NCBI GenBank assembly: GCA_010093705.1
Contig: MU006107.1
Location: 65,392-105,610 of the forward strand
Source: Patellaria atrata CBS 101060
Taxonomy: Eukaryota
Direction: 5' to 3'
DNA: 40,219 bases
How positions within the stretch are numbered: position 1 is the stretch's first letter; each line of letters begins with the position of its first letter. Positions 1 to 40,219 of this stretch are shown here, piece by piece. The notes under the pieces were generated by a model, which worked only from the letters and a program-made list of their open reading frames with translations, was not told the origin of the DNA and made no database searches. Position numbers and translations under genes: made by a program.

Positions 1-1
1 A

Positions 2-634
2 TTCCGTGACAATGATCCTCTTTCTCTCCGGCAGTTCCGTGGACCACAGCGTCTTGGGAATGATATCCCGTCTCTGCTCGCCCACGAGGAACAAGATGCC
101 CTTCTTATACCCATCTACGCCATCCGGCACCTCGTTCAGCCCGTTGTAATGCTCTAATATGAACCCCGCCAACGCCTGCCCGTTTCCCGTCTCTTCACCC
201 AGGATGGGACATTTCAGTCCCAACGCCCTCAATCCCCGTGCGGTGGCAGGTCCCACGGCGTAGAAAACGGTATCCTGCGTCAGCAGTTCGTCCACCTTAT
301 ACTGCTGCAAGCGAAGGTCCTGTATGACCTTGGTAAACGCCTCGACGGCTCGTTGCGAGGTGAAAATGATGGCGCCATATTGAGCCGATCGTCTACCCCA
401 TCTCTTCCCGTCTACGAAGCCAACAAACCCCTTCGTGATATCGGCATTTGAAGGCGCTGTTATCGTCTCCCGGAGATGCTTCAGCGAGTCTTGCTTGAAG
501 CGGTGTTCGAGCACAGGCACGAACTGGGGGTCGTAGCGCCCACAGTCAAGAGCGCGAAGATACTCTTCATACCCATCGCTCGGGCTCGATTTCGTCTTCA
601 AAAGCAGAATCGGGACTCTGAGCGGGTCACCCAT
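2..634 (-). CDS. HEM4: Uroporphyrinogen-III synthase (3' end runs off the window)
   Basis: Manual minus-strand translation from ATG 634 gives MGDPLRVPILLLKTKSSPSDGYEEYL...FVPVLEHRF...YGAIIFTSQRAVEAF...YAVGPATARGL...GEETGNGQALA...LFLVGEQRRDIIPKTL, which are typical fungal HEM4 motifs. It is missing from the ORF track because there is no stop inside the window. Confidence 0.92.
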   Translation of the reverse strand, partial: MGDPLRVPILLLKTKSSPSDGYEEYLRALDCGRYDPQFVPVLEHRFKQDSLKHLRETITAPSNADITKGFVGFVDGKRWGRRSAQYGAIIFTSQRAVEAFTKVIQDLRLQQYKVDELLTQDTVFYAVGPATARGLRALGLKCPILGEETGNGQALAGFILEHYNGLNEVPDGVDGYKKGILFLVGEQRRDIIPKTLWSTELPERKRIIVTE

Positions 635-833
635 GTTTCGCACATCGCTCCCGCATCTCCATCCTCACTCGCTCCGTGTCGTCATCAATCCAGAAAAAAA
701 AATGTGTTATCGGCAAAACCCCGGCACCTACTTCCCTTTTTGTTAATATATCAAACCTCATCAAGAACAGGCCAACACCGAATTCCCGGGGTCGGAGTCC
801 TCGGTTTCAAAAAATGACTTGCGCCCATCCGAC

Positions 834-1579
834 ATGCCAGTCACCTCCACGCCCTTCCCCATCCTCTCGCAATTCCTCTGCCAAGTCGAGAAACTGACCG
901 GCGTACCCCCCCAACCCCTCGACGCGCCTGGCTCCGCGATGCTGGACGGCGAACCGCCCAAAGAGCTGCCGAAGGGCGTGGTCATCGGCCCGGATGGGAA
1001 ACCGTGAGTATACACATACCTTATCCTCAATCGGCGTCGCGAAGTCTGGGAGCTTATCGTGGGATGGGAGACAGATGCCGCACCTGCACGTCCTCAGCAG
1101 CATGGAAGCAGATGCTTAAACAGAAACAACCAAGTAGCACCAAACCCTCATCCTCACCTACCTTCCCACCCACCGCGACGGCGACCGGCGTCGCCGCCGC
1201 AACAGCCTCGACGATAAACACCTTCGACCGCGCCGACTGCCCACCAGACGTGGAGCAGCTCGGCCGCTCCTCCTGGACCCTCCTGCACTCCATCACCGCG
1301 ACCTACCCCCGCAACCCGCCCGTAAGCCTCCAGCAAGAGACGCGCGCCTTCGTAACGGCGTTCTCGAAACTTTACCCGTGCTGGACGTGCGCGGAGGATT
1401 TCCAAGCCTGGTTGAAAGACGACCGGAACGCGCCGAAGGTGAGCTCGCGGGAGGAGTTCGGGCGCTGGATGTGCGAGGCGCATAATGCCGTGAACGTCAA
1501 ACTGGGGAAGGAGAGGTTTGATTGCGATAGATGGGAGGAGAGATGGAGGACTGGGTGGAAGGATGGGCGTTGTGATTAG
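834..1579 (+). CDS. ERV1: Mitochondrial IMS FAD-linked sulfhydryl oxidase Erv1/ALR; exons 834-1003, 1075-1579
   Basis: Removing the GTGAGT...ACAG intron 1004-1074 gives GVVIGPDGKPCRTC. Also present: DCPPDVEQLGRSSWTLLH, YPCWTCA (redox CxxC), WMCEAHNAVNVKLGK and FDC...WKDGRCD. The start could be ATG 834 or ATG 939. Confidence 0.95.
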
Positions 1580-1812
1580 ATATGCTGCTTTTAGGTGCTC
1601 TCTTTGGGACTGAGTGTGCAAAATATGGGGCCCAAAACTGGCCTTGGTTAGGATAATGTGAGTTGTGCTGTACATATGTATTACGAATATATACGTCTCT
1701 ATCTATGGCTTAGTGCTATATTTGGAAACCTAACTATACGGATTATATTTTCCTTCTGTGAAATGAACGATAGTAGTGTACTGAAGATCATCATATTCAA
1801 ACCTGATCAAAT

Positions 1813-1933
1813 CCACTTGGATCCGCTTCTCACGTTCCACTGCCGAGTGTACTGACTGTATCCGGGCCATGCAAGTAAATTGAAACTCTGGGTAGAGGAC
1901 CGGAGTTTGAAAGTAAGGAGTGGATCCGAGTGG
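1813..1933. repeat. Imperfect inverted repeat (arms about 1813-1845 and 1901-1933)
   Basis: The left arm CCACTTGGATCCGCTTCTCACGTTCCACT matches the reverse complement of the right arm, CCACTCGGATCCACTCCTTACTTTCAAACT. Confidence 0.7.
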
Positions 1934-2608
1934 CTTAGATACGCGTTGATAGGATCACCCATATAGCCGATAATGGGATAGGAAAGCTGAAGATTTGCTA
2001 ACCTAGTCACACAAATCATCTTCACGGAAAACGAATATTTGCAAAGGAGAATAGCGAAGTCTATATCATCAATTCAATGGACCGATGCTTTTCCATAACT
2101 TCCTAAACAAGACGGTGGAGCGCCCAGCATACGGTCGTTCCTCCCACTGACTCGGCTATTCAACCGTAATCCCAAATAACAGATCCTGCTTCTCGAAGAG
2201 CTCTTCAGAGTTGTCCTAAACATAAAAGTGCCAGCCCAAGAGAAAATGTTGAAATTTCTCCCAAACGCCGACGCTAAAACCACTATGCCCCAAATCTTGC
2301 TTTGCGGTCTACGAGACCTTTCTGCTAGCGGAGTTAAACCGCTCGTCTAATCCCTGATCTATGTTGAAACTTGCTTGTTGAGATCGGATAATAGAAACGA
2401 AGAAACACAAAAAGCCCCCTATCTATTAGAATGGGACTATTCGACTCGAACTGATGTGACGATAATTACGTTTCCAAAGAAGCCCGCCGAAAAAAGGATT
2501 ATTTTTTTTTGAAGCAGATGAGTTGAACACCTTTATATGCTGGTATATGTAAAAGAAAACGTTAAAGAGCAAACATCGACTTTTCATCACAGTCGTAGCA
2601 GGCGTGAT

Positions 2609-4106
2609 TTACAACACCAACTGCTTGGGCTTCTCCCAGGCGAACTTCTGGTTGGTGAAGTGACCGTTCTTGGCCGTCTGGAAGTAGATAGGATTGGTGA
2701 GGTTGAGTTCCTTGACGATAACACCGGGTCTGAGATCGAAGTTCTTCCTTATGATTTGAACGAGCTCATCAGAAGTCTTCTCAGAGGTGCCATAGGTTTC
2801 GACGAAGAGAGATAGTGGCTCCGAGACACCGATGGCGTACGAGAGCTGGACGAGGGCACGGCGGGCAAGACCAGCGTTGACGAGAGATTTGGCGATCCAG
2901 CGGGCAAGGTAAGCGGCCGAGCGATCGACCTTGGAGTAGTCCTTTCCGGAGAAAGCACCACCACCATGGGCTCCCCAACCACCGTAGGTATCGACGATGA
3001 TCTTACGCCCAGTCAAACCGGCATCACCCTGAGGACCACCAATGATGAAGAGGCCGGAGGGTTGAATCTAATACTGTATTAATGTGAGCACTAACGATGT
3101 GAAACCGTGCCACTTACATGGTACACAGTCCTCTCATCGAGAAGGTGCTCCGGAATGACCTTCTTGATGACCTTCTCCTTGATCTCCTTGCGGAGCTCCT
3201 CGGTAGTGATATCTTCGCTGTGTTGAGCAGAGACAACGACTGTGTCAACTCTCTTGGGGACAACGGCGCCACCATCGTGCTCGTACTCGACAGTGACTTG
3301 GGTCTTAGTGTCGGGTCTCAACCACGAAAGGGTGCCGTTCTTCCTGGACTCGGTCATAACGCTGTTAAGCCTGTGGGACAAAAGAAGAGTAAGGGGCAGG
3401 AGCTCAGGGGTCTCATCAGTGGCATAGCCAAACATGATGCCCTGGTCACCAGCACCAAGCTTCTCAAGGGCTTCGTCCAAGTGGAGACCCTGGGCAATAT
3501 CTGGGGATTGTTGCTCAATGGCAACTAGAACGTTACAAGTCTTGTAGTCGAAACCTTTAGAGGAGTCATCGTAGCCAATATCCTTGATAGCGTTGCGGAT
3601 GACCTTCTGGTAGTCTAGGCGAGCCTTGGTGGTGATCTCACCAAAAACCATGATCATACCGGTCTTGGTAGCGGTCTCGCAAGCGACCTTGGAGAGGGGA
3701 TCCTCGGCAAGGCAGGCATCGAGAACGGCATCAGATACCTGATCGCTATTGTATTCAGTAATCGTTCTCGACGGTCAATTGAACTGTCGTGCTCAGGAAT
3801 GAGAGACTCACGCGATCTTATCAGGATGGCCTATAGTAGCGTCGTCAGAATTTCTCGACAGATATTAAAATACTGAAGGGATTGGTTTACCTTCTCCTAC
3901 AGACTCCGAGGTAAAGAGGAATGTTTTACCGCCTGCGCCCATTGTAATTGTTAGTATCTTATGTTGATGTTGTATGAGATTCGAAAAAAGAAGTTCGGTT
4001 GAGAAATGGCGCAATAGGGTGATAGAAAAAAAAGTTGACCGCGAGATCGGAGAATCGTTTATGCCGTACCCTTACTCCCAGTGCCATTAATTGCTCCGCT
4101 AACCAT
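2609..4106 (-). CDS. SAM2: S-adenosylmethionine synthetase; exons 4106-4070, 3932-3891, 3830-3812, 3745-3118, 3067-2609
   Basis: Spliced translation reads [45 protein letters not shown]...[16 protein letters not shown]...[19 protein letters not shown]. There are four GT-AG introns and a 19-nt micro-exon. An alternative in-frame ATG lies at 3942 inside intron 1. Confidence 0.97.
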
Positions 4107-5092
4107 TTTCGATGATATATTGATAGTGGGAAGAGAGTAGAAAATTAACAATGTATGCGAAATCTCAGGTGCCGAAGATACTGTTGTGTCACAGGAATTC
4201 TTTTTATCTGGCAGATGTTGGGACGACAAGGAGGCGGGAAACGTGATGTTTTTATAGGTTGAGGTCAGTGGTCGGAATCCGGGAAGAGATCAATATGATG
4301 ACAAAAATTTCATAGCACAAGCGTGAGAAGCTTTTTTATTTTTTTGTACTGCAGGTAACAATGACAAGGAGCCAAAATGGTACAGGAGCCGAATGGGAAC
4401 TGATGGTGCTGCAGGTGTACAGCAGTCGACGCTGTACCTGTGCTTTAGGACCCGTTGTGCTCGAAACTGTCAGATTGCGGGATTCACCCAAAGGAGTAGC
4501 ACACCGATCCAGACGCCTTGCATATTCGGCGTCGTAGGCCTATTCTATATCGCTTGTTCGCCATACTTCCCCAACTTTTGGAGGAGAATTTGGAAAAATT
4601 TCTGCAGAATTTGGCCACTTTATTATGGTCCGAATTCGTCCGTAAAGCCTGCGGTATCTTCGCCGTGTAAAGGGAAGTTATCACCTTTCACCTCAGTACT
4701 CTGTACTTTTATTGTTGTATTGGAGGGTACATATAAAACGACATGTCACCCCCTCTCCTCCATGAGAATAGCTGCATTATATAGAAAACGTCATGTAGCT
4801 CTCCTAAGTCGTGCGTATATCTGACGAAACCAACTACTTACCTAATGTAGTACTCTACAGAAGCTGACATTTGTGAATTTAACCATTATGTAGATGATAG
4901 GTGAAATGTTATCTTCCATCCATGGCTCTACCTAAAATATATTTTCCGTGATCTTAGATTTGGCACGGTACAACACTTCACAACCGACCAACATGAGATA
5001 TTGCCCATACGCAAATCCCCAAACTCGCACATCCCATGCCACTCGAAACAACCTTTCTTGTCCCATAAAGCTATCAATACCCGGTGCCCAAG

Positions 5093-6068
5093 ATGAGTAA
5101 ATACGGCGTTCTGGTAATGGGGCCCGCAGGTAATTCCTCACCGTCCTTCCCAAGCTCCCCGCGATGGAAAGACCCAAACTAACACCACCACCCACCCCCT
5201 CCCCCCAGGCGCAGGCAAAACAACCTTCTGCAGCAAGCTCCTCGAGCACCTGCGCAACAACAAACGCTCCTACTTCTACATCAACCTCGACCCCGCCGCC
5301 GAAACCTTCACGCATGAGCCCGACATCGACATCAAAGACCTGATCTCGCTCTCGGACGTCATGGAAGAGATGTCCCTCGGCCCTAACGGCGGGCTGATCT
5401 ACTGCTTCGAATTCCTCCTCGAGAACCTCGACTTCCTGACCGAGCCGCTCGAGCCCGTGACGGAGGAATACCTCATCGTGATCGATATGCCGGGGCAAAT
5501 AGAGCTGTACACGCACGTGCCGATCCTGCCGGCGCTGGTGAGGCATCTGATGCGCGGGAGCCTGAACGTCAATCTCTGCGCGGCGTATTTGCTCGAGGCG
5601 ACTTTCGTCGTGGACAGGGCGAAGTTTTTCGCTGGCACGTTGAGTGCGATGAGCGCCATGTTGATGCTGGAGATGCCGCATGTGAACATCCTGTCGAAGA
5701 TGGATCTTATAAAGGGTACGGTGCCTCGTCGGGAGCTCAAACGCTTCGTGAACCCGGACATAGGGCTATTGGACGACGATCCTACGGTTCCGCAAAAGGG
5801 GAATCTGATGGCGGGACGGTTGGGGGAGGAAGACGATGTTCCGTCGAGTAGTAAGAGTATAATGACAGGCACAAGCTTTCAAAAGCTGAATAGAGCTGTG
5901 GGACAGCTTATTGATGATTTCAGTATGGTGCAGTTCCTGCAGTTGAACGTGGAGGATGAGGACAGCATCGGAGCGGTATTGAGTTACATTGACGATGCTA
6001 TACAGTTCCACGAGGCTCAAGAGCCTAGAGAGCCGATGGATGAACTTCAAGATGGATTTGAGGAGTAA
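5093..6068 (+). CDS. GPN3: GPN-loop GTPase 3 (RNA polymerase II assembly/import); exons 5093-5129, 5209-6068
   Basis: P-loop MSKYGVLVMGPAGAGKTTFC spans intron 5130-5208 (GTAATT...ACTAAC...CAG). Also INLDPAAE, LGPNGGLIYCFEFLLEN, DMPGQIELYTH and the C-terminal IQFHEAQEPREP typical of GPN3. Confidence 0.93.
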
Positions 6069-6529
6069 GATTTAGAGGTAACTGCCATCTGGCAATTGGT
6101 TATGGCAGATGAATGTAATAGACACCATCAACCCTGATATAGAGAGTCTTTATGAAGCATAGCGAGGCGCTGGTGGGTATAATAACATAGAAATCAAAAC
6201 ACATAATAAATAGATGGCGGTTTCTATGCCAATCTTAAGCTTTAACTCGACTATTCTCGAAGTAATACAAGACGAAGAACATGAACCTGCTCCTAAAATA
6301 TTATTGATCCCTCTTTCCCCTTTCCCTTTCCCTTCCCTTCTCAGAAGCAGAGCCCAATACGTACTATCACACTATCCGGGTATCAGCTAGTTTCTTTCTA
6401 AACGCCAGGAACCGATACCTAGAAACCCCATGCTCGCCTTAACGCCGCCCATAGAAACATAACCAGAAATCTAGAATGATAAAGATATAACCGCGGAAAC
6501 CTTCCAATGCAGATCCTCCACCCAGCGTC

Positions 6530-9500
6530 TTACTTGATCCTCCTTAAACCAAACTCCTCAGCCTGCAACTGCATAGCAAGTTTCATACTCGCTTCTTCCT
6601 CTTCCGTCCGGGACGGGCTCCCAGCTTGTTCCTTTCTATCCACTGATTTGCTATCCCTCTTTGAACCGGTATTTACAACCGACATCTTGCCCGCAGTACC
6701 CTGCGTTGTTTTCCGCGCCGTGACTGGTGATGAGCTCTTTGCCTTTGATTGTGTCAGAGTTCGGTTGAGCTTATGATCTAAAGTCCCGTTTGTGAACCGG
6801 TCGACAGGTTTTGATCCCCGCGTCGACTGTCGAGCGCTTCTAGGAACCTCCAATGATGGAATAACGGCGTGATCAACACTCTGGGTGGGTAAGAGCTCGG
6901 GAAACGATGGTGCTTCGGATAAAGGCGATGATGGATCGGGAACATCCACATCCTGTTTTCTAGCCACGGGGGTAGTTGGGCAAGGAGTAGACGCTTGAAA
7001 TTGCTTATCTTCACCATGTACATGAACTCCATTCGTGAGCGGAGTCTCAGAATCTAGATTGCGTACGAGATCCACTGGCGAGCCCTCACGAGCTAGATCC
7101 GCCGTAGAATTCTTAAGAGACGGATCAACCTTAGAGTTCTCAAGAGTCGGAGCTACAGTAAAATCTTCCAGGGCCGGATCCAATGCAAAATTGTCAGGAG
7201 CTGGATCCACCATAGAATTGTTAAGAGCCGGATCCACCATGGCATTGTTAAGAGTTGGCTCCACAAAAGAACTGTTAAGAGCAGGATCTACCGCAGAGTT
7301 TTCAAGGGCCGGATCCATTGGCATCGCTGTAGCTAAATTAGTCGTTGAAACCTCTATATCATCTGCGTTTGAGATTGATGGTTCAACCCCTCTATCAGGG
7401 GAACCACCAGCGCCATCTAAACCATCGAGCATCTGGTCGGCCATTTCCAGCGAGGGATCTATAGGATCCATTGACATTTCGATATCCGGTGTATCCTGAA
7501 TTTGCACATTTGTAGAACTAAGCGTCATGAGCGGTTGGAACATATATGGCTTCTCCGAAGGAACATCTTCCTCTATGATTTCCTCCTCCAGGGTAATGGC
7601 GTGTGCAACCTGCGCTTGTGGGGCGGTCATTATGTCAGTATGCGTAGGTTCAGACCTGAGCTTCTTTGCGCTCCCTTGCTCTGCACCACCAGTACTGGCG
7701 CGTTTTTTGTTCGCAGAACCACGGGGAATAGGAGATTCCTGCGCTCTGATTGGATCGATGTTACCGTATTCATCGTGTATACAGCGGCGCTAGACAAGCA
7801 ATCAGTCTCGAGTATACGACGTAAGAAAGCAAAAGACTTACCTTGCTTCTCCTACACTCCAGGCAGGCTTTGTTGCGGCCTCGCTTTCCATCGCCTGAAC
7901 CAAATTGATCTTTTGTGAAAGGTGGAAGAATCGTTTGTGGCGTTTTGTATACTCGTGGAGCAGGGGTTGCTGCTTGGCTATTCGTTGCACTCGTAACTGG
8001 CTGGGAGGGCGTATTCTGGTTATTGATCCATACAGCTACCATAGTGGATGTCCCTGGACGTGACGAAGGTGATGTATCGAGTTCGTCTTTGTGTTTACAT
8101 CTAATTCTCCGTCGTCGGCATGCATCGCACGCAATGCGCTTAGGACCGAGAACGGACGTCTTTGGCGTGCTTGTAGGTTTGTCCATTGGAGCAGGACTTT
8201 CGTTCTCTGCTACAACGCTTTTACTCTTCTCTTCTAGAGCTTGACGTTGACGTACAGATTGTCGGTCGGGAACTGTACGCTCCAAAGCTGCCTGTTTTTC
8301 TAGTCTTTTCAGAGCAGCAGCACTCATCTTTTTCTCGCCTGCAGGTTCGCCAGCTTCGGGAAGGATACCATTGGGGTGTGCCCACTGGGGTAGATCTTCA
8401 TTTCCTCGCTTCCAAGCAACCCAGATGGCAAATGTCCTAATCAGATCTAGAGGTTGTCCATGTCCTTTTGGAATCGACTTTGCTACTCGCTCGCAAACTG
8501 TAGGAGCAACACCTTCGATCCTGCCCATAGACAGCATGACAGTTCTCAGCAAGAAGCTTACCAAGTCTGGCCAACCGTCAACTTCTCCCCTGGAATAGTA
8601 CTTTGAGTGATAGTTCGCTCTCCCAGGATGAGAGTTATGACCGAACTTGTTGGGTTCTAAATAGATCGGCTTCTCCCTTACGAATTGTTTCCCCTCGTAG
8701 AAAAGTTCTCTAACTTCGTCTGGGAGAGGGTCCTGCTTTAGGTAATCCAACAATGCGTACCACATTACCTTCTGAAAGAAAGGATATTTGAACTTCTGAG
8801 GGACTTTGGTGGTCTTCTCCACTTCAACGACTCGAAGTTGCATAGAGTAGTGCATTCTGGTCAGGAAGTTTCCTCCAATGACTAAACTGTTCTCGGGTGT
8901 CCATACTGAATGAATCCATCCTGAGGGAATGAGCATAGTATCACCTTCGGATAGATCCACGCGATAGCATTCCTTAGTCTGTTCAGGTAGCCAAGTATGG
9001 TTCATGGCTGGAGAAAGGCACCACTGTTCGTAGGCTTTCAGGTTCTGCTTCTTGGGTGGGATGAAGAAGAATGTTTTCTTGCCCTTGACGATGTGGTAAT
9101 AGACTCCAGAGCCTCCGAAATCAATGTGGAAGTCTGTATAACAGTCTTTTACTGACATGAGACAGTAAAATCCTACACTCTTTCTGTTTTTGTCCTCTTC
9201 CGGCCATACCGCATCTTGAAGGTCAAGTTCCCGGACAATACGTGGTCGTCGAATTAGTCGACCGAGCTTGCTGTCAGCAACCTCCAAACTAATGACGTTA
9301 TAGATCTGCTTTTCGCCTTTTTGTTCATAGTATTCTCGCCATTTGCGCATATTCCACTTCTTGCTTGCATCCTCTCCTTCCTGATCTTTCACATTGATCA
9401 CTTCCAGTTTCCTTTCTGGTGAAACAAGTTCTTCAACTGCACGAATGTTAAGGCCATGGGGAATAACCATATCCAATTTATCTTGGCCATCATCAGGGAC

Positions 9501-11611
9501 AAACTCGGTCTCAAAGCCAAAATCGACGTCCACGTGCTCGGTGTCAACAAGAGGTTCTGTTCTCTCTGCACCAGGAGGACCCGGACGAGGATTCCATTCC
9601 GCAGGAATTACACAAGGTTCTGTCCACAGCCCGCATCTTTCAAAATATTCAGCAGTTGCCATTTCTGGTCGGATACGAGCAAACATTTCTTGCTTTAAGA
9701 AGGGCAGAGTGCCATCTTTTATTCTGCTGATGTAGTGATGTTCCATGTTATCGTCAGATGTTCTTAGAACTCCTTCGTTCAAGCCAGCGTAGTCGACTTC
9801 GTTGTGAGCTCGCGATGATTTTCGTACATCTACGCGACGGTTAGGTTAGCATCAAAGACGAGAAGTGACAGGAGGAGAAATTACTCACATGTCGTAGGTC
9901 CGTGCTTAGGTCTGCATGGCCGACATATGAACTTGTCAACACTCTCAACGTCTCTTTTAGTTTTAAATCCCGCACAGGCCCAATGAAACCAGCCTTTGCA
10001 GCCGTCGCATTGGATCCATTGCTCTACGTCACCTACAATAGCGTCTTGTGAAAGAGAGCAACCTGCACACTCTATGGCTGGCTCAACAATCTTAGATTGT
10101 TTTAGTTTCTTCCCTTGGCTAGTCGCGGAACTATGCCCCAAAGGTCTTATAATCAATCGAACATCAGGAGGAACTGAGCATGCGCGCCTCAGATGGCAGT
10201 AATCGGTCTTTGGAGAGTGTTCTGATACGAAATCTGAGAACGAGGATCTTCGGTATAAAGGGAGGTCAGCTCGTGGGCTATTGCGAGAAATACTTCTAAC
10301 ACTACGCGACTGCTTGCGTGAAGAGCCTCCAACTGAAGGCCGACCATCCACACCATCCGCTAGGAGACTTTGGGGCGAATGTAAATGACTTGTCACCTCC
10401 ACAGTAGCAGCAGAACGGTCTCGCTGAGCTTTGGATGATCCTTTATTGCTCTTTTTACTAGTTGCAGTTTTCGCACGAGATCCTCTTAGCTTTCCTTTTG
10501 GCCAGCCTTTATAAGCCTTTGGCTGCTCCTTCTTTTCGTTGGCCTCTACTTTCGCGTTGGCGTGATTTGTCGGAAAGTCTAACTCCTCAGGCGGAGTGTG
10601 AGTTTGGAAATTCGACGATATGGGCTCTTCATGATGTTGTTCAGGAGGAGGATCGACTCCTAAGCCGTTCACGTTGTGAGAATACTGGGTTACCTCTTCC
10701 TGAATGTGCGTAGTTTCCCGATAACTAGCACCGGTGTTTATAGCCCCACTTAAAGGAATTTGATAGCTGTTTATGTTTATAGAGGAGGATATTGATTTAG
10801 AATGGTCGGATGATGTGAGCGCGTTCGTAGAAGACGGGATTGGTGGCCGGATCCCATTATTCCAAGTGGGTGCCGGTGCTGGAGCACTACTCCTAAATAG
10901 TGCCAGGAGTGCTTCACTCGCTTCATCTTCTGCTTCTGAATACCGTCTTGCACCGGGGTAATATGCGCCCTGTACCTTAACATTGTAGGTGCTTGATGAT
11001 GTAGGCGCGATCCTGGCTGCTTCCGCCATTTGCTCCACATTGTACGACCAATCAGACGGTACATGACTAGACGACGGTCTTGACAAAGATTGAAAGTATT
11101 GCGGAGAAGTCACAGCTTCTGAACGAGCGCGTTTTGCTGGGCGTTCATTCAAGTCCGAGGGATGAGCATGGCGCGTGGCGCGTTTTGTATGCTGCCCGAG
11201 ATTCAAGGAACTATGAGCATAGCGTGGAGAAGATCGTCCTGCATTGTGCACATGAGATTGTGGTTCGAAGGTCGGGCTTGTGGCTAGGGCGATATCCGCT
11301 AATTGATTCATCGGAGATCCATGGATTTGCGTCTGGCGCGCAGACTGCGAATGGATGCCGGTTGTTCCATGCTGTATGCTATGATTCTGATTTATCAGAT
11401 CAACTTCAGATTCCGCCGAGGGAAACCTTGCTTGACGGATAGATTCAAGACTTTGGTAGTGGTTGAATTGGCGGAGGGCATTTGTTGTATTGGGTCCGCC
11501 GGATGTGAGAGAAGGATTGACTGGGAGTGTGGGAGAATTGGGTTCGTATACTGGAGAGGGTTCGTCAAATGAGCGCAGTGTCCCTATGAATTCCCGCTTA
11601 AAAGATGGCAT
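6530..11611 (-). CDS. JHD1: PHD-finger + JmjC histone demethylase (JHD1/JHDM1, H3K36-type); exons 11611-9889, 9829-7842, 7789-6530
   Basis: PHD finger CAGC...WIQCDGCKGWFHWAC...FICRPC. The splice at 9888-9830 gives HGPTTYVRKSSRAHNEVDYAGLNEG. JmjC core YTDFHIDFGGSGVYYH...LIPSGWIHSVWTPENSLVIGGNFL. The splice at 7841-7790 gives ACLECRRSKRRCIHDEYGNIDP. C-terminus LAMQLQAEEFGLRR. Confidence 0.93.
7049..7318 (-). repeat. Coding minisatellite, 10 x 27 bp (9-aa unit, about VDPALxNSx) in JHD1 exon 3
   Basis: MDPALENSA VDPALNSSF VEPTLNNAM VDPALNNSM VDPAPDNFA LDPALEDFT VAPTLENSK VDPSLKNST ADLAREGSP VDLVRNLDS. The span is exactly 270 bp. Confidence 0.9.
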
Positions 11612-12746
11612 CGTGAAATAGATCGGATGGTATGAGTCGTTGAGGTGCGGTACTTGCGGAGCTTTCGAGTGTTGCTACCGCGCCAAACGACCCTCGACGG
11701 ACGAGCCGTGACAGAAGAAATTGGAAAATAGCATAGACTAGGTGATCACTTAGGAAGAGAATTGCGACAATATATAGAGACGAGAGCGCAGTGGGAGCTA
11801 TGGGTTGGTTTCCGAGATTTGGTGCGGGTGGTTGAAGTTCAAGATCGATCTACCATCCCGCTTCGCGCCAAGACCGTTCATAATATGTAGCACTGTCTCA
11901 CATTTGAAGATATGCTATGAGATATCTACCTATGGGCTTGAAATATAGTTGGGAATAATTATAAGACTGCAGTTTGACAAAGTATTCTTTCTTCCGTCAG
12001 GTTTGTCAAGCATCTATCTCATTATTGTGTACTCACGTACCCTAATGGTGCGCAGTACCCTACCCACTCCGTACGTAATAGGTACGAGAACACGGTATCC
12101 CTACCTCTCTAGAATCCATATTGATACGTGCGATGTTGTTGCGTCCCATCGTAGGTAGTTATACTGTGGTACAAATGGATTCCAGAGCTTCCCCTGCCAG
12201 ACAAAGTGTGTTCAATGGTTTTCCGTTCCTATCAAGACCCAGACCATTTGAAACGGACAGTCGTATATCTCCAATAGCCGGGTTTTCAGGGCTATAATAT
12301 CCCATGCTATCTCATTCTCCATCTACTCTCTCTTCATCATTACAAGCCCGTCTGTTGTAGATCCTACTCTTTGTTCGAGGGGGACGGAAGTTGAGACGAC
12401 AGTAATGGTGGTTCACGGAGGTATGGAGGCGGTTGCGCTCCTATTTATGCGTTGTCAAGTAGCTGCAAGGAGTATAATTCAAGGGGAGATATGAGATAGG
12501 GTGCAGATGAAGTCGAGTAAAAGGTCAACACCTCATCTCAGGTTGGTGTTTCCAAGTTGGGATGGACGCCAAGACAACCCTTCCCTTAGATTTCGTGATT
12601 GTCCTTGTTGGTCGCCTTCTCCGCCTTCGAGCTTGAGCCTCTAAACACCAACCCAGTTTCCCCCTCCCCCACGATACCCGTCGCTTCAGTAATCAACTTC
12701 GGATCGATATTGCGACTTGCTTCAAGCATATTACATTCGCAAAGAG

Positions 12747-13341
12747 ATGAGTCGAGGTGGAAAATTAGCCCCAGAAGTTAACCGGTGAGTTCCTATGTCT
12801 TGATTCGTGGCACCTGTCACCGAATACATACTGACATTGCTTGACACCCAGTGCTCTCTTCGTAAAGAACCTAAAGTAAGATATAATCGCGAATATTCAT
12901 CGCGTAGTGCTATCGAAAATATAGTTCACTAACCCCTATGCAGCTTCAACGTCACGACAGAGGAGCTCTTCGAACTCTTTGGCAAGTTCGGCCCTGTCCG
13001 GTATGTCCTTTCGTATATCACTCCGAAACTTCTTACTGATTGATATACGCAGTCAAATACGTCAGGGAATCGCAAACAACACCAAAGGAACCGCCTATGT
13101 CGTCTATGAAGATGTCATGGATGCAAAGCAGGCATGCGATAAGCTAAATGGCTTCAACTTCCAGAATCGCTATCTAGTTGGTGAGCAAAATCCCCAAATG
13201 TTCGATATGTTGATATACGTCATCTAATTTTTTGGTCAAGTTCTTTACCACCAACCTGAGAAGATGCAGAAGGCACAGCAAGATCTCGCAGAGCGTCAAC
13301 AAAATCTAGAAGCTCTCAAGCGCCAACACGGCATCGATTAG
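12747..13341 (+). CDS. SF3B6: Pre-mRNA branch-site protein p14 (SF3b subunit 6, RRM); exons 12747-12784, 12852-12875, 12944-13000, 13053-13180, 13241-13341
   Basis: Spliced translation: [115 protein letters not shown]. All four introns are GT-AG. Confidence 0.95.
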
Positions 13342-13974
13342 CAATTAGAGCGGCCCACAGAACGGCGAGCTGTGGACCAGCGTTCCATCTCAAATCCTAA
13401 TACCGGAATTCCGAAGAATATGAGATCGGGTGGGGCGATTAACGAAGCTCATGACAAATCGCTGCTGACAGTGCATGGTGATACTGTCGATTGTTCTTCC
13501 TCTTCTTCAAAGCAGGCCCAGAATGTGATGTCTCGCTTCTCTTTGGCGGCGTTAAACGGAGTTTATGAAAAGGTCCATCGGAGAGTGGCTACCTGATTGA
13601 TGTCCCTTGATGGACTTTTTAGGATGAAATTGCCGTAGTCTACTATCATGACCAATGGCATTATGGATTATTTATGGCTTATCAGATCAGCTTCGATATG
13701 ACTTCAAATTGGATTTAGCGGTATTGCTGGCTGAACGTGGAAATCGGTATCATTTATCAATAATCATTTGGGTTTATCTTCCCCCTTAACTGAGTGCCCT
13801 AACCTACATGTGAAGATACACCAAACTACCATGCTGAACGATTGTCCTTTGACCCCACGAAAGATTTACTTTGTTGCCAGCGTGAATATCGTTCCCCTGC
13901 TAAGGTTAGCCTTTATCATCCCTCAGTCTCGGATCCTGTTCCTACAATATATCATTGAGAGCCTCACAGTATAG

Positions 13975-14700
13975 AACTCCTAACCCAGACATCCCTCCAA
14001 TCTCCACATCGACCCCACATTCCTCATAAAGCAGCGGATAACCTACATTCTCACACGTAAGGCCCATAACAGCTCCCTCTCGCAAAACCAGAACGCACTC
14101 CCCTTACAATTCCCTCGCTCCCACAATTTCTATTCCTCTATGGCTTTGTTGACTCAGTATGCGCAGGAAGGTAGCTATAACACAAAGCAACCTTCTGCTC
14201 CATCCCATTTAAATCCCCATCTATGCTATTGATTCTTCCCCCATTCCGCGAGATACAAGTGACAGAAAAAATGCCGCAAAACCCCAACCGCATCCCCCCG
14301 ACAACCCTCCCTATCCTCACACAAACAGGCACAAACACCTCCCCCCCAATCCAGAAATATACCCAAGTTCATATTCGCCCCGCAGCGCCCACATCCCCGT
14401 TTCGCCGTGGTGCAGTCGTGTTGACTTTCCTTTGTCGGTTATCCTATCCTATCCTTAATTTCCTTCACTCTGGTCCGCATCCCGTCGACGCTGACTTCTT
14501 CGCTACGGCGGAACGTTATTTTTTATTTCTTTTGGGATTTTGGGATTTGCTGGCGGGAGTTCTTCGTGTAGGAATGGGAGGGGGAAGGGGAGGGGGGCTT
14601 TTGGGTGGGTCTTGTGGTTTCTGGGGGTTATCGGTTGGGTTGGGAGGTGCGGGATATATTTATGTGGATGTGGAGGAGTGGAGGACGAGTTGAGGGCCGC
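13975..14700 (-). pseudogene. Possible decayed or orphan transcription unit, no recognisable family
   Basis: The minus strand goes from C-rich (5') to G-rich (3') like several real genes in this window, but all frames are broken by stops. Fragments are Pro-rich then Cys/Gly-rich. Confidence 0.25.
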
Positions 14701-17700
14701 AGGTAGATTCTATGGGTTCAGTCGTATCGGAGTAAAACATAAATGAAGTTTCCATGATAAGGTCGAAAAGGACGCAGGCCATGTACGGCACGATGAGTGT
14801 ACTAGCATGTATGTCTACGCTGCGTATAAGAATTCCGCAGTGTGACTCTTCCGGTGAACATAAAGTAGGTTTCACGTCGGAAACTGGAAATCGGGGAATA
14901 CGTGATGCTTATCGAGCGGTTTACATAGGTTAGGTTTCAGTACAGCTTCTTCGAGTTTGAGTGCAGTGGTATAATACTCTGAGGCAGAAAGTTTCATAAT
15001 ACCGGTGATAAGGCCGGTGTCGAAACATACTCCGCGGATAGAGTACTACGATTCACGAGACAGTCATCTTCGGAATCTGGAAGGGATTTGATTCAGGCGA
15101 GGTTTCATGGTTTTGGCTGTATTTGTCTTAGGGGATAGAGGAGCTTGCGCCTCCGTCGAGAATAAAATAACAGAATGAAGATGGGGAATCTCTTTCGGTA
15201 GATCACGACACAGATTCGCGGGCAAATATGTTTTTTGTAAAGAGTGCGAGAAAAAGGCCTGGAGACGAGTCTATCCACCACCGAAAAGAAGAAATAGGTG
15301 GGGCCAGGAAAGGACAAGGAACGCTCTTTGATTATTTTACTCAAATTATGTCTGGAGAGGTATACACGCTCTCAAGAAGACCCTCGACGGACAAGGTACC
15401 AACACAGAAATTCAGGAGAGCGCCATCAAGAAGTCCAGAAGAACTCATCAAGGGTCAAAGAGCGGCATTTGAGCGCGCATGAACAACCTTGGAAAGGTTA
15501 CAAGGAAGCCCGAAGCGTTCATAGAAAGTCTCAAAGGCCTCCTAACTGGAACTCCAACACTTTTGAAAGGGTTCCGACCCTCCACAAGAATGACCTAAGT
15601 GTCCAGGAGAACGTAGCAAGAGCCCAGGGACCATACAAGCAGCTTTCCAATCAGCAAGTTGTAGCAGAGGACCTTTTACACCGGGAATAGATCCTCGTAG
15701 CCTTCGAAGGGTTGTCAAAAGACATTCAGATAACCCTAGAGGAAGCTGAAGACGATATACTGTGGTACCTTAATCCATAACCAAAATTAACATGGAGAAT
15801 CTACGAGTTTTGTTGGGTTGATACTATGAGAATCTCGACTGAGTACATACATTACTTCTAATCGTCGTCAATGTACTGGGAGGACCACTTTGAGTTTCTA
15901 TTCAGGCGGATTACAATCTTGAATGAGCTGGTAGTATTCGATATAGAAAAAGCGAAGAGAGACTGGAAAGCCATGATGATAAAATGGTTGGAGATAAGAT
16001 AACAGACCAGGAAGAGCTTGAATTACATGCTAGAGGCCATCCATGATGCCGGGAAGAAAGTGGTCATCGTTATAGAAGGAAGACAAGAAGAGACGTTGAT
16101 AACATTGGCTAACTGCGGACCAAAATTTGATATATGAATTCTGCAGAACGGGACGCGATATTCCGAAGATCATAATTGGATTGATAACTTCTTTAATGCT
16201 ACTAAGATTCCGGCATTTAAAGTCGCTTTCCTTGCAGGCGGGAGTGAACCGGTTGCTTCGGTAATGAAGCGAGGATTGTTCTCCATGGAGTATAACAGAG
16301 GGTATGACGTTGGACTCGTTATTCACGAACTCAAGCATAACGTAGGTCCTCCTGTTTGGTGGTGGGTTTCGACTCCTTAGGATTTTTTACGGATGTTTTT
16401 TTCGTCAACCACAAGGGATCCATAGGAACTACGAGGGACTCTGTGTGTTCACAATAGGCCTCCTGTATATTTTGTCCCCCTAGAATATTTCCTAGTTTGT
16501 TGTACCCCTACGACCGCCTTAGTTCCAAACCACAGTTCGCTTCCTCTTTAAGTTGTCTTTGGTACGACTGTACCGGAAAAGCTGAAACGTACTAGGGCTT
16601 GTAGTTGTATAACCAATTTTACGGTATAAATATTTATTGTATGATACTTCGGACTTAGAAACTCACCTGTATGTAAATGTTGAGCAAGCGTACAGAGATG
16701 TAGGAAATAAAATCGTGACAGGGAAGAGGATTCCCTCAACTTAGTTATTTGATACGAAGAGTACAGAAACCAATGCAGATCTTTTACACAGAATCCATTA
16801 ATCGGACATAGACTTTACGGTACCGTAAGCAGCGCGTTGTGCAGCGTCTGAATGATATAATATTTAAAGACTGCTCGTTGTGGTCAGGATAATGATGCTT
16901 CAAATAGCGGATAAATTAGGGGCTGGTAGAGACAGCCGCGTACGAATTGCCCAAATAGAAGAGGATAAAGAAGAATATATGAACAACTGTCCAGAGAGTA
17001 GGTGGTAGCGGAAATTATAGCGTCCAGATAACACAAATATGAATACTTAATATCGAAAAGAGAGATCCATACTTGACACAACTTCAAGTCACTGGGATAC
17101 TAGATTCGATGTCATGGTCCTCCGTACATGGGAATTTCAGTTTTCTTTCTATTCCTCTACTACTAACAAGGCTACATCGGACTTCTGGTCATCAAAGATC
17201 CAATATCGTACGGGAGGAACGGTTCATCGGCGGACGGTTCATCAATAGCAAACCGGATCTCGAGAACGACGCCATGATTATCCGGTAAAGTCCATACATT
17301 TTTAGAGTAAATAGTTCTAGAGATGAAATTGAGTCCTGATAAATGGTGGCGTATGTGTAAGTGAAGAAAGCCCGCATGCTGGGTTTCTGGAAGCTTAATA
17401 GGTGAAAATATTTGTTTCAGGATAATGAATGCTCAGAAGAACGGGAGTATAGGTATTCTGTCCCCAGACTTCCGCACTCTAGATGTAGCAGCGGTCGTAT
17501 GCAACAAGAAACTTCTATCACACGGCCGACAAATGATATTCTGATGGCAAACCAGGTCCGAGGCCTTGCAGGTACTGCTGCAGTGCTTGGGAATCTGCAG
17601 AAGATCCAACAGGTCAAGCGAAGAGCTTTATCCGACCATTACCAGAAGGCCAAGTAGACATGCAAGACAGTTCTGACAGAATTCTACTGTTTTGAGTTGA

Positions 17701-20091
17701 TTTTAACAATGAAGTAATATTTCGTGCATCGAATGGCTGGCCAGACCTCTGGGGGTTGAACCTGTATCATTATTTGATATCGTGGAGTCGTAGGGAAGTC
17801 GTCCAGCACTCTAGCATGAAGAATCGGAGTTCTTTTGGGTCTTGACGAGTCAGCGGTCTTGCCAGATGCGAGCTGTACTCATCTCTTCATCTCCATGCAT
17901 TCCCTTTTCGTGCCATATCACCCGATCCACCCCACGAAAGAGGCGTATCTCCGCACGTAGATAACCCTTTATACAGTCGACAAGCTGGCCATTATTCGCA
18001 AAGTGATCTGGTTAGGTTTACGGATGGCATCTTACGGTACCGTCACATACAGTATTTGAAGCCGATCATCACCCGATCCCTTTAATATCCCCTTTAGCTA
18101 AAGTTTAAACTCCTGAAGATCTTTAATCAATAGTCGACTTAACTTTAAGAATTGTCAATTATTACGGATAGTCAACACTTGACAAGTCAGTCCAACATAA
18201 CATCTCGGGACCTCACCTCCCACAGTCTGAATTTGAATTCTGTACATATCAAATACTGTATGTAGACAGACAGACTCTGGCTTCAGCATCGGAACGGAAA
18301 ACGTGTGAGAAACAGAGGCTTACGCCGGTTTCGCTATTTCGTGACCCTCCACTTTCCACTGCTGGCCAGTAGTTACGCGTTAGGCAGTCTTGAATTTCTC
18401 AAACTCCCTCCACAGAGCCGACGCGCTCGGACGTTATTCAACGCCTCAGGTGCAGATTTTGGTTAGCCGTTGGTTGGCTGCGGGATCGAGGACAAGGTCT
18501 GATCAAGGGGAGTTGGGCACTGTTAACTGTTCAACCAGACTTTTGAGCCCTTTCGTCTAGCCTTATCCTAACTTGAGATGAGTAATTGAGTGGTCGAAAT
18601 AAAATCTCTCTCCTATCTTAAAGGGAAATTCTTCCCTTTGGAGTGTTTTGGGCCGAATTCAGGGGTGCTAATTGGTGTATATCCCTCAATGTCCTGGTCC
18701 ACTGAGGCTCTCTAATTGGGATTCCAGGTTAACGGGTGGGACGGGGTGCACGTATCAAGTACAGGCTCGACCTATCCTTGATAACAGCACAAGTGTCATT
18801 TTCTTAGTTCTTACAGAGTAGCTCTCGGTGCTCCATCAACTCATCAAGCACATGCAACGATGCACACGCGATGCAATCCCGTCACTCCCCAAATTCCCAT
18901 GGAGAAAGGTCCAAGTGCCCCTTATGAGCTAGGAGGCCAACATAAATTTCTTTTGCATATTTTTTGTGTCTCTACGCGTCTTTCGATTCGTTGCTAACGC
19001 TTATCCCGGACGCCAGTATTCCGAATTCTTTACTCTTTTCGTTTCCCCTTGTAGGAATAGTTAGGATTTGGTAGAGGGTCCTTCGGTGTGAACGACGGGG
19101 AACCTACCTAGCCAGTCAGTTTAGAATCAAACCCATGTTTTGAACTTCTTTGAATAATTACCTACGTCGATCACTGTAGAACTAAAGGCAGTGTGCAAGA
19201 CTGCATGTGCAACTGTGCAAGTGCAACGACGCCGTGGACGCCAGCTGGGTTGTTCGATCACGCTCCTTCTTCTGTCACAGCCTTCTCGTCCGTTTCCATC
19301 GTGTATATCGAAAAGTTTAGAACGCGCAAGTCGCGGTCACCTTCGTTCTTTGACGTGTTGCCCTTTCAGCTGCTTCCCCCCGCCAGCAGTGCTGTTATTT
19401 ACATTGCATACATTCTCCTCTTTCAATCTTCGTCCTTTTGTCCCGTCGGGGTTATCAGTACGTGCATTAACGTGCAGCCTAATTTGTATACCAGGTCACA
19501 GCTTCTGAAACAGAAAGCTCGTCCAAGTGGTCACGGTCAAGCCAGGTGCGTTTTTGCAGGAGAAATCCATTCTTTGAGTTGTACGTGTGTTCGACTGCAG
19601 TCACCTCAATTCACTCAATTGATATATCATGAGCTAAAATATTTGACGTACGCAGGTAGCAGCTTCCCGTCCCGTCAATCCCACAATTGAGCGTGGTTGC
19701 GCCTTCCGAATAAGACGTGTGGCCTTGAATTTCCCCAATATTGAATCGAGCAGGTGCGAGTCTCCACAACAGACCTTCAAAAGTTACACGAACACGGAAC
19801 GTCACCCTCGTGCCTCTATGAGTTACACATAAGTTTTCGACCTACGGTAGCACCTCATGGATGAGGGGCTGAGTTTCTATTGCCAGGACTAAAGGTGAAT
19901 ACATCACACCTCCTCAAAAGCTATATCAGTAGAAGGTGCTTAATATGACGGCCTGGAAAGCATGCTAATTGGTCTAATCGTGTTAGAAGAGCGATGAGTC
20001 GAGAAGATTTGTGGCTATATCTCAACTATTCTGAGATTTAATTACGGTAGTGTCGACGCCAGCTGCATCTGCGGTACTACTAGAATCAATC

Positions 20092-23000
20092 ATGGCTGCC
20101 GATTATTTCCAAGACCAGTCGGTCTTCTCCTCGCTCCACGACCCATCTGCGTCTCCGAATCTTTCCTTTCATACTCCAATGGTGTCGTCCTCACGGCGTT
20201 CCTCGAGGCATGGGCTCTCCTCATCACCGGCATCTGAACAGATGCAACCTGAAACCACACAAAATGACGAGAATATATCTGTACTTGACCCTCGGAGATT
20301 CACCCCTACATTGCACGCCAATCTAGTCTCGGAGATTCTCTCACTTCGACGTGAGCTCGACTCAAAGCATGTTCTGATTGAGGACCTCGAAACCAACTTG
20401 CACAGCACCAAATTGGAGAATGATGATCTGAATAAGCAATTGTCGCAAAGCACCAAAGAGAATAAGTCCGCCAGGCTTCAGATGCAACAGCTAGAAACCG
20501 AAACACTAGCGGCATTAGAGGAATTGGCAAAAGAACGTGACGATATTAACAACGTCAATTCCGAGCTGAAAGACAAGCTGGAGACGGCTCAAAACAAAAT
20601 CCGAAGCTTAGACGAAGATTCAGGCCGCACCCAAAACATATGGGAAAAGGACAAGGATAAGTGGGACCGTGAAAAGCGTCAATTAGAGCGACGAGTTCAT
20701 GTGACTGAAAGCAGGTTGAAGATGGTTTTGGAGGAGTTGGCTGCGCAACAGGCGCTTCAAGAGCACGGAATTGGTAGTGAGGGAGAAGACAATACTCACG
20801 ATAGCGGGCTCGGGAACGAGAGTGACACCAATAGTATTCGTTCAATGAGTCGTAGGGGCTCAGGGAGTCGGAATGGACGACATACTAGGAACATGAGCAA
20901 TAGTAGTGTCAAGAGCATAGGTCGACTGTATAGACATTCGCACCTTACGGGGTCCATTTCCGAGGCGCCTGAAAGATTCAACGGGCAAAGTCTTGCAGAT
21001 GAGTTGAGGTTCGACGAAGAAGATGAGGAATTGGAAGAGTTGGAGCTCGATTCTGACGACTTTCCGGAACACGAAATGCGAGCTATACGAGCCCTGGAAT
21101 CGCGGCAATCGAATTATCAGGATGAAAAAGCAAAACGGATACTTGGCCTGATGCACGACAAATCTCAAACCAACAACTCTATTGAGGAGGAGAGATCTAA
21201 AAGCACTGAGACTACTATGACTCGTGACGAAGCAGTGGTTTCCAGGCAGGCGGTTATCAAAGACTACGTTGACAGTAGTAGTCAGTACTCACCGCCACCA
21301 TCCCCACAACTATCTCCCGAGCAAAAAGAATCATTGCGAAGTTACGAGCAGACTGCGCTTGCAATGATGGAAGTTGAGGCAAACCAAAGGCGAAAACGGA
21401 TCGCTGCCGCTCCTTTTGGTAATATCAGGCATGCATCTCCTCCACGTCCTCCGAAGACTGGCCCACCTATGGTCTCCGCAGCATCTCAGACAGTGGAAGA
21501 GCCGTTGAGTCCTCCGGCGACCCCAAAGCCCTTCGTCTCTAGCCCACCTTCTGCGCCTCTGTCGGATGAACCCAAACCTAGTTTCTGTTCGGTTTCAACT
21601 CAAACAGATATCTCAGAGCATAAAACGGTACCGGAGAATAAAAACACCCCTCCTATGACTCCCACACGAGCTCCACCACCAATTCCTATAAACATTCCGT
21701 CTATTGCGATACACCCGCCACTTTCCGCACCTCCCTCGCCGGGAGAGGCTATTTTGCCACCGGGAACGAAGAACGCAAGTTGTCAGACATCCTCTGAATT
21801 ACTTCCTGTGAAGCCGATGAGGTCAATTGCAGTACAAACAGAGGAAATTCGTGTCGACAGACGTCTAGCTAAACTACCACCACACCTTTTGCCTTCCGCT
21901 ATATCGTCTATACCACCAACCCCCACCTCTGAGCTGAAAACCAGTCCTAAAGAGTTAGGTAAATCGAAGGTCTCAGATAGCGCTCTAAAGAAGAGTCCAA
22001 TCATGCGATTGACTCAGGATATACCGTCTTCACCCCCCGTGATACCGAAATCAGTGCTTGGAGATATTGAAGATGTATACCCTGGAAATAATGATAATGG
22101 CCCACTGTCAAGGCACATAAATGATACTATAAGGCGTCCCTTCCGGACTAGTAGCCTCTTCGCTGGTTTTGATGGTCCCAGTTCCGACGAAGAAGATCAA
22201 GCAGAGGATCCTGATTTGAGTGACGAGGAGTATCGAGCAGCACCCCCTATTCCGCCGATGGCTTCAAGCCGAGGACTAAAGCATTCACGGGGATTTGCGA
22301 ATCCTCCTACACCAGTTCCCGAGGAGAAGGAGGTATCACCAAATCCTCGGCAGTTCGACGGAAAACAAAAGGTCTTGGGGCCAGCTCCAACGTTCAACAG
22401 TGATCGGCGCTCATTTGATAAGCCAGACAGAGAATCATTTGAGAGACCTGGGAGAAATTCGTTCGATAAACCCGCAAAAGTTGCAAAGCCCTTGAGGATA
22501 TCTACCACAGCCCGTCAGCCAAGCGTACGGCGTACGGCCTTGATCCAAAGTGGAGCCGTAGCACATCTCCAGCATCGCTCACGTAGTCCAAGCTTGGGTA
22601 GCGTAGAGTCTAGCAATGTTAACAGCCTCGCACCAAAGCCTCCATTCCCGGTTCCAACAAGGTCAAGTTCACGAAGGGTACCAGTAAGCAAGAGTGAAGG
22701 ATCCTACAGCCCTACGCCACGAGGAGGTGGAACATTTCGCGGGGGACGTCCTAATAGGGGAGCTAGACACTCTAGGCAAGACAGTCTGCGCAAAGTGCGC
22801 TCCGCTGTAGTGATTCCACGCACTGTCCGTCAACGTAGTCGATCGCCCCCACTTCCTTCACCACTATCACCTCTGTCACCAGAGAGCCCTCAATTACCGC
22901 CTCTGCCAAAAGACAGCATTACTTCTTCACATTATGTCCACACTTCCCAACGCATCGGTCATCGTTCCCAACCAAGTACGAATACCTCTAATACAGGCCA

Positions 23001-24167
23001 GGCTTCAGTTAACAGTGCTGGTTCTACTAGCGTCGTTGACGCGATTGCTGCCACGATGGTCGGAGAATGGATGTGGAAGTATGTTCGAAGGCGAAAGTCT
23101 TTCGGTGTACCTGATTCACCGCAAGATTTCGGTAGAACAGGGGAGGATGGTTCTGTCAATGTTACCGGCAGTGGTGTGCGACATAAGAGATGGGTCTGGT
23201 TATCACCATACGAACGATCTGTCATGTGGAGTAGCAAGCAACCTACGTCTGGCAGCGCCTTACTGGGCAAGACAGGACGAAAGCGTAAGTCATATCATGA
23301 ACCATTCATTACGTCTCTAATAATTTCGCAGTCACCATCCAGTCTGTGCTAGACGTGAAGGACGACACACCATTCCCTAAAGGCACTACGAATCAGCAAA
23401 TCTTCAACCGTTCTATCTTGATCCTCACTCCTGCTCGCGCTTTGAAATTCACAGCAGTTTCGCGAGAACGGCACTATCTTTGGCTCAAAGCACTCTCTTT
23501 CTTAGCTCAAGCTGCTCCAGAATTAGATGCCTTGCCTCCACCCATACCGCCACCGGAACACGAAATACCATCCCGTAGTCAAGGTGCATCACTCCGTCGA
23601 GCTCCAATCCGGGACTCAGTCCGTCTCGCCAAGGACAAGAGGGCTCCTTCACTACGCCACTATAGCAGTCGAGCTGACACCATTCAAGAAGGTTATGTGG
23701 ACAACAATTTCCCTGAGCCCGTCGTGGATGCTGCTGAACCTCCTACTGTGCCACGTTTCGGTGGTCATGGTCGAAAGCGGAGCATGACCCAACCGCGCAT
23801 GCCACAGCCCCCACTCCCCTTCCGCAGCTTCTCGCATAACCAGGTCCCTTCAGTCGTTTCAAACGGATCCAGCGATATTTATGCCCCTCCATCGGTCCCA
23901 TCTTCACTGTACAACGGCAGCAGTGCCTTTCCCGCCTCTTCAACTCGAACATCGGAAGCAAGCAGCGCAGCAAGACCCAACTTCTTCGACGCCGTCGGAA
24001 CAGTGAGGATGGAGGCCTTCGTCGAGTCGAGGTATTCGGAGGAATCGGGACCCAGGAAACCACCGAGACGAAGGAACAGCCAGTTCAGCGGCATCTCGGA
24101 TCCCAACCGTGGTGGCGGAGTTTACGAAACCGCGTTCCTGGACTTCGATCCGTTCAAAGGTTTCTAA
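20092..24167 (+). CDS. Coiled-coil + Mcp5/Num1-type PH-domain cortical protein (ApsA/Num1 family or paralog); exons 20092-23284, 23332-24167
   Basis: N-terminal ISVLDPRRFTPTLHANLVSEILSLRR followed by a long coiled coil and a Pro/Ser-rich middle. C-terminal PH domain VVDAIAATMVGEWMWKYVRRRK...RHKRWVWLSPYERSVMWS...KLTIQSVLDVKDD...SILILTPARALKFTA...HYLW. Intron 23285-23331 is GTAAGT...CTAAT...CAG. Confidence 0.85.
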
Positions 24168-26671
24168 GCGAGGAGAAGGAAAAAAAAATATGATCCTAAC
24201 TATGATATTTCCTACCTCAAATCGCCCGGCCTTTGTCGACTGAAAAACAGCACTAAAAGTGCAAACCCCCCTCTTACGCTTTACCAGCATTTGTACTATC
24301 TTAAAAAATGTTTTTCACATCATCATGTTTTTTTTGTATCATTTCCCTGGCGTTACGGGTTCGGTGTCTTCGGCATAGTGGATGGGGAAGCGATTAGGGG
24401 GTTAAAAGGCATGTTTTGTGGGCTCTAAGAAGCGTTTGTGGCTCGCGCTCGTCTTGTACTTTTCTAATATTGTAATCTGAGCAGATTACTGAATTCCTTT
24501 ATTTAATCTTCTTGTCCGTGGGTCGTTGTTACGGCGCCGGATGGTGAGTTCAATACCCGAGTTTCGATGGTTTGTTTAGTTTAGTTTAGTTAAAGATAGA
24601 GGGGATGGATAGTGAATCGATTATATTCTATGATGTGGTGTTTTAGATGTGAAGATATTGACTATTGAGTGCTATGGAGTTCTGTCTGGTTTGAGTGAAT
24701 TACATATATTCTTGTGTGAGACGGTTGTTGCTAGGTCTAACTAAGGTATGGACAGTACATGATGTCTGAATAATAATGCGCTTCACATCAGGGGTTGAGC
24801 AACGGTGAAAATGGTATTGTTTGTTAAGTATTCCGTCACTGCCTCCCCTCAACTGCCTAAATACCCCGTTCTCCCATGTCCTCCTGTACACCACTGACAG
24901 CACCAGTCTTGCCAGTGCGTCTGCGCCAATGGTTGCTATGCTCAAATTGACCTATTCGCCTATACAGAAACTGTAAGATTGAGACTGTGAGGTTTGAAGG
25001 CCCTACGGTTATTAGGTGTTTTGTACGCCTGGGAGGATTGAGGTATCCTCGAGTCTGGAAGTGCAATATTTGGGTAAGGATGAAGGGGTTAGTGTGACTG
25101 GACGTTACTTTGGTAGGATGACGGGTAGATTCATGGTCTGCTTCCAGAATGTTGTTGATGAGGTTCGGATCGGTTCGAACACGCTTATCAAATGCCACTT
25201 CGAAAGGCCGAACTTAAACCCCGAGGATTGATCCAAGTGGTTCTATACGTAGGCGACTATCGTCTTTCGGTCGTCGGAGATGAAAGGATTGGGGACCTTC
25301 GGATCCTTATCGTGGCTTGTTCGAGAGGATCAGGCGGTACATCCTCAATGTTCTCAATAAAGCTTGGGTTTTGCCTTTCAACTCAAGGTAATCGCCTCTT
25401 CCAAGGTAATTGAGACATGTCCAGGAAATTGATCCAAGTGTCGAACAAAGTCGGCTTGGAAAAAACACACGATATAGAACTCCTCTCAGGTCCTTGAGGG
25501 GGTCGAGCAAGCAACCTGAGTTACTCCCAGAAACGTGCAAGATTGAACTATCTCAAGCCCGGTAGTGGGTCGAGGAGGCATGAACTAAGTCGTATGAAAG
25601 TACGCAAAAAAGAGTCTATCTCGAACTCTGGAGGGAGCCGAGCTGCGCCGAACTGAGTCGCCCACGGTCACAGAACTGATCTCATAGCCTCGAAGGGGTC
25701 AAGCTCTCGAACTAATTCGGTCAAACAATTCACACAAAATAGAACTGACCTCAGATCCTCGGAAGAATCGAGCTCGTGAACTTAGTTGCCCAAACGACAT
25801 AACTTCTCGAACTAAGTCTCCTCGAAAGAAAGATTAGAAAAGAGACGACGGGAGTTGAATTTATTTGATGTCTGTGACGCTATGCCCTTATTGGACAGCG
25901 GGGCAAGGGGAAACCTCGGTGGCTGTTTTCCCACTAGAGCCTTTTGGGAACTCAAGGTATCAGACGCATACTCAACATTATATCCATCGTGAGTGAGTGA
26001 ATAGATGGGCATGTATCCCAAATTCAGACACGCGATCCAACCTTCAAGGTCTCCTTGCAGAGGAGAAAAGGAACGGGAAGGAATTGATTCACTGAGCCCC
26101 GGTATCTGTGCGGACTGAATACCTATCCGTGGAGATAGGTATCCAAACGAGAATTGATAGAGTACTATCTTCCACACGGAGTAGCCAATTATACTATGAA
26201 GTAACCATACGGAGTAATACTACTCTTTTACTCCTTCCTCCCTTACTTACCCTTTCCTATAGATTCTGTTTCCCCTATCTCAGATGCCGTTACTCGTCTG
26301 CTCGTACCAAGCGCTGTCAGCTCCCGCTGGTCCTTATTTCTGTGCAACGTTTGAAACTGACCTCACTCTATACGGTTAACGTTCCAGCTGGTCTTCCAGC
26401 TGGTTTTCCAGCAGATGCTCAACCCTACGGAGATGCCTCCTGTGTGGTCGCTGTTGTCTTCGAGCTTTTGTGGCGCTATTCCCTTATTGGATAGTGGGGT
26501 TAGGGCAACTAAATGGAAGCTTGTTACTCCCTTTCATCATAGCCTAAGGTAAGCATATACTAATTTGTTGCCTCCGATACAATTATATCTAAGTACGTAC
26601 TGAAACTCAAAACAACCCTGAATTTGCACCTCATTTCTCTTGACTCACTTCATAAAGCCTAACAGCAAAGT

Positions 26672-29239
26672 ATGTCTTGTCAGCATGTTAATTCTCCAGG
26701 TAAGTCTTCACTAAGCGAAATCATTACTGCACACACAACGGCATTACTTACTGTTAGCTAGATCTTCGTCCACCAAGGCCTACTCAGTCAGTCTATCGTG
26801 AAGATTGTACTCAATGCTTCAATTCTATAGTAAGCTTTTACTATCTACCCTCTATCGAATGCTCCTCACCAGCGGTATCCTAGGACGATCCGGATGGACT
26901 AGATATTTGTCTATACTGCTTCAACGGGGGCTGTCCTTCAGATCAGTCCCATGCCGTCGTCCACTATGAAACCACACACCACCCGCTCGTTCTGAACATC
27001 AAACGAACACGAAAGAGGGTAAAGCGTGATGAACCCCCCCAAAAGCTATCAAAGCTTGCCATTGCCGCCGAAACCGAAGAGGACCGCTACGATACAACGA
27101 CAGAGGTCAAATGTTACCAATGTGGGGTCCAAAACATCGATAAGGGAACAGGGAAACTCCCAGAAGTTGTGGATGCTGTTTTAAAAGCTAACACATTTGC
27201 GAGGCAAGAAGAGGTCAAGGCATGGGAGCAAGAGATGATACCGTGTGAGCACACACTTTGCTTAGAGCAACAGGCACCGATGCAGATAGAGGCTCAAAAC
27301 TTAGCAAACTGCTCAAAGTGTGATCTGAAGGAGAACTTATGGCTTTGCCTCACCTGTGGCAATCTAGGTTGCGGTCGTGCTCAGTATGGTGGCGTTGGCG
27401 GAAATGGGCACGCACTTGCACATACGGATGAGGTTCATCATCCCGTTGCTGTCAAACTCGGGTCATTGACGGCTGATGGAAATGCTGATATTTATTGCTA
27501 CTCATGCAATGAGGAAAGAGTGGATCCCGAGCTCCCTGCTCACCTGGCGCATTGGGGTATCAACATTGCGGAAAGACAGAAGACTGAAAAGAGCTTGACG
27601 GAGATGCAGATCGAGCAGAATCTCCGTTGGGAGTTTGCAATGGTTACTGAAGATGGAAAGGAGCTCCTACCCTTGTTTGGGGAAGGCTTTACTGGACTGA
27701 AGAATATGGGGAATAGCTGTTACCTCGCAAGTGTGGTGCAAAGTTTGTTCTCCATGCCCGAGTTCGTGGAGAGATACTATCATCCCAAAGATCCACCACC
27801 GCCCTCTCAAGCACCCGCTGAGGATTTGGAAACCCAGTTGCGCAAGATTGCGGACGGGCTCTTGTCTGGTCGCTATTCAAAACCCGATAGCGATTACATA
27901 ATCTCAGAGAACACAGCTGAAGTACCTCACCAAAAGGGGTTGGCTCCAGCAATGCTTAAGCACCTAATCGGTAGGGGTCATGATGAGTTCTCCACCATGC
28001 GCCAACAAGATGCTTTCGAACTTCTATTGCACCTCCTGAAGCTCATTACACGACAGCAACATCCTGCTCCGTTGAAGAATCCCGTAGACTCTTTCCGGTT
28101 CGTGATGGAGCAACGTTTGCAATGCATTTCATGTAAAAAGGTTCGCTATCGTATGGATGAGCAGGAAAACATTTCAATACCCGTACCGATCCGCCGAATG
28201 TCAAAGGAATTCCAGATGGAAGTTTCAACAGCGGATGGCAAAGAAAAGGAGAAGGAAAAGGATGAGTTTGAGCCAGTCACTCTCAAAGAGTGCCTCGACA
28301 TTTTTACTGCTGACGAAATGGTCGAATTTACGTGTCCAGCGTGCGGAGGTAAGGATGGTGCCATAAAGCGAAACGGTTTCAAGACGTTCCCTACAGTTCT
28401 TGCTATAAATGCAAGACGTTTTGAGGTTGTGGGATGGGTTCCCACGAAACAAGATGTCCCAGTCATCGTTAACGATGAGCCATTCTCATTCGATGCCTAC
28501 AAATCTCTTGGACTACGGGACGAGGAGGAGGCTTTACCCGAAGATGCTGAGCCCGCCACATCAAACAAATTTATTCCAAATGAGGCCGCTTTGTCGATGC
28601 TGGAAGCTATGGGATTCCCGAGAGTGCGGTGTGAGAAGGCGCTCCACGCAACGGGCAACTCTGATGCAGAAACGGCATCAAACTGGCTCTTCGCTCACAT
28701 GGAGGATCCAGATATTGACACACCGGTAAGCTTTGGAGGTGGGTCAAGCGCAAAACCCTCCGCGGCAATTGATCCAGAGGCAATAGAGAACTTAGGTGCT
28801 ATGGGATTCAATGCTCCTCAAGCACGACAGGCACTCAAAGAAACTGGCGGTGACATGGAACGTGCTGTCGATTGGCTCTTCAACCACCCTGATGCTGCTG
28901 GAGACTTTGGCGACGATGATGCACCCGAGACACAAGAAGAATCATCAACCAAGGAAAGACCATTGCCTGGCGACGCAACTCTACCTGCAGACTTCCAGCT
29001 ACACTCAATTATCTGCCACAAGGGGAGTTCGATTCATGCTGGGTAAGTCGTCTCGTTCATTAGATTCTGAGAGCTATCAACCTAACACTCATAGACACTA
29101 CGTGGCATTCATACGAAAGCAGCTTCCTGGTGATCCATCGCCAAGTTGGGTGTTGTTCAACGATGAGAAGGTGGCAAAGGCGGCTGATGTGGAGGAGATG
29201 AAGAAGTTTGCATATGTCTATTTCTTCAGGCGGGTCTAA
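26672..29239 (+). CDS. UBP14: Ubiquitin-specific protease 14 / isopeptidase T (USP5-like); exons 26672-26699, 26762-26829, 26884-29042, 29095-29239
   Basis: N-terminal VYREDCTQCF, ZnF-UBP (CSKCDLKENLWLCLTCGNLGCGR), Cys box GLKNMGNSCY, QQDAFE, two UBA domains (AMGF) and His box CHKGSSIHAGHYVAF...WVLFNDEKV. Confidence 0.96.
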
Positions 29240-29758
29240 TGGTGTCTATCTGCATTTGTAACTTTTATATCAAGTTCAGCATATGCATTGCGAGTGGCGT
29301 AGAGTTGGCTTTTGAAAAAAAAAGCGAAGCGAGGGGTTGGTGGGATAAATAGGTATTAGAAAGCATGAACAGGTGTAATTGGGACACGAAGATGATATAG
29401 TTGTATACACAAAAGTGTTCGACTCTATTAGGAAGTATTAAAGAAAGGAGTAAAGAATATCTCCGTCTCCGTGCTGCTCGGCTTTGATAGAAGAAAATTG
29501 CCTCTTTGGGTTTAAGGTCTGCCGTAGTTTCTATCTATGTCATACCCGAGGATCTAGCCCGCTTTGAACAACCCAATCGCAAAGAATCTTGGACCCCATC
29601 CTTCGTCACAGAAGAACACCCTCGCCCATATTTCATTCTTATCAGATTTCAACATCTACAAAAACCTAACCGCAACACATCACCCCGCCATCACAATACT
29701 ACGATTGAACGCCCAAAAATACACACTTCAAACAAATACGATATAAGGAATCGAAAGG

Positions 29759-30673
29759 ATGATGAGGAGAGCGATCACACGAGTCCCGGTGCAGGCGAGC
29801 AGAGCTCTCCGCACCACCACTGCGAGCCCGGCGATGAATGCGACGAGGACGGTGACGGTGACTGCTCAACAGACACAGAGCAGGAGGAGCTATCATGAGA
29901 AAGATAAGTCGAATTCTTTTCCTTTCGATCTCCAAAGAAGAGGTTTCGACGATGTGGCGGACGTGGCGGACGGGCGATATGTGAGAGCGAAGTTTGGCGT
30001 CTCTCTCTCTCTCTTTCTCTCTCTCGATCTCTACATCCCCCATCCCGTCTACCTGTTATACCGTGCCGTATCTCCTCCAACCTTAACAGTTTCATGTCTT
30101 TGTTTTGTCCTTTGGTCTTCCCAAACACCTTAAGCTAACACCCCCAAACTGCTCGACCACTACTCCCGCCCCCGCAACGTCGGCTCCATGCCCAAGGACG
30201 CGGCGGACGTTGGCACCGGCCTCGTCGGCGCCCCCGCCTGCGGCGACGTCATGAAGCTCCAGATCCGCGTCGACCCGGCCAGCAACACGATCGCCGACGT
30301 CAAGTTCAAGACGTTCGGCTGCGGCTCCGCCATCGCGAGCTCGAGCTACCTCACAGAACTGGTCCGCGGCATGACGCTCGAGGATGCCGGCAAGATTCGG
30401 AACACGGAGATCGCGCGGGAGCTTTGTTTGCCGCCTGTCAAGCGTGAGTTGTTGCTTTATCCTTCCTGTGTTAGCCTTTTGGTCTTTGGGAGGATGTAGG
30501 GCTGATACGAAGTCGTAGTTCACTGCTCCATGCTCGCCGAGGACGCCATCAAATCCGCCATCTCGAATTACTATTCCAAGAACCCGAAGGCGCGAAAGAC
30601 GGATCTCGGGGCCGCTGACGCCTCGATTCCGAAAGTCGAGGTCGAGACAGTTTCTGCTTCTTCGCCCGCGTAG
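29759..30673 (+). CDS. ISU1: Mitochondrial Fe-S cluster scaffold Isu1/IscU; exons 29759-29903, 30150-30443, 30519-30673
   Basis: Arg/Thr/Ala-rich presequence, then RRSYHEKV|LDHYSRPRNVGS...VGAPACGDVMKLQI...KFKTFGCGSAIASSS...ELCLPPVKLHCSMLAEDAIK (three Cys plus LPPVK). Intron 2 (30444-30518) is canonical. Intron 1 is non-canonical. Confidence 0.95.
29904..30149 (+). other. Non-canonical AT-AC intron (246 nt) with U2-type signals in ISU1
   Basis: AAA G|ATAAGTC...TAAGCTAACACCCCCAAAC|TG CTC GAC CAC. Removal restores the conserved HEK-V-LDHY. GCTAAC lies at 30134-30139 and there is no AG between it and exon 2. Confidence 0.8.
30000..30025. repeat. (CT)n microsatellite inside ISU1 intron 1
   Basis: tctctctctctctctttctctctctc. 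Confidence 0.9.
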
Positions 30674-31289
30674 ATAACGCCGGGACTGGAAATTAAAACT
30701 GTGCTTTTTTGCCGCGTTCGGCGTTCTGTGATTGTTTGGGGGGTTTGTTTGTGTGCGTTGTTAGATAGCGGGAAGGGAGGCGGGAGATAAGACTTTCGCT
30801 ATGCGATATTGTGGTTGAAGCGTTGAAATTTGAGTCTCGAGCCAATGCTTTGTGTGTTGTGCATCTCCGGGAATGGGGAGTGGTGAAAATGAAAAACCTT
30901 CCTACCTTAATGCTCCAGCAAATGGAGTAGGCTATCGTTGTATATATGTACTTCATTCTTCTATCCTCTCGGTCGACCAAATGCGTGACACCCTCGTATC
31001 GTGGTGAGATGCTCACGCCACTTTTGGGATATGAGTCTCTGGCGTGGGAACTGATTCTTGGCGGATCGGATTCCCTGATGTCGTCGGGTAGAGGTGAGCT
31101 GGTATCTGTTATTGATACCGTACAATATGCAGATTGGGGGATTTGGGTTAGATTATATCAGATCGGGTCAGATACGAATCCAGCACTCCTACCTACCTTA
31201 TCCCATACCGATCGAACAAACTCTCAATTCACCAAAAAAAAAAAAAATGCACACCACAAACCAAGGACCAAATAAACCCATTTGCGGAA

Positions 31290-31320
<31 letters not shown>
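31290..31320. repeat. (TA)n / TATG microsatellite between the convergent ISU1 and FLC genes
   Basis: atatatgtatatgtatatatatatatatata. Confidence 0.9.
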
Positions 31321-31549
31321 ATCACCCAGCTTGAGCTGCCTTATGAGCTACGGCTCCATCTACCCTTTCCACCTCACCGAAAAAAAGGAACGTCCCAGCC
31401 TCGCGGCCCACGAAAATCTTCCCACTGGCATCCCCAGCTATGCATACCAAAGCAAACAAAATAAACTAAAACGCCCGCTAAGTGACAACCGAAAATAGAC
31501 AAACGAAACCGAATCCTTCATTTTTTACAGTACACATAATCTCTCCCCC

Positions 31550-33784
31550 TTAATAACCCCTCCCGACCTCGACATCCGGCAACCTCGGCGCGCGCTCCTC
31601 ACTCCACGTCCTCCCGTGACTCAAACTCCTCGCATGGCTCTCGCTCCTGCCGTGTCCCAGACTCGCGGAATCGTTCAGCAGCGCCGTCCGACTGGGACTG
31701 TCGTTCCTATGACCGCGGCTGAAGCGGTTGGTGTGCGTGATATTGTCGTTTAGCGGGATGGGGTCGTACTGGCCCATTTGGGGGTCTGCGCTCTTGTACG
31801 CGGTGGGGTCCATGAGGAGGGAGTTGCGGGCATCGAGGGGGGTGAGGGTGTCGAGGTCGCGGTTGAGTTTTTCTAATGGTTGGGAGTTAGTATGATTGTT
31901 TTTTTTTTCTTGGGGGGGGGGGGGGGGTGGGGACGTACCAGCCTCCTTCCTCTTCTTACGGTGGGGATTAGCGCGGCAACAGACGACGATGGCATTGACA
32001 GCGATGAGGATGGCGAGGAGACCCGTCAACACTGCTTGTAGGACGATGAGGACGACGCCAGTGATGGTCTGTGTGCTCTGCGCGACGCCGAGTTCCTCCA
32101 CGAAGACGAGGACGCAGACGACGGAGAGCACACGGACGACTTGGATGGTGATGTTGATCCAGTTACCGGATTTGAGGGAGAAGGGGCGGACCCAGAGGAG
32201 CAGCAGGAGGAGAAGGGATTCGATGATGAGTTGACCGCCGGCTTGAACGAGGCCGTGACCGCTGGCACCGGCGATGATACAACCTTTGGCGAACATGTAG
32301 ACGATGACTGGGATGAAGATCCACCAGTAACTCTGCTTGTAGTTTTCGTAGAAGATGCTGTATTTTCTCCATGTTTCCTTGTCCTCGAACAGAGCGTGAG
32401 CGTCACCTTCTACTTTTTTGAACTTGCTGGCGACTTGCCAAATCTTGAAGGTAAAATAACCAAGAACGGCGGTAAAGAGAGCTAAGGTAACACCGGCCAA
32501 TATCTTAGCACCCCAGGAGTCACCGTTCGTGAATTGATAGATGCACCAAAGCGTCCAGATGCCATAAAGTAAGAGAATCAGATTGGTGATTGTTTTGGCC
32601 ATGGTCCACCAGTATCGTTTCCTAAATCCAGTCAGGCTCTTAGGAAAACTACCAAAGAGAGCCCATCCTTCTAGAATGACTTTGAACAGAAGGATTCCGA
32701 CAGCGATGGAAGCAACAATAATGGCGAAAACAAGAAGAATGGTCATGAATGTGTTAGCTTGAGGGATCGATAGTTCTTCAACGTAAGCCTGGATGCCTTC
32801 CACATAGTGCATAACTTTACTGTCACTGTTCGTCGTCGAGTTCGCGGAACCAATGGTTGTCCCATTAATCGTAGTAGTAAAGTCGCGAGCATACAGAAGG
32901 AATTCGTCGAAACTGCGTTTGTTAAGCGTACGAGCCTGATGTACGAGAGTTGCATTTCGAAGGAAGTCTACATTAGCCTCTGTGAGATTGCCACCTGTAG
33001 ATTTCCTGAATGAGTCGATGGATCGTTGCATGCCATCCCATTCGAATAGACCAGTGCTGAACGCGAAGTTCTTGGCAAAGTTCCTGTAAACTTGGGGGTA
33101 TTGAACGCTGAGCATCCCATTCATAGCCATACTCTGGAACCAGCCTAAACACTCTCCGAAGGTAGGACTAGGGGAAGCGGCTCCGGGATGACCACCGGCA
33201 GCTAATGCGGACAGACCAGAAAGAATAAGAGCACCACCAACTATACCACCAGCAGCATAAGAAACGGCCGGTACAGATGTTGTCTTCCCGTTCTTGACCA
33301 CAGACTCGACACAAGCAACTGGATCATCGCCACCATCAACTGGAAGTAGTTCCATTTTTGCTGTACCATCTATATCCGGGATATTGAAGGCGATATCTGG
33401 AATCTGTGATGCAAACTCGTTCGGAATATCCACATCACCAGCAGAGGCAAACTCGCCAGAAGGAACGGGACATAGTTGTGGGAACGATGTCTCTTCGTCA
33501 CAGGGATTAAACTCTTTCGTGTAGAGTTCTCTTCCATAAGCAAATGCGGTAAGTTTTGCCTTGACCTTCACTTCTCTTGCGCTTGATCCGGCAACATCAA
33601 AGGTCACTCTGTTGGTTCGTCTGTCGAATTTTATATTCATCCTCTGAATTTGAATATCCGAGTTGCTAGAGCACATGCTGAAGCCACTGGTTTCAAGAAT
33701 ATCACCGGCCAGAGCTGTAAGCGGAAGTGTTCCTAGCAATAACAAAGGGGCAAACGTTGCCCGTAATCGTGAAGAGAGATGCAT
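31550..33784 (-). CDS. TRP-like / flavin carrier (FLC/Pkd2) family membrane protein; exons 33784-31939, 31872-31550
   Basis: Signal peptide, then an ML-like TRP_N domain (GDILETSGFSMC...TFDVAGSS...FNPC...QLCPVPSG...AFNIPDIDG...VACVES..NGKT), WFQSMAMNGMLSVQYPQVYRNFAKNFAFSTGL and multiple transmembrane helices. A 66-nt GTACGT...TACTAAC...TAG intron at 31938-31873 is read through in frame by the ORF track. Confidence 0.9.
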   Translation of the reverse strand: MHLSSRLRATFAPLLLLGTLPLTALAGDILETSGFSMCSSNSDIQIQRMNIKFDRRTNRVTFDVAGSSAREVKVKAKLTAFAYGRELYTKEFNPCDEETSFPQLCPVPSGEFASAGDVDIPNEFASQIPDIAFNIPDIDGTAKMELLPVDGGDDPVACVESVVKNGKTTSVPAVSYAAGGIVGGALILSGLSALAAGGHPGAASPSPTFGECLGWFQSMAMNGMLSVQYPQVYRNFAKNFAFSTGLFEWDGMQRSIDSFRKSTGGNLTEANVDFLRNATLVHQARTLNKRSFDEFLLYARDFTTTINGTTIGSANSTTNSDSKVMHYVEGIQAYVEELSIPQANTFMTILLVFAIIVASIAVGILLFKVILEGWALFGSFPKSLTGFRKRYWWTMAKTITNLILLLYGIWTLWCIYQFTNGDSWGAKILAGVTLALFTAVLGYFTFKIWQVASKFKKVEGDAHALFEDKETWRKYSIFYENYKQSYWWIFIPVIVYMFAKGCIIAGASGHGLVQAGGQLIIESLLLLLLLWVRPFSLKSGNWINITIQVVRVLSVVCVLVFVEELGVAQSTQTITGVVLIVLQAVLTGLLAILIAVNAIVVCCRANPHRKKRKEAGTSPPPPPPQEKKNNHTNSQPLEKLNRDLDTLTPLDARNSLLMDPTAYKSADPQMGQYDPIPLNDNITHTNRFSRGHRNDSPSRTALLNDSASLGHGRSESHARSLSHGRTWSEERAPRLPDVEVGRGY
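31912..31927. repeat. G16 homopolymer (C16 on the FLC sense strand) inside the FLC intron
   Basis: Run of 16 G followed by TGGGG. Confidence 0.9.
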
Positions 33785-35733
33785 TGTGAGAAGGGTTTAA
33801 CGCCAGCAAGGGCGATGGGTGGGAGTAGTGGAAGCTGTGAGGGACCAAAGCTCTCGCCAGATGGTCCTAGGATGTCCACGTGAAAATGGTTATGGGTCGT
33901 GGAGGACAGCAGAAACAGCAGTGTTAAAACAGCAGTGTTGATTCGTAAAAGGGTGGTCGGTTTAAGTTTCAGAAGGTCTATTACAAAGGTGATATAGACA
34001 AGAGTAGGATCAACCTCCTTCGTGCCGTTCAAGAGGTAGGATTCTGAGCGAAAGTCGGAAGGAGAAGTGAGGCAAGTTCGTTAATCGGAGTTGAAACGAA
34101 GGTCAAATGGGAAAAGAGGAAGATATGGGAGGGCTGTAAATGCAAGGAAGCCCTAACGAGTGATGGGCAAAATACAAACAGTGGTAAAACGTAGAATAGA
34201 GAAGTTGAGGAAGAGGGTGTGTTAAAAGGTGTGAGAAAAGTATGAGGATAAGGGATCTGGTTTGATGGCGAGTGCTTGACCAGGGTCTTGGGCAGGTTTC
34301 ACACTGCGCCCGCTTCTGAGATGGCGCTAAGATGAATCTGTACTAAACAGGAGAGAGGCCGCGAATCTCGTCTTGAATTGATAAATTTTGTAGTGATCAA
34401 CTGAATTATTCCCCTGATGGTAGGTAAGGTACGACGTAATGTTAATGCGAGTGAGTATGCAGCCGGGGAAAAGAGGGAACATAAAATTCGAGAAACATTG
34501 TGGCACAAGCTACCTTGATATAAAAACTCGGACATTCCAGCTGAAGGAGGGGGTACAGTACAGCAGAGTAAGGTATCATCTGGACCTTTTACTACTACTG
34601 TACCGGTAGGAGACAACCCACAGCCCTCCTGTAGTAACGCCCACAAGCGCGGTTTCGGGCACGGGAAGCCCATAGAAGCTCAGATTTCGAGCGAAGACTA
34701 GCAGAGAAAACCGTCACAAGCTCCTTTGGCATGGGAGCCAAGTTGACATGGCCACCACTTAAAAGCTTCCTCTTGATGCTTCTGTGAGCTGAGAGGTGCA
34801 TCTTTGCTGTCTCTTTGCTTTTCGCGCACACTCCGATGAATGAATGCCACTTTGGATCAAGACATGAAGTGAGTGACTGGAGTTGATATTGTCATCTGAA
34901 TTTATTCTTCCCCTCAGCGCATCTTCTTTCCTTTGACCTACGATTGTCTGCTTGATACCGTCAAGGTCTTGGACGCTATCCATCCTAAAATGCGCAAACT
35001 CTTTGTCGAGCTATCCTTATCGTCATTATTGAATGTGCTCAGATATCCCGATATCGAAATCCTGTATCCGGCAAGCAGTCCCTTGAATGCTCCGTGAAAG
35101 TCTTTCCAGTTGCCGTGGCTAGGTACGTTGCGGTCTTGCAGCTCGTATTTTTTTTTTCTTTCTCTGGAGGCTGAGCAGTGCTATTTTTGGACCGTTGACT
35201 TCGGCGATACACGATTAGTCAGGCGGCTCAGGCCGTACTTCGACACTTTCACTCGACGCTTATTTGTACGTTCAAGATGAATAATCGTACAGTATACGTT
35301 GTCTTAACCTGTTGGCTTTGGTGTTATCGTCACACGTCCGCACGGGTGATTTCTAACGGTGGAAATGCGGTTGCGGTGCAAAGAAGCGTTGGATGAACAA
35401 CGGGTTGACTTACTTTAGCATTTTTCGCTTCTCTCTGACTGACAGTTCGCGTATGAAGACTTGACCACGTCAGTATCAGTAGTAGATCATGCATCACATG
35501 AGGGTACCTGAATCTATCAGTTATGAAGTGCTATCTCACATATTGGAATCAATCCAAAATTCCATATGTGGACGTCATTTAGTGTGAGATATAGAGCAAA
35601 GGCTCGTCTTCCCTTTATATTCGTCTCTATTTGAATCATTTTTTATGACCGCGTTGTTGCGTAGGTATTTCAAGCACAGCCACTCTTTCATTTCTATCAA
35701 CCGCTTCGTTCTTTCCATCTCTACCCAGCACGA

Positions 35734-37446
35734 TCAAGCTTTACGGCCAATTTCTCCACTTACAACTTCAACATTCTCATCTGCACTGGGTCCCTTCTCA
35801 ATATTCTTTTCGACATCGCTTTGCACCACACCAATTTCACTTGCTCCGATTTTATCTGCAGGATCACGATACGCGGGAATAAAGTTAACAGCAAGACTAT
35901 AAGTCCATGCAAGGACCATGAACATCGTCGGAACAAGCATGGCAAATGCGGTACTGTCACGACGATCTGCTACAGCTGCGAGAACAGCAGGGACTATAAT
36001 CTCTCTTAGCAATCATTCTACTAGAGGGACTTGATAACGAGACGTACTCCAAGCACCACCACTGACACCAGCCACGATCAAACCAGCACCTCTCTTCGTA
36101 TGTCTACCCAAACCGCGGATACCAAGAGCCACGATTGTAGGGAAACACACAGATTCAAAGAAGAAGGTGAGTATCAGCATTGCAAGCCCAGTATTTTCTT
36201 TTTCCGTGATGGTAGCTGAATTGAATATGATAACACACGTCAGATAGGCGAGGAGGACCCAGCGCGGCTTGATAAATTTCATAAGAAATGAACCAGAGAA
36301 CCGGCCCACTGCAAAGCAACCTTGCGCCACGGCGAGGAACTTTGCTGCCAGTGCAGAATCGGTGTTAGAGCGGATTTCCTCAGCATAGTTTATGAAGTAA
36401 CTCGCGAGTGCAACTGTAAAAAGTGAGGATGAGTACACCGGACCTCGTGCTCTGGTGCATAGGGGAAACAAACCTTGTGCTCCAGTGTAAAGTGTCTGAG
36501 CTACCGCTGCATGGAATAACCTATATTGTTTCCTGAACGGTTTGTCACCTGAACCCACATGTGTCTCTTCAGCCTGGAATTCCATATCCGCATCCGTAAT
36601 CTCCGGTATCTTGCTGAAAAAGAATACGGTCGCCAAAATGAAGACGAAAATTGCAATGGCAAGATATGTCCATTGCACACTCTTCAGTGCTTCAACATTG
36701 TCATCCACGTGGGTAAAGAAAGCATAAGAACCGAGAATTGGACCAACGACGGTGCCGACGGCTTGAATGGCTTGTGCTATATTGATACGCAGCTCAGAGT
36801 AGCGTGGTGGACCGCATACTGTTCTCGTCAGCACTACTATTTCATTATTGAACATCAGTAAGAGAATTACCAGCCATGAAAGGGTTCGCCGCTGTCTCTA
36901 AAGTTCCTAATCCACTACCAATTACGAAAGTAGCTGCGCAGAAACCACCAAAAGACTTGTTCAGACCTGCTGGCCACATACATAACGAACCAATACCGTA
37001 GAGAGTCAGGCCGGTAATGAAAGTCGCCTTGTAGCCATAGTGACGAAGTATCCAATTTGCATACCCGAGGGATGCAAGCGGGTAAGCACTGGAGTATCTC
37101 GTCAGTCTTCATTGCTCGATTTCAAGAATCTCCTCCCCAACGGATATGATTGTCACATACCCAAAGTATGCCGCTTGCAAGCCTGATGATCTGGTTTTCG
37201 TGATTCCAAGAGTATTCTGGAAGTGCTTGTTCAGAGTGTCTAGCAATCCATATGCGAATCCCTATGGCACTACGTTAGATAACGTCTCTATTAGCAAGAA
37301 GTGAAGCTACAGGACCGTACCCAGAGGAAGTACAAAATTGTTACTAGCGCAATCGGGAAAAGGGACTCCCTGAGTGTTATCTCAGCGGCATTTGTCCTTT
37401 TATTTCCCGCTCTCAGGTTATGAGTCCTCGAGAAAAACCTTCCCAT
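35734..37446 (-). CDS. MFS L-fucose/glucose-galactose permease (FucP/FHS-like); exons 37446-37321, 37261-37161, 37088-36871, 36818-36474, 36413-36048, 35993-35734
   Basis: Spliced: ITLRESLFPIALVTILYFLWGFAYGLLDTLNKHFQNTLGITKTRSSGLQAAYFGAYP...LETAANPFMAVCGPPRYSELRINIAQA...YTGAQVALASYFINY...FFESVCFPTIVALGIRGLGRHTKRG. Five GT-AG introns. Confidence 0.92.
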
Positions 37447-38637
37447 CGTCCTTTTGAGCTAGCTTGCTATCCCAAGCTGTTAACACTACTTCTTCAAGCT
37501 GTTTACCCCAATTCTAGGTGGTAGGTCTAGGATCTCACGAAGAGGTAAGTGCTGCAGTAAGTAAGTACTTATCTGAAGCTCCAATCCATCGCCACAAGAT
37601 CTCGAACCGATTAAAATCAATTTGGAAGCTCCCCAAGAGCCGGGAGTTCAGTGATCATTTGTCGCGTTAATCTTCACCGAAGCAGGTCGAGGGGAACCCT
37701 GCCCTGCAACGATACCTGAGAAGTTCTCCGCCTCATCAGCAAAATTTACAACATCTTCAGCATGCATAGCCGGTATCTGCAGATGTTGTACCCCTGCGAA
37801 TGCATAGTTGTCTATGATGTCCTATCCATGTTTGTCCCTCTGCTATACTCTCGCCGCGCACCCCGCAGCTAAAGTTCAGCAAGGGACTTCCAGAAGTCCA
37901 TACGTGCGGTGAGATAGATAGTTGAACAATCCCCATGGGGAACGATCAACGTTGATGCCATCCCGTTGGCGCAGGGACCGTTAAGAGGCTCGTGGGAAGT
38001 CCGAAATGGCGACTTACATCAAAATACTCTAGGTACTTTTCACTACGCTCCCTTACCGAAGAGTACCCCTCTCATATGTCTCTTCTATAAGGAAAGACAT
38101 CTAGCAAGAAGGATAAATCAATAGGTTGACATGTTAATAGAAATAATGTCATGATATAAGGTTAGTGGTAGTAACCTCAAAGTGTCTACCGTCTTGCCCC
38201 AGTGGATCCCAAAAGGATCCCAATATTTGAAGACCGTGCAGATGGCAAACACTTGGAACGCCGTCAACGGGGATTCTGCAAATACAGTAGGGTATGCTCT
38301 ATCGCTCGGCCCGTGCCGATCTCGACCTATTCTAGGTAAGCTATCTACAGTCTATTTCTATCGGATATCAGAACAGAAGAATACTTCGCGTCCATTAAAT
38401 GATTCCAATTATAGTAGATGACCCATGGGGAACAAAATCTTCGGTAAGGGATACTTTTACTGCTCTCACTCTCACAAGTGCAGTAACCAGTTTTGAATTT
38501 CATCCTGGATGAGGGTGAAATCTATCGACCCAGGCCACATCGACTTCCCCCCAGCCGCATTCTTCCTCGATCACCATCCATCCAGCGACAACTTCGAAAG
38601 ACATGGCCTTATCCAAGGGAAAGGGTTGATCTTCCAT

Positions 38638-39634
38638 CTACAAACAACCCCATACGGCTAGAGCTCCAATGAGGAGTACCCAAGCACCGAAAGCTGCACT
38701 CGTAGACGCAGCACCTTTGGGCACGTTACCGGTGAATGAACCCCCCAGATACCAAGACCCGATATCAGTGAGCTCTCCGTCCTGGTCCAGCATAGCGCAG
38801 TTGGGACCGACGTTCGAGACCGAAGAACGAAACGAACCGAAGAGGGAATATCGCTCGACAAATCTACAGCGTGTAAGCCATAAGGTAAATAACCCACACC
38901 ACAAGCATATTCAACACGAAAACAACACCAAAGGAAACACACAAAACTCACTCCAACCGATCAAACCACTCACTACTCGTATTGTAAAACTCCTGCGTCG
39001 GCTCCAAATCTTCGTGGGGGAGATTATACTCCGTAACCCAAACATCCTTCCCCCGCCACCGTTCCCGCACCTGCCCCACAAAACTTGCCAACCCCTCAAA
39101 GTCCCCGTAGAAATGCACAGCGATGAAATCGGCCTCGCACCCCTCACAGGCCTCGAAGAACTGCCCCAGCCACGCTAACCCCCCCCCGTTCCCCCGCGTC
39201 GCAGGCGACCCCGCCCGTATCCCCATCTCCCGCAACGGCTCGATCTGCTCCCTCCACAACTCGGCCGCCCGGGCGGGACTGATGGCACTGCCTCCGGTCT
39301 CGTGGTCGCCGTCGGGCTCGTTGAAGCCGAGGACGTGGGTGACGTTTGTCCCGGAGGAGAGGAGCGAGCGGACTGTAAGGGGGAAGTCGAGCGAGGAGTC
39401 ATCGCCCCAGAGCATTGGGACGAAGTTGAGGGGGGTGGAGAGGAGGGAGGGGGAGGGTACGGGGTCGTAGTTGTAGTACCAGGTTAGGTGGCCGGAGGAG
39501 GCGGCGTCGCGCCATATAGAGGAGTCGGAGTGCGCGGAGTTGGGGATGTGGATCAGGCCGCGCTTGGAGGAGGAGGTTGAGAGGATGGGGGGGAGGAGGG
39601 GGAAGAGAGGGAGGAGGGAGAGCAGTGGACGCAT
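38638..39634 (-). CDS. Secreted, probably GPI-anchored glycoside hydrolase (GH128 / Glyco_hydro_cc, Asl1-like beta-1,3-glucanase); exons 39634-38952, 38863-38638
   Basis: Signal peptide MRPLLSLLPLFPLLPPILS, then SSKRGL, TWYYNY, FVPMLWG, LGFNEPD (acid/base Glu), DFIAVHFYG, VWVTEY (nucleophile), FVERYSLFG and LTDIGSWYLG, ending in a hydrophobic tail GAASTSAAFGAWVLLIGALAVWGCL. Confidence 0.88.
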
Positions 39635-40219
39635 GATGGATGGGTTCTCTGAATGAAGAGTATCGACCAGATATCTCTTCTGGATTTGGGGGAGCGAGTG
39701 GTGTGGTAGGCCGTCGTTGTTGTCGTGGGATAGTTTGACCCCTATGGCTGTGGTGGTACAGTATACGGTGCGCCCATAGAAAACAGCAATCGAGTACAGG
39801 TTCTTCTTCAAGAAAAGAAGGGAGCCCCTAAATACTTCGGGTGGACAAGATAATCAACACCAGCGGTGCCATCGTGTCGGTAACAGATACCGTTCTCGCG
39901 CCCAGCAGATACGTAAATATCCAAGAAAATACTTATTGGAGTACGGGTACGCGGTTCTGGGCGGTAAACTTGGTATCTGGTGTATCCTTTGAGATGAGCC
40001 GTGACGCCAATTGTTGTACAGGGGGGGAGCTGAGCCACTTCCGTTCCGAACCTTGTAATATCGTCCCTTGAACTCATTTCGTGCTTTCTCCTGCATTGGT
40101 ATCAATTCGAAGATGTAGGGCAATAATCGTCATGCTAATCTTCATTATAACATACATTCTTCCATTCCCATCGTGTCCAGCTGAAGGCGTTGTAAAGAAC
40201 AATATGGACTCTACATCCC

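Follow-up and report, generated by a model that had tools for sequence, protein, structure and literature searches.

The window analyzed here, i.e., a stretch of 40,219 nucleotides from contig MU006107.1 of Patellaria atrata CBS 101060, carries on its forward strand a three-exon gene for the Fe-S scaffold protein ISU1. Exon 1 (29759..29903, + strand), which is open from the ATG at 29759, encodes the mitochondrial presequence and the YHEK motif (MMRR...SRRSYHEK) and ends with TAT CAT GAG AAA G at 29903, the final G being the first base of a Val codon. Exon 2 (30150..30443, + strand) starts with TG CTC GAC CAC TAC at 30150 and encodes the IscU core, including two Cys ligands and LPPVK; it is matched by the Pfam NifU_N family (PF01592) with an E-value of 1.4e-37 and a score of 129.2 bits against a cut-off of 22. 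Since this match opens at profile position 7, the first profile positions must be supplied by exon 1. Exons 2 and 3 are separated by a canonical intron of 75 nt (intron 2, 30444..30518, + strand; GTGAGT...CTGAT...TAG), which is skipped by one contig (depth 2) of run X3, derived from a relative, i.e., another organism. Exon 3 (30519..30673, + strand) reads LHCSMLAEDA... up to the stop codon TAG at 30671-30673 and covers NifU_N positions 104-125. Together, the three exons form a coding sequence of 594 nt for a protein of 197 aa that contains GAPACGD, FGCGSAIA, and LHCSML, which we take to be the cysteine ligand motifs, and LPPVK, presumably the chaperone motif. This product shares 69-77% identity over its full length with seven named fungal Isu1 models. 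The upstream neighbor of the gene encodes a UBP14-like ubiquitin hydrolase and the downstream neighbor, on the opposite strand, a TRP/Flc-type channel; both are ordinary genes. The TRP protein is 97% identical, over 99% of its length, to a protein recorded for P. atrata CBS 101060, the second-best match reaching 65%. The host had been recognized from the letters as an ascomycete of the Pezizomycotina, in agreement with the lineage of P. atrata, which places it in the Dothideomycetes.

The intron between exons 1 and 2 (29904..30149, + strand, 246 nt, phase 1) begins with AT and ends with AC. Its 5' splice site, ATAAGT (29904..29909, + strand), is preceded by the exonic bases AAG, and the A, T, A, G, and T of this site are invariant in an alignment of four orthologous introns (alignment A1). 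The putative branch site GCTAAC (30134..30139, + strand) would supply A30138 as the branch nucleotide, at a distance of 11 nt from the end of the intron, and is followed by 10 bases, ACCCCCAAAC, up to the last intron base at 30149. No AG occurs between the branch site and the 3' end, and the terminal AC (30148..30149, + strand) is found in 4/4 genomic loci. The exon ends, the ATAAGT donor, GCTAAC with its 10 nt, the final AC, and the length of 246 nt had all been given in the original prediction and are correct on re-reading. The intron had also been described as 3-5 times longer than most other introns here; this agrees with the 75 nt of intron 2 and the approximately 66 nt of an intron in a neighboring gene, a comparison comprising two introns only. 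Simple repeats occupy part of the intron (29954..30032, unstranded), namely, 2.7 copies of GTGGCGGAC (29954-29976) and (TC)13, also readable as a 12-nt unit (30000-30032). They are absent from the orthologous introns and make up much of the extra length. As judged from this comparison, the great length would be a feature of P. atrata and not of the ISU1 AT-AC intron as such.

All GT/GC-AG, AT-AC, AT-AG, and GT-AC pairs that keep an open frame from exon 1 to exon 2 were enumerated. Among these frame-keeping pairs, the conserved sequence YHEKVLDHY is obtained only from 29904/30149, thus bearing out the earlier statement that no strong GT/AG pair restores the frame. The canonical pairs that use the AG at 30133-30134 place this AG inside the branch site, give a product reading ...NTPKLLDHY, and mostly depend on weak GC donors, while those that use the AG at 30195-30196 delete the conserved LDHYSRPRNVGSMPK. 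The combination of the GTGAGA donor at 29981 with the AG at 30196 costs 15 conserved residues. Likewise rejected was AT(29904)-AG(30134), which is in frame with the product YHEKANTPKLLDHY; its AG again falls within the branch-site sequence, and an A as the first base requires C as the last.

The same junction is already present in a public protein record. For P. atrata CBS 101060, the public ISU1 model (P0241, JGI model M501DRAFT_997730, 164 aa) follows exons 1 and 2 in its residues 1-146, with their junction placed exactly at 29903/30150; residues 1-48 are identical to the exon 1 product, and the exon 2 product is 100% identical as well. The record is without a description of the intron as AT-AC. 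Intron 2, on the other hand, is retained in P0241, which reads through to a stop and thereby loses the third cysteine motif. We know of no standard GT-AG-only predictor that produces an AT-AC junction; thus, transcript evidence probably underlies the junction of P0241.

Conservation at the level of genomic loci was explored by scanning metagenome contigs with exon 2, from which 80 loci were kept: 74 with bacterial-type contiguous starts and 6 of fungal type. The fungal loci comprise three intron-free, full-length, transcript-like sequences, which read ...YHEKVLDHY..., and three unspliced genomic loci (L002, L003, and L006), and in 3/3 of the latter an AT...AC intron follows the same Val-codon G in phase 1. 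The intron of L002 (105 nt) displays ATAAGT, GCTAAC, and a terminal CAC, with CTAAC 12 nt from the end; that of L003 (128 nt) displays ATAAGT, ACTAAC, and AAC, with CTAAC 11 nt from the end; and that of L006 (90 nt) displays ATACGT, GCTAAC, and GCAC, with CTAAC 21 nt from the end. In L006, an in-frame AG sits 6 nt upstream of the AC and is an alternative candidate 3' site. The nearest models to L003 are those of Alectoria sarmentosa and Pseudevernia consocians, and those to L002 belong to other lichen fungi (Icmadophila, Diploschistes, and Xylographa). L006 is more divergent and Pezizomycotina-like, with one extra GT-AG intron; its nearest named proteins are two Pezizomycetes models with 81-82% identity over 137-138 residues. 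The original prediction is borne out by this comparison of ATAAGT and AC between HEK and V in relatives, which gives AT...AC in all three loci, with ATAAGT in two of them and ATACGT in one. The recurrence of AT...AC at the same site in three of three independent unspliced loci lies far beyond chance.

Public proteins provide a second, indirect view of the same bases. The 240 proteins listed in searches with exon 2 comprise 156 with the proper junction, 8 of non-fungal types, and 76 that are mis-modelled or unspliced. The 156 proper-junction proteins are silent on whether their genes contain an AT-AC intron, a GT-AG intron, or none. The 76 others, i.e., 76 of the 232 fungal-type ISU1 entries examined, are wrong at the AT-AC site and read into the intron, and were thus used as a read-out of the genomic bases. 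The earlier expectation that standard predictors would mis-annotate the intron therefore holds for these entries but fails for P. atrata itself, whose own model, P0241, has the right junction.

On the 5' side, 53 of these proteins are readable, 21 in frame as YHEK-D (GAY) and 32 in a shifted frame that starts at the ATG inside CATGAR and reads M-R/K-K-I/M (ATN). Since all 53 readable 5' ends correspond to GAY or ATN, intron position +1 is A, and the 32 shifted reads indicate that position +2 is T. The second residues after the 5' site are K, T, E, and M in frame and, in the shifted frame, S, R, and C following I, or M-S; these agree with ATAAGT, ATACGT, ATGAGT, and ATATGT, i.e., the usual fungal donor variants in which the first G is replaced by A. 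On the 3' side, L stands in place of the mature V in 74/74 readable proteins, which implies a C or T, and never a G, as the final base of the intron; the residue before this L (S, L, P, A, V, K, or T) allows for a codon with A in the third position.

The named carriers of this signature include, in the Dothideomycetes, Glonium stellatum and Coniosporium apollinis (lineage checked) and Westerdykella ornata, which we assume to belong to the same class. Xylographa carneopallida (lineage checked) represents the Lecanoromycetes, in which Pycnora praestabilis, Pseudevernia consocians, Alectoria sarmentosa, Icmadophila ericetorum, and Heterodermia, all further carriers, are presumably to be placed as well. 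Geoglossum umbratile and Trichoglossum hirsutum represent the Geoglossomycetes (lineage checked for Geoglossum), and Sarcosagium campestre is a carrier of uncertain placement (incertae sedis). Close relatives of the carriers reveal the spliced state. P0087, an intron-free ORF of 191 residues on Logan contigs, has the YHEKV junction and falls into one 90% cluster with the proteins of Usnea florida and Cornicularia normoerica. In its C-terminal part, it shares 97% identity with those models of Pseudevernia and Alectoria that display the AT..AC signature. P0094 and P0096, from short JGI contigs, likewise have the proper junction, and their C-terminal part is 97-99% identical to the mis-modelled Glonium protein. 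These sequences indicate that close relatives of the carriers, which we take to share a family with them by taxonomy, splice precisely between HEK and V.

Sequencing error, which had been considered unlikely, is excluded because the AT-AC ends are conserved in other loci and in public proteins. The AT-AC intron of ISU1 is inherited and common to many fungi, not unique to P. atrata. Taken together, a genuine intron that is spliced at 29903/30150 by the ordinary U2-type spliceosome, despite its AT-AC ends, is very probably present in ISU1. Its 5' site matches /ATAAGT, the consensus, described as very strong, of AT-AC introns of the U2 type (PMC5029451), as distinct from /ATATCCTT of U12-type introns. 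Together with CTAAC 11 nt from the end, this supports the earlier reading of the locus as a real AT-AC intron with major-spliceosome signals. We infer, with good support from these signals, that the major spliceosome is used, presumably in a constitutive manner.

A plausible course of the reaction can be proposed. All signals except the two terminal bases, i.e., the exonic AAG, AUAAGU, and CUAAC 11 nt from the end, are at the fungal consensus, so that recognition by U1 and U6 as well as branching could proceed. For the second step, a compatible A-C pair would take the place of the usual non-Watson-Crick contact made by the first and the last G. In yeast and human U2-type introns, a first-base change from G to A is rescued by a last-base change from G to C, a rescue described in PMC1557818 as 'less efficient'; the ISU1 intron may thus be spliced with reduced efficiency. 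The AT-AC state is inherited and occupies one phase-1 position across Dothideomycetes, Lecanoromycetes, Geoglossomycetes, and a divergent Pezizomycotina-like contig. It persists probably because a reversion at a single end would cripple the splicing of an essential gene, i.e., a two-step barrier to reversion probably keeps the AT-AC ends in place.

The origin of this state is open to a further speculation, namely, that the intron descends from an ancestral AT-AC intron of the U12 type, as a relic that outlived the minor spliceosome when the latter was lost in Dikarya. Its 5' and branch sites would have been converted to the U2 type while the terminal bases were kept, frozen since the origin of Pezizomycotina as single-end reversions would be lethal. 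We regard this history as unlikely; if it is true, a U12-type intron (/ATATCC...) would be expected at the same phase-1 site of ISU1 in fungi that have a minor spliceosome.

According to the original prediction, the AT-AC ends would deliberately slow splicing, and intron removal would act as a regulated, possibly iron-responsive, checkpoint on the production of Isu1. The conservation of AT-AC in an essential gene, over three classes or more, is in line with this proposal, as are the location of the intron between the presequence and the domain and the lower efficiency of the first-base A/last-base C rescue relative to GT-AG (PMC1557818). However, the two-step barrier to reversion explains the conservation equally well, and the splice signals that remain match the consensus, a pattern suggestive of compensation in favor of efficiency and not of weakening. 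The four orthologous introns share their splice signals alone, with conservation in alignment A1 confined to the exon ends and splice sites and no conserved internal element, and their length is not conserved (90, 105, 128, and 246 nt), the excess in P. atrata being simple repeats. The fold of the intron is unremarkable, with a z-score of -0.22, and 78 of 200 shuffles fold as well. In P0241, moreover, it is the AT-AC intron that is removed and intron 2 that is retained. The Rfam search of the window, including the intron, returned no family (0 matches). In view of the variable length, the ordinary fold, and the lack of a conserved element in the alignment, the inefficient, iron-responsive checkpoint found no support, and we consider a regulatory function of this kind very improbable.

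Constitutive removal by the major spliceosome, which we favor, must also be weighed against the reading that the locus is a pseudogene or an assembly error, or that splicing of the mRNA occurs at a different, canonical junction. Artefacts are frequent among non-canonical ends, and AT(29904)-AG(30134) likewise keeps the frame. However, every exon has an open frame, the full set of catalytic motifs is present, and identical ends recur in independent loci and in dozens of public ORFs. No frame-keeping GT/GC-AG pair spares the conserved residues, and the AG at 30133-30134 falls within the branch site. The contigs of runs X1 and X2, which behave as DNA, span 25000-31927 with 0 differences, an agreement that is not independent support since these runs possibly derive from the same sample as the assembly. 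Among the X1/X2 matches listed on the ISU1 exons, there is no sign of a second fungal ISU1 copy; the sole other contig among them, with a word depth of 12-19, aligns over 54 nt with 5 differences, beyond which it is unlike the gene; it looks like IscU of another organism. The matches of contigs from X3 and X4, which belong to another organism, are confined to parts of exons 2 and 3, and no contig of the four runs joins exon 1 to exon 2 across the AT-AC intron. An artefact or a hidden canonical junction is accordingly regarded as extremely unlikely.

Removal as a U12-type intron by a minor spliceosome retained in the lineage, to which the AT-AC ends and one internal CCTTAAC (near 30081-30087) resembling the U12 branch consensus would point, has next to no probability: a U12-type branch site should stand close to the 3' end, and this sole CCTTAAC lies 62 nt from it and is missing from L002, L003, and L006; no TCCTTAAC-like branch site was found near the 3' end; a U2-type CTAAC precedes the intron end by 11 nt in P. 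atrata and by 11-21 nt in the other loci; no snRNA gene lies within the window (Rfam search, 0 matches); the 5' site ATAAGTCG has just its first three bases (ATA) in common with /ATATCCTT; and surveys (PMC10639083 and PMC2846911) find no convincing minor introns in Ascomycota, most minor snRNAs having been lost. The absence of U12 signals from their places had been pointed out before and is thus upheld, with ATAAGT differing from the U12-type donor and CCTTAAC being misplaced and non-conserved.

The ISU1 intron has several implications. For annotation, wrong ISU1 models, including named ones of lichen fungi and Dothideomycetes, lack the presequence or the YHEKV with which the domain begins, and we propose that gene predictors for Pezizomycotina should permit /ATAAGT...AC. 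For the study of splicing, the intron would be a natural and deeply conserved AT-AC substrate and, possibly, an in vivo system for the contact between the first and the last base. For evolution, it may serve as an example of a compensated double change that has been locked in for a very long time. On the regulation of Fe-S biogenesis, the present evidence on the ISU1 intron says nothing.

Several known systems resemble the ISU1 intron in part. Type II AT-AC introns are rare, accounting for 24 of 608,562 U2-type introns from five species of animals and plants, and some xylanase genes of filamentous fungi have been hypothesized to contain them (PMC1557818). The animal representatives described there, such as those in human SCN4A, SCN5A, and TAF2, share with the ISU1 intron the AT-AC ends, a U2-type 5' site, conservation among orthologs, and rarity. 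In contrast to these animal introns, the ISU1 case is fungal, occurs in a lineage reportedly without a minor spliceosome, and has CTAAC close to the 3' end. Moreover, spliceosome dependence has been established experimentally for SCN4A and SCN5A (PMC1557818), whereas for ISU1 it is deduced from sequence. Double mutants with first-base A and last-base C, engineered in introns of yeast and human (Parker and Siliciano 1993, among others, as cited in PMC1557818 and PMC5029451), have the same terminal bases and are spliced by the major spliceosome, which provides a mechanistic rationale for the second step in the ISU1 intron. However, these mutants are less efficient laboratory constructs, while the ISU1 intron is natural, belongs to an essential gene, and has been kept across classes.

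Among fungi, annotated AT-AC introns are rare, according to PMC7072748. AT-AC ends were reported for 69 of 14,305 junctions in Trichoderma longibrachiatum (PMC4324775) and for two genes of Fusarium graminearum, FGSG_08743 and FGSG_10073 (PMC3577648, supplement file 4). These junctions demonstrate, as proposed for ISU1, that AT-AC introns are spliced in filamentous ascomycetes. The accessible text of neither source names ISU1 or reports conservation, and both Fusarium genes, with a CDS of 210 and 786 nt, are not ISU1-like by length. FGSG_08743 is mentioned by no other paper in the literature searched. The nested intron of S. cerevisiae RPL30 is another fungal example of AT-AC ends, from an organism that lacks a minor spliceosome; however, as described in PMC5029451, it is a side product of 1-2% with a non-consensus 5' site and an unclear mechanism. 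Unlike RPL30, the ISU1 intron has the consensus /ATAAGT, and its removal is required for the protein. With U12-type AT-AC introns, it has the terminal dinucleotides alone in common, /ATATCCTT and TCCTTAAC being absent. No description of an AT-AC intron in ISU1 was found in the literature searched, the coverage of which did not extend to subscription journals. By its ends and signals, the ISU1 intron would thus join a known class, i.e., the type II AT-AC introns.

The public protein model of P. atrata ISU1 (P0241, 164 aa) translates through the canonical 75-nt second intron (window 30444–30518) up to a stop, and because of this read-through it lacks the LHCSMLAEDA segment, which carries the third cysteine motif. 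Correctly modelled, the ISU1 product should comprise 197 aa. Were the AT-AC intron retained, the exon 1 frame would continue into the intron (window 29904–30133) for 76 further open codons before TAA at 30131–30133, and such a transcript would encode a 124-residue product devoid of the IscU domain.

The ISU1 promoter contains a single CCAAT box (window 29573–29577), located 182 nt upstream of the start codon. As one such pentamer is about the number expected by chance in this promoter, the box permits no inference on control by CBC/HapX.

Among the contigs of the sequencing runs, a 9019-nt contig from X1 and X2, both of which behave as DNA, matches exon 2 over 54 nt (window 30212–30265) with 5 differences, after which the sequence diverges. 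Its word depth is 12–19, compared with 306–414 for the main contigs of these runs, and it probably represents IscU from a different organism in the sequenced sample. In all four runs, the summed depth is very high and loose ends are numerous at a short T-rich/G-rich low-complexity stretch (window 31893–31932), which behaves as a simple repeat common to many contigs. Downstream of ISU1, a TRP/Flc-type channel gene occupies a single long open frame on the minus strand (window 31553–33784). The alignment of its public model (P0121, 722 aa) with this frame spans 744 columns, which suggests that the gene harbors one in-frame intron of about 66 nt.

In L006, a divergent fungal ISU1 locus from a metagenome contig, the AT-AC intron (L006:1409–1498) has ATACGT...AC ends, and an in-frame AG that precedes the terminal AC by 6 nt constitutes a candidate alternative 3′ site. 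The GAPAC|GD motif of this orthologue is interrupted by an extra GT-AG intron.
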